A DNA stretch of 63,886 nt, the filler included, from Octopus bimaculoides (lineage: Eukaryota), in NCBI RefSeq assembly GCF_001194135.2. It is 6 parts of 5 records of this genome, joined end to end, with 100 filler letters (N's around TTAATTAATTAA, not from the genome) between each part and the next. Parts side by side here need not be neighbours in the genome. Positions count along the whole stretch, not along the records: positions 1 to 7,952 come from NC_068981.1; 5 more parts are not named here. One strand, given 5' to 3'. Numbering within the stretch: the stretch's first letter is position 1; every line of letters starts with the position of its first letter. Shown piece by piece: positions 1 to 63,886 of this stretch. The notes under the pieces were generated by a model. That model was not told where the DNA came from, made no database searches, and was given only the letters and a program-made list of their open reading frames with translations. The translations under genes were made by a program, and so were the position numbers.

Positions 1-1734
1 TATATATATATATATATATATTTATAGTTTTATCAATACGAACATATATGTATGCAAACATATACTCATACATACATACACATAAACTCAAACATCTACT
101 CACACCACATACGTATACGTTAATAGACTTTTACGACCATCTACTTATGCGCATAACACACGTACACATACAAGCACAAGCGCATACATATTCCAAAACA
201 TAGACAGATCCAAACACATACTTACATACACAGATACACATTTACGCAAGCACAAATACACGTTTGTATGCAATCATACCATTCATACATACAGGAGCAA
301 AACCTGATATATACGCGTGTACATATATGGAAAACCAAGTAGTGAGGGAGCGCTAAAAATTTAAAAGTGTCGTTGAGGAAATATACTTCATAGAGTGAGA
401 GAAGAAAAGGTATTGAAAAACAGGGAGGAGGGAAGAGAAAACAAGGTAAAAAGGGAGAGAGAGAGAGAGAGAGAAGAGAGAGTAACGGGCAAAATTGTAT
501 AGATAAAAATAGGAATAGAAAAAATGAAGGGAATAGTAAAGGTTATGAGAAGTAACATAGAAGAATAAACAAAAGATAATTTTCAGAAAATTATTATTAG
601 GTAATGGGCAGATACTATTTGAAAAAAACTGAAGGAATGTTTTTTCCAGTATGTACACTTGTAAACTCTCTCCGTAAACCTGTTTACCAGTTTATGCTTG
701 GAAAATAAAATAAAAAATTGCTCTTCCGTACAAAGACAAAAAGATTTCCCACTAACACAGAGAAACAATCTAGATAAAATTTTCTATTCTAAAGAAAAGA
801 GTCTTTAAGATGCCAGATTAGTTTACTAAGTCCGGTGGAGTTACGCTTTCGATTGTATTGGAAGGTAAAGTAATGGTTAGCCAGTCTGGATTTCAAAAAC
901 GTAGAGGATAAACATATATAGGTTGAAGTATATTACTTTCTGCGTGTATGTGTACGTGTGTTTATACGTATAAGTTGATAGTCGTAAACGTCTATTAACG
1001 TATCCGTATGTATTTATGTATGTGGTGTGAGTATATGTATGAGCGTATGTGTATGCATCTATCTATGTGTGAGTGTGTATATGTTTGCATACATATATGT
1101 TCGTGTTGGTAAAAATATGAATATGGATATATATATATATATATATATGTATTAACTGAAGTGTATCCATTATGCCCGATTTTACAAATCGGTTCAACGG
1201 AGTGTTAGGTAACAGTCCGATTGCGTAACCCTGTGCTCTTCAGAGATATCAATTATGGAATGAAATATGGCAGCTGCTCTCTGTTGTTGGGGATGAACAG
1301 GCCTGGTACCATAAACACCATCTGTGGGGGTGTTGCAAGTCGGCAAGAGTTTTCTGGAAAAGAGTTTATTGGAAATGTATCTTTAAGGCTGTAGAAATTA
1401 AATGTCTGCAGTGGTACTATATGCATAACGTTTGTGGGGTAGGGGTATCCAAAGGCCGCATGCACATCTGTGTTCGTTAGTGTGTTTTCTTTCTTTTACG
1501 TTTTGGATAAATTCTTGAGGAGTTTATGTATACATGCAGTGTAAGTAGGGGTATGAGGTCTCACATTGGGTGTGGTGGAAAAAGGTCTATTGGGTGAATT
1601 TAGGGGTGTGTGTTTGTGAGTGTGCTTGTGTATGTTCTAGTCAAACTCTTTGCCGAATTCCCAGATACTGGTAGTTAGAGGGCCGAAATTGGGAGACTGG
1701 TGATTATAGTCACAGTGGGACACGCGGGTATGGT

Positions 1735-2020
1735 AGGATATAATTCCTTTTATGTGGCCAGGGATTAAAAATTCATTTCTGCTGTTCAGGTAGATGTCTG
1801 GGTGCTGGGAGCTCTTTTCTCAACCAAGCATAATCTGCACTTCCTTCTGGTATGCTTTAAATTTCTCTAGAATCCTTCACTTTTTACTGTACTGAATGGT
1901 ACTTTCTTTCAATGACCATACACGCTTGGCTAGGGTTGTGGCATTATCTCTCCCTGGGATGTTGAAGGAAGACTTGTGGTTGTTATAGCGGGTTCTGAAG
2001 GGGCTTTCAGTTGCCCCATG
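1735..2020 (-). mobile_element. Penelope-like retroelement, degenerate GIY-YIG endonuclease C-terminus
   Basis: GATESPFRTRYNNHKSSFN...NATTLAKRVWSLKE..IQYS.K*RILEK, then frameshifted CRLCLVEK and YLNSRNEF..PHKRNYIL. Contains stops and frameshifts. The 5' part is lost at a (TACA)n tract. Confidence 0.85.
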
Positions 2021-2021
2021 C

Positions 2022-2052
<31 letters not shown>

Positions 2053-2466
2053 CATACATACATACACGCATACATAACACACACATATACACACATTTAT
2101 ATATACAACTATAAACATGTACATGGATGTATACATACAGATTGAGAGAAAAAAATGCATGTTAAATAATAATATCTCGACATAACGTTTCTGCATGTAA
2201 GTATTATACTTATTATAAGATATAATAAAATAAATTATCTTTGCTTGTTTTAAGTTACGAAACAATTGTTGTGATATAAGAATTTCCATTGGTTGAATAA
2301 ATTTTATCATTCTATTTTCTCACGTTATTTATAACTTCATACGCTCCTTATAGTTTTCTTTTGTATCGTACTATATATTCTTTGTTTTATAGAACGGTAC
2401 ATTAAGGAGCATTGTTATGAGTACCACTGGCTCAGTTGAAGCCATATATTGTGACTTCAGTTCATT

Positions 2467-2500
<34 letters not shown>

Positions 2501-2501
2501 A

Positions 2502-2552
<51 letters not shown>

Positions 2553-2877
2553 CGTGTGTGTGTGCGTGCGTGCGTGCGTGTGTATATTTATGTGTGTGTG
2601 TCAGTGTTTGCCACTAACCAATGCTTGACAACCGATGTTGGTGTGCTTACATCTCTGTAACTTAATGGTTCAGCAAAAGAGACCGATACAATAAGCACTA
2701 AGCTTGCAAAGAATAAGCTCTAAGGTCGATTTCTTCGACTAAAATACCCTTTAAGGTAATGCTCTAGCATGGCCGCAGTCAAATGACTGAAATAAGTAAA
2801 AGAATAAAAGAGAAGAATAAAAGATATATATATTTAACTCTATCTCCTTATATATATATATATATATATACCCCCCC

Positions 2878-2923
<46 letters not shown>

Positions 2924-3731
2924 CCACACATATATAGTATACATACATATACATATGCACATATACTAACATATACATAGATATTGATTCGAATATATTT
3001 ACACCTATAAAAGTTTATATACAATTGCTCACACGGGAAAAAATTTAAAATCAAGCTGTTCGTATTAGATATTAGATATGTATTGCAATGTGTCGTGGAC
3101 TTTTTATATGCCGAAACTTTTCATATTTTCTATGTGGGCATCGAACTAATAATTTCTCAACTTGGTTAATTGTACTAATTTTACAATGTAAGATTTCAAT
3201 TCTTCCTATTAAATATAAACTACACAATTTACTTCCAGATTTATAAAAAGTAGTGTTTCTAAAAATTGGCCAAGATAGTGAATATTTAATATTAATATCT
3301 CTTAATTCTCATATTATGGTAACCAAATAAGCCATATTTAATTTTCCATATTTAAAAGAAGATAAATGGTTATATATATGTAATTAATAGCGACAGAAGC
3401 AGTATATCAAAAGGCAATCTTTATTTATAGGTGTGTTAGAACACAAAATACTGCGTTGCTTATCTTGAGAGAAACTCTCATATAGACACTTGGCGCATAA
3501 ATACACTCGTCGGGTACGTCCGATGGAACTGCCAGATCGCGTGATTTCTCCCTGCTTGGGCTCCTCAGTGGCAGATATCTGGTAGTGACATAACAGCCGA
3601 AACCCCTGATCAATAATATATAGAATTGGAGTGACTTACTCAAGCTTTGATGTCGCAAATAGTCAGTAGGCTTATCTATATATATACATGTAGATGTACA
3701 CCATTTCGATACTGTAATGACAGATACTTTC

Positions 3732-3794
<63 letters not shown>

Positions 3795-4499
3795 TGTATA
3801 TGTATACATATAGATGTATATGTACACGTATATGTATAGATATATATATATATAGATAGATAGATCTATATGCATACATGTATATGTATACATATGTGTA
3901 GATGTATATATATATATAGATGTACATATAATATGTACACATATATACATATATATACATGCATACAGATATCTATACATATATACACCCATCACACACA
4001 CATACACATGCACNNNNNNNNNNNNNNNNNNNNNNNNNNNNNNNNNNNNNNNNNNNNNNNNNNNNNNNNNNNNNNNNNNNNNNNNNNNNNNNNNNNNNNN
4101 NNNNNNNNNNNNNNNNNNNNNNNNNNNNNNNNNNNNNNNNNNNNNNNNNNNNNNNNNNNNNNNNNNNNNNNNNNNNNNNNNNNNNNNNNNNNNNNNNNNN
4201 NNNNNNNNNNNNNNNNNNNNNNNNNNNNNNNNNNNNNNNNNNNNNNNNNNNNNNNNNNNNNNNNNNNNNNNNNNNNNNNNNNNNNNNNNNNNNNNNNNNN
4301 NNNNNNNNNNNNNNNNNNNNNNNNNNNNNNNNNNNNNNNNNNNNNNNNNNNNNNNNNNNNNNNNNNNNNNNNNNNNNNNNNNNNNNNNNNNNNNNNNNNN
4401 NNNNNNNNNNNNNNNNNNNNNNNNNNNNNNNNNNNNNNNNNNNNNNNNNNNNNNNNNNNNNNNNNNNNNNNNNNNNNNNNNNNNNNNNNNNNNNNNNNN

Positions 4500-4870
4500 G
4501 GTCAAACACTGTCTGTAGCTGGTCTTCTCTTGGAAGAGCCCTGCTTCTCACATGGACAACTGTATGTTGGCTGCTCAAGAGTGGGCAGCAAAAAAAAACC
4601 TATTTGTATATGCTCCACAAGGGAAAACAAGGAACATTGTTTACAACGAGGTGTTATAATTACAACAGCAAGAAAGTATGTACATGATCACCTTCTTTTA
4701 CGAAACTTCATTGACTTTCATATATTTATATTGATATACATATATATACGTGTGTGTTGGGTGCGTGTGTGTATATACATCTCTATATATAAAGATGATG
4801 CGTAGTCGAGACGGCGTTTTTAGATTTCATTATTCTTTTTAACCCGGGCAACGCCGGGTATTTCTGCTAG
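4500..4870 (+). mobile_element. Helitron 3' end: RepHel helicase C-terminus plus terminal hairpin and CTAG
   Basis: GQTLSVAGLLLEEPCFSHGQLYVGCSRVGSKK, a frameshift in a poly-A run, then LFVYAPQGKTRNIVYNEVL* (stop 4657-4659). Hairpin ACCCGG-GCAACG-CCGGGT at 4842-4859, CTAG at 4867-4870, followed by T. Confidence 0.92.
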
Positions 4871-5178
4871 TTAGAAATAATTATTAGAGACAGAAGCAGT
4901 ATTAATGCCGAAAGGTAAATAACGCAGTATTTTGTGTTCTAAGACAATGTCTACGTTTAGTTGGATATTTGCTAGGTGCAGATGTGTGGTCTTCAAAGAA
5001 TGTCTGGACGAATATTTATGAGACACAAACTCCGTTCTTCATCAGAAATAATACCGAAAAGAAATCCAATCAACCCAATCACACTGAAAGGCGGTGCCCC
5101 GGTATGACCGCAGCCTCTGAATGAAAGCAGTAAAAGATAAAGGATACACACACTCAACTCTGTCTGTCTGTCTGTCTG

Positions 5179-5263
<85 letters not shown>

Positions 5264-5684
5264 ATGTGTTTGTGTGTCTGTGTTTGTCCCCTCAACATCG
5301 TTTGACAACCGATGCAGGTGTATTTACATCCCCGTAACTTAGCGGTTCGGCAAAAGAGACCGATAAAATAAGTACTAGGCTTCTAAAGAATAAGTCCTGG
5401 GGTCGATTTGCTCGACTAAAGGCGGTGCTCCAGCATGACCACAGTCATACTGAAATGAGTAAAAGAGTAAAGAGTATATGCATACAGGCATATCAAATAC
5501 CACAAGGAATTCTTGATTTATCAAAATTATCACCGTCTCTAGAATATGTCTTAATTACCGAATGCCATTCACTGGAGAAGAGAAGAAAATCTCAAGAATG
5601 GAAAATACTCCAAAGTTGACAAGCTTATTGTCTGGCTATAAGAGAACAGCGGTGGCCACGTGTTTCTGGTTCAATAGCCGTTAC

Positions 5685-5756
5685 CAGCATGACAAACGTC
5701 CTGATTTATCCCCGGTAGCCAGTTGAATACATTTTTAGATAAATAATTTACATAAT
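5685..5756 (-). CDS. Candidate next MMP exon (hinge-like)
   Basis: Pyrimidine-rich acceptor (ttgtttttgtttAG), 72-nt phase 1-1 open frame (D)YVNYLSKNVFNWLPGINQDVCHA(G), donor G|GTAACG. Splicing it would give LYD rather than the usual LYG. No diagnostic motif. Confidence 0.3.
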
Positions 5757-6086
5757 CTAAACAAAAACAAGCTAAAGAAATAACTCAGAGCATCCAGTGG
5801 CAATGTATTTGAATGACATACACATATACAGGTATATCAAATACTCATATTTGCTGATGTAAGCTTGACAACTCCTTTAGACACCGAACACATTAGAAAA
5901 TCATGCCAATTATTTAACTTTTTTATGATTAGTAGTTCTCAGTGGGCCTTCACACACATTCACCAAAAAGCTAAATTTCCTTTCTGCTATTTATCATATA
6001 AAGACAAAGTCTTATGTACATTTTGCTTACATGCCAGAGGTAGATGGGAACATGTAAATCTCATTAATAATGAACATATATATTAC

Positions 6087-6242
6087 CGTACAACGTTTGT
6101 ATAGCTAATATATCGTCGATGGAGAGTTTCCCGCCATCACACTTTTTATCAAATGGCCACATAATAGCCTGATACTGCGTGGAATGTCCGAGTCCGAAGC
6201 TATGTCCAAGTTCATGTAGAGCAGTACAAAGTAGGCTAGTTC
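6087..6242 (-). CDS. Matrix metalloproteinase (M10A/matrixin) catalytic zinc-binding exon
   Basis: Reverse strand reads ttttacAG|GA ACT AGC...TTG TAC G|GTaata. This is a 156-nt phase 1-1 exon with an open frame: (G)TSLLCTALHELGHSFGLGHSTQYQAIMWPFDKKCDGGKLSIDDILAIQTLY(G). It has HExGHxxGxxH, the Met-turn AIMWP and LxxDDIxAIQxLYG, and matches the usual MMP exon boundaries. Confidence 0.93.
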
Positions 6243-6499
6243 CTGTAAAACAATTTCCAGAGAAATATTAAATTTTTTTTAAATAATGTTACACAGAAAA
6301 TATAATAGAAATTATAATAAACAAAATAATAAATGCACTAATTTTTTTCTCCTAAAACACATGCCTTTCTTCTGAAAACAAAGTATAGTCTTGTAATTTG
6401 CAAAATAGAATATACTTTCCTTTCTGTGCAGCAGCCAATAAAAGACACAGGATAGGGATTTATTACGCGCTTGCGGATGTATGTACATGCATACACACA

Positions 6500-6517
6500 T
6501 GCATATCTATCTATCTG

Positions 6518-6579
<62 letters not shown>

Positions 6580-6672
6580 ATATATGTATGTGTGTGTGTA
6601 TGCATGTGTATATATATACACGTATACACACCCACATTTATATATACATATACATGTATACATACATACACA

Positions 6673-6762
<90 letters not shown>
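6500..6762. repeat. Compound microsatellite (TATC)n-(CA)n-(TA)n
   Basis: Seen directly. Similar tracts occur throughout, for example 2465-2600, 20500-20805, 21244-21395, 27957-28090, 41288-41380, 45355-45660 and 52700-52745. Confidence 0.95.
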
Positions 6763-7079
6763 NNNNNNNNNNNNNNNNNNNNNNNNNNNNNNNNNNNNNN
6801 NNNNNNNNNNNNNNNNNNNNNNNNNNNNNNNNNNNNNNNNNNNNNNNNNNNNNNNNNNNNNNNNNNNNNNNNNNNNNNNNNNNNNNNNNNNNNNNNNNNN
6901 NNNNNNNNNNNNNNNNNNNNNNNNNNNNNNNNNNNNNNNNNNNNNNNNNNNNNNNNNNNNNNNNNNNNNNNNNNNNNNNNNNNNNNNNNNNNNNNNNNNN
7001 NNNNNNNNNNNNNNNNNNNNNNNNNNNNNNNNNNNNNNNNNNNNNNNNNNNNNNNNNNNNNNNATATATATATATACAT

Positions 7080-7400
7080 ATGTGGGCACAGGACGTCACG
7101 AAACGTGTGCAACAAAAATACGAAATACGAGTACATGGAATATGAACTATTTTTTCGAACGAAAGACACAAATGGAAAACAAGACAGATAACATAAAGAG
7201 CGACCCTTCATCAGTTGTTGGCTGTTTTCTACTCTCGTATTTCGAGCATTTAACAACAATATACGCTTTCGATAAAGCAGTTGCTCCCGCAAAACAAATT
7301 AAATAAAATTTGGGATTTTGTGGAGGGTCAAAATTGGTAACACAAACAGTACAGTGGAAACAAACAGGAAGAGCTGCTAAGCCTAAACGAAGTTGTGGTG
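7080..7400. repeat. Dispersed repeat shared with 55960-56150
   Basis: tgtgggcacagga(c/t)gtca(c/t)gaaa(c/t)gtgt.caacaaaaa at both sites. 7260-7400 matches the reverse complement of about 56000-56150. Confidence 0.6.
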
Positions 7401-7952
7401 GTGAACATGTAAATCAAGCTTGTACAGGAGACAGACAAGAACACGTCTTCCTTGTTCCAGCTCCGACGGAGAGAAAGAAAGAAACACAAGTTAGGAGAAG
7501 AAACAAAGATGGCCGATGGTCACGTGGGAGCCACGTGAGCAAGGAGCTGGAGTGAGGGAGAGAGAGTGACAGAGTAATAGGATAGAATAGTGTGAGAAGA
7601 GAAGGTAAAAGAATAAGAGAGAAAGAGAGAAAGAGTAAAAAGATCGTATAGAGTGCACATCAGAATTATTAAGATAAAACTTACTTGGAAGAGGATGCGT
7701 GGCATTCAATCATATATTTGTTGTTGGCACTCCGTAGCTTACGACGTCGAGGGTTCCAGTTGATCCGATCAACGGAACAACCTGCTCGTGAAATTAACGT
7801 GCAAGTGGCTGAGCACTCCACAGACACGTGTACCCTTGACGTAGTTCTCGGGGATATTCAGCGTGACACAGTGTGACAAGGCTGACCCTTCGAATTACAG
7901 GCACAACAGAAACAGGAAGTAAGAATGAAAGAAAGTTGTGGTGAAAGAGTAC

Positions 7953-8052
7953 NNNNNNNNNNNNNNNNNNNNNNNNNNNNNNNNNNNNNNNNNNNNTTAA
8001 TTAATTAANNNNNNNNNNNNNNNNNNNNNNNNNNNNNNNNNNNNNNNNNNNN
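7953..8052. other. Artificial scaffold linker
   Basis: 44 N + TTAATTAATTAA (7997-8008) + 44 N = 100 nt. The 12-mer places stop codons in all six frames. Confidence 0.95.
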
Positions 8053-8290
8053 GGGCATCCAGCTGTAGAAACTCTGCCAAATTTAGATTGGAGCCTGGTG
8101 TTGCCATCCGGTTTCACCAGTCCTCAGTCAAATCGTCCAACCCATGCTAGCATGGAAAGTGGACGTTAAACGATGATGATGATGATGATGAAACTGAAGA
8201 AAAGAAATCCTTCAAAGGGGTGTGTTAAACATCTAATTCACTGGTACTTCAGTTGGATACTATGTAAATATTGGTATAATTCAATTATAA

Positions 8291-8665
8291 AGATAAATTG
8301 AATATAGAGATATACTATTGACAATCCAATAATTTATTTATATTACAATATTACATTAAATACTATGAATATAATATATAACATAACAATATTATATTAA
8401 TAATTATAAAAATTCACATGCAATTTCGTCTTTTTCTAAACTATGACCCTGAAGTGACTTTATATATAGCGGAACTGTAGTTATGTATATCAGAAAAAAT
8501 ATATATATAAGCCAAAACAATTTGTTGGCCTTGTATGTTTTTTGTAATTATTTATGTTATATAATATTATGTTATATTATATTATATTCATAGTATTTAA
8601 TGTAATATTGTAATATAAATAAATTATTGGATTGTCAATAGTATATCTCTATATTTAATTTATCT
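8291..8665. mobile_element. AT-rich foldback/MITE-like element with ~130-bp terminal inverted repeats
   Basis: 8291-8420 is the reverse complement of 8533-8665. The outer ~75 bp are nearly identical (tatagagatatactattgacaatccaataatttatttatattacaatattacattaaatactatgaatataatat). Confidence 0.75.
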
Positions 8666-8698
8666 ATGGATATATTTGTATATCTATCTATCTATCTA

Positions 8699-8798
<100 letters not shown>

Positions 8799-9961
8799 AT
8801 GACTGTGTGCCTAATTTCACTTAGGATCAGCTCTGCACAAGTGTCTCCGTTCAGATATAAATATACAAATTTCTTTAACATAAGCAGAGACAATCTGACA
8901 GTGAAGCCATATGCAAACAGGCACAAATTCACAGCGAAACGAAAATCATCGATATACCAACAAAAAGACAATCACACAATGCCTTGCCCTGCATTCCTTT
9001 CAAAAACATTGATACCATTCAGCATTTGTAAATTCATTTCACTATTACTTTCTGATATTCACACATCATTTGTACTTTCATTTCACTACAACTTACTGAT
9101 ATTCCTTATCAAAAACATTTCTTGTTCCTTTAAGCTATTCTTCTGTATGATATATTTATTTTCCTTGCATTACTGTAATATTGCGTCCGAATTTCATTTC
9201 ACTATTTTTTAATGATATTTATTATCAAAAAAATGTTTCATAAAAAAAGACTGTCACAAAACGAACACCAAACAAATGCACAATGTGCATCAGAAAACGA
9301 TGATGAGATACTCGCACAGCTTGCAGATCAGTGACAGAGAAAGAAAGCTCGACATGCATCTGAAACCGAACATCAACGAAATGCTAGATAAATAAAATAA
9401 CATATGCAACTCACTTATTATTGTCATATCATAAACAAACACAAGTTCATGTATGATATTGATCTTTCTTATACTTCAATTATTACATAGTTTTCTCTTC
9501 TAAAAATACACACATACAGGTTCAGTGTGGTTCTCGATAAACTGTAAAAGTAATTACCTAATCAATGACGGGTTTTACTGCTAGTTTTATATATATATCA
9601 TCATCATCATCATCATCATCATCGTTTAACGTCTGCTTTCCATGCTAGCATGGGTTGGACGATTTGACTGAGGACTAGCGAACCAGATGGCTATGCCAGG
9701 CTCCAATCTGATTTGGCAGAGTTTCTACAGCTGGATGCCCTTCCTAATGCCAACCACTCTGAGAGTGTATTGAGTGCTTTTATGTGTCACCGGGTCGAAG
9801 GCCAGTCAGGCGGTACTGGCAATGGCCACGCTCAAAATGGTGTATTTTATGTGCCATGCCACCTGCACAGGAGCCAGTCTGGTGGCACTGGCAACGACCT
9901 GGCTCTAATGTCTTTTCACATGCCACCAGCACAAGTGTCAGTAAGGCGATGNNNNNNNNNN

Positions 9962-9992
<31 letters not shown>

Positions 9993-10621
9993 GTACACAC
10001 ACCACACACACACACACACACAGAGTTTCTCTCAGTTTTTGTCTATCAAATCCACCAGAGTCAGGCCAGGGCTAAGTATAAGATATTTGCCCAAGGTGCC
10101 ATGCTGCGGGACTGAATATAAAACCATATGATTGAGGAGCAAATTTCTTATTGCACAAAAATATTGAAGAAAATTTTATTTCATTAAAATTTTTCTAACA
10201 GCTTTCCATGTAAAATTTAACATCTAACACAACCTTCCCCATATTAATGGCAACAGCTTATGCTTTTCCCTTTTCTTTTGGTTTTATTTTTGTTTCACCT
10301 TTGTATTAACTTTGTTGAATTGTATACTAACATTATTAATTATGTTTTTGCTGCAGTTTATTATTATTATTACAATTACTTATGACCATGATGCTGATGT
10401 TGTAAATGAATGTATATACATAACATACATGTGTGTGTATATATTGATACATATATAGATACAGGCATATATATATGCAATGTGCATATATACACATACA
10501 TAGTGTATCTATATCTCTCAAAGTAAGTCAAGGTAACAAAAAAAAAAAAATGAAAAAAATTTAGTGAACATTTTTCTAAAATTCCTTTAAATTCTTTCTT
10601 GATTCTTCAAATGTTACTATA

Positions 10622-11030
10622 GGCGTAGGAGTGGCTGTGTGCTAAGTAGCTTGCTTATGAACCACATGGTTCTGGGTTCAGTCCCACTGCGTGGCACCTT
10701 GGGCAAGTGTCTTCTACTATAGCCTTGGGCCGACCAAAGCCTTGTGAGTAGATTTGGTAGACAGAAACTGAAAGAAGCTCGTTGTATATATGTATAGATA
10801 TATATATGTATGTGTGTTTGTGTGTCTGTGTTTGTCCCCCCAACATCGCTTGACAACCGATGCTAGTGTGTTTACGTCCCCGTAACTTAGCAGTTCGGCA
10901 AACGAAACCGACAGAATAAGTACTAGGCTTACAAAGAATAAGTCCTGGGGTTGATTTGCTCGACTAAAAGCGGTGCTCCAGCATGGCCACAGTCAAATGA
11001 CTGAAACAAGTAAAAGAGTAAAAGATAAAA
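10622..11030 (+). mobile_element. tRNA-derived SINE family A, full length
   Basis: A box (gtggctgtgtg) and B box (ggttcagtccc), internal (TA/TG)n, tail agtcaaatgactgaaacaagtaaaagagtaaaag. Other copies or halves at about 2610-2822, 5255-5473, 10011-10145 (minus), 14286-14570, 20101-20260, 24005-24160, 33440-33680, 42140-42290 and 42370-42557. Confidence 0.85.
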
Positions 11031-11499
11031 CAATAAATATAAAGCAAATATAATGTACAAGTTAAGCAAGTTCCCAACTGTGAGATTCCTGAAAGGAAAT
11101 AGAGAATTTCTATTATTTTCATTTATTTGGAAGAAGGCTGCAAGCTATCAGAATTGTTAGCATGCTGGGAAAAATGCTTAGCAGCATTTTGTCTGTCTTT
11201 ACGTTCTGAGTTCAAATTCTGGTGATGTTGACTTTGCCTTTCATCCTTTCAGTGTCAATAAAATAAGTACCTGTTGAACATCAGGGCTGATGTAATTGAC
11301 TGGACCCCTTCCTTGAAATTTGAAACCAGTATTTATTTGGAAGACGTGTAATGTTTGTGGCCAATCACAAATAGAAAGGATTAGAGCTGGAATCATGTGG
11401 AATTCCATAGATGTAATGATGTTGCAGTAATGTCCCCAAAGAGCCATTATCCTTTCTGGCAATCAACATATCAAACTCCTTAAATTTAATGTATTAAAA

Positions 11500-12870
11500 C
11501 AGAAAGCTGTGTCATTATGCTGTTGAAAGTTTAGATGTTTGTATTAAGGTCATTCAAAGATGATATTGATATGATGTCATTATGATGGTAAAAGTGTGGG
11601 ACTGGTGTAAACCGTTTAGTTCATGAGTGGATGTTGATAGAATGTAGAAGGTTATGTGTGAATGAAATTTTGTTTAAACTGCATAGCAATATATATGGTG
11701 TTAGAAGTGATGTCAAGAAAGTTTTTAATGAAGAAAAGAAAGTATGGAATTGTAGTACAGTGGAAAGCTGATAAAGTGTAGGTGTGTGTGAGAAAGAGAG
11801 AAAGAGAGAGAAATTCATTGGTACATACTGCATTGGAAGATGGTGGTGAGAAATCTAACTGGAAGATTACAATTCGAGAAATTAAAAGTCAAGAAAAGCA
11901 ACATAGCTGAGCGGTTGTTGTGCTAAACACAGTCAGTGCAACAAACATGGCTTTCATCCAAAATTTTGAAGGTAAGTAACTACAGATGAGTGACAATGGG
12001 AAGCAAACCTCCAATAGAACTGGATCTACAAAGCTGTACTGATGGTCAATAAGAGAGGAAAGAGAGCAAGGATGAAAGATTAAAGGGGGTGGATGATTCA
12101 AGTCAATGAAAGAGATAATTATTTAAGTATTTCTATTTGAGAATGATCATTTTGTTGGGTTTGAAGCTGGAATGATTGGAGGAATTTTCTGCTTTTGTGA
12201 CGGAGAAGCGAGTGGTGTGGAGATGAACACAGAAGAAAAAGAAGAATATAGACTAGGAGGTGACATGAACAGCAAATATGAAAGCTATTTTTTGTATGAA
12301 AATGCTGCTAACGACAGTCTTGATTAAGGAGTATCTGATAGAATGATCCTGCAAAGCTGACAAGGTTTTCTCATAATAAAGAATCAGAAAATTGCTGAAA
12401 TTTGTGAGGTCAGAAACTTTGGTGGCTGTGGGATATATGAACGATTTCTTTACTCTTCTGATGACAGTCTTGCAGGAATTATGTTGGTAAGTAAAATGCT
12501 CTTAGTTTGTGGTGGTTGGTGATTTTTGACAGAAGTTGTTGAAGTTTTGTTTTTTCTTCTACTGCTTGAGTGTAGCTCTGAATAGCCTAATAGTTTGTTT
12601 ATGGCTATGAGCTTTAGTTGTCAGAGTGATGTATAGTGACATACTCACAAGGACTGTTTTCCTCATCACTTGACTCATATGTTGGAGTTGCAGTATATTT
12701 TGTATCATGGATAGTTGGTTTAAAATTGGTGGAGTTCTGCCCAGTTAGCTGACTTAAAGTACAAGAAGTTTCAGGTGGTGGCAGTGTCAATGTGTAGCAG
12801 GAAGATTTTTTGCCTTGATTAGGCAGTGATAGGACGGTCCTGTGGATGCTGATATGTTGTTGTCTGGTTA
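11500..12870 (-). mobile_element. Highly decayed CR1/Jockey-group LINE (RT region)
   Basis: Fragments LIDHQYSF/RSS.IGGLL.IVTHL...ESHV and FFIKNFLDITSNTIY/CYA recall RT motifs. Many stops and frameshifts; boundaries approximate. Confidence 0.55.
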
Positions 12871-12873
12871 AAG

Positions 12874-13221
12874 AAGGGGTTCTCAACCATGTTTTATCTA
12901 TGGATCCCTTTGATTACTATTTTATTCTGGCAGACCCACATAGTCATTCTATATTTAAAAATTAGTTTTGTAGAAACTTCTTTCAAAATTCCTATTTTGT
13001 TTTTCACATATTAACTCGTGTGGGTTGAATTGTGTAAAAAATTAGAGAAAGAAACCTTGCTGTTTCTTGCAATACATGCCAATACATACGTTGAAAGCAA
13101 ATTTTTTCAGGGGTTCTTGAAATACAATTGTGGACCTCAATTTACTATTTTGTTACGTGGAGCCCCAAAAATCTTATATGGACCCTCAGAGGCGATATGG
13201 ACACTAGTTGAGAACTCATTG
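12874..13221. mobile_element. hAT-type non-autonomous element (MITE)
   Basis: Ends aaggggttctcaacc ... gttgagaactcattg. Degenerate 8-bp TSD GGTTAAAG/GAGTAAAG. A related copy lies at 25507-25838. Confidence 0.7.
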
Positions 13222-15689
13222 GAGTAAAGGATGGTTTTGATGAAGAGAAAGACCTTAAGGTTGTTTATAGTATCAGCTTGTCGATCAGAGATATAAGTGT
13301 GTGTCTAAATATACTGGTGTATGCAGTTGGAGACTGTTGCTAAAGATGATTTAAATTGCGTGCCCACAGTATCTATATTAAAAAGGATGTAAAAAATACA
13401 AGTTGTTTCAATTTGTATTGAATAAAGTCAAGTGAAAAAGTTTGATGTTGAGCAAAGACGGAATTGTCTGGGGATGGATTTCGGAGAAATACATACTGAG
13501 AAATTGTTTAGCATTGAATTTGGAAAAAGGATACATATTAACGATTTAGGAGATGGATGTTACTTCATAGTAAGAAAGTTCAATGAGATAGAAATATAGT
13601 AGTCAAAGTGGAAGGATCAGTGTAGACATTGTTCAACAATTGATCAATGGTAGGAGATTGTTTGTGGGTAAAGGTTGGCTTAGTAGGACAATTAATTTTG
13701 TTGTGTGTGTGTATAAACGGTGATTGAGCAGAAACGGCTTATTCAAGACAGAGATTAATGGCGGAAGATAGTGCAGTGTCAACGTATTATACGAACAACA
13801 TTAGAAAGATGGGAGATAGAATATATTGTTGTCAAAACAATACAAACTAAAATTACTTCGGTCAAGTAAAATAAATTTGTTCTAGCATGGCTTTAACTAT
13901 GATTTCTAAAATGACTTGAAGAACGAAGGAACAGTGGTAGATTAAAGTAGCGTAGGTCTGCTCCATTAGAGCTCGTCCCGGAGGAGATGGCCGAATGGAT
14001 AAAGTCTTTGATTTTCCTGTAAATCATAAATCTTAAAATGAAATCCATTGATGGCGTTTCGTTGAGTATTTGGGTTATACAATTAATCCTACTCACGTAT
14101 ATTCATCAGATCTTGTTGGGATATTTACCTTCTTGTATTTGACTGGCATCGTGTCGGATAAGAGAGAGAGAGAGATTTATCCCTGATAATCCATTTTAAT
14201 ACATTAAAATCAGAGAGTTTGTAGAGGTCATGAAAAGATGCTTTGATGCCAACAGAGAAAATGAAAAGGATAACTTATTTTTATAGGTGCAGATATGACC
14301 ATGTGGTTAAGAAGTTCACTTTGCAGCCACGTGATGCCGGGTTCAGTCTCACGGCCCCACGACCAACAAGTGAATTTGGTAGACAGTAGCTGTGTGGACG
14401 TCCATTGTGTGTATGTGTGTATAATGTGTGTGTTTTCCTTTTGCTCGACTACCGGTGTTGGATTGTTTACGTCTCCGTAACTTAGTGGTTCGGCAAATCA
14501 GACCAATAGAATAAGTGCCAGACTTAACATCGGTATCGAGGTCCAATAACTGAAACAAATAAAAGATAAGATATGATGATGTAAATTTGCGGTGAGATAT
14601 TTTGGAATTTTACGAATGATTATTTGGTAATGAACTGCAAGATTTCTGTCTACATCGATCATGAATTGTGATTTTGTTGAGGTAGGTATGGTAATCGTTT
14701 TATTGCGGCATGATAACGTCTTATGACGAATCACGAATCTGTTAAAGAAAAATGGCTGTCTGGATGGGGCATTTCACTCCGTAATCAGTGATCTCATATT
14801 TGAATTAGCAGTATGCATTCGTCGCGTTTCGGAGTAGAAACCCTTTGTTCTACATTTGGCAGACTCATAATCAACGATTTTCCAGGCATGTTCATGCCGT
14901 TTTTATACACTAAGGATAACATTGCTTAATATATCCCTTCTCTTTCCAAATGGTCGAGTGTAATTCGAGAGTGACTTGTTGCTATTTCTAGCTGATAAAA
15001 CAACCTCACATGTGTCCTGTTTATTGTGTTGTAATTCGTAATTGTTTTCTCTTAGCAGATCTATGATCAGAGGCATTCCAACAGCGACCGTATTGTCTGC
15101 AGGTCACATAAGGAATTTGAGCTTGTTATTTTGAAGCTTACGAACCTCTTGACGATTAGACTCACTTTTCGTAGTTAACAGTTCTGAATTATGTTTTTAA
15201 CTCAAAATCATTAAATGATTTGAAATTGTTAATACTTTTCTATTGAACTCAATGAACCAAGTAGTATAAATTAGCCTTGAGGGTTAAGTTATAGTCCGAG
15301 ATACAGTGCCAATAATAGTACACCAACGAGTAGATGTTCCTACGAATATATGATCGTTGAGTTGACATACCATTTACATATCAAGCTGTGGTTCTTTAGA
15401 GTGAAAGTCCCTAGGTCCTGTCGAGTGAAGTCATACAGGAATCGATGAGATAAAATGTTCCTTTATAAATTTATTGCGCTCAAGAGCTAAAAGTTCTCTT
15501 GCTTTTACTAGTATTCTAGAAACAGAATGGGAGAATAGAAACTCATATGGAAATATGAATTCGCAGATTATTTTGTTCAAATTGACTGCAGCAATTTCTT
15601 TATGTAGAAATTGCCAAATACTGACCAACTACGGGTAGTAAGCTGCGAAATTCTTACATTCTCTCGATTTCCTGTAATCCAGACCACTT

Positions 15690-16490
15690 TATGGTTCCAG
15701 CAGACAAAATGGAAAAGGTGTTGTCATTGGGGGTAGTAAGGGAGATGCGCTGGAACAGTCACTCTGACTCACGGGGCTCGCACTTGAGGATAGCCATCTC
15801 TGCCCCGATTACAGTGAGCAGGGATATGGTCTGTGGGCCGAAAACGCCGGAGGTCCCCACTACCAGAGGCTCAACAATAAACCTGCCAGAGAGCGACTGA
15901 TGCTTCAACAATTTGCTTTTCTCAACCTGACAAGCGATGGAGCCTGGGCTGGTAGCTGAACTCCAAGTTGTCGCTGGAGAAGGTGTCACAGCAAATGACA
16001 TCCCAGATGAGGGGCCTACTGCCATGAAACGGGAAATTTGTTATACCGTCAGGCCTTTTACTGTCTCATCGGTCTTTCGCGGCTGGCTCGAGTTGGGAAG
16101 GGAAGCCTGCAGTGACTAGGCCATGCTTTATGATTTCGTTAAGGATGGCATGGCGCAGAAGACGTTCAGTACTATTGGGTTGGTGCATAATAATTGCGGC
16201 TTTTTTTCAATAAATTTTATTCATCAAAAACAATAACATGTAACAAAAACATCTTTAAATGATTATTCCGAAGCATATTCATCATCTACTTCAAATACTG
16301 CTTCCCATTTGCTTGGCAGGCTGTCAGACCGTCATTTAAAGATGTTTTTTGTTAAATATTGTTATTGTTTTTGTTGAATAAAATTTGTTGAAAAAAAGCC
16401 GCAATACACCAACCCAATATAATGGTATGACAATGGGTGGTGGCCGAAAGAATCCACAGTGGATCCGCTGCAGCATTAGCCGTTTCTACA
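15690..16490 (-). mobile_element. CRE-like non-LTR retrotransposon 3' remnant (zinc knuckle plus restriction-like endonuclease), interrupted by a mariner MITE
   Basis: C.SGSTVDSFGHHPLSYHY|STERLLRHAILNEIIKHGLVTAGFPSQLEP...*DSKRPDGITNFPF...LIWDVICCDTF, frameshift, ...FIVEPLVVGTSGVFGP...*LFQRISL...TFSILSAG. Confidence 0.88.
16175..16417. mobile_element. Mariner-derived MITE with TA target duplication
   Basis: TA|TTGGGTTGGTGCATAATAATTGCGGC ... GCCGCAATACACCAACCCAA|TA. The inverted arms extend ~85 bp. The interior encodes a mariner C-terminus DSLPSKWEAVFEVDDEYASE* on the minus strand. Confidence 0.9.
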
Positions 16491-17829
16491 ATGTCAGAAA
16501 AAGCAAGCAAGGGACTTCTAAACTCTTTTTGAAGAGAAGGGGTAGAAGAACAGACACCTTATTCAATCGGACGTTTTATCTCTTTGGTTGACACTTCATA
16601 CTACAGGAATCACAGCTTGTTGTATCGGCTAAGTATCAATTTATAGAACAAAACAAGTTCTTAAAAACTTTCTATGTTTCATCTCACACAGTTGTCTGGA
16701 GTAGTTATTAGCGAAAACTACTTGCGATTCATTAGGGAAATTTTCTTGCTCTTTCCTTTCGCCCGATGACGTCAGGTTTCAATTCCAACATTTACGTGCC
16801 TCTTGAAGTTATTGGAATTATTTAGATGTTGCCTCTGGTCTGGTAGTGTATTTTGAACAAAGCACTTAACATTTCCCATATTTTTCAAACGGAGAGAGTA
16901 GCTAGTAAAGAAGAGAAAATAAATCAGTGAAACTGTCACGTAGAGTTTGATGTATGCTTCATGCCGAATATAAACCATTTTATTTCGTTACAATCTCCTC
17001 TGTTCGCCCGTCTGCTCGTTCCAGAAACATTGTTCAATAGAGATGAATCTAGGTGACTATCGTTTCTTATTTTATGGTTCTTCCTAATAGGTGAAAATAA
17101 CGTTAGATCCAGGTAAAATCTAAACAGAAAGAGGCAGTATATAAGTTTACTTGTATGGCCAGCCAAATACGGTTAGAGTGGTACCCTGTCTGTAGCGAAG
17201 TCCATCTCGCTGTAAATGTGCAGAGTGGTTATGTCTTTGATTCAACGTTTTTATTTTCTCCTACCGGAAGATAAAAAGGTACCCGAAATACAAATCAGCG
17301 CCCTACCCAGATGAATATTTTTCTATCATTTTCTTACATATCATATAACTATATGCTCTGATTTTCCCGTCTTATAGTCATAGATAAGCATAATATCATA
17401 CATTAAGGTTAACTGCTAATTGTCTAACATCCAATCAACGTTATGGAAGACTGAAGACTAGTACCAGCATATGAGGATAATTCGATGAGGTCTAGACAAT
17501 AGCAGAATGTGAAAAAAGAAAGAAAACAACAAAATCTCCATGAAACGTTTTCGAGAAACAATGATTTCGTTAAAATGTTATAAGGCTTGAACTCGAAACA
17601 TTTAGGTCTCAGAATAGATAGTTAGCAAATATATATATAAAAAAAACTAATTTGACTAGATTCTTCCTGGAGTGAAGAGAAAGATAAAACGATCGATGAT
17701 TAAATCTAGTTAAGGTAAGCAGGGGGGACAACTCTGAAATCTTGAATACTGTAAAGCAACGAAAGTAGAGTGATAATACATTTGCCTTCTATAGTAATTG
17801 CTTCTGACATAATAGTTGTTTGTAATTTA

Positions 17830-18170
17830 GGTACAAAGCCAACAGTTTCGAGAGGAGGGGCAAGTCGATTACATCGAATCCAGTTCTCATCTGGTACATA
17901 TTTTATTGACCTCGCCGAAAGGATAAAAGGCAAAATTGATCTCTGCGGTATTTGAACTCAGAACGTAAAGAGCCGGAAGAAATGTCGCTAAGTATTTTGT
18001 TCGTCGTGCTAACGATTCTGCCAGCTCACCGCCTTCTCCTTTTTAATAATAATGGTAATGGTTTCAAATTTTGACACAAGGCCAGCAATTTCGCGGGCGG
18101 GGTAAATTGATTACATCGATCCCAGTATTCAACTGGTACTGTGTTTTATCGACTCCGAATGGGTGACAGA
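17830..18170 (-). mobile_element. SINE family B pair (second copy partial)
   Basis: aaggataaaaggcaaaattgatctctgcggtatttgaactcagaacg...ctgccagctcaccgcc, then a second 3' part from ~18055. Confidence 0.7.
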
Positions 18171-18189
18171 AAAGGAAAAAGTGAGAAGA

Positions 18190-18394
18190 CAGTGCATAAG
18201 GAGGATGGTATGGGTGGGTGAAATGGATTTGTGGGTGGCTGCAAGCTATTCAGTCGGGTAACTCTCTTTTGGGTGTATTCCAAGATGTTCGTGTATGTAG
18301 TTGCAGCCCTGTCCCAGGTATAGTAGCATGGGTTACGACGATACATTGATCCCGGACCGAGAGAAAGCCAAACAGGATCCCGTAACTATCTTCT

Positions 18395-18429
<35 letters not shown>

Positions 18430-19430
18430 TCTAAGCATTCTTAAATTTTGAGAGAGTATTTCCCCATCATTCCTGGCCCTGAAAGTAATTTTGTGTAGTT
18501 GCGCTTTGTTAAATTTCTTTCGAGGCTCTGTGTGGGAGCACTATCCCATTCTTGGATGCATTATCTAGTTATAAAGAGGAAGGTCAGTGTTCCGAACATA
18601 GTTTGGCCGTGTTATGAATGTGAACCTCCCATAAAAGATCATCAGTGGTAAATAGTATAAAGTCTTGTAAAAGCTTTAGTTGTATGTTGTTCCATTAATG
18701 GATGCAGAGGTACTATTTTTTCATACATGTAGTGCTTATATCTTTATGTTGTTGATGGAAAGAAGATTGTTAATATCCCATTGGAGACTATTTACGAGGT
18801 GTCTGTTTACGGAATCAGTGAAGGTTTGACTGAAGTGTTTAGGTTGCGTATGGATGACCCCTTGTGTGCAGAGGTTAGCACACAAGAGCAGATGGTATCA
18901 TCTGCATAAGTTTCGGAGGCGATAAGTTGGTCGTCGATGTACAGGACGAATTGTGTTGGGGGACATAACCGAACTCTAGGATACACAAGAATTTATAGGG
19001 AGAGAGAAAGAGAGCGAGCGAGAGGGATGGGGTCCTCAATAGGCATAACGACTGTTAGGTCTGACAATAATTTTACAATCCAAGAGATGAGAGACAAGTG
19101 AAGGCTATGAGCAGACAGATCTGCTGAACAGTTTGGATTTCAGACTCAGTCCAATGTTTGCTGATGTCAAGTGTAGCGCCAAATTTTTCCAGAGAGAGGA
19201 CCAACTGTAAGCAACGTAGGAGAGAAGGTTTCCAGTAGATCTAGCTTTACGGGAGCTGTATTGGTGGCCATTGAGAAAAGAGAGAAATTCAGGGTTTTAG
19301 AGAATGCTGGTTGTTAACGACGGCTTCAATTGCTTTTGAAAGGTGAGAGTGATAGTTCTGTAATTGTTTGGGTCACAGGAGTTGACTACCTTGGAAATTA
19401 GTACCGTTGTACTATGTTTAAAAAGATTGG
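18190..19430 (-). mobile_element. CR1/Jockey-group LINE reverse transcriptase remnant
   Basis: FKHSTTVLISK..NSCDPNNYRTITLT; LNGHQYSSRKARSTGNLLSY; FVLYIDD....YADDT (YADD at 18897-18908); CYYTWDRAA..LEYTQKRVTRL. Frameshifted. Confidence 0.85.
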
Positions 19431-19467
19431 AATAGAAAAAACTGGACATAAAGAGAGTGAGACATAT

Positions 19468-19515
<48 letters not shown>

Positions 19516-20256
19516 ATTGAAAATTTTGGCGAAAATAAGGAGGCACTTTGGCGTATAATCTGACGACGACGACAACAACAAAAACACCGACAACAACAGC
19601 AACAACAAAATCAACGACAACAACAACAATAACAACACCAACTGCAGCAGTCAGCGGAATAAACCTGTTTGAGAGTTGGGTATTTTGACCATGGACGATA
19701 GTCCTCACATCTAGATTCGGACAGTTTTATATGAAACAAATGTTTAATCGGCATGACACTACCACCACCGTCCGTGTTGTTTAACCCAAAGTAATCTCTG
19801 ATGAACCAACCTACAATAGATATTCTAGGTGTGACCATCCTCTCTTTATTACTACATTATCTGTTGTCCACTTTCCAGTTTAATGTGAATGAAGATTTGG
19901 CTTGTATTTCTAGCAAATAGAGTTACCAGCTCGAATCCCTTTCATTGAATCTTGAAGCTAGAAATATTGAAGTCTAGGGGAGATACGAATATGTATAGAG
20001 AAAAGGGGATGTAGTAGCTGAAACGGGTATGATGTTATTAAAGGTGAAATTTAGATCCAAGTTCAGATAAAGCGAATAGAACCTTGATCAAAGCGACCTT
20101 TCCGTGGTTGTGTGGTAAGAAGCTTACTTCCCATCCACATGGTTTCAGGTTCAGTCTCAATGCGTGTCACCTTGGGCTAGTGTCTTCTACTATAGCCTTG
20201 GGCCGACCAAAACCTTGTGAGTGAATTTGGTAGATGGAAACCGAAAGGAGCCCATC

Positions 20257-20298
<42 letters not shown>

Positions 20299-20398
20299 NN
20301 NNNNNNNNNNNNNNNNNNNNNNNNNNNNNNNNNNNNNNNNNNTTAATTAATTAANNNNNNNNNNNNNNNNNNNNNNNNNNNNNNNNNNNNNNNNNNNN
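20299..20398. other. Artificial scaffold linker
   Basis: 44 N + TTAATTAATTAA + 44 N. Confidence 0.95.
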
Positions 20399-20562
20399 AT
20401 ATATATGTGTGTGTGTGTGTATACTTGATAATTGTAAGCACCTGTGTATGCCAGATCGTGGCCGGGGTGAAAGAATAAATTGGAAATGTATATATATATT
20501 TGTACATATATGTATATATATTTATATATATAAATATGTAGATATATATATGTATATATATA

Positions 20563-20608
<46 letters not shown>

Positions 20609-20729
20609 GATATATGGAGCGAGAAAGAGAGAGAGAGAGAGAAAGGGACAAAGAAACAGAGGAACATATTGATAGATAGACTGATAGACAGACGGGTAGA
20701 TATATACGCACAAACCCAACAGAGACACA

Positions 20730-20807
<78 letters not shown>

Positions 20808-21241
20808 TATACATTCTTATTTTTAATTCTTCAATATACTCAGTCTACAATTCGAAATTAAACTCCCGATGTAATGATAACGAACGACATGGGAACAGAT
20901 CTTTCCCTAAAACTGTGTCTGCGTCTGTTGATTTAGTAATACTTATGTGTTTATGTTTTAAAGTTTGATATCAATCTCGAAAGCAGTTACTTTAAGATGT
21001 AGAGCAAGATATAAAAACAGAAGTTTTCGATAATAACGAAGCAAATGCGAATTTGTAAATGTGATATTGGCATATTTCGAATGTACTGGTGGTAATAAGG
21101 CGTATCGTACGAAATTGCAACAGAGCATTCCTAAGTTATTTATTTTTCTCCAGTGAAAATATCAATAAAGAATTAATGAAGATATGTATCGAAATGCTGT
21201 AAGGCATTAAGTACGATGCACTGTCGATTTTGCTATGTGTC

Positions 21242-21304
<63 letters not shown>

Positions 21305-21324
21305 GTCTGTCTGTCTGTCTGTCA

Positions 21325-21383
<59 letters not shown>

Positions 21384-22081
21384 CATCCATCCATCAATAC
21401 CCATGCACGAAAAAATAGACGAGCAAAGATATANNNNNNNNNNNNNNNNNNNNNNNNNNNNNNNNNNNNNNNNNNNNNNNNNNNNNNNNNNNNNNNNNNN
21501 NNNNNNNNNNNNNNNNNNNNNNNNNNNNNNNNNNNNNNNNNNNNNNNNNNNNNNNNNNNNNNNNNNNNNNNNNNNNNNNNNNNNNNNNNNNNNNNNNNNN
21601 NNNNNNNNNNNNNNNNNNNNNNNNNNNNNNNNNNNNNNNNNNNNNNNNNNNNNNNNNNNNNNNNNNNNNNNNNNNNNNNNNNNNNNNNNNNNNNNNNNNN
21701 NNNNNNNNNNNNNNNNNNNNNNNNNNNNNNNNNNNNNNNNNNNNNNNNNNNNNNNNNNNNNNNNNNNNNNNNNNNNNNNNNNNNNNNNNNNNNNNNNNNN
21801 NNNNNNNNNNNNNNNNNNNNNNNNNNNNNNNNNNNNNNNNNNNNNNNNNNNNNNNNNNNNNNNNNNNNNNNNNNNNNNNNNNNNNNNNNNNNNNNNNNNN
21901 NNNNNNNNNNNNNNNNNNNNNNNNNNNNNNNNNNNNNNNNNNNNNNNNNNNNNNNNNNNNNNNNNNNNNNNNNNNNNNNNNNNNNNNNNNNNNNNNNNNN
22001 NNNNNNNNNNNNNNNNNNNNNNNNNNNNNNNNNNNNNNNNNNNNNNATATATGCATACAGACATATATATATGCATGCATT

Positions 22082-22144
<63 letters not shown>

Positions 22145-23333
22145 GTGCGTGTGTGTGTAGTGTAGTGTATAACAGAAATATATGGAATAAAGTATATGTA
22201 AACATAAAAATAGAAAATACAAATTTTCTATTGAAATTTCTTTCTTATATCATTTTCTGTCACCTTTTACCCGTTTTCTTCCGTTAGAGAGCATAATCTT
22301 AGATGGCAGAAATGAAATATCTTCCCTTACCTTTACAATATTTCAAGAATTTTTGTGAAAATCTAGCACGGGAATCGCTAGCGAAATTAGAAATGAAGTC
22401 GTCGTATTTTATTTTTTTGTGCAAATGAAGAGACAACGGTTAATGGTAGGCAAAGTGATAGGTAGATAGATATATAGATATGGAGTGAGAGACCGCAAAA
22501 GAGAGAGAGAAAAGGGAGTGAGAGAGGGGGGAGACGAAATTGAAGCAGGCTTTAGTTAAGATGGTAAGAGTTAAAGATAAGACAAAGGAAAGAATAAAAT
22601 ACAAATGCCCATGAATTCACATAGATGCATAATCAGACAGAGGCAGACAGGCACAGACAGTTCTTTACATATATTATACATCTACTGATATATATATATA
22701 AGTGGATGTATTATATTATACATCCACTCATATATATATATGAGAGGAGAGTGTATATATATATATATAANNNNNNNNNNNNNNNNNNNNNNNNNNNNNN
22801 NNNNNNNNNNNNNNNNNNNNNNNNNNNNNNNNNNNNNNNNNNNNNNNNNNNNNNNNNNNNNNNNNNNNNNNNNNNNNNNNNNNNNNNNNNNNNNNNNNNN
22901 NNNNNNNNNNNNNNNNNNNNNNNNNNNNNNNNNNNNNNNNNNNNNNNNNNNNNNNNNNNNNNNNNNNNNNNNNNNNNNNNNNNNNNNNNNNNNNNNNNNN
23001 NNNNNNNNNNNNNNNNNNNNNNNNNNNNNNNNNNNNNNNNNNNNNNNNNNNNNNNNNNNNNNNNNNNNNNNNNNNNNNNNNNNNNNNNNNNNNNNNNNNN
23101 NNNNNNNNNNNNNNNNNNNNNNNNNNNNNNNNNNNNNNNNNNNNNNNNNNNNNNNNNNNNNNNNNNNNNNNNNNNNNNNNNNNNNNNNNNNNNNNNNNNN
23201 NNNNNNNNNNNNNNNNNNNNNNNNNNNNNNNNNNNNNNNNNNNNNNNNNNNNNNNNNNNNNNNNNNNNNNNNNNNNNNNNNNNNNNNNNNNNNNNNNNNN
23301 NNNNNNNNNNNNNNNNNNNNNNNNNNNNNNNNN

Positions 23334-23947
23334 CATACAGTGTACATTTAAACACATCAGACAGATGTCTAACCCGCTAGAAGGATCAGTCAAGCTCCAA
23401 ACCTCAATTAGAGATAATTTCGAAAGGGAATGAAAAATAAAAACATTTACCATCTATTTCCTGAACCAAGGTTTCAAGCTATTTTTAGCAAAATAAAATA
23501 ATTTGCAAGACCAGCTATCATCAGCAGAAAAACCAAGACTAACACATAAATTCGAAGCACTATATAGAAACATGTCTCGTGCTTATATGTTATAATTTTT
23601 CATATCTACCGCGCATGTGCGGTTTTTCTTATCGGCAGCAAATACAAAAAATGCCGATTTTCTTCCAGAAATTAGCGAAAAAAAAAAAAAATCATACCAT
23701 TATTAATAAATTTCAGGGTAGCAAAAAATTTAGAAATTCTACTTGCTACCAGTGGTCTAGCGAGAAGGAAAAAAAACAAAAAAACTAGTCAGTAGACTAT
23801 ATATTATTCATATAACTACATACAGTGTACATTTAAACACATAAGAGAGATGTCCATAATAGGACATCTAACCCGCTAGAAGGAGCAGTCAAACTCCAAA
23901 CAACAATTAGGGATAATTTCGAAAGGGAATGAAAAATAAAAACATTT
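23334..23947 (+). repeat. Direct repeat pair (~115-130 bp)
   Basis: catacagtgtacatttaaacacat...ctaacccgctagaagga.cagtcaa.ctccaaac..caattag.gataatttcgaaagggaatgaaaaataaaaacattt at 23334-23448 and 23819-23947. Confidence 0.85.
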
Positions 23948-24229
23948 GAGGTAATCTATTAACCGAAACGCTATTCAAGCTTGTCCGACTATTGTCTTCC
24001 ACTCCACTGGTGTTCGTTTGTTTACATTCATGAAACTCAGCAGTTTGGCGTAAGAAATCAATAGAACAAATACTACTCCTACTGGGCTCGATTTGTTCGA
24101 GAAAATACTCCGAGGCGTTGCTCCGTCATGACCACAATTAAATGACTGAAACAAGTAGATGATAGACAATGAAAGAAGATATATATTCATTTCAAATATT
24201 CACACAAGAACAGCAATTTTGGTGAGAGG

Positions 24230-24600
24230 CTAAGTCTATTACACGCACCCCAGCGTTCAGCTTGTACTTATTTTACCGATAACCGAAAAAGATGAAAGGC
24301 AAAGTCGACACCAGCAGCCTTCGAACTAAGTACATAAGTTCGGAACGAATGCAGATGAGCATTTTTTCTAACGCGGTAACGACATTGGTTTTAATTTTTG
24401 GCACAAGTCCAGCAATTTCAAGGGAAGGGGTAAGTCGATTACATCTATCCCATTGTTTAACTGGTATTTATTTTCTCCAACCGGTAAGGATGAAAGGACA
24501 AATCGATCCCGGTGGCATTTGAAGTCGGAACATAAAGCCCGAAGAAATGTCGCTTGGCGCTTTTATCGGCGTGTTAATGGTTTTGCAAGCTTGCGGCGTT
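24230..24600 (-). mobile_element. Degenerate SINE family B pair
   Basis: Two degraded same-orientation copies with aaagatgaaaggcaaagtcgac and aaggatgaaaggacaaatcgatcc cores. Confidence 0.6.
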
Positions 24601-24680
24601 ACAGAAGAAATATATATTAACCACCAAAGAAAAAAACTATTTATCCACGTCGTCGTCTTTCTGTGGAGAGGTAAAAATAT

Positions 24681-25064
24681 TGGTTGGCACTCCGTCGGTT
24701 ACAACGATGCGGGTTCCAGTTGATCCGATCAAAGGAACAGCCTGCTCGTGAAATTAACGTGCAAGTGGCTGAGAACTCCACAGACACGTGTACCCTTAAC
24801 GTAGTTCTCGGGGAGATTCAGCATGACACAGAGTGTGACAAGGTTGTCCCTTTGAAATACAGGTAGAACAGAAACAGGAAGAAAGAGTGAGAGAAAGTTG
24901 TGGTGAAAGAGTACAGCAGGGTTCGTCACCATCCCCTGCCGCAGCCTTGTGGAACTTTTAGGTGTTTTCGCTCGATGAGCACTAACAACGCCCGGTCTGG
25001 GAATCGAAAGCACGATCCTACGACCGCGAGTCCGCTGCCCTAAACACTGGGCCATTGCACCTCC
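24681..25064 (-). mobile_element. tRNA-derived SINE family C, full length
   Basis: Reverse complement begins ggaggtgcaatggcccagtg..tagggcagcggactcgcggtcgtaggatcg..ttcgattcccagacc and ends ...ggagtgccaacc. Confidence 0.85.
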
Positions 25065-25118
25065 ACAGTAAAAATATAGGTATAGTTAAAACTCACATTG
25101 CGAATTCTGTTTAAAATT

Positions 25119-25484
25119 GCAATGGCCCAGTGGTTAAGGCAGCGGACTCGCGGTCGTAGGATCACGGTTTCGACCCCCAGACCGGACGTTGAGAGTATTT
25201 ATTGAGCGAAAACACCTAAAGCTCCACGAGGCTGCGGCAGGGGATAGTGGCGAACCCTACTGTACTCTTTCACTACAACTTTCTCTCACTCTTTCTTTTG
25301 TACCTGTATTTCAAAGGGCCAGGCTTGTCACACTCTGTGTCACGCTGAATCTCCCCGAGAACTACGTTAAGGGTAGAGGTGTCTGTTGAGTACTCAGCCA
25401 CTTGCAGGTTAATTTTACGAGCAGGCTGTTCCGTTGATCGCATGAACTGGAACCTTCGTCGTCGTGACCGACAGATTGCCACAC
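25119..25484 (+). mobile_element. SINE family C, full length, inverted relative to 24681-25064
   Basis: gcaatggcccagtggttaaggcagcggactcgcggtcgtaggatcacggtttcgacccccagacc ... ttccgttgatcg. Confidence 0.85.
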
Positions 25485-25506
25485 GAAAACTTCAATTACT
25501 CTGTAG

Positions 25507-25838
25507 CAGTGGTTCGAACCATTTAAAAAATTTATTTATAAACTCCCTTAATTATATGGTGGACCGCCATAGCATTTCGATGTTTAAAAACTAGTTTATA
25601 GAAACTTTGAAAATTTCTATTTTGTTTAGCACACACTGACTGGTAGTTTGACCTATTTTAAAAGTTAGAGAAAGAAACCGTCTTGTGTTTTACAATAAAT
25701 ACGTCTAAAACAAAATTCTCTTCATGGTCCCTAGATATACCACTTTAGGTTCGCAATTTATTATTTTGCTTGCGTGAAGCCTTCCTCTATCTTATAAGGA
25801 ACCCCAGAGGTCAAATGAACTCCGGTTGAGAACGAATG
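25507..25838. mobile_element. hAT-type MITE, second copy
   Basis: Ends cagtggttcgaacc ... ggttgagaacgaatg. Internal similarity to 12874-13221 (tttaaaaa.tagttt..tagaaact, ttagagaaagaaacc). Confidence 0.6.
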
Positions 25839-26218
25839 CTTTATCACTATATATCACTCTTATTAATTTCTTCATTCTCACTGTCAATGAGTTTAATGCT
25901 ATGGAATGTAGACGCACCAACTAACTTTTTTTTAGATTTAATTCAATAAATATTTTACACTAATAATACGAACTTACAGTACATTACTTATTATAGAGAT
26001 GTAAAGTATTGTATATTTTTTATTAACATTATGCAGTAAAAATGTAATAAATATGAAACATTAAATGTAATAAAAGTGTCATAACAGTTCTTATATTATA
26101 ATCTTTTAGATTCATGAGTGAGTTTTTTCGATACTTCTAACCGATAGATGTATATTTTTTCACTTTTCGCAATTATCTAGAAGTTTGATATATTATAAAA
26201 CATTGATCTAATTTGAGC

Positions 26219-26257
<39 letters not shown>

Positions 26258-26853
26258 CACACCGACATATACGCATACATTTATATAAACAGAATCTAAT
26301 GAGGTAGGCACTGTTTTGCCTCGGCGAGGAGTGGGAAAAAATCAACCTTTCGCACAGTGTTCTTTTTCAGGAAAAAGTTACAAAGAGAGAAATAAATGAG
26401 ACACATCAGAGTTTTGCATCCTCTAAGTTTACAAAAAGACTAGCAGCAACCGATAAGGAACGAAGACCCGTGTGAACTTCACACGTAAACAAGGAGTGGT
26501 AGGAGAAACAGTGTGATAAGGTTAGCGGTAAGAGAAATGGAATAAGAAGCAGGCAAATTCGAGAGTAAGGTGAAGGGAAAAGATAAACTGAGAGGAGTTG
26601 AAGGATAAGAAAGGGTTGGATGAACTAGGAGAAGGTGCTTGAGTAGAAGTAAAAACGTTCATTGAGACCTGTTGGTGAGAAAGCGTCAAGTTCGAATATG
26701 AAGTACTGTTCCCCTCCATCTATTTGAGAATGTGGATCAATGATGTGCGTAGATGTAGCATAAGTGAGTAATGGAATAGTCTGTAGTTTTGACAGGTTAG
26801 CCAGGCATACCGAATATGCTCCGGAAAGCGATAAACAAGGCGTCGTCCTTTTC

Positions 26854-27287
26854 TTTTCTACTCTTGGCACAAGGCCGAAAATTTTTGGAGAGGGTGCTAG
26901 TTGATTAGATCGACTCCAGTAGGCAACTGCTACTTAATTTATCGACCCTGAAAGGATGAAAGGCAAAGTGAACCTCGGCGGAATTTGAACTCAGAACGTA
27001 AAGTCAGATGAAATACCTATTTCGTTATTGCCCACAAGGGGCTAAACATAGAGGGAACAAACAAGAACAGACGAACGGATTAAGTCGATTACATCGACCC
27101 CAGTGCGTAACTGGTACTTAATTTATCGACCCCGAAAGGATGAAAGACAAAGTCGACCTCGGCGGAATTTGAACTCAGAACGTAACGACAGACGAAATAC
27201 CGCTAAGCATTTCACCCGGTGTGCAAACGTTTCTACCAGCTCGCCGCTAAGCATTTCGCCCGGCGCGCAAATGTTTCTCGTCGCCTT
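26854..27287 (-). mobile_element. SINE family B with a second family-B copy nested inside; 17-bp TSD
   Basis: The inner copy (~27017-27245) splits the outer one at gaaatacc^gctaagc. TSD AAGGCGTCGTCCTTTTC (26837-26853) / AAGGTGTCGTCCTTTTC (27288-27304). Confidence 0.85.
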
Positions 27288-27313
27288 AAGGTGTCGTCCT
27301 TTTCCCCCAATGT

Positions 27314-27650
27314 GATTGCCAGGAGGCTGGTTGGAGAGCGAAGTGTCTCCCAATGGAGGTAGGATGCAGAGGTTTCACAGCCCGTTCCCTGACCAGAGCC
27401 TTCAGCAGTTTGGGAATCGAGGGAGTGAGAAGGAGGAGGGCCATCCGCAGTACCACCGATGTGGCAGAGAGGGCTTCAAAATGACTGTGGATCAAAAGAA
27501 GAGAGCTATGGGGTAGCTAATTGGCCATCTGTACACAAGCTGGGTCTGATCAGCTCCAGCTGGGTCACCTGGAAAATGGTGTATGATGTTGAAAAACTCA
27601 AAACACACCATGATTCCATGCACATCACTGAAGATGTGTCCAGATGCATC
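27314..27650 (+). mobile_element. HERO/R4-like RLE non-LTR retrotransposon 3' end
   Basis: DCQEAGWRAKCLPMEVGCRGFTARSLTRAFSSLGIEGVRRRRAIRSTTDVAERASK*LWIKRRELWGS*. The internal TGA at 27482 sits where Trp is expected. A 3' UTR (gctgggtctgatcag...gtatgatgttgaaa...catcactgaagatgtgtcc) follows. Confidence 0.85.
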
Positions 27651-27955
27651 AGTCATTGATGTATGTACACAACAATGAGTAATATGATATTGTGTCTTAA
27701 AGCCAGTGATTATGTTGACATTTTAAATGTAGCGGCAGGTTTTGCATCGTCGGCGACCGCGTATAGAAATGCTTTGTTGTGTGGGGTTGGCTACTGTAGA
27801 GCTTCTTACTAGATTTCCGAGGACTTTATCTTTTGAGATGTTGAGTTATATAGGTGTTTTTGCTCAATAAACACTAACAACGCCCGGTCTGGGAATCGAA
27901 ACTGTGATCCTCCGACCGTGAGTCCGCTGCCCTAACCACTGCGCTATTGCGCCTC

Positions 27956-28008
<53 letters not shown>

Positions 28009-30091
28009 TCAAGCACACACACACACACACACATACAAGCACACACACACACACATATATGCATGCACACACACACACACGCGCACATGCACACACACGA
28101 ATACATATAGAAACATATAGAAATTGTTTTTGTATCAATCTCTTTCTTCCTTTCCTCTGTCTTTCATGTGTGTGAGTGTGTGTGTGTGGGTGTGTGTGTG
28201 TAGGTGTGTGTGTGCGTTCATGGGTGTATGTGTATGTGTATGTGTGTTGGTGTATGTGTATGTCTGTGTGTTAGTGCGTGTGTGTCGACTCGGGTCTTTA
28301 CGCGCGCGTATACCCACACAAGTATGTGTATGTGTCTGCGCGCGCGTGTGCGTGCGTGTGTGAATTAACGCAGTCTCTAAATAATGTGTGACGATAAAAT
28401 TTTCACAGTTCTGAGTATATAAAGATGATATATTCGGCGGTGTTTCTAAGTTATAGGACATACAATGTTTGAGCTATACGAATACCAATCAACGTGTAAT
28501 TTAACAGCGTAGGACTTCAAGAAAATATAATTTTGTACGAAATATGAACAGCTAGTTACAGGGACACTTAAAACCTCCTAAAATTGGCTTAATTTTCAAA
28601 CACTAATCATCATCTCTATGACAATGATAATCTGCACGATAGAGATATTATGTTGATGTATTATTTTAACGTCGGTAAAAATTTGAACCTAATGTGTCGT
28701 GTAGTTTCAAAAACATAAACATCACAGAGAATATGAAAAAAATAAAAAATAAAATATATATATATCTATAAAAGAAGATAAAGAGAAATAAACAAGGAGG
28801 AGGGGACAAATAATAAATATGTTAACTGTTTGGGGTTTTGTCATTCGAAGAGTCTGGGAACATTTTTGTTACAGTCGCACTAAATAGATTTGAAGCAAAA
28901 TTTAATTTTCTCTTTCTTTGTAAATGAGTTTGTAACATTTCGATTTGTTATTGCCGCTAGCATATATTTGCCATTTGTTTATTTTGTTTTTTAAACGCAA
29001 ATTTCACGACTTTTAAATTGGTTTGCAGATAGGAATTTCGTTAAATTTATAATATTTGTCGTTACTAATTATTTTCTCACAAGGAATTGAGTTGCTTTTG
29101 CTGAGCTAAATCATATTTGGCTTGAATAGAAGTGTGGAATTGTGGATGTGTTTTTTATTTAAAACTTTTTACTGTAATGTTTCAACGCATTTATTAACAA
29201 ATGAAAACGCATAAATAAAGTTTTACAGTAGGTTATTTGAAGTTGTATTGGAATATATTTTCCCAGTTATTATTTTATACATTTATTTTCGAAGAAGACG
29301 CTTTGAAGGTTCCATGCTGTGTGGTGAAGCGTTGTTGCTTTATAAACATGTCTCTGTAGCTGCTACAGTATTAAAAGGACATTTTGGTGCTGCCTACGGA
29401 AAATTTTAATTTTAGGTTCTCATTTAATTTTTTACTCATTACATAGTAACACTGTTGAATTTTAATCAGTAAAGACAATGATAAATGCGATCGTACAGCG
29501 AGCTCTTTAGACTAAGCAGAAAACCTCTAAGCAGAAAAATTCAAAGAAGTTTTCTGCTTTTCAATATCCATTTGTTTCAATATCCAATCTTTTCAATATC
29601 CAATTTTTCATTCCGTTGCATCATAGATGGGTCATTATGCCAATAATAAGCACACGCATTGGTTCTATTACACTACTTTATTTTGAATTAGTTGTTTAAC
29701 AATTTAATCAACTAAATTGTGTTAATAATTGTTCGGTCAATCAGTCAATCAATCGATCGATCCATGAATCAGTCAGTTAGACACTCACTTACCCAATCAC
29801 TCAAGGAATGAACCAATCAGTCAACCAACCAACCAACCAACCAATCAATAAATCAATCAATCAATCAGTTAGTCAGCTAGGTTTGCTAAATGCCCTTTCA
29901 CCACCATTCGCAAACTCAATGACATGTCCTTCCTGCTTAATGTATGTTTTCGTGTATCTGTCTTTCGTTCTTTCTCTCTCTCTTTATATATANNNNNNNN
30001 NNNNNNNNNNNNNNNNNNNNNNNNNNNTTTATCGAACTCATCAAGACAAAACCAAATGGTTCATCATGCCTCCTTCTGTACACCACTTCAA

Positions 30092-30172
<81 letters not shown>

Positions 30173-30179
30173 CACACAT

Positions 30180-30328
30180 TTTATTAATGAAGCTGCAAAG
30201 ACATCCCAAAAAACTGTTACTCAGAGTTTCATGTTCCCGTTCATCGGACAGTTTTGGTTTCTCGACGAACGGGAACGTGGAACACTGAGTAACAGTTTTT
30301 GTGGTGTCTTTGCAGTTTTATTAATAAA
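30180..30328. repeat. Long imperfect inverted repeat (~66-bp arms, 16-nt loop)
   Basis: ttattaatgaagctgcaaagacatcccaaaaaactgttactcagagtttcatgttcccgttcatcg pairs with cgacgaacgggaacgtggaacactgagtaacagtttttgtggtgtctttgcagttttattaataa. Confidence 0.9.
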
Positions 30329-31097
30329 CCATATTACTTTACCTCCTGTATTCGAATACTATTTTCTCCACCTTGTTTCGCATTTATGTGCTTACTCTGG
30401 TATATATACATCTGGTCATATTGTACGTTATTCACCTAACAAATGTCTGAAGGAGGCGTAATTTTCCTCCCCTACTTACGTTAACCACCAAAGAAAAGAC
30501 AATTGGTACGTTCACCCATTAATAGTTCTCGTGGACCTAGAAAGATAAAATAACTTATTAATTTTAGCACTAATATTGTAATTTAAAGTACCTGATATAA
30601 GCAGGAAAGGATTTTATATAATTTTTCATAATTTTAGGTTTAAAACGGATGCGAAAGTACAGTGCTACTGCTACTAAGTGGAACATCTGTATGTTAATGT
30701 TAACTGAAAAATAAAGGTGGACTGAAAGGTTTAGTATATTCAATTGCAACAGACAGAACCTCTCTGAGAAAAAACGTCCTGTTAGATCGAACGGGATGCT
30801 GGGCCTCTTACGTTAAAAATGCTCTTTCAAATAAAAGAAACTCAGGCACATATTTCAGGAACAACATATGTCAATGTAACCAATTACGTTTCCAAGCAAG
30901 AAAGGTATACAAAGTCCTAGATAGCACCTGTAGAAACTGGTCGATTGTTATCATGAAAAGAAAATTGAAAAAAAAAAAAAAAACACTCGGAAACAATTCA
31001 ATGACAAAGTAGTATTATAAAATACCGAAACTATTAAACCGGTTGCGGCTCTTCTTACTCGTCTTCGTTTTAGAAGTTTTCACTCTTCGGTGCTACG

Positions 31098-31345
31098 AAA
31101 GAGGGTTTGAGAGGCAAACATTATTCCAGTGACGAGGAAATGAAAACTGTAGTGAAGAAGTGGCAGAGATACATGCTCTCATTCGAAGGTGGAACGTTGC
31201 TACTGAGAGAAACGGTGACTATGTTGCGAAGTAGGGATGTGATCCGCAGAGGACCAGCTTCATTTTGATGTATGATACATGTCCCTGTGTTGGTAATTAT
31301 TCCAGTCCTAAACAAAATGGCATTACTTTTTGAGTCACCCTCGTA
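31098..31345 (+). mobile_element. Mariner transposon 3' remnant with TIR
   Basis: KEGLRGKHYSSDEEMKTVVKKW, deletion, IHALIRRWNVATERNGDYVAK*. Ends in ...GGCATTACTTTTTGAGTCACCCTCG|TA. Confidence 0.85.
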
Positions 31346-31374
31346 TTTCATTGATAACTAGAACCAGTATTCTA

Positions 31375-31826
31375 TTTACTTGTCTACTCTAGGCACAAGG
31401 TCCGAAATACTTGGTGAGGGGGACAGTTGATTAGATCAACCCCAGTACGCAACTGGTACTTAATTTATCGACCCCGAAAGGAGAAAAAGGCAAAATCGAC
31501 CTCGGCGGAATTTGAACTCAAAACGTAAAGACAGACGAAATACCGTTAAGCATTTCGACTGGCGTGCTAACGATTCTGCCAACTCACCGTCATGAAAGAA
31601 GCTAATAAATATTCCTTTTTACTCTAGGCACAAGGCCTTAAATTTTGGGGGAGGGGTAAGTCGATCATACCGACCCCATAATGCAACTAGTACTTAATTT
31701 ATCGACCCCGAAAGGATAAAAAGGTAAACTCGACCTCGGTGGAAATTGAACTCAGAACACGAAGACAGACGAAATACGCTAAGCATTTCGGCCGGTGTGC
31801 TAACGTTTCTGCCAGCTCGCCGCCTT
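31375..31826 (-). mobile_element. SINE family B tandem pair
   Basis: Two same-orientation copies at ~31375-31590 and ~31615-31826. Confidence 0.8.
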
Positions 31827-34559
31827 GCAATATTCTCTTTATTGTCGCATCATTTTGCTCTTGATGCATTCAGCGATCATTGGTAGTTTTCAGAATATCT
31901 TTAAATTGCTTTGTAAGTTGTCGGTAAATGACAAGTAAATAATTGCATCGTATTTTGTTCTTTCTCGGTTTCAGTTTCAAGCTGTAAATCGTTATGAAGA
32001 TATCATTTTCTTTGCAGCCATAAGCTCATGTTTCATCTCTGCTTTCTACATTTTCCTTATGTATTACTCTTTTTCAGTTGACTGTGGATGATTCTTAGAT
32101 TAACTTCACAAAATTAGATATATTCTCAGACGAAATGTGTGTTTAGCGTAATTTTCCGTATAGAAATTTTCTAAATATGATACACATCCCATTTCTCGCA
32201 TTTGTTTCACTTACAACAAATACACTAATCTGCAGCTCACGTAACAATTTTCTCTGGAAGCAAAATAATGTAATAATAAAAGGAACAACAACAAAAATAA
32301 AATCAACAGCGACAACAACAACAACAATAACAACAATAACACACTGTAAGACAATTCACAGTTCTCAGCATCTTTAATCAAGTTTTTAACTGCGATGCAG
32401 TTCTAATGCATCACCATCTTTGAAATAACGCGAAAATAATGCGCATGAAAAATACATAAATCTTCCGAAAGGTAGAATTAATATTGACAAGCTATAAATT
32501 ATTTAAATTCCCTTTTATATATTCAATGCTTATGTTAAACCGTAAAATTTCGTAGGAAACAAATTACTGTGAGTTGATTTACCGTTAGGAGGGGGGAAAA
32601 CTAACGATTCGGACACTTGTACTTTATCGGAAAGAAATGATATGGAGTCTCATACCATGGTCGTCGAAAGGTAAATGGAAAAAGAAGCGATGAGATAGTA
32701 AGGTATTGTAGTAGCTGTTGGGAGAGCAGGGGGTGGGAAAAGCAGTGTGAGTGTTATAGGAGTATGACACTGTAAATATAGTGGAAGGTGATATGTGTTG
32801 TGCAGGAAAGGAGCGATGAAGGAGGGGATATAGAAAAGAGATTGAGTAGCAAACGTTTCTTAGAAGGGCCCAGTTGCTTGAAATAGGAAGGACGTTGTGA
32901 GGGCCAGATCTAGTGAATTAAGCGGAATATGACAAGGTCATGAGGAAGAAAAGGATGGAAAGAGGGTGCGAGAAAAATAAATAATTTTGAGGATTGCAAA
33001 GAAATAAAAAAGAAACGAACGTATATATCATGTTCTATGCCGTATATGCGGCATTTTCTTCCCAAAACGTCTCCAAAAATTCAATTCAGGCGATGTTGGG
33101 ACTTCCGTAAACTTTAATATGCTAAAATGATTTTTCATGGGTATGCTTTATTGAAGTTGGGATACCCGTGTGTCTTTTATTCCATCAAATTTGCTGACAA
33201 CGTCAGCAAATTCATTCATTCGCCCGGGAACGTGTCTGAGCCGATGGAGGAACCACTGGGTACCATCCGTTTGTCATTGGTCCTAGCTCCAAGGCTTTTG
33301 CCTTACGTCCTCAAACCACCCGAAGCCGGCAGATCTTTAACAATATCGGCCCAAATGTCTTTGGTATTTGTTCCGGCTGTCTGCATTCTGTGTCAAATTC
33401 CGCGTCGTTGCTTCGTGTGTGCGTGTGTGTGTGAGGGTGTCTGTGCATGTGTGTGTCTGTGTTTGTCTCCCACCATCCTCAGCTGACAACTAATTTTGGT
33501 GTGTTTACGTCCCCGTTATTTAGCGGTTCGGCAAAAGCGACCGATAGAATAAGTACTAAGCGACCGATAGAAGAAGTACTAAGCTTACAAAGAATAAGTT
33601 CTGGGGCCGGTTTGTTCGACTAAAAGCGGTGTTCCAGCATGGCCACAGTCAAATGACTGAAAGAATTAAGAGGATAAATCATCAATATTACTGCATCGTG
33701 GTAAGGTTACATGACTTCTTGAATGAAAGCGTGCCTGTGTTTTTAAATGCTTATTGCGTATCATAGTTGAATTGCCGATCGAAACACATCTATGCACATT
33801 TTACATAAACACATTAAATATAATAGATACACAACACGGAATTGAAACTTCAGTATATCGTGGGGCTTATAAATACTATTTCTTGAATGCATCCTTGTAT
33901 CTGACAGTGTATTCATCAATAACTTCTAATTTATGTACGTGGTCAGCAAATTTGAAGGGAGGGGCTTAGTTGAAATCTATTCCCCTGAAAGTGGTCACAG
34001 ATTGATCCCTAATGGTACTCAATGCTTCTCCACGTCTTTATAGCTTTTACTTCCCTTGAGGATTCACCCATCGCTAAACATCCTGACCTCTCTTCTAAAA
34101 GTGAATCAATATGCGCTACTAGCATTCTTCTAATGAATCTGTTTCAAGCTTCGTTAATAAATCCAACACGCGTGAATGACTTGCTTTAGATTCGCTTTAG
34201 ATATAATGATACAAGCTCTTTATCCCACTGTGTATAGAAATGAAGCATGATTTTTCAAGCTACAATCATGGCAGATCATCTCTTTCCCACTGTTTGTTAG
34301 TCTATATCTAGTCGATTTCAGGGTTGTGAGCTTTTGTCATATTTCACTACTGTTGTTTCTTGGACCAATGAGTTATATTACCTTGTGGTATCTATATAAA
34401 AGATTGTGCTGTTGACAGTTATGTGCCTAGATTATAGAGCAGCCCAGTGTTATAATAGGATACGATGCCCCAGACATTCAAATCGTAAATTCGAAAAGAA
34501 ATCTAATGCATTTCAGCCTTTGGATCAACTGAATTTTCTTTTTACTGATCTTTCTCAGT

Positions 34560-34945
34560 TGTTGTTGGCACTCCGTCGCTTACGACGTCGAGGGTTCCAG
34601 TTGATCCGATAAACGGAACAGCCTGCTCGTGAAATTAACGTGCAAGTGGCTGAGCACTCCACAGACACGTGTACCTTTAACGTTGTTCTCGAGGATATTC
34701 AGCGTGACACAGTGTGACAAGGCTGGCCCTTTGAATTACAGGCACAACAGAAACAGAAAGTAAGAGTGAGAGAAAGTTGTGGTGAAAGAGTACAGTAGGG
34801 TTCGCCACCATCCCCTGCCGGAGCCTCGTGGAGCTTTTAGGTGTTTTCGCTCAATAAACACTCACAACGTCCGGCCTGGAAATCGAAACCGCGATCCTAT
34901 GACCGCGAATCCGCTGCCCTAACCACTGGGCCATTGCACCTCCAC
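34560..34945 (-). mobile_element. SINE family C, full length, with 13-bp TSD
   Basis: TSD GATCTTTCTCAGT at 34547-34559 and 34946-34958. Partial copies at about 7719-7952 and 27858-27958 (both minus). Confidence 0.9.
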
Positions 34946-34949
34946 GATC

Positions 34950-35950
34950 TTTCTCAGTATTGCGGCTTCTTCGTGCAATAAGTTTTCTCATCTCGGTCTA
35001 CCTATCAATATGGTCGCGCTAACCTCTCTTTGGATGCTTTCTTTTAATTTTCCTTTCCATTGTTACAAACGTAGTTGTATTTACAAGTAGTGCAGTTATT
35101 TTACTGATGCGACCGAATCCCTGCATGCATTGTTCTTCGTTTTGTTATGTGTAAGAGTCATTCCCCATTGTCATCCAACGCATAAAATATTTCCAGAACT
35201 AATTTAGTCCATTGTTCCTTCTACATTATGCCAACAATTCTGCTGAGGCATAACTATCAATATTGTTTCAAATTTTAGGCGGTGAACTGGTAGAATCGTT
35301 TGCACGCCGGGAAAAAAGCTTAGAGGGATCTCGTCTATCTTTACACTCTTTCGGATTCATTAAAATAAGTACCAGTTAAGCACTGGGGTCGATGTAATCA
35401 ACTTGCCTCCTCTCCCGAAATTTCTGGCCTTGTGCCCAGTATTATTTCAAATTTTATTTTAGCATGTCCACTTCTCACATCCATGCAGCCAATTACAGTT
35501 ATCATAGATTTGTATTAGCCTTAGTTTGTCGATCGTTGTTCCGTATCTTCCCTAATTGTGCCGAGTGATGTTGCAATTCTCCTCTATCTCGGATTCACGT
35601 TACATTTTCGTTGATTTGAGGACCCAAATAAGGGAATGTGTTCCTTGATATCAGCTGAATGCCATTGATTCAGGTGACATCAATGTTGGTGCCATTTATG
35701 TTTGTTTGTTCTCCATCTTCTCCTTTCACCAACACCCTACTCTCATCTCACTTGATTTCCATACCGTTTTTATTTGAAGCAATATCTAGTCTTATCATGA
35801 TATAAGATAATTCGCTTTTAGATTCGGTTAACAAATCATCTGCTTATTGTAGATTGGTTATAACTCTTCTGGCAAGCTTCACACTGCGCATTCAAAATCC
35901 CCAAGACTTCTTTTCATAATTTACTCAACAAAAGACTTTGTTTCGAACCA
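34950..35950 (-). mobile_element. Decayed RTE-clade LINE remnant, interrupted by a SINE
   Basis: INGIQLISRNTFPYLGPQINEN and LHGCEKWT motifs recall the RTE RT C-terminus. Many lesions; limits approximate. Confidence 0.55.
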
Positions 35951-37959
35951 TTATATTATTTTATTGTTGTTTAGAATTACAGACGTATTTTTCTTATGTA
36001 ATTATTCCTGTATTCCGAATAGTTTTTTTAGTGCCTTTAGCGGAGGCTACTCTGTTGCAGACGATCCAAACCAGGTCTCTGGTTCGAGGATAAATTTTTC
36101 CTCCCTCTCTTCCGATCAACTTTTGAGGGCTTGAAAAATATCACGAACACTGCCTTTTCTCTTGAAGAAGAAAAAATGAGTTGTTAATGGTGCATATCAT
36201 CATGCCTCCCAACAATACTTCTCTCCATACCCCAAAAAGGGTTACAGTAACTTCAACAAATACATTTTCACGGCAATCATTTTCACATCCTATATTTGTT
36301 TAACTGTCACCCTTTTGCAACGCTGCTTGCTCTGCACATTTTTCCTTTTCGAATGTAGTTTTTTTTTCATGGTTGATTTGTACTTTTGGTATTTATATTG
36401 CTTCAGTGACTTATTAAACTGTTAGTAAGGCAAAAGCTATATTTATGTAAATGGTTCTCCGTCAAATTATCGATTTAGTTATCTGCAATGTTTATAGTTA
36501 CACACTTACGATCAAGTGTGGAATGGAAGCATCAAATATACGTTTGTTTTGCTATTAATTATAAGCATATGCGTAGTCTGTTACACTTTATTCCCAGGAG
36601 AAATGTAAACATTATTTTATGTTTTAGCTGCTAGAGGTAATGTTAATTATCCTATCCTCAAGAACATTTCCAGTTTTGTAGCAAAAAATAAATTACAACG
36701 AAACAATAAAAATTTAAAAAAATAAAACACTATCAAATAACTGTGTTATAAAAAATTAATGGAAACTCTTATCGGAAATAATTCATTGTAATTCATCGAT
36801 TAATTAATTTTTTATTGTTTTCATATTTTATTATTATTTTTTGTATTTTTCAAAAATTCTTTAGTTTATTTTTTCCTTTGAACCGTTGAAAATAAAGAAA
36901 AAAGGTAATATTCAATGCTTTTGCTGGACAAATTTGTAATATCTGGTGTAACATGCAATTGAAGAGACGTGATAACTTTGATAATAATTGATAGCTTCTT
37001 GCTAGACAAATAATCCTGATCGATATCACAGTCTTTAGGGAATCAATAGTTAACATTTAAAAATCATTTTACCCCCCCCCCCCCTCGTGCTACATCTCTT
37101 ATATTCTGCCTCCGTCTCTCTCGCTCTCTTTCTTTTTCTCTCTCATTAAAGAAAAAAAATTATTAAAGAGTCATAAGGGAGAGAAAAATCAAGAAGTGAA
37201 TGTAATGAGACAGAGACCAAAGAGGAAATGTAGACAATAGAACAAAGATTTGTTATAGGTCTAAATATGAATAGATCGTGCTTATGTAACATAGTAAGTA
37301 ATATAACGTACGCACTTGAAACGGCCTCAGATTTAAACACCGGTGCGTAATATATTTATAATTAATTTTAACACCAAAATTTTCTATAGAGTTCAGGGAT
37401 AGCATTGAAAATTACGACTTATAGAAAATTTGGTAGGATAAAGTTAATCATGAGAACACCGTACTGCTAGCACAAAAATAAGCACAGTAATGACTTGTAA
37501 ACATTTATTATACTTCGTAATATATTATGGTTGCAAAACGAAATGCTCTGTCCGTGGAACAGTTAATATATTTATAATATGCCGAACCACCTTTGTGTGC
37601 TCCTTATCAATATTATACACATCGGTATTTTAACCTAAGGCTGTTTCATCTGTTTTGAATGCGTATATTTATTTAATTCTAGCTTGGTTAGTTTTCTGAT
37701 AAATCAGTAAATGTTTCGTTTATTGATTTCTATATCATGACAAGCATTTTCGGCTTAACTCAGAACGACCGGCATATTCGTCGCTGAGGAAGCCAAGTCA
37801 GGTTGAGACCGTGTTGGCAATCCACCAACGTTCTGAGCAAAGCTCTGTATTTTTAACGCACGAGTCACTTTGAGTAGTTTCTTTGTGACAAAATACTAGA
37901 GTTAATGTTATTTCACGTTTGTATACAGATGGTATACGGTTCAAAATTGTACGAAAATC

Positions 37960-38090
37960 AAAAGACAGAGACAAATGGGGGAACAATAGACAAGGTATAT
38001 TAGTTTTACGCTCAAGAAAATAGAAGAGTCGTTGACGTTTCGAGCCTACGCACATCTACAAAAAGCACTGAGGAAAGAAAACAGGCGAAA
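37960..38090 (-). mobile_element. Solo degenerate Penelope-type terminal repeat
   Basis: Reverse complement reads ...gcgtaggctcgaaacgtcaacgactc...cttgagcgtaaaactaatata, homologous to the 57540 and 60130 copies. Confidence 0.65.
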
Positions 38091-38469
38091 ATAAAATAAA
38101 AGAGGAGCGAAATAACGACGTGTCTAGATTAACTGTTGCACATTATATATATCATATACACGAGTATTTTAAGAGTGAGTCACACATTTTTGATCATTCG
38201 ATATTATCCGAATAGCTGATAAGAAAAAACTTAATTCAGAGCCGTTTTAATCTTGATATAAAAGCAACAGAGGTACTAGTCTAAACTAGTCTAATAAAAT
38301 CAGCCAGTCGAGATTTTTCGATACGTTAGACATTACATACCAGAGAGGTTATTGTGTATAAGGCCAGCTAATGAACTCGACGGATATATTTATGAATAAT
38401 TAAACCGTCTTTAGTAAAGCTTATTCCACTCAATAAGATTCAGAGTGTTCAATATCTACATACAAATAA

Positions 38470-38900
38470 AGGCGGTGAGCTGGCAGAAACGTTAGCACGC
38501 TAGGCGAAATGCTTAGCGGTAATTTCGTCTGCCGCTATGCACAGAGTTCAAATTCCACCGAGGTCTACTTTGTCTTTTATCCTTTCGGGGTCCATTAAAT
38601 ACGTACCAGTTACGCATTGGTGTCGATGTAATCGACTTAGTCCATTTGTCTGTCCTTGTTTGTCCCCTCTATGTTTAGCCCTTTGTAGGCAATAAAAAAT
38701 TAAGGATCGTTAGCACGCCGGTCAACATGCTTAGCGGTATTTCTTTTTTCTTTTCCGCTCTGAGTTCAAATTCCGATGTGATCGGCTTTGCATTTCAAAC
38801 TTTCGGGGTCGATAAAATAAGTATTCATCAAGCACTGGCAACAATGTAATCGACTTAACTCCATTCCCAAATTTGCTGGCCTTGTGCCAAAATCTGAAAC
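38470..38900 (+). mobile_element. SINE family B, two tandem copies
   Basis: ggcggtgagctggcagaaacgttagcacg...gagttcaaattcc...cctttcggggtc...aagtaccag, followed directly by a second copy from ~38705. Singles at about 11140-11340 and 35270-35450. Confidence 0.85.
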
Positions 38901-39420
38901 GAATTTCTATGTACAAACATCATTGTATTGATTGGTATCGTAGTAGTGTTNNNNNNNNNNNNNNNNNNNNNNNNNNNNNNNNNNNNNNNNNNNNNNNNNN
39001 NNNNNNNNNNNNNNNNNNNNNNNNNNNNNNNNNNNNNNNNNNNNNNNNNNNNNNNNNNNNNNNNNNNNNNNNNNNNNNNNNNNNNNNNNNNNNNNNNNNN
39101 NNNNNNNNNNNNNNNNNNNNNNNNNNNNNNNNNNNNNNNNNNNNNNNNNNNNNNNNNNNNNNNNNNNNNNNNNNNNNNNNNNNNNNNNNNNNNNNNNNNN
39201 NNNNNNNNNNNNNNNNNNNNNNNNNNNNNNNNNNNNNNNNNNNNNNNNNNNNNNNNNNNNNNNNNNNNNNNNNNNNNNNNNNNNNNNNNNNNNNNNNNNN
39301 NNNNNNNNNNNNNNNATATATATATATATATATATATATACGGATCATAACGTGGACTTCTTGTTAGAACACCGCATACTGCATTATTCACCTTGAGAGA
39401 GCCTCTCAAGGCTAGTAGCA

Positions 39421-39720
39421 GAAAATCATCAATGGGAAGCGTCCGGACATCGCATGCCAATCAAATCTCGCTGCTACGATATATAGCATATCAACATCTT
39501 TGGAGACACTGATTTTGCAAATAGGCAACTGGCTTATTACAAATCAATTATTAGCGACGAAAACAACATTAATACAGAAAAGGTAATCTTATACCCAACT
39601 TAACATGACACACTGAATACTGCGTTATTAGCCTTGACAGATCCTCTTATAATGTATATATTCATAGTAGTGAGATTTGATTGGCATGCACTGACCGGAC
39701 GCCTCCCACTGATGGTTTCC
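39421..39720. mobile_element. MITE-like element with ~60-bp inverted repeats
   Basis: catcaatgggaagcgtccggacatcgcatgccaatcaaatctcgctgctacgatatata (39427-39485) matches the reverse complement of 39655-39714. Confidence 0.65.
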
Positions 39721-39818
39721 AATAGAATGAAATCACGTGATATGGGAGTTCTGGGGCCCATGGTAGACGATTCTCGTCTGCTACGATCTATATGCGTGCT
39801 TATATGAGAGGATTAAGG

Positions 39819-40183
39819 TAGTTGAAATATGTTTGTCACATAAACACTGCAGTTATCGTGGATTAAACATCTCTCGTATGGTAAAAAGGTTTGAAAGCAT
39901 CCGGTTCGCTCAGTGTCGCCATCTATTAGGAAACCCAGACATCGACGTTTCGAGGTTTTTGACTCTTGTTAATGACATATAGATAAGAGTTGCCTCTCTT
40001 AGCTACATCTCATTGACAAGAGTTAAAAATCTCGAAGCATCTATGTCTGGGTTTCCTAATAGATGGCCATTCTGAACCGGGTGTTTTCAGACCTTGTTAC
40101 CATAAAAGAAATTTTTCCTCCATGGTAATTGCAGTGTATTTGCTTTTGAGCAATTGAAATATGTGACAAAGATATTTCAACTA
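39819..40183. mobile_element. Foldback element (~170-bp arms, 6-nt loop)
   Basis: 39819-39989 pairs with 39996-40183 around the loop TTGCCT. The right arm has a ~20-nt insertion. TA dinucleotides at both ends. Confidence 0.75.
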
Positions 40184-40440
40184 GCCTAAATTCTGCTCAT
40201 CATACCTAAATCTTGGTGGCAAATATACTTCACGTATATATATATATATATATATATATATNNNNNNNNNNNNNNNNNNNNNNNNNNNNNNNNNNNNNNN
40301 NNNNNNNNNNNNNNNNNNNNNNNNNNNNNNNNNNNNNNNNNNNNNNNNNNNNNNNNNNNNNNNNNNNNNATATACATATATAATCAGATAGAAAAGAGAG
40401 AGGCGAGATATGAGGGAGACTCGAAGTGATGCCTGTTAAA

Positions 40441-40634
40441 TACGAGGGTGTACTGTAGAGTTTCTGGTCTTGGATAAAAGAAAATACAAGGGGATCAGTT
40501 AATTATGATTACATTCAACATATCCCCCTCTCAGATTCACACACTTATTGCAGCAGTCCTTCAATTTTTCTAAGCTCTGTAAGAGAACTCAGAAGTTTAG
40601 GCCTCCAACCAGGCCTTTCAAGACACCCTCGTAT
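40441..40634. mobile_element. Mariner-derived MITE
   Basis: TACGAGGGTGTAC... and ...GACACCCTCGTA ends. The minus-strand interior encodes LEKLKDCCNKCVNLRGGYVE, a mariner C-terminus. Confidence 0.8.
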
Positions 40635-41287
40635 ATTGGTTGTGTTGCTTAATGGTAATGGCTCTGTTGATGTCACCATTGCTAATACATATACCAATGT
40701 TATCTTTTTATATCATTTAGTCGTTATTCGTAATTCTCTCTGCTGTCGAGTAAAATTTGTAATAAACTCTTAAATATATGCAATGATTTCAAGTCTGATT
40801 TGTCAATCTCTTATAGAACCTTAAGTTTACTTAACTTAAAACATTTTCACTGATTTTAGCATCAGATGGAAACTAAAAAAATCTATAAAATTAGCTAAAA
40901 GCAATTTTAATTGATTGAATCACTTTATTTTGCCGGACCTTGATCTAACAAGTAGTTTGGAAAACCTTGAAAAATTATCTGAGATTCAAATTGAAAGCTC
41001 AGTATAACACATCATATATCGTATGTTTTCCTACATTTTAGATTTCATATGATGGTGATTAATTTATGTTTGCTATGATGATGGTGATGGTTGTATGTGA
41101 AGAAAAGCGGCAAAGATAATAAATACATAAATAAAAAAAATATGTAAATAAATATCGGAGAGAAAAGGAGTGAGAAAGAAGTAACCACTGTTAGTGAAGG
41201 GCGGTGGTAACGGTAAGAGAAAGAGGAATTACTATAACGACCGATATTTTACGAGTAGACATGTACATAAATCAAAACGTACATAGT

Positions 41288-41347
<60 letters not shown>

Positions 41348-42659
41348 CCTATATGGACATATATATATATATATATATATGAGTTACCCTGACATACACA
41401 CACAAACATACACAACATACACACACATACACATACAAAGAGTTGCACATACACACACATCCACCCACATATACGCATACAGATATTTTATTATGAATAA
41501 GCCACTCAGGTGACTTATTTATAATAAAATATCTGTGACTTATTCGCTTATGACTCCATCGCTGATGTTCCAGTCAACTCATACATGATCAATACATTTA
41601 ACTCTACTAATTCTATAGAATAACATACTTTAGAATAGTATAGAATTCTACCACCAGGAAATGACGTGTTATTTTATTAACAAAACTAAATACTACACAT
41701 CCACACAAATATATATATATGCAGCGATACATATACGAATGTACAGATATATACGTATATATATATAAAAGAGAACAAATTTCAAAGGTCAGTGTTCATA
41801 TTCACTCAATGTATTTCAAAGCGTCGGAATACTCCACACTATACTTAGGTGCATTCATATACACAAGATATAATATAAAAATATGTAAATATGTAAATGT
41901 ACTTGCGAGGTTGTATGTCCGTATTAAAATCACTGAGGATATTAAACTATACACATGATGAATGTATAGCGGCAATCCAAATAGATGAGGATTTTGGTAT
42001 AAAATGATTTTAAAAAGACTCTTGAGCAGGTGCGAAGTCTTTCGGCCGTTTCGAGAAGGTATTCGTTGGTATGAGCGAGTTAATTCCAACCATAACAATC
42101 ATCTCTATTTCTTTCATCAGAGTTAATCTAAAGAATTTATAAGAGTAAATAACCGATAGAATTAGCACCATGCTTTAAAAAAATAATAATAAGCACTGGC
42201 GTTGATTCATTCGAGTGAAATTCTTCAAGGCGATGCCCTAGCATGGCCACGGTCTAATGCCTGAAACAAGTAAAAGATAAAAGAAAAGACAAAAGATATT
42301 CTACACATTTTGCTTAATAATGATGGTTAATGGTTGCTTATTAATGATATGTATGTGTGTGTGTATGTATATGTTTGTGTGTCTGCATTTGACACCCGAT
42401 GTTACGTCCGCGTAATTTAGCGGTTCGGCAAAAAAGACCGATAAAATAAGTACTACGCTTACAAAGAATAAGTCCTGGGGTCGATATGTTCGTCTAAAAG
42501 GTGGTGCTCCAGCATGGCCGCAGTCAAACTGACTGAAACAAGTAAAAGAAGGGAAAGAATAAAAATGCTATAAAGGAATTTACCATTGTAGCGTTCTTTC
42601 AGCTGGCACTCTCAATCTATGTTTCTTGAATAGAACATTTATCCGTTTCCGAGAAATAC

Positions 42660-43105
42660 TGGTTTCAAATTTTGGCATAAAGCCAGTAATTTCGTGGTAG
42701 GAGTAAGGCGATTACATCGGCCCAAGGTGTTTAACTGGTACTTATTTTTATGGACCCTGAAAGGATGAAAGGCAAAGTCGACATCAGCCGAACTTGAACG
42801 CAGCACGAAAAGACGGACGGAATGCTGTTAAGTACTTTATCCGGTGTGCTAACGATTCTGCCAACTCGTAGATACTTTTGCCTAAAAATATTGATTTCAA
42901 ATTTTGGCACAAGGCCAGCAAATTTGGTGAAGCGTGTAAGTCTATTACTCTCCTCCCATCGTGCTTAACTGGTGGTTATTTTATTGACCCAAAAGGATGA
43001 AAGGTAAAAATCAACCTCGGCGTAACTTGAATTTAACATAAAGACTGATGAAATGTCGCTGAGCATTTTGCCCTGCATGCTCACGATTCTGCCAGCTCGC
43101 CGTCT
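42660..43105 (-). mobile_element. SINE family B tandem pair
   Basis: Two same-orientation copies at ~42660-42870 and ~42895-43105. Confidence 0.75.
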
Positions 43106-45352
43106 TCTTTTCCGAGAAACATTTATTGGCTATGTTCCCTCGCTCTGTTCGAAATTGCGAGTTTCCTTAAATTAAATTCGAAACCACGGTGATATTGTAA
43201 CTAGGAGAACGTATTTGGGGAGTGAACTCCTTAATGACAGAATCATGCTTACATCCATTTACAAGCACAGTCAACCATCATTCACTCACGAGAATACGTT
43301 GGTAATATGTACCCATGATTTTGCTAAACCGTTCTATATGACTAAGTAGTCGCAAACAAACTTATACACTCTCTCGGCCACGTTATCCCTGACTAATAGT
43401 CGATTTACGATGACACAGTTGGAGAGAGAGAAAAGAGAAGAAATTAAGGGGGGAAAGAAAACTGCTTCAGACCCTGCTTACTTCTCATTAACAACTGGAG
43501 TAAACAACTGGAGTAACGTAAAAGCCAATGCCTTACATACTTACTTTAGTATCGTGAGGCAAACACCCTAACCATTAAGCCACATTACAGCAAAGTTTTA
43601 AAAAATATATAATAAATGTATACACACACATATTTGTGTAGTCGTTTTATATATATTGTGCAGAAACTATTCAGAGGTAGTAAGCACAACCCTTAGGAAA
43701 CATCATGAATTTATTTATAGCAAAAGCCAGGTTGATTAATTCAGTCTGTCTTGAATAAGAAATGATTTCATGTTAGAACAGAAAACCAAACATACGACCT
43801 GCAGCAGTTAATGGTGAAGAAGTATTAATTATTTGTTATATCTGTTCGATTTCATAATCTAACCGGTGATTAAAAGGAAATTAGCGTTGAGCAGGAACGA
43901 ACTGAGCTTTGTTGTAAGATAAATATCTTTAAATATAGAATTCCATTAAGTGATCAATTAAGACTCTCAAGATACTTTAGTGCTTCATTGATGCGCTGAA
44001 AGATTTTATTCGTGTTATTGTATCATTATTTAGTTTAGAGCAACGCATACTGGTTCGAAATATACGACTGTATTTACAAATATTATCGAAATGTAAGAAC
44101 CATAAACGACTAGTAGACATAGTGCCTATTTAATCCGTATGCAATATGGAAGTAATTAGACACGATTTCTGTTGATTGTCTTAGTTGACATATATGAAGA
44201 TCAATCGACACAGCTTATAAGAGGATGGATAGAGTTACGTAGATTCAGCAACAATCATAATGAAAAAGCGTGGATGAAGAAGTTTAATATTATAACAAAA
44301 GAGTCGTGCAGGATGAAGGCTGATGTTCTGAATTAAGATGATATTGCGAACTTAATGCTGTGCAACCAAAATTCAATATACATATATTCCTTGAAAAGAT
44401 TCATTGTAGACAGTTATTAGCGTCAAGTCCATTTATTTAGAAAGCAATTGTTGAATTGATGTTGTATGGATGCAGAATGAAACTTAAATACTGAAGATTT
44501 TACGGCATTGACTAATTTTCTTCTCCTTTCAGTGATGACAGCATCTTATTTTATTTGGTAAAGTCTTCAAATACACAGGGATGCGAGCAGCTTTAGATTA
44601 GACACGTTCCTTGATGGATTGACAGTTTGTCTCTAAGATCAAAGGCCATTCTGTTATAGCACGTACCACAGACTCCTTCATTCAATATCAAGGTCGCACT
44701 GCTCCCTTTCCCAATCTTGGTCTCACATAAGCATACATACAGATACACGCACATGTACACGAAGAAAGACACCTGCGAAAACACGCAGGTGCATATATAT
44801 ATATATANNNNNNNNNNNNNNNNNNNNNNNNNNNNNNNNNNNNNNNNNNNNNNNNNNNNNNNNNNNNNNNNNNNNNNNNNNNNNNNNNNNNNNNNNNNNN
44901 NNNNNNNNNNNNNNNNNNNNNNNNNNNNNNNNNNNNNNNNNNNNNNNNNNNNNNNNNNNNNNNNNNNNNNNNNNNNNNNNNNNNNNNNNNNNNNNNNNNN
45001 NNNNNNNNNNNNNNNNNNNNNNNNNNNNNNNNNNNNNNNNNNNNNNNNNNNNNNNNNNNNNNNNNNNNNNNNNNNNNNNNNNNNNNNNNNNNNNNNNNNN
45101 NNNNNNNNNNNNNNNNNNNNNNNNNNNNNNNNNNNNNNNNNNNNNNNNNNNNNNNNNNNNNNNNNNNNNNNNNNNNNNNNNNNNNNNNNNNNNNNNNNNN
45201 NNNNNNNNNNNAAGAATAAAAAGTTTAACTTTCAATCGAAATTGAATTCTTACTAAGGATATGAAAGTAAGAGTTTATGATATTAAATTGTCTTTTTCTG
45301 TTTAGCTACGTATCACACGGTTCTTTTCTATCTCTTTCTTTCGCCCTCTCTC

Positions 45353-45461
<109 letters not shown>

Positions 45462-45877
45462 ATGCATACCTGTGTATGTGTGTGTGTTCATATATGAGTA
45501 TGTAACCTATGTAGTAAATTTATATGTACATCTATTTGTATGTATGTGTGTGTGTGTGTGTGTGCGTGTGAATGTGTATATATATATGTATGGATATAAG
45601 TATAGACATACATGCATACATACATGCATACATACATGCATACATACATGCATACACAAAAACACGGACGCACACCCGCACACACATACTCTCATACATA
45701 TTCAATGAGAAATTCTCTTGTCTCGGGCAAGTTACGACTAGTATGATCTACATTACTTTACTCACTGAGGACTGCACGGTGCTATGAAACCTATGTTGCC
45801 AACAACATATTTATATTAATATATGTTGAAATAAATGTGTGTATATACAGATGCACTTATAGATATGTATATATATA

Positions 45878-45927
<50 letters not shown>

Positions 45928-46027
45928 NNNNNNNNNNNNNNNNNNNNNNNNNNNNNNNNNNNNNNNNNNNNTTAATTAATTAANNNNNNNNNNNNNNNNN
46001 NNNNNNNNNNNNNNNNNNNNNNNNNNN
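45928..46027. other. Artificial scaffold linker
   Basis: 44 N + TTAATTAATTAA + 44 N. Confidence 0.95.
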
Positions 46028-46386
46028 ATTAAAGTATCACATACAGAGTTTGAGTGTGATAGTAGTAGTAGGGGTGTGACATCTTCTCGGATGTACATTG
46101 CAACTCCCCCATGACTTCTATCCCTTCTGTCTGTTCGGAGTACGGCATACTCTGGTATATTTATCTCCGCATCTGCTATATTAGGTGTTAGATGCGTTTC
46201 GGTAAGCACCATGCATATTGCTTGATTGCATGTTACTAGGTCTTTCAAGTATAGGAACTTGTCTTTGCCGCCTGTTCGTAATAGGCCCCGGATATGCAGT
46301 AGGAATATGGGTGTGATATCTGTGCAGGGGTTCCTGGTGTTAGCGGTGGCCATCCCTGATCCATCATCTGTGGTGGTCTTGGACAA
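46028..46386 (-). mobile_element. Non-LTR retrotransposon ORF2 N-terminus (APE endonuclease), CR1/L2-like, cut by a scaffold linker
   Basis: Open frame with LLHIRGL...ICMVLTETHLTPNIADAEINIPEYAVLRTDRRDRSHGGVAMYIRED...SHSNSVCDTL. Confidence 0.9.
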
Positions 46387-48671
46387 TGGTTCGTGTGGCG
46401 TTGACTCTGTACCCTCTGTACCCTATATATATGATGATGATGAAGGATATGTTCTCTATGTGGCCTGCGTGTTTTTTCTACCTTGTTTATCATTTTGTCT
46501 ATGTTTTTTGCAACGTCATGTACCTAGATATGTATCTATATGTACAGGTAGATGAACGTATGTGCATACATGTACATATATATGCATATACTCATATATT
46601 GTTTATATGTGTGGGGGGGTATATATATAGAGAGAGAGATAAGAATACTTTTGTCGGGAGTTTCCGTGTTTCTTATGAATGTTTGGGTGTTATTTTGAGC
46701 AGTAGATTGTGTCCAGCTAAACGTAGATCTGGGGATACAATAAATAAGGCAGAAGTGAGAAAATCACTTTCAACTAAATGTTAGCGATTCAGTAGGGAAG
46801 ATAAATGTAAAATACAACCTAGTGTCTCTTAAAAAATGTAACATATTTTCTTGAAATTATCTTGGGCTAATTCAGAAGATGGAGTTGTCAAAAGGTATCC
46901 ATTGTGATCATGAAATTATCGTGTTGAAGAAGAGAAGTTCGGACTGGGATAGTATCTTGCAAATTAAACTATTGATAGCTTTCTGCTTATCATACATGAC
47001 TCTCCATTAACATAACACTTATGAAAGCTGACGCTATATCAACAGCTCCCTAGATGATGCATTAAAACGGTCTCATATAATGTTACACATGTGTCTGATT
47101 AATTTCTTATAAGCAAAATTGTATTACATAGTTTTAGAACCCTTCATATGTAATAATCGCAATGTATTTCAAATTAATCTACAGCATAGTATTTACAAAT
47201 AATTCATAATTGTGGTATTCAAAATAGATTACATTTGATTAGACTTCGTATTTTACTGTTTCACATACTGATGCGTGTCCACGTGCATGCCAATATACCC
47301 GCACATATAACAATCACACATATATATAAGCCTCTCACGTATAAACACATGAGAATCAAAGCACACTCCGATAATATACGTATATAAATACTTTCGATAG
47401 GAAAGACATTTAAAACTTTCCAGACCGTCTGAAGAGATCATATAATAATTATCGGCAAATACTTTAATTTAGTTGACCTGTCTATTGCCAAAAGTACAAC
47501 AGACAGGTTTAAAATGTGGGTTACTAATTACGAGATATGTGATATTTCCATTGGAATATTTCATGAAATAGAACAATGGTATTGCAAGAGACCTTTTATA
47601 TATTCGTCTGCATCACGAACATATTTATCTGCTTATAAGTTAGTCGATGTTCATTACTTCAGCCTTAAAACCGACCAATTAACAAATTTCCAAGTTGTGT
47701 ATTCAAAGCTGTCAAACACGAGCTGACTAAATAAATTGATGTAGGTTTCAGTTAATGAGAATTCATTAACTGCGATTTCGCTCAAACAGATGAGTGTAAT
47801 TGTATTTCACATGACTTTATTCATTATCATTTGATTACTCCTCCAGGAATAAGATTTGAATCTGTCATTAGAAATTTATCAGCAGCATCACTTCAGATTT
47901 TCAATCTTACTTTGGAATTTTCTAAAATCTTCATTGAAATGTCACAGAAGTAGGCACGTACACAGGGAAGGTGGAGTCTTTGATCCTCTTCTTTATTTAC
48001 ATCAAGTATTCTTTTAGTTAAAATTCAAATTATATATTTTAAAAGAATACTTGTTACTCATGCTTTGTTTTCCAGTTACTTGTTCCACTATTACTAAATC
48101 AATTAAAATAATAAAATTAATTATAGTCGTCCTTCTTGATTTTTGAAGAGATATTCACATAAGTAAGACAGCTGATCTCTATGATGGAACAGTCTTTTTA
48201 TTCATTGTTTCAAATAACGATATTCAGCCTGTTATGTATGTATGTATGTATGTATGTACGTACGTACGCACGTATGGATAGATGGAGGCATGCATTGATG
48301 TTTGCATCAGAATTATTTATAAACTTACAGATTCCGAAAAATATGTTGGGATAGTAATTATCATTGATATGGCACAAAAAATTGATTGTATAGAAGTAAA
48401 AGGAGATATGCACATATATACAGCAAATCAGAGTACATGATGTGAAAGTTTGTAATATCTAAACCAATAGATCGAGAAATCACGAGTCGACTGACTTTGG
48501 TAGAGCTGTTATGGTAGATGAGCAATCTTGGATATAACTGGAAAGAGAAACAACAACATAGTTGAACAACAGTAGTTTTAACAATTTGGTGAGAATATGT
48601 TGGGTTTTAAGTCAAGTGACCTTTTGCATGTGGCCTATGATGTTTATATATATAATAGGCACACGCGTGGC

Positions 48672-49320
48672 GCGAAATTCTTTTCCCACGACAGTTCCGG
48701 ACCCTAGGTGTGAACTCATTTGCATACAGCCAATCAGAGCTCAACTATCAAACTTGTGTCCCCCTAGTCACGAAAATACTCTGGTTGAGTTCAGTGGACA
48801 ATGTGCGTTATAACAAAATCTAACTGTTCTAAACGGGTTAATAGGGGTGACAAATGTGAAATTTAGTGTATAAAGTGAATGGAGAGCTGCTCACCGGTGA
48901 TACCATAAGTGTTGCCAATTTGCGTAATTTACTAGAAAATGTAAATGAGAGTAGTTTCCTAATTTTTTGGCTGATTTTTTTCATTCCTAATTTTAAATAT
49001 TGGTGTTGATCTGGAAACATCGTAATCAATCTGGCGTTGTGTCGTTTTGCGCCCTCCTAGCATATATCAATGGGTACATGTAGTATCACTAATCTCAGTG
49101 TGAGCATATGTACCTAATGTTAGCTCCATATTAGTGATGGTGCTCAATTGATCTACGAGGATGGTGGTGAGGTGCTTACGTGAAACCTGCTATGCTGTAC
49201 TCACAGAGTGGCTGTACTGTAGTAGTACACAGTATGTGGATTTTCAAGGCGATCTCTGATTGGCTGTATGCAAATAAGTTCATTACTGGGTCCGAAACTC
49301 TTGTGGGAAAAATATTTCGC
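48672..49320. repeat. ~70-bp inverted repeats carrying octamer and CCAAT motifs (probable MITE ends)
   Basis: 48672-48741 matches the reverse complement of 49251-49320. Each arm has ATTTGCAT next to AGCCAATCAG. Confidence 0.75.
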
Positions 49321-49674
49321 AGGCGTGGCTGTGTTGTAAGAAGCTTGCTTCCGAACCACACAGTGACATCTTGGGAAAGTGTATTCTACTATAACTTCTG
49401 GCCAACCACAGCCTTCTGGGTGAATTTGATAGACGGACAGTGTTTTGGGGTCGGTTTGACCCCTCCACCCCCACCCTCACCCTACCGCTTGACAACCGAT
49501 GCTGGTGTGTTTACGTCCATGTAGCTTAACGATTCAGCAAAAGACACCGATAGGATAAGTACCAGACTTTAAAAAAATTAAGTTCTGGGGTCGATACATT
49601 CGACTAAAAATTCTTCAAAGCTGTGCCGCAGCATGGTCGTAGCCTAATGGCTGAAAAAGAGAAAAGATAAAAGA
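49316..49674 (+). mobile_element. SINE family A, near full length
   Basis: Same head (gcaggcgtggctgtgttgtaagaagcttgc), core and tail as 10622-11030. Confidence 0.8.
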
Positions 49675-50159
49675 TGTGTATAAAACTTTAATATAGCTCG
49701 TACACAAGCTGTATAGAGGATCAGCAATTGATCAGAAAAGAAGTATTTTATGACCTCGAAAACGAAGCCATGTCTATGAATATAGACTTAGCAATTTTAT
49801 TTACGTCAGATCACAATAATAGATCATCAGGTTGTGTGAAACTTAGCATTTGTAGTGACCTGAAACTAGTTGTTGATTTATAACCTCTTCTTATAATTAT
49901 TTTTTCTATTTCTTTTTATTGTTATTATTAGCAAAAATCTTATTATTATGTTATCTCGGAAATACAAGTCTCAGTAAATAGTGAAATGAGTAATTTCTTT
50001 CGCGGTATGTGGTAGCAATAATGTGATTCTAAATTGTGAATTTCAATTGAACCAGTAAGTTTAATAAATATTTTAAATTGTTTTTGAGTCTTGTAATCAA
50101 AACATATTACAACTTTGACAAGCCATAACTTTTAGGTCACTGAGCAATGTATATAAATA

Positions 50160-51045
50160 CAGGAATACCCTGCTTTACAAAAGTAACGTGTTCATAAATA
50201 TCTGGTTGTAATGCAGAATTAATTTTCCCATTGTCTGTCATGCTATAATGTGAGCATGCTTTCCAACGATTGTTTACGAAAAACAACAACAAGATCAAGC
50301 ATTATTTTAAACGTGCATCGTACAATATGTATTCATAAAAAAGTTTAAAGAGAAATACGTTAAGGAATAAATAATAACGGCAATATTATATAAGGGTGCG
50401 TTCTTGCCACAAAAGATGTTGACTACTGCTTTGTGAAAAGCAGTAATGGAATGATAGTTACCGGGAGGATGAAGAACACTATCATCTATTTTATTGTTCT
50501 TAATCATCATCTACTTGATGGGCGAAGAACTTATCTAAAATTGTTTGATAATTACGGCACAACATCCTTTTGTACAGCTCAGAATATGAACTAATCTCAT
50601 TATAAACTCCTCTCGTAATTTTCATGTTATGTTCATGATAAGCATTGTTATCAGTAAAAACTTGTAGATCTTCATCTATAAGTACCAATCTTTTAGCAAT
50701 CTTTTTTGCAGTCAACTTAAGCAGACTTGTTTGAATTTCTGTAATCTTAGGTTGCTTTTTTTCTCACATCATCAGCTCCTTGTTAGCTAAATTTGCCTTG
50801 TGGGATACTAGCAATTCAATCATATCTTTCCCTACGACTTCTTCAATTTTACATCATTTACAACTGTCATGATACCTTACCGGATTTGATGTAGACATTC
50901 TACTAGTGAAAAGCTTGTAAACATCCTTGATAACGTTGCTTCCATCATTCTGAAACAGAGTGCTCCGATGCTAGCTTTTACTTTGTAGAACATTTCAATC
51001 TAATCTAAACTTTAAAAACATAGAAACATGGTACAGGGTATTCTA
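50160..51045 (-). mobile_element. Tigger/pogo transposon remnant
   Basis: IEEVVGKDMIELLVSHKANLANKELMM*...LTAKKIAKRLVLIDEDLQVFTDNNAYHEHNMKITRGVYNEISSYSELYK...YQTILDKFF. TA|CAGGAATACCCTGCTTTAC at 50158, with a partial inverted match at 51034-51045. Confidence 0.75.
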
Positions 51046-52695
51046 ACTCCATGCAGCTTAACCTCTCCAACACTATCATCACCCTTACTGTCAATATCTC
51101 AAAGACATTAACCACCATCTCCTTCATGGTGTTGCATCTTCCTTCATAATAAACAGGCCGCTTTGTCATCCATTTGTGGCATTTTACTTCTCGAGAATTT
51201 TGATGAATTAAAATTGTTAGTCTTACATTAGGAAAGTATTTGAACTTGTCTAGTGGGAGAAGCTCCTACATATATTGTATGTCGATGTGCTTTGTTCGTC
51301 TACCATCTTTGAGTCAGAAATCTACCACCATTACATACGTATGCTGACGAGATACCCTCCGAACCACACTCTGATGACGCTGGCGCATTTCAAGTTAGGT
51401 TACCGATATTTTTATTGCCCTACGTTAACGACATTCTAGATATCACTAGATAACAAAAGACACTTCTAAGCAGATGTTACATTGCTTTAACCTCCCAAAC
51501 ATTCAACATCCCAACAAATGTTGAGTTTCACAATCGCCAGTGATCGCTCATGGTGTCTTCTAAATACATAAAAATTGCAATGAAAAGATGTGAATTTTTC
51601 TCTAGTGCCATGAAATATTTTTCCCCTAACTACCAGCAAATCCTCTCTAAAACACAGATATGGATGCCATTGCTGCTTCACAATAGAGAATGATTCAACA
51701 TAATACACCGATTCTGCTAGAAGAACAATTACTACTTTCTGCTTCTTTCATGGCTGCATAAAATTACATTTGCTGCTTTTAAATAAAAGTTGCATTTTCC
51801 TCCGCCCAGATCCACTTCACCTAGTCATTCCGTCGTTTCCTTTTAAAACCCAGAACTGGAAGCTTTCAAAGTCATTGCTGCCCAGAAATTTTACCCCCTG
51901 ACACTTCCTCTCTGGCCACGTTTTTCCAACAGATGTTCAAATTAAATATCAGCTTTATCGATTCTACAACTCTAAAAGTGTCTCAAAAGGTTACAGGCAC
52001 TGAGTTTTTTCCTATGGCTAACCCATAAAAATTTAATGAAAAAAATGAGATCATAAAAGTGAAGCAGCCTTTTTTTCTTTGTTTGCAAAACATTCAATAC
52101 AGGATTTAAATATTCATCAATTATTCATCAAACCCAGATTAAGTAGCAGTAAAAGGAATTTAAGACTGCCTTATTCCCACTTTTGATCTTTAGAATAAAG
52201 GAATGAACAAATAATAACTCGTGAGATTGGATGTGAGTTAAGGGGGAATACGCTTTAATTTTTAAAAGATGGGATGATAAATTTCGAATTAATATTTTCT
52301 TCCAAGAGTAGGAATTTCAATTCACGAATGAAAAGAGGGGTTTGTAGTTATGTCAGATTAGATATTGGGTTCTAAATTAATTACCGCAGTAATCTCTTAA
52401 TCCAGAAATGTTTTATATAGTGTCATCGCTGCTTGTCCTAATTTACAAATCACGGTTGCTCCAACGTATACGTTTAAACCAATCGTTTTCGAAGGGTTAT
52501 ATTAATGAGTTCAAACTTCTTAAACGTTGAGAACAACAGAAAAATAGATACCATATAATCCATGGTGTGGAAATCAGCTATACACCACTACTAAATATGT
52601 ATTGATTCAAAAACGGACAGTATCATAGGCGCAGATATACCTACTCAATGAAAGCCAGATTTATATACATAAATGTGTGTGTTCATACGTATATA

Positions 52696-52746
<51 letters not shown>

Positions 52747-53250
52747 AGGTTCTTTCTTACTGATAAAGACTAAGTCACGATCCGGCTTACATGAACGAGT
52801 AAAAATCTAGAATTAAAACTATAAAGTGAAGTTTATGTTCTGCACAAGAAAATGAGATTTGTTATATTTTTTCATCGCTAAATTAATAGAATAACACTTT
52901 AACTAAGTTAGTTTCATATGTGTTTTTGTTTTCAAATGCTTTTTTTTCTTTTCGAAACTGTTTTCTGAAACTATTATTTCATAAAAGTTTTCTTTCTTTT
53001 TACTTAGGCTATACGATTAATAATCTCACGTAATTAAATATTTTTTTTCTTGATATGTGAGGATATCTATCTAAAGGTGAATATTTAGAGCTATTCATTT
53101 GTGAGGCTTTATTATCTGGTAACGCTGGCTTTCAAATAGTTTTCATGATAGTTTTTATTTATAAGATTTATCTGTTAGATATTAATATCATAAATCAAAA
53201 ATTAGATTTGACATTAATCTTCGTTATAATGCATTCCATATTCCCCTTAC

Positions 53251-53325
53251 TGTTTGATCAACACATGTTTCAAAAGGATATTGGACACATGTTTTACAAC
53301 CATGTCATCAGTTTCCAATAAGCAA
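53251..53325 (-). CDS. Possible exon D of the same unknown gene
   Basis: atttcAG|T TGC...AAA CA|GTAAGG, 75 nt, phase 2-2, open: CLLETDDMVVKHVSNILLKHVLIK. The phase matches exon C only if C uses a weak donor at 53468. Confidence 0.3.
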
Positions 53326-53480
53326 CTGAAATATCACTTCAAAGATGAAATTAAGGAAAAGGATTTTCGACATATTTTACCGACATCATATGACTGATAG
53401 AAGCCATTAAAGATGAGTGTATTATTTTATAGTAGTTTGAAAAGTGTAATTGAGCCTATGTTATAACTTGCTTTCGATAC

Positions 53481-53532
53481 CAAATGGGTTAATTTCTCTC
53501 ACATAAATATTATCACTCTTGATTCCAATCTG
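53481..53532 (-). CDS. Candidate exon C of the same unknown gene
   Basis: Tandem NAGNAG acceptor (cttttcAG|cAG), phase 0 start, open: QIGIKSDNIYVREINPF(G), donor G|GTATCG. Confidence 0.45.
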
Positions 53533-54610
53533 CTGAAAAGTTTCAAATCCGTTGAATTTGTAAGCACGGTTCTTTTATAGCAATTCGACTGTATGTGAAT
53601 GTTCGACGAGATAGCCATCATACTCAACTTATATTAAATATACACATTTTTCATTGCTAAATTTTCCTGCAAATTTTTGAACATATTTAGTTTAAATGTG
53701 AAGTAATTATTAGCATAATACCCAAATGTAAACTACGAAATTAGCAGAAGTAAGGGCGTGTTTTCAATTCCACTTTAGATCAATCGTCAGCGGTTACGGA
53801 TTTGCGATAATTTACCCCCGCTTTTAGATGCAAATATAAAGAAGTGATGCGTGTTCGTAAAAGATATGGCAACATTTCAGCAGAACAAGATATTGGAAGA
53901 AATGCGATCCTACAACTGTTATTCCTAAGTGCGCTCTTCAGCTTTGCCTATTTTCAAGTTCCCTCAAAACTCAAGTCTTCTACTCATCCATTATCTAAGG
54001 ACGCTGAAATTATGATGATGTATATGTTCTGTTTAACAACTGTCTATTTCGATATAGACGCGAAATAAATGTATTCAGTAAATAAAGCATAAGCAAAGCA
54101 ATCTATTTATGTTTAGAAGATTTTGTGGAACCCGAACAGAAGCATTATTTTGGTGATGTGGTTCAAAAATGTTTACTATGATTTCGAAGAGCTAGAAGTC
54201 AACAAGCTTTAAACAGTTTTAATATAAAACTGTAAAACTGTATTTCTGAAAATAAAATCCATTTGATGAGCATGGTTTTACCATTTTCAGTTTCGGGTTT
54301 TTATCTCTCTGTTTTGCTCAGAAGGGAAATTAGAGTATTCAGTTTCTGTTTGTCTTTCAGATATATATTTTTATATATTAAAGTTAAAACTAAATTTGTG
54401 GTACAAACTTTTTATTATCACTTTGGTCTGGCAATATTTTAGGTAATTTAAATATAATCTCTTAGAAAAATCAATAGTTGATATAGACATATCTAAGTTT
54501 ACGTCATTAAATTGTATTCCACATTTTAAATATATTAAGTTAATAAAAAGCAGTAGGTCATGCTAAGAACTAATGTTCTAGGCATTACATTTGTGTAAAC
54601 ATGATGCTAC

Positions 54611-54687
54611 CTGATCTAGGAAAGGCTCCAGAAGTTTATGGGATAATTTTTTTCTTTTGTTTACAACGACTTCATCAAATTTATCAG
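54611..54687 (-). CDS. Candidate exon B of the same unknown gene
   Basis: gacAG|CT GAT...GAT CAG|GTAGCA, 77 nt, phase 1 to 0, open: (A)DKFDEVVVNKRKKLSHKLLEPFLDQ. An alternative acceptor 13 nt upstream exposes an in-frame ATG at 54694-54692. Confidence 0.45.
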
Positions 54688-55169
54688 CTGTCATATTTCA
54701 CTGTTTGATATGTAAAAAAATGTAACCCTTTTCCGACCAAAATCAAAAACATTAATCCCACAACCAATGTTATAACTCTGAAAATTAGATTTTAAAAAGT
54801 AGGCGTCTTATGGATTTTACCTTTCTGTGAAACATCTCGATATAAGCTGACAAATAATAATTTATGCAGTCACTTAGCGTGCTGCAGAAATAACAAACAA
54901 TTCTTCCTTAAAGCAAACTCAGGTTTCTTAAAGAAGAAAAGGCTACATTGGATAATCACGGAAGTAGTCCGTGACATAATGTGGATCACGATTGGCGGAA
55001 CTCTCCATAAAACGTCAACTGGATCAAAGTTGACATAAGTTAAGGAACAGCAGAAAAGGAGTTATGAACAAATGATTGTTTCCAAAAGTTTTCAAGCAAA
55101 AATTAATTTGGACTTAGAAGTTTAAATACTGTTTAATTATAAGTGACTGAAGTTTTCATTTTAACTTAC

Positions 55170-55226
55170 CTTCACGAGTTTTGAAAATACAAATATAAAC
55201 TTCTGGTGGCCAAGACATTTTTGAAA
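55170..55226 (-). CDS. Candidate exon A of an unknown gene (contains a possible start codon)
   Basis: Acceptor cctcttaattccAG, perfect donor AAG|GTAAGT, open frame ttcaaaa ATG: MSWPPEVYICIFKTRE(phase 1). Confidence 0.5.
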
Positions 55227-55783
55227 CTGGAATTAAGAGGAATAGGTTTATTCCCAAAATGGAAACCAAGAAAAAAGATTGTTATCGTTTGTCGTTTGTG
55301 TCGAAAGACATTCCAGGTTGTAATCAACGTTAAGCGCTGATGAAACGAAATATTATCTCAACAATTTCAGTAAATTTATATGTATTTTACGAGTATAAAT
55401 ATTAAATCTTCTTTTAGAATGTTAAAAGTAATTACAAAACAATAAATAAATTTCACAAATGAATGCTCTTGGGATGGGATTTATATTTGTAACCCCTATT
55501 GGTTCATTTATTCACGATTTCAAATCTATGGTACTCTAATATCCTTTCTACTAAATCAAAACTGATAATCACTTTCTTGGGTCTTGATAGTCCTTTTGTG
55601 GAAACATTTGAATGACCTGTTTCATAAGCTCAGTTATGAGTCTTACTGCAACTTCATGTTTTTTTTATGTCATCTTAAATTTCGATTCGACAGTTCAAAG
55701 ACTAGCAGCTGTTTGAATTACTGAAACAATTAACATCAGGATAAATATGTCTGAATATATATATATACATATATATATATATA

Positions 55784-55883
55784 NNNNNNNNNNNNNNNNN
55801 NNNNNNNNNNNNNNNNNNNNNNNNNNNTTAATTAATTAANNNNNNNNNNNNNNNNNNNNNNNNNNNNNNNNNNNNNNNNNNNN
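55784..55883. other. Artificial scaffold linker
   Basis: 44 N + TTAATTAATTAA + 44 N. Confidence 0.95.
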
Positions 55884-56129
55884 ATATATATATATATATA
55901 TATAATAATATATATATATGTACATACTTATATCTATACATATATATGCATATGTGGGCACAGGATGTCATGAAATGTGTACAACAAAAAAGTACAAAGC
56001 ACAAGTACGCGTTTGCCACCACAACCTCGTCTAGGCTTAGCAGCCCTTCCTGTTTGTTTTCACTGTCCTGTTTGTATTACCTATTTTAACCTTCCACGAA
56101 ATCACAAATTTTATTTAGTTTGCTTTGCA

Positions 56130-56845
56130 GGAGCAACTGTTTTATTGTCTCTCTTGCACACCACATCTGATGCCTCTTATTCCCCACTTTTCTCTCAGGA
56201 TGCTTACACTCTGTCATGCATGCACACTGACATTACACATCCAGCAAAGCATACTAGCTTCATTTCTTTCAAGCCTACACATGTCTTTAACAGTTACAGC
56301 CCATGTTTCACTGACATGTAGTACAGCTGTTTGCACACAGGCATCATACAATCTGCTTTTTACTCTGAAGGAAAGACTCTTTGTTACCAGCAGTGGTAGG
56401 AGCTCTCTGAACTTTGCTCAGCCAATTCTTATTCTAGCAGCTATGCTCTTGCAGCACCCATTCCTCCTACTAACTTGGTTACCTAGGTAATAGAACCTCT
56501 AGTTCCCCCCCCCCCCGGCATGTCATGGAGTTTATTTTCTCAATGTTTATAGTGTTAATTGTACCTGTGCCCATTCCACATACAAAAGCTACTTTCTCTG
56601 TCAACCATCCTCTGATATTGCTGTACCTTTTATCTGTCCATAGCTTACACTGGATACATCTTATGGAATTTCTACCTACACCTTTTCTACAGATCAAGGA
56701 GGACTATTTACTTGAAGGGATTCGTGATTTGTCTGCTTTCCAGTTTATTAAGGCTTTAGTTTTGCTAGGTTAACTCTAAGGCCCTTCAATTCTAGACCTT
56801 GCTTCCACACCTAAAACATCTCTTCAAGTTCTGGTAGTGATAGGC
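56130..56845 (-). mobile_element. RTE-clade LINE RT C-terminal remnant
   Basis: PELEEMF*VWKQGLELKGLRVNLAKTK...ICRKGVGRNSIRCIQCKLW...FYYLGNQVS...RIRIG*AKFRELLPLLVTK...RLYDACVQTAVLHVSETW...RLERNEASMLCWMC. Confidence 0.92.
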
Positions 56846-57242
56846 AATTATATATATATAATTGCCTATCATGGAAATTATTGATTTATTTCCATGTCCT
56901 GTGCAAGATGTCTTTTAAAGTGCACAGTAGAAATAGTGAATTAAAGCACCATAGCATTGTGAAACAAATCTTCCACCATTTATGTGTACGAATCAACAAG
57001 TGCCACCATTGTATCAACGTGGTATAAGATTGATTATAATGAAAATTGATGAAACAAGTGTAAACAATGCAGTAAAAGCAATTTGCTAACTCCTTTCTCT
57101 GAAGTTCTATTTTATATATGTGTGTATGCATCTACATGAGTGTGCATGTGTATGTACGTGTTTGTGTATGTATGTATACATTTATAATCATTCTTTTATA
57201 TGTTTCAGCCCTAGGCTGTGGCTATACTGGGACACCAATATA

Positions 57243-57277
<35 letters not shown>

Positions 57278-57479
57278 NNNNNNNNNNAAGGTAAGATCCA
57301 GAGGAACAGTTACAGGGTAGCCAAATATCACATGAGCACCTAAGAAATTAGTAATCACACTTGCATGGGTGATAATTCCAAGAAGAAGTGAAACGTGTTT
57401 TCAAGAACATAAGAACATAATGGCAAATGGAGATAAATGCACAGTAAATGATTTAAATCACATCTTGTACATTTATCTC

Positions 57480-57680
57480 CATTTTCTATTAGCCACTACA
57501 CATTCTTTATTTTCTCTCCTTGTTTCTTTCTGTGTTCCTTTCTGTGGAAGAGCATAGGCTCGAAACGTTAAAGACTTTTTCACTTCTTGAGCGTTATACC
57601 AATACATCTATTTTGTTTTCTACACCACCTGTCTTCGTCTTTTGTTGTTTCTTTTTTTTTGTGAATTCTCCCTATATATA
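57480..57680 (+). mobile_element. Penelope-type terminal repeat (3' tail) upstream copy
   Basis: Similar to 60090-60270 and to the reverse complement of 37960-38090. Contains ctgtggaagagcataggctcgaaacgttaaag and ends in (TA)n. Confidence 0.75.
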
Positions 57681-57695
57681 TATACATCTCTGACA

Positions 57696-58851
57696 CCTCT
57701 GTCCCCTTTCTCGACATTTCGGTCAGCATCCTTCACTCCGCCCTTAGCACCTCCATCCACTACAAACACACAGACTCACACTCCTATCTCAACTTCTCCT
57801 CCTCCCACCCTAAACACACAAAACTTTCCATCCCCTATTCCCAATTCCTCCGTCTACGCAGACTTTGTAGCGACAGCCATGACTTTGAGACTCAGTCTCA
57901 ACTCATGGCTCGCCACTTTAGCCTGCGTGGATATCCACCCACCACCATCCGCNNNNNNNNNNNNNNNNNNNNNNNNNNNNNNNNNNNNNNNNNNNNNNNN
58001 NNNNNNNNNNNNNNNNNNNNNNNNNNNNNNNNNNNNNNNNNNNNNNNNNNNNNNNNNNNNNNNNNNNNNNNNNNNNNNNNNNNNNNNNNNNNNNNNNNNN
58101 NNNNNNNNNNNNNNNNNNNNNNNNNNNNNNNNNNNNNNNNNNNNNNNNNNNNNNNNNNNNNNNNNNNNNNNNNNNNNNNNNNNNNNNNNNNNNNNNNNNN
58201 NNNNNNNNNNNNNNNNNNNNNNNNNNNNNNNNNNNNNNNNNNNNNNNNNNNNNNNNNNNNNNNNNNNNNNNNNNNNNNNNNNNNNNNNNNNNNNNNNNNN
58301 NNNNNNNNNNNNNNNNNNNNNNNNNNNNNNNNNNNNNNNNNNNNNNNNNNNNNNNNNNNNNNNNNNNNNNNNNNNNNNNNNNNNNNNNNNNNNNNNNNNN
58401 NNNNNNNNNNNNNNNNNNNNNNNNNNNNNNNNNNNNNNNNNNNNNNNNNNNNNNNNNNNNNNNNNNNNNNNNNNNNNNNNNNNNNNNNNNNNNNNNNNNN
58501 NNNNNNNNNNNNNNNNNNNNNNNNNNNNNNNNNNNNNNNNNNNNNNNNNNNNNNNNNNNNNNNNNNNNNNNNNNNNNNNNNNNNNNNNNNNNNNNNNNNN
58601 NNNNNNNNNNNNNNNNNNNNNNNNNNNNNCGATTCGTGGAACACCTCCGAGACATCAACGTTGGCAATGACACCCCGGTGTCACGCCACTTCCGTTTTGC
58701 CGGTCACTCCTTGCAGCAACACCTGTCCGTGTTTGGATTGTCCATGCACAGGGGCCATCCGGACTCCCGTTTGTGCCGTGAACAGGGATTAGGCTTCTCT
58801 CTTCGCTCCTTTGCGCCACATGGGTTCAACTCCCCTCCCCTCTTCATCTAA
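57696..58851 (+). mobile_element. Penelope-like element (Neptune-like), 5'-truncated ORF: RT C-terminus and GIY-YIG C-terminus flanking an N gap
   Basis: Open frame SVPFLDISVSILHSALSTSIHYKHTDSHSYLNFSSSHPKHTKLSIPYSQFLRLRRLCSD...RGYPPTTIR up to the gap. After the gap RFVEHLRDINVGNDTPVSRHF...HS...RLCREQGLGFSLRSFAPHGFNSPPLFI*. No stops in the sequenced parts. Confidence 0.92.
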
Positions 58852-59456
58852 CCCTCTCCCCCTTCCTCCTACCACCCATCTCTCCCCCTCCCCCACCTCC
58901 CCTCCTGCTCCGATTCCTACTTCTTTGTATGTCTCTTCACCTCTCTTCACTCGTACTTCTCTTCACTCCCACATCTCTTCATTCCTACTTCTCTTCACTC
59001 CTACTTCTCTTCACTCCTACTTCTCTTCACTCTCACTTCTCTTCACCCCTACTCTTTCTCTCCTCTCTCTTACTCTCTCTCACTCTCTTCTCTCGTACTC
59101 CACCCTCTCTCACTCTTACTCTCTACACTCTCACTCTCTCTCACTCTTACTCTCTACACACTCTTACTCTCTTACTCTCTCACCCTTACTCTCTTACTCT
59201 CTTCTCTCTTTCCCTCTCTCTCACCTTCTTCTCTCTCACTCTCTTTCTCTTCCTCTCTTTCTCCCCCTCCCATACCCACCTTCCCCCTCTCTTACATCCA
59301 CCTTCCCTCTCTTATACCCACCCTCTCTCCTCTCTTCCTCTCTTTCTCTCCCCTCCCATACCCACCTTACCCCTCTCTTACATCCACCTTCCCCTTCCCC
59401 CTTCATCGTCAACACCCCTCATAAGCTCATCCCACCACACCCCAACACACTCCTAC
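58852..59456. repeat. CT-rich low-complexity tract
   Basis: Degenerate ctcttcactc/ctcttact units between the Penelope-like ORF stop and its terminal repeat. Confidence 0.85.
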
Positions 59457-60039
59457 NNNNNNNNNNNNNNNNNNNNNNNNNNNNNNNNNNNNNNNNNNNN
59501 NNNNNNNNNNNNNNNNNNNNNNNNNNNNNNNNNNNNNNNNNNNNNNNNNNNNNNNNNNNNNNNNNNNNNNNNNNNNNNNNNNNNNNNNNNNNNNNNNNNN
59601 NNNNNNNNNNNNNNNNNNNNNNNNNNNNNNNNNNNNNNNNNNNNNNNNNNNNNNNNNNNNNNNNNNNNNNNNNNNNNNNNNNNNNNNNNNNNNNNNNNNN
59701 NNNNNNNNNNNNNNNNNNNNNNNNNNNNNNNNNNNNNNNNNNNNNNNNNNNNNNNNNNNNNNNNNNNNNNNNNNNNNNNNNNNNNNNNNNNNNNNNNNNN
59801 NNNNNNNNNNNNNNNNNNNNNNNNNNNNNNNNNNNNNNNNNNNNNNNNNNNNNNNNNNNNNNNNNNNNNNNNNNNNNNNNNNNNNNNNNNNNNNNNNNNN
59901 NNNNNNNTTTCTCCCTTCCCCATTTTCACACACACATATATGTCAAGATCACCAGCATTCTATCTCCCACACACACAGCCCCTCGTTCTTCGATCACCGT
60001 TCTTTCTCCCCCTTTTCTTAGCTCTTCTGTGAAAAAAAA

Positions 60040-60275
60040 TCTCTAACTTCCGGTCAGCCATTACTATGATTGACCGCTGACCGAACACTATTCAATTTTT
60101 TTTCTCGGTGTTTTTCTCCTTGTCTCCATATTCTTTCTGTTGAAGAGCGTAACTCGAAACATTAAAGACTTTCCGTATTCCAGAGCGTCATACTAATACA
60201 TCCTTTTGTTGTTTACACCACCTGTCCTCGTCTGTTGTTGTTTTTTTCGTACATTCTCCCATATATATATATATA
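60040..60275 (+). mobile_element. Penelope-type terminal repeat (3' tail) downstream copy
   Basis: tctttctgttgaagagcgtaactcgaaacattaaagact...tacaccacctgtc...ttctccca(TA)n. Follows the CT-rich 3' region of the element. Confidence 0.75.
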
Positions 60276-61097
60276 TATACAATATCGTTCGATGTGGCAG
60301 AATGCATGGACGTGTGGGATGAGAGAGGGGTGGCGAGAGTTTTGACTTGGGCAGTATTGGGTGCTAGTGTGTGTGAATGCATGTGAGAGAGTGGAGGAGT
60401 GCACACAATGGTGTGTACCATGCATACTAAGTTCAAGAGAAATGCAGTAATGATAAAATAAATTCGATTTTAATCTGGTGCAGATAACATTTGAGGCATG
60501 TTTGTTATCAGACATTTTCAAATATTAAACACCAACTTTATCTCTATTTTTGTCATTTGTTCATACACACACACACACACACACACACATGATATGTGCA
60601 TACCTGTATATAGTCATACTCATATTCATACATCTCTGAGGTTCTTTATATATGTGTGTGTATGCCTCTGTGTGTGTGTGTTTCTGACTGTTATCTAGAG
60701 TGGATACCAACATAGATATGTATGCATACAAACACATACACTCCCATACATACACACACTCCACACTCGAGTACATTCCTCTCACTCACAGTAATACTCA
60801 TACTTACACTCACCCTCCATTGGTGTCCTTTAAAAAATAACTCACTTCTTATGTTTCTTGCACTTTCTTCTCCCCTCCATCTGCCCCACAATCATTCTGC
60901 TCCAACATTCTTTTAATAATTTTACCTCTTCTTGCTATAATTATCCCCCTTAATCAGCAATAACAACCACCAGGCACCTGGAAAGCAATCACTTCGGATT
61001 ATTATTTTGAAGTTTATGATTTATTTTCTTTTAATTTTCTACATTTCCATTTGAATTATCTGAATCCAACAAACTGATTAAGACAGATTACTTAATC

Positions 61098-61164
61098 ATG
61101 ATGACCTTTCTAATGGAGATTTCTGTACCTTTAACGAGTTTCCTGCTGTTGTGGTCGTTGTTTG
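61098..61164 (+). CDS. Candidate first coding exon with a signal-peptide-like N-terminus
   Basis: ATG at 61098, MMTFLMEISVPLTSFLLLWSLF(G), followed by a perfect phase 1 donor G|GTAAGT. Confidence 0.35.
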
Positions 61165-61358
61165 GTAAGTGTTTTGAATTGTCTTCAGAAAGTATTGTCT
61201 CTGACCAATCTTCACATTTTTCTTTCTCTATATCTCGTATCTGCTCTGTCTGTATCTATGTATGGACATACAGACAGACAGACAATAGATAAATATATCA
61301 ACATGTGTATATGTCTGTAATCTGCTTAAATATAATGTAGTATGATATATATATCATA

Positions 61359-61850
61359 CGGAATAACCTTGCATATGCTTGTCCCACCTGCAACAAACGA
61401 GGTAGACCACCTACCATTACCTCAGCATACAAAAAGACCCGCTGTGAACGCTGGCATGGCTGGACGAAACCAAACCACCCACCTTCAGATGCACGCGACA
61501 TCAGAACTACTATCGCACACGCTATTGGTGTCAGCCTTAGAACCACACTTAAAAATCATATTTTTAAGTTCAACAACAAACTGTATAAACAGGAGAAAGG
61601 CGGTGCTATTGGAGTAGGGATCGCCGGTGATGTTGCTAATCTCTTCATGGTATGGTGGGACAGAAAATTTAAACAGTGCTTAGCGACCCGTAACATCCAC
61701 TTAGCTATGTATTCTCGATACGTCGACCACATTAACCTTGTCGTGAAATGTAATAATGATACAAATACACATACAGATATGAACACTCCCCTAAATGAGG
61801 AACAGAGGATGACAGCTATACAACACATGGCTGACTCTATCCATATATGT
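61359..61850 (+). mobile_element. Divergent Penelope-like reverse transcriptase fragment (YVDD mutated to YVDH)
   Basis: Open frame CPTCNKRGRPPTITS...RWHGW.KP...LKNHIFKFNNKLYKQEKGGAIGVGIAGDVANLFMVWWDRKF...YSRYVDHINLVV. The His codon CAC is at 61728-61730. Confidence 0.88.
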
Positions 61851-61863
61851 ATGTATTCATATA

Positions 61864-61917
<54 letters not shown>

Positions 61918-62048
61918 CATTTATCAATACAGATATAGAGTGAAGCAATTTTTGTTGAACCCTAATTATAATTATGCATATGATTATAAAACTTTTGCAT
62001 GTATATATATATATATATATATATAAGCATAATTAAGGGATCAGCATG

Positions 62049-62079
<31 letters not shown>

Positions 62080-62142
62080 GGATGTATATATGTGTATATA
62101 TATAAATATATATAAATATATATATATACGTATGTGTGTGTC

Positions 62143-62372
62143 ATCATCATCATCATCATCGTTTAACGTCCGCTTTCCATGCTAGCATGGGTTGGACGAT
62201 TTGACTGAGGACTGGTGAAACCGGATGGCAACACCAGGCTCCAGTCTGATTTGGCAGAGTTTCTACAGCTGGATGCCCTTCCTAACGCCAACCACTCAGA
62301 GAGTGTAGTGGGTGCTTTTACGTGTCACCCGCACGAAAACGGCCACGCTCGAAATGGTGTCTTTTATGTGCC
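62143..62372 (-). mobile_element. SINE/LINE-tail family D with (GAT)n tail
   Basis: (CAT)n cgtttaacgtccgctttccatgctagcatgggttggacg...ctacagctggatgcccttcc. The same family occurs at 9597-9950 (minus) and 8053-8191 (plus). Confidence 0.8.
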
Positions 62373-62472
62373 NNNNNNNNNNNNNNNNNNNNNNNNNNNN
62401 NNNNNNNNNNNNNNNNTTAATTAATTAANNNNNNNNNNNNNNNNNNNNNNNNNNNNNNNNNNNNNNNNNNNN
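62373..62472. other. Artificial scaffold linker
   Basis: 44 N + TTAATTAATTAA + 44 N. Confidence 0.95.
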
Positions 62473-63721
62473 TGTTACACTTGAGACTGTTCAAAATTGG
62501 TAGGCCCCAAAAATCTAAGCTATGAGCATTAAATTTTTGGAAGAATGCGGGCGAATATGTGCGACAACATGGACAAAAAAACCCCGAGAAAATGGAGAAA
62601 ATGTTACACGATTACAAATACAAACAACAAGAATAACAACAGGTGTCTATCGACTAAAAGGGCAAGTTACGTTAAGCTGGTGTGTGAAGTGGAAGCCTTA
62701 CGGCAACAAGCATAGATGAAAGTCAGGAGACAGGAAAAATAAGGTGTTGTGCGAGCGGCGGTCAGGCCAAGAAAGAAAGATCATGCTTGGCCGAGCACCT
62801 GTTACGTGGGAGGAACAGAGAGAGGTAGGGAGCAGAAGGATTGAAGAAATAGGGAAGGAACTAGAGAGAGAGCATGAGAGGGGAAAGGTACAAGGAAGAT
62901 AACAGAAGAAAGTAAAGAGGGGAATGAAAAAAAGAAAAGAGGAAAGAAAGCAGAAAGTCGTACAAACATATATATATATATATATAAAATCATGAATGAA
63001 AGATTTAAACTTTATATAACTTACATCGTAATAAAACAATTAGCTATATTGTAAAACATTTTAATGAACGTTAAATTCTAAGTAATTCTAAATTCTAAAT
63101 AATAAGACTAAGAAACATAACTTAAATAATATATATGAAATAAGCTAAAATACTATTATTGATTTAATTAAAATATTTATATTATTAATCTTATACAAAT
63201 CATAGTGTCATTATAATATTAAATCCTTAAACTCACTAAAATATTAACGTACCAATAAATACACAATCAATAAATATAAATTATAACTACTACATTTAGT
63301 AAAGAAGGAATAGTATAAACAAACACACACTCACATACACACACACCTATATATATATATATATATACATAGGTAAAGTAAAAGTTAGAGGCAACACTTG
63401 ACAATTGTAAGCACCTGTGTATGCCAGCTCGTGGTTGAGGTGTAAGAATAAATTGTAAATCCAAAAAATAACAACAAAAACACAAAGGATTCTGCGGTAC
63501 ACGTGTTTCAAGCTTTATATCAGTGTATTATTTACAATACAAAGCTATCTTCAGCCGTAAAAATATTTCTCTCCCAAGAAATTATATCACATCGGCGTTA
63601 AAGGAGGAAGAAAGGTGCGATATAAGAGGTGAAGTTCCTTTCGGTATTTTGCATTGTACTATACCTCGTATAATTCTCCATTTACACATAATTTCCTCGG
63701 TACTCCGAAAACCGTCCATAC

Positions 63722-63823
63722 CTTGCCACGATTCAGTGTGTAGTGTTAAGTTGGTGGTTAAGAACAATACAATAAAATGACAAAACGAAATAACAATATA
63801 AAATAAAACGGGAATATAAAATC
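63722..63823 (-). CDS. Candidate hydrophobic (TM-like) exon
   Basis: Long polypyrimidine acceptor (tttctttttcttttcttttctgctcAG), donor AAG|GTATGG, 102-nt phase 1-1 open frame FYIPVLFYIVISFCHFIVLFLTTNLTLHTESWQ. Confidence 0.35.
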
Positions 63824-63886
63824 CTGAGCAGAAAAGAAAAGAAAAAGAAATACACAGATATTCATGTAAAAATAAAAATAAACTTA

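Follow-up and report, generated by a model that had tools for sequence, protein, structure and literature searches.

An exon that reads as part of a metalloproteinase catalytic domain, with a pair of cysteines at its S1' pocket, raises two questions: whether it belongs to a working gene, and what the two cysteines do there. It lies in the first piece, 7.95 kb of record NC_068981.1 of Octopus bimaculoides, of the window, by which we mean the whole stretch of 63,886 nt that was analysed. The reading we favour, with a probability of roughly 60%, is that this is a true internal coding exon, on the minus strand, of a matrix metalloproteinase (MMP; matrixin, M10A) gene with several exons, and that the gene belongs to a little-studied mollusc-type subfamily whose cysteine pair most likely forms a disulfide. 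The exon is a new, unannotated matrixin member of an apparently undescribed structural variant, in which a cysteine pair spans S1' and Tyr240 is lost. It is not a new kind of enzyme, the MMP family itself being well known.

A matrixin exon on the minus strand

Reading and translating the sequence gives a coding exon of 156 nt, 6242..6087 on the minus strand, whose frame is open over all 52 codons; these limits agree exactly with the 6087-6242 of the preliminary description. The exon enters and leaves in phase 1, a codon being divided 1+2 at either end. Read along the minus strand, with a slash at each boundary, it runs ...ttgttttacAG/GA ACT AGC CTA CTT TGT ... TTG TAC G/GTaatata. The peptide therefore opens with a residue that is probably Gly (codon xGA), continues as TSLLCTALHELGHSFGLGHSTQYQAIMWPFDKKCDGGKLSIDDILAIQTLY, and closes with Gly. 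After the open frame, the minus strand (read from 6300 to 6040) gives G/GTAATATAT. The features of the exon, in the order in which the gene would be read, are as follows.

6243..6275, minus strand: 3' splice site, with the T/A-rich tract tttaatatttctctggaaattgttttacag before the acceptor AG (6244-6243); from the sequence and the acceptor phase of relatives
6087..6242, minus strand: coding exon, from translation, Pfam PF00413, PDB MMP matches and the matrixin HMM; it holds the C-terminal third of the matrixin catalytic domain, namely the start of helix B, the zinc motif, the Met-turn, the S1' loop, and helix C to LYG
6226..6228, minus strand: Cys codon TGT, four residues before zinc His 1, position 214 of MMP-1 and Leu193 of MMP-8; from translation and alignment
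6184..6216, minus strand: HELGHSFGLGH zinc-binding consensus with the catalytic Glu, followed by Ser (matrixin signature); from translation and Pfam
6148..6162, minus strand: Met-turn and S1' wall M-W-P-F-D (Met ATG 6162-6160; Asp GAT 6150-6148)
6139..6141, minus strand: Cys codon TGT at Met+7 in the S1' specificity loop, position 243 of MMP-1 and Arg222 of MMP-8; from translation and alignment
6081..6086, minus strand: 5' splice site GTAATA, with GT at 6086-6085, directly after base 1 of the last Gly codon; from the sequence

The assignment to the matrixins rests on profiles and structures. Pfam Peptidase_M10 (PF00413) scores 50.6 bits against a cut-off of 24 (E=2.6e-13) over profile positions 106-159 of 159, and PDB chains of MMP-12, -7, -10, -3, -9, -16, -20 and -1 match the exon peptide with E values from 1e-11 to 6e-7. 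When a matrixin HMM of our own, built from 111 fetched proteins, was scored against 328 six-frame pieces of the 7.95-kb piece, the exon frame came out at E=3.5e-18 and the next best piece at E=1.9. Together with the splice sites, these results bear out the earlier claim of an intact MMP catalytic exon that is absent from the ORF track. Its absence from the ORF list is explained by the lack of any in-frame ATG, GTG or TTG upstream of the Met-turn ATG; the longest ORF inside the exon is 32 aa. A bacterial or viral matrixin is ruled out by this same want of a start codon and by a frame bounded by splice sites that are conserved with intron-containing relatives. The GC content of the exon is 43.6%, against 28% and 32% in its 300-nt flanks.

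Residue numbers can be transferred directly, as the exon peptide aligns without gaps both to MMP-1 (query 7-53 against 47 residues of 966c/1cge) and to human MMP-8. With His10 as His218 of MMP-1, Cys6 falls at 214, Asp32 (Met+4) at 240 and Cys35 (Met+7) at 243. The MMP-8 equivalents are Leu193 for index 6, His197 for 10, Met215 for 28 and Arg222 for 35; they were counted from Phe79 in chain 1jan, on an MMP-8 segment that matches PDB chains at 100%. The alignment to 966c/1cge thus upholds the earlier placement of the two cysteines at 214 and 243 and of Asp for Tyr240, and the translation upholds the earlier statement that the catalytic Glu and all three His are intact.

The signature features of a matrixin are present with one exception. 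HExxHxxGxxH with the catalytic Glu and the following Ser reads HELGHSFGLGHS at 6216-6181. The Met-turn HSTQYQAIMWP places Met eight residues after the third His, at the same index as Met215 of MMP-8, and x-P follows. Helix C keeps its motif DDxxxIQxLYG. The exception is the Tyr at Met+4 (MxPxY), a highly conserved but not strictly defining residue found in 274 of 356 matrixin motifs, which is replaced here by Asp. Given the intact Glu, three His, Met-turn and helix C, we predict that the enzyme should be catalytically competent.

The gene structure of the relatives agrees well with that of the octopus exon. Four loci, L001-L004, found around P0007, P0010 and P0014 (sequences introduced below), are complete multi-exon MMP genes with exons for a PRCG(V/L)P(D/E) prodomain, the catalytic domain and hemopexin. 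A cysteine-switch prodomain is present in loci L001-L003 and in the relatives P0031, P0032 and P0065. In all four loci the homologous exon ends TAY G/GT, with donor position and phase as in the present exon, where TAC G/GTAATA ends the exon after base 1 of the LYG Gly codon, in keeping with eukaryotic MMP exon structure. The acceptor of the homologous exon is likewise in phase 1, at the position of the present exon in L002 and L003 and one codon earlier in L001 and L004. This conservation of splice structure in the loci of relatives is good support for a true exon.

Two of these loci, L002 and L003 (ENA assembly ERZ25071447, contigs ctg86083 and ctg86258), carry one MMP gene with an identical zinc-motif exon. 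Their intron lengths differ, with 0.85 kb up to the preceding exon at one locus and 2.3 kb at the other, and an rve-integrase fragment lies downstream in both. They are either haplotypes or the products of a very recent duplication.

A cysteine pair shared with other molluscan MMPs

A HMMER scan of 1.84 billion cluster representatives recovered 869 matrixins at E<=1e-3. None of these exceeds ~61% identity over the exon, so that no close orthologue is found among them, and a metagenome scan gave only distant matrixins, none above 46% identity across the whole exon. In the word-indexed protein search, which is lossy, a profile of the exon region drew exon-sized ORFs only, and one built on four catalytic domains drew generic vertebrate and bacterial matrixins but not the query proteins themselves. 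Both cysteines, at identical spacing, recur in a group of the matrixins from the HMMER scan. P0007, P0010, P0013 and P0014 are exon-sized ORFs on long ENA contigs of marine origin, and P0022 and P0081 come from Logan assemblies. P0031, P0032 and P0065 are full-length proteins: P0031 is Haliotis asinina XP_067667989, with orthologues in H. rufescens (XP_048257006) and H. cracherodii (XP_071092909); P0032 is Haliotis rubra XP_046568580; and P0065 is Lottia gigantea XP_009053959 (LOTGIDRAFT_160600).

For present purposes we define an informal two-cysteine subgroup by the pattern C-x3-HExxHxxGxxH-x7-M-W-P-[WF]-x3-C. In the octopus exon one cysteine stands four residues before the first His and the other at Met+7, and the stretch that separates them is free of indels. 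Alignment A1, of nine members, is invariant at both Cys, all three His, two of the Gly, the Met, the Pro and YG. Members read MWP (MYP in one) and then Trp or Phe, the Phe of the exon at Met+3 being common to P0081. At Met+4 they never carry Tyr; Ala, Val, Arg or Leu is found in the members and Asp in the exon. The S1' loop is short, which for the subgroup we take as 15-16 residues from Met to DD; the exon has the MMP-1 spacing. Judged by these shared residues, the gene of the exon is a member of a lophotrochozoan, mainly molluscan, MMP subfamily with a cysteine pair, a short S1' loop and no Tyr240. The preliminary description had suggested a possible lineage-specific MMP expansion. This part of it did not hold: the features are peculiar neither to this gene nor to a recent expansion. 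They recur in MMPs of Haliotis and Lottia, and by sequence comparison an older subfamily, with these gastropods among its members, is marked by the cysteine pair, MWP[W/F] and the loss of Tyr240.

The two cysteines tend strongly to occur together. Among 356 H[EQ]xxHxx[GA]xxH-x7-M motifs parsed from 363 fetched proteins, a biased and partly redundant sample of the best matches to a two-cysteine query plus generic MMPs, 13 have both cysteines and 339 neither, with 2 having the first only and 2 the second only (Fisher p ~6e-20). Several of the 13 are orthologues, which leaves ~8 independent sequences, the exon of the present stretch included. One of the cases with the first cysteine only, P0070, may be intron read-through before a differently placed exon boundary. 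Relatives with MWPW that are without the first cysteine are also without the second: P0012 (Tyr/Tyr), P0016, P0034, P0086 and P0121, the last being the bryozoan Watersipora subatra. These counts support the earlier proposal that the two cysteines are partners, and they lend the idea of a disulfide real comparative backing.

Two further observations concern the role of the pair. In three secreted proteins, P0032, P0065 and the product of the L004 gene, the catalytic domain has no cysteines other than these two. P0007 (locus L001, 10001-10249) and P0081 read HQxGH, with the catalytic Glu changed to Gln, and are probably inactive pseudo-proteases by this substitution. That both cysteines are kept in these two members speaks for a structural role.

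In the P0031/L002 clade the catalytic domain contains further cysteines, in or near the neighbouring beta-strands I and III. P0031 of Haliotis has two (..LTYCV.. and ..PHCNVDIV..), and L002, around 8900-9150, has one at the second of these sites (..KKCPADIV..). The extra cysteines of P0031 may pair as a second disulfide, and other pairings are possible in this clade.

Co-conservation, a shared pocket and a secreted domain together make a disulfide the most likely state of the pair. Alternatively, the exon may be functional and its cysteines free or reversibly oxidised thiols in S1', acting as a redox switch, binding a metal or taking up a covalent ligand. The redox-sensitive specificity raised in the preliminary description is speculative. 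The evidence presented here fits a permanent and a reversible bond alike, and the two side chains would lie in a pocket that is open to solvent and next to the catalytic zinc (PMC7290392, PMC5085792). As secreted enzymes, however, MMPs enter oxidising surroundings, and a structural bond agrees better with the finding that the two cysteines strictly co-occur and persist in the dead HQxGH members. We therefore regard free or reversible thiols as distinctly unlikely, and a structural disulfide that closes the S1' pocket as probably the best reading.

An isolated exon among repeats

If the exon belongs to a complete gene, the remaining exons have to be accounted for. A tblastn search of the 7.95-kb piece with 59 full-length MMPs reached no lower E value than 0.04 away from the exon, and profile HMMs of the pro- and catalytic domains and of the hinge and hemopexin gave at best E=1.9 and E=0.5, respectively, beyond it. 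No other MMP exon is found in the 6 kb downstream or the 1.7 kb upstream, PRCGxPD prodomain exons and S-loop exons with zinc and calcium ligands included. Scans of the same piece for tRNAs and Rfam families gave no match, and exact look-ups of nine of its ORFs and of the 32-aa ORF within the exon found no entry in the protein collection. The surroundings contain the following.

4014-4499: assembly gap of 486 N, downstream of the exon
6763-7063: assembly gap of 301 N with (TA)n on both sides, 520 nt upstream of the exon in gene orientation
4500-4871, plus strand: Helitron remnant, with a Helraiser match and a 3' terminus
2581-2743 and 5253-5420: direct repeat pair (80%), each copy after a (TA)n(TG)n microsatellite, SINE-like
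1-179 and 938-1143: inverted repeat pair (79%)
3432-3466 and 4912-4946: inverted repeat pair (89%)

Microsatellites with units of two and four nucleotides, among them (TA)n and (TG)n, (GA)n, (CATA)n and (CTAT)n, are very dense throughout, for example at 2467-2600, 2850-2935, 3715-3960, 5164-5290 and 6500-6762. They yield most of the long 'ORFs' of the mechanical list, and the overall GC content is 35%.

This setting gives some weight to the possibility that the exon is a relic, orphaned or part of a pseudogene, of an MMP paralogue that has decayed, still looking intact but included in no functional mRNA. It is the sole MMP-like segment of the 7.95-kb piece, whereas the neighbouring exons of relatives are only 0.4-2.3 kb away. 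Microsatellites, interspersed repeats and a Helitron remnant surround it. Moreover, no annotated protein containing it was retrieved, in protein look-ups that were incomplete (the word-indexed search is lossy and missed P0142, which shares eight 5-residue words). Against decay, the frame is open over its whole length between canonical splice sites in the conserved phase, every expected catalytic and structural residue is present, both subfamily cysteines included, and GC rises within the exon. The 301-N gap lies close enough that it could hide the preceding catalytic exon, and long, repeat-filled introns would account for the spacing. We consider a relic unlikely on balance, and the best explanation places the other exons of a genuine gene beyond the 7.95-kb piece or within its N gaps.

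Helitrons capture host gene fragments, and the nearby element raises the question of whether the exon arrived in this way. Directly after the 486-N gap, at 4500-4586 on the plus strand, the frame reads GQTLSVAGLLLEEPCFSHGQLYVGCSRV, a C-terminal fragment of Rep/Hel that matches residues 1431-1459 of the 1496 of the Helraiser transposase (PDB 7lcc; E=1.3e-3); the remainder of the Helitron ORF would lie in the gap. The element has a canonical 3' end at 4843-4871, formed by the hairpin ACCCGG-GCAACG-CCGGGT (4843-4860), a 6-nt spacer, CTAG (4867-4870) and T, and the hairpin starts ~260 nt past the Rep/Hel fragment. This textbook terminus stops 1.2 kb short of the exon, and the exon has conserved splice sites in the phase of bona fide genes. 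With the 3' end of the element at ~4870, we reject capture by this Helitron as highly improbable. Relative to the MMP gene the element is in antisense orientation, within the presumed intron that follows the exon.

The S1' pocket compared with known metalloproteinases

Where the two cysteines would sit can be gauged from human MMPs of known structure. Bode et al. 1994 are said to have described Arg222 of MMP-8 as flanked by Leu193, the counterpart of the first cysteine of the exon. Residue 214 sets the depth of S1', being Arg in MMP-1, Tyr in MMP-7 and Leu in most other MMPs (PMC7290392). Arg222 of MMP-8 fills or hinders the S1' site and takes part in the rearrangement of the S1' loop (PMC5085792, PMC7344628). 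In MMP-1 the residue at 214 is large and that at 243 small, and in MMP-8 it is the other way round; by analogy, this exchange of size suggests that the two side chains share one space. At residue 240 it is the backbone NH, and not the side chain, that binds substrate (PMC10659029), so that a change from Tyr to Asp need not abolish activity.

From these positions, the two cysteines would most likely form an intradomain disulfide that joins the first turn of helix B to the specificity loop. Both side chains are expected to point into the bottom of the S1' pocket, so that a bridge between them would close and stiffen it. The effect may be likened to that of Arg214 in MMP-1, Tyr214 in MMP-7 and Arg222 in MMP-8, and the expected outcome would be an S1' site that is shallow and rigid and prefers P1' residues of small or medium size. 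An AlphaFold model of the catalytic domain of a Haliotis relative, computed from a 4-sequence alignment, places the first cysteine in a helix (117-130) and the second in coil; its pLDDT of 53.9 is too low for it to serve as evidence.

A broader proposal follows the same lines. It holds that a conserved disulfide at the S1' bottom (214 to 243), together with the loss of Tyr240, defines an undescribed, ancient lophotrochozoan MMP clade of which the exon is an unannotated member. The S1' site of such enzymes would be covalently locked and shallow, and their specificity, their susceptibility to inhibitors and TIMPs, and possibly their redox sensitivity would be unlike those of all characterised MMPs. 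To this proposal as a whole we give even odds. Searches of the literature for the motif and for disulfides in MMPs of molluscs turned up no account of such a variant, nor any biochemical characterisation of the Haliotis and Lottia subgroup proteins.

If the proposal is true, it would be of moderate interest to protease specialists and would describe a clade-specific innovation in molluscs, opening no long-standing question. The selectivity of MMPs for substrates and inhibitors is set largely by residue 214 and the flexible S1' loop, and a natural subfamily that ties the one to the other would be a ready-made experiment on S1' loop mobility, specificity and inhibitor binding. Canonical TIMPs are reported to have been lost or nearly lost in molluscs, with none in gastropods and one or none in cephalopods (PMC10755359). 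TIMPs inhibit by reaching into the S1' pocket. For annotation, the lesson is that a catalytically complete MMP exon may be missed when it stands alone in repeat-rich DNA without an in-frame start.

To our knowledge, the catalytic domains of classical MMPs are described as lacking such disulfides and are the textbook disulfide-free metzincin domains. In the metzincin catalytic domains of adamalysin/ADAM and astacin, conserved disulfides stabilise the lower, C-terminal sub-domain near the Met-turn and S1'. Their cysteines are at other positions, and they belong to a different family from that of the exon.

Among human MMPs with a shallow S1', MMP-1 (Arg214) and MMP-7 (Tyr214) resemble the exon in having a residue other than Leu at 214 that limits the pocket (PMC7290392), and in MMP-1 the S1' loop from Met to DD equals that of the exon in length. 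Unlike these two, in which a bulky side chain does the work, the exon would have its pocket limited by a covalent bridge, and it has lost Tyr240. Human MMP-8 has Leu193 at the position of the first cysteine and Arg222, with its side chain in S1', at that of the second (PMC5085792, PMC7344628). Its Leu-Arg packing is non-covalent, however, and its loop is mobile enough to open an S1'* sub-site, a movement that a disulfide should block.

The closest known parallels are the Haliotis and Lottia proteins annotated as 'MMP-14-like', 'MMP-16-like' and 'MMP-9-like'. They carry C-x3-HExxH...M[WY]PW-x3-C with spacing identical to that of the exon and are 43-49% identical to it. They also share with it a residue other than Tyr at 240, a short S1' loop and the DD..IQ.LYG helix C. 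At Met+3 the exon has Phe where they have Trp, and at Met+4 it has Asp where they have Ala, Val, Arg or Leu. They are full-length models, with a signal peptide, PRCGVPD switch, furin site and hinge and with or without hemopexin, whereas in the octopus one exon is visible.
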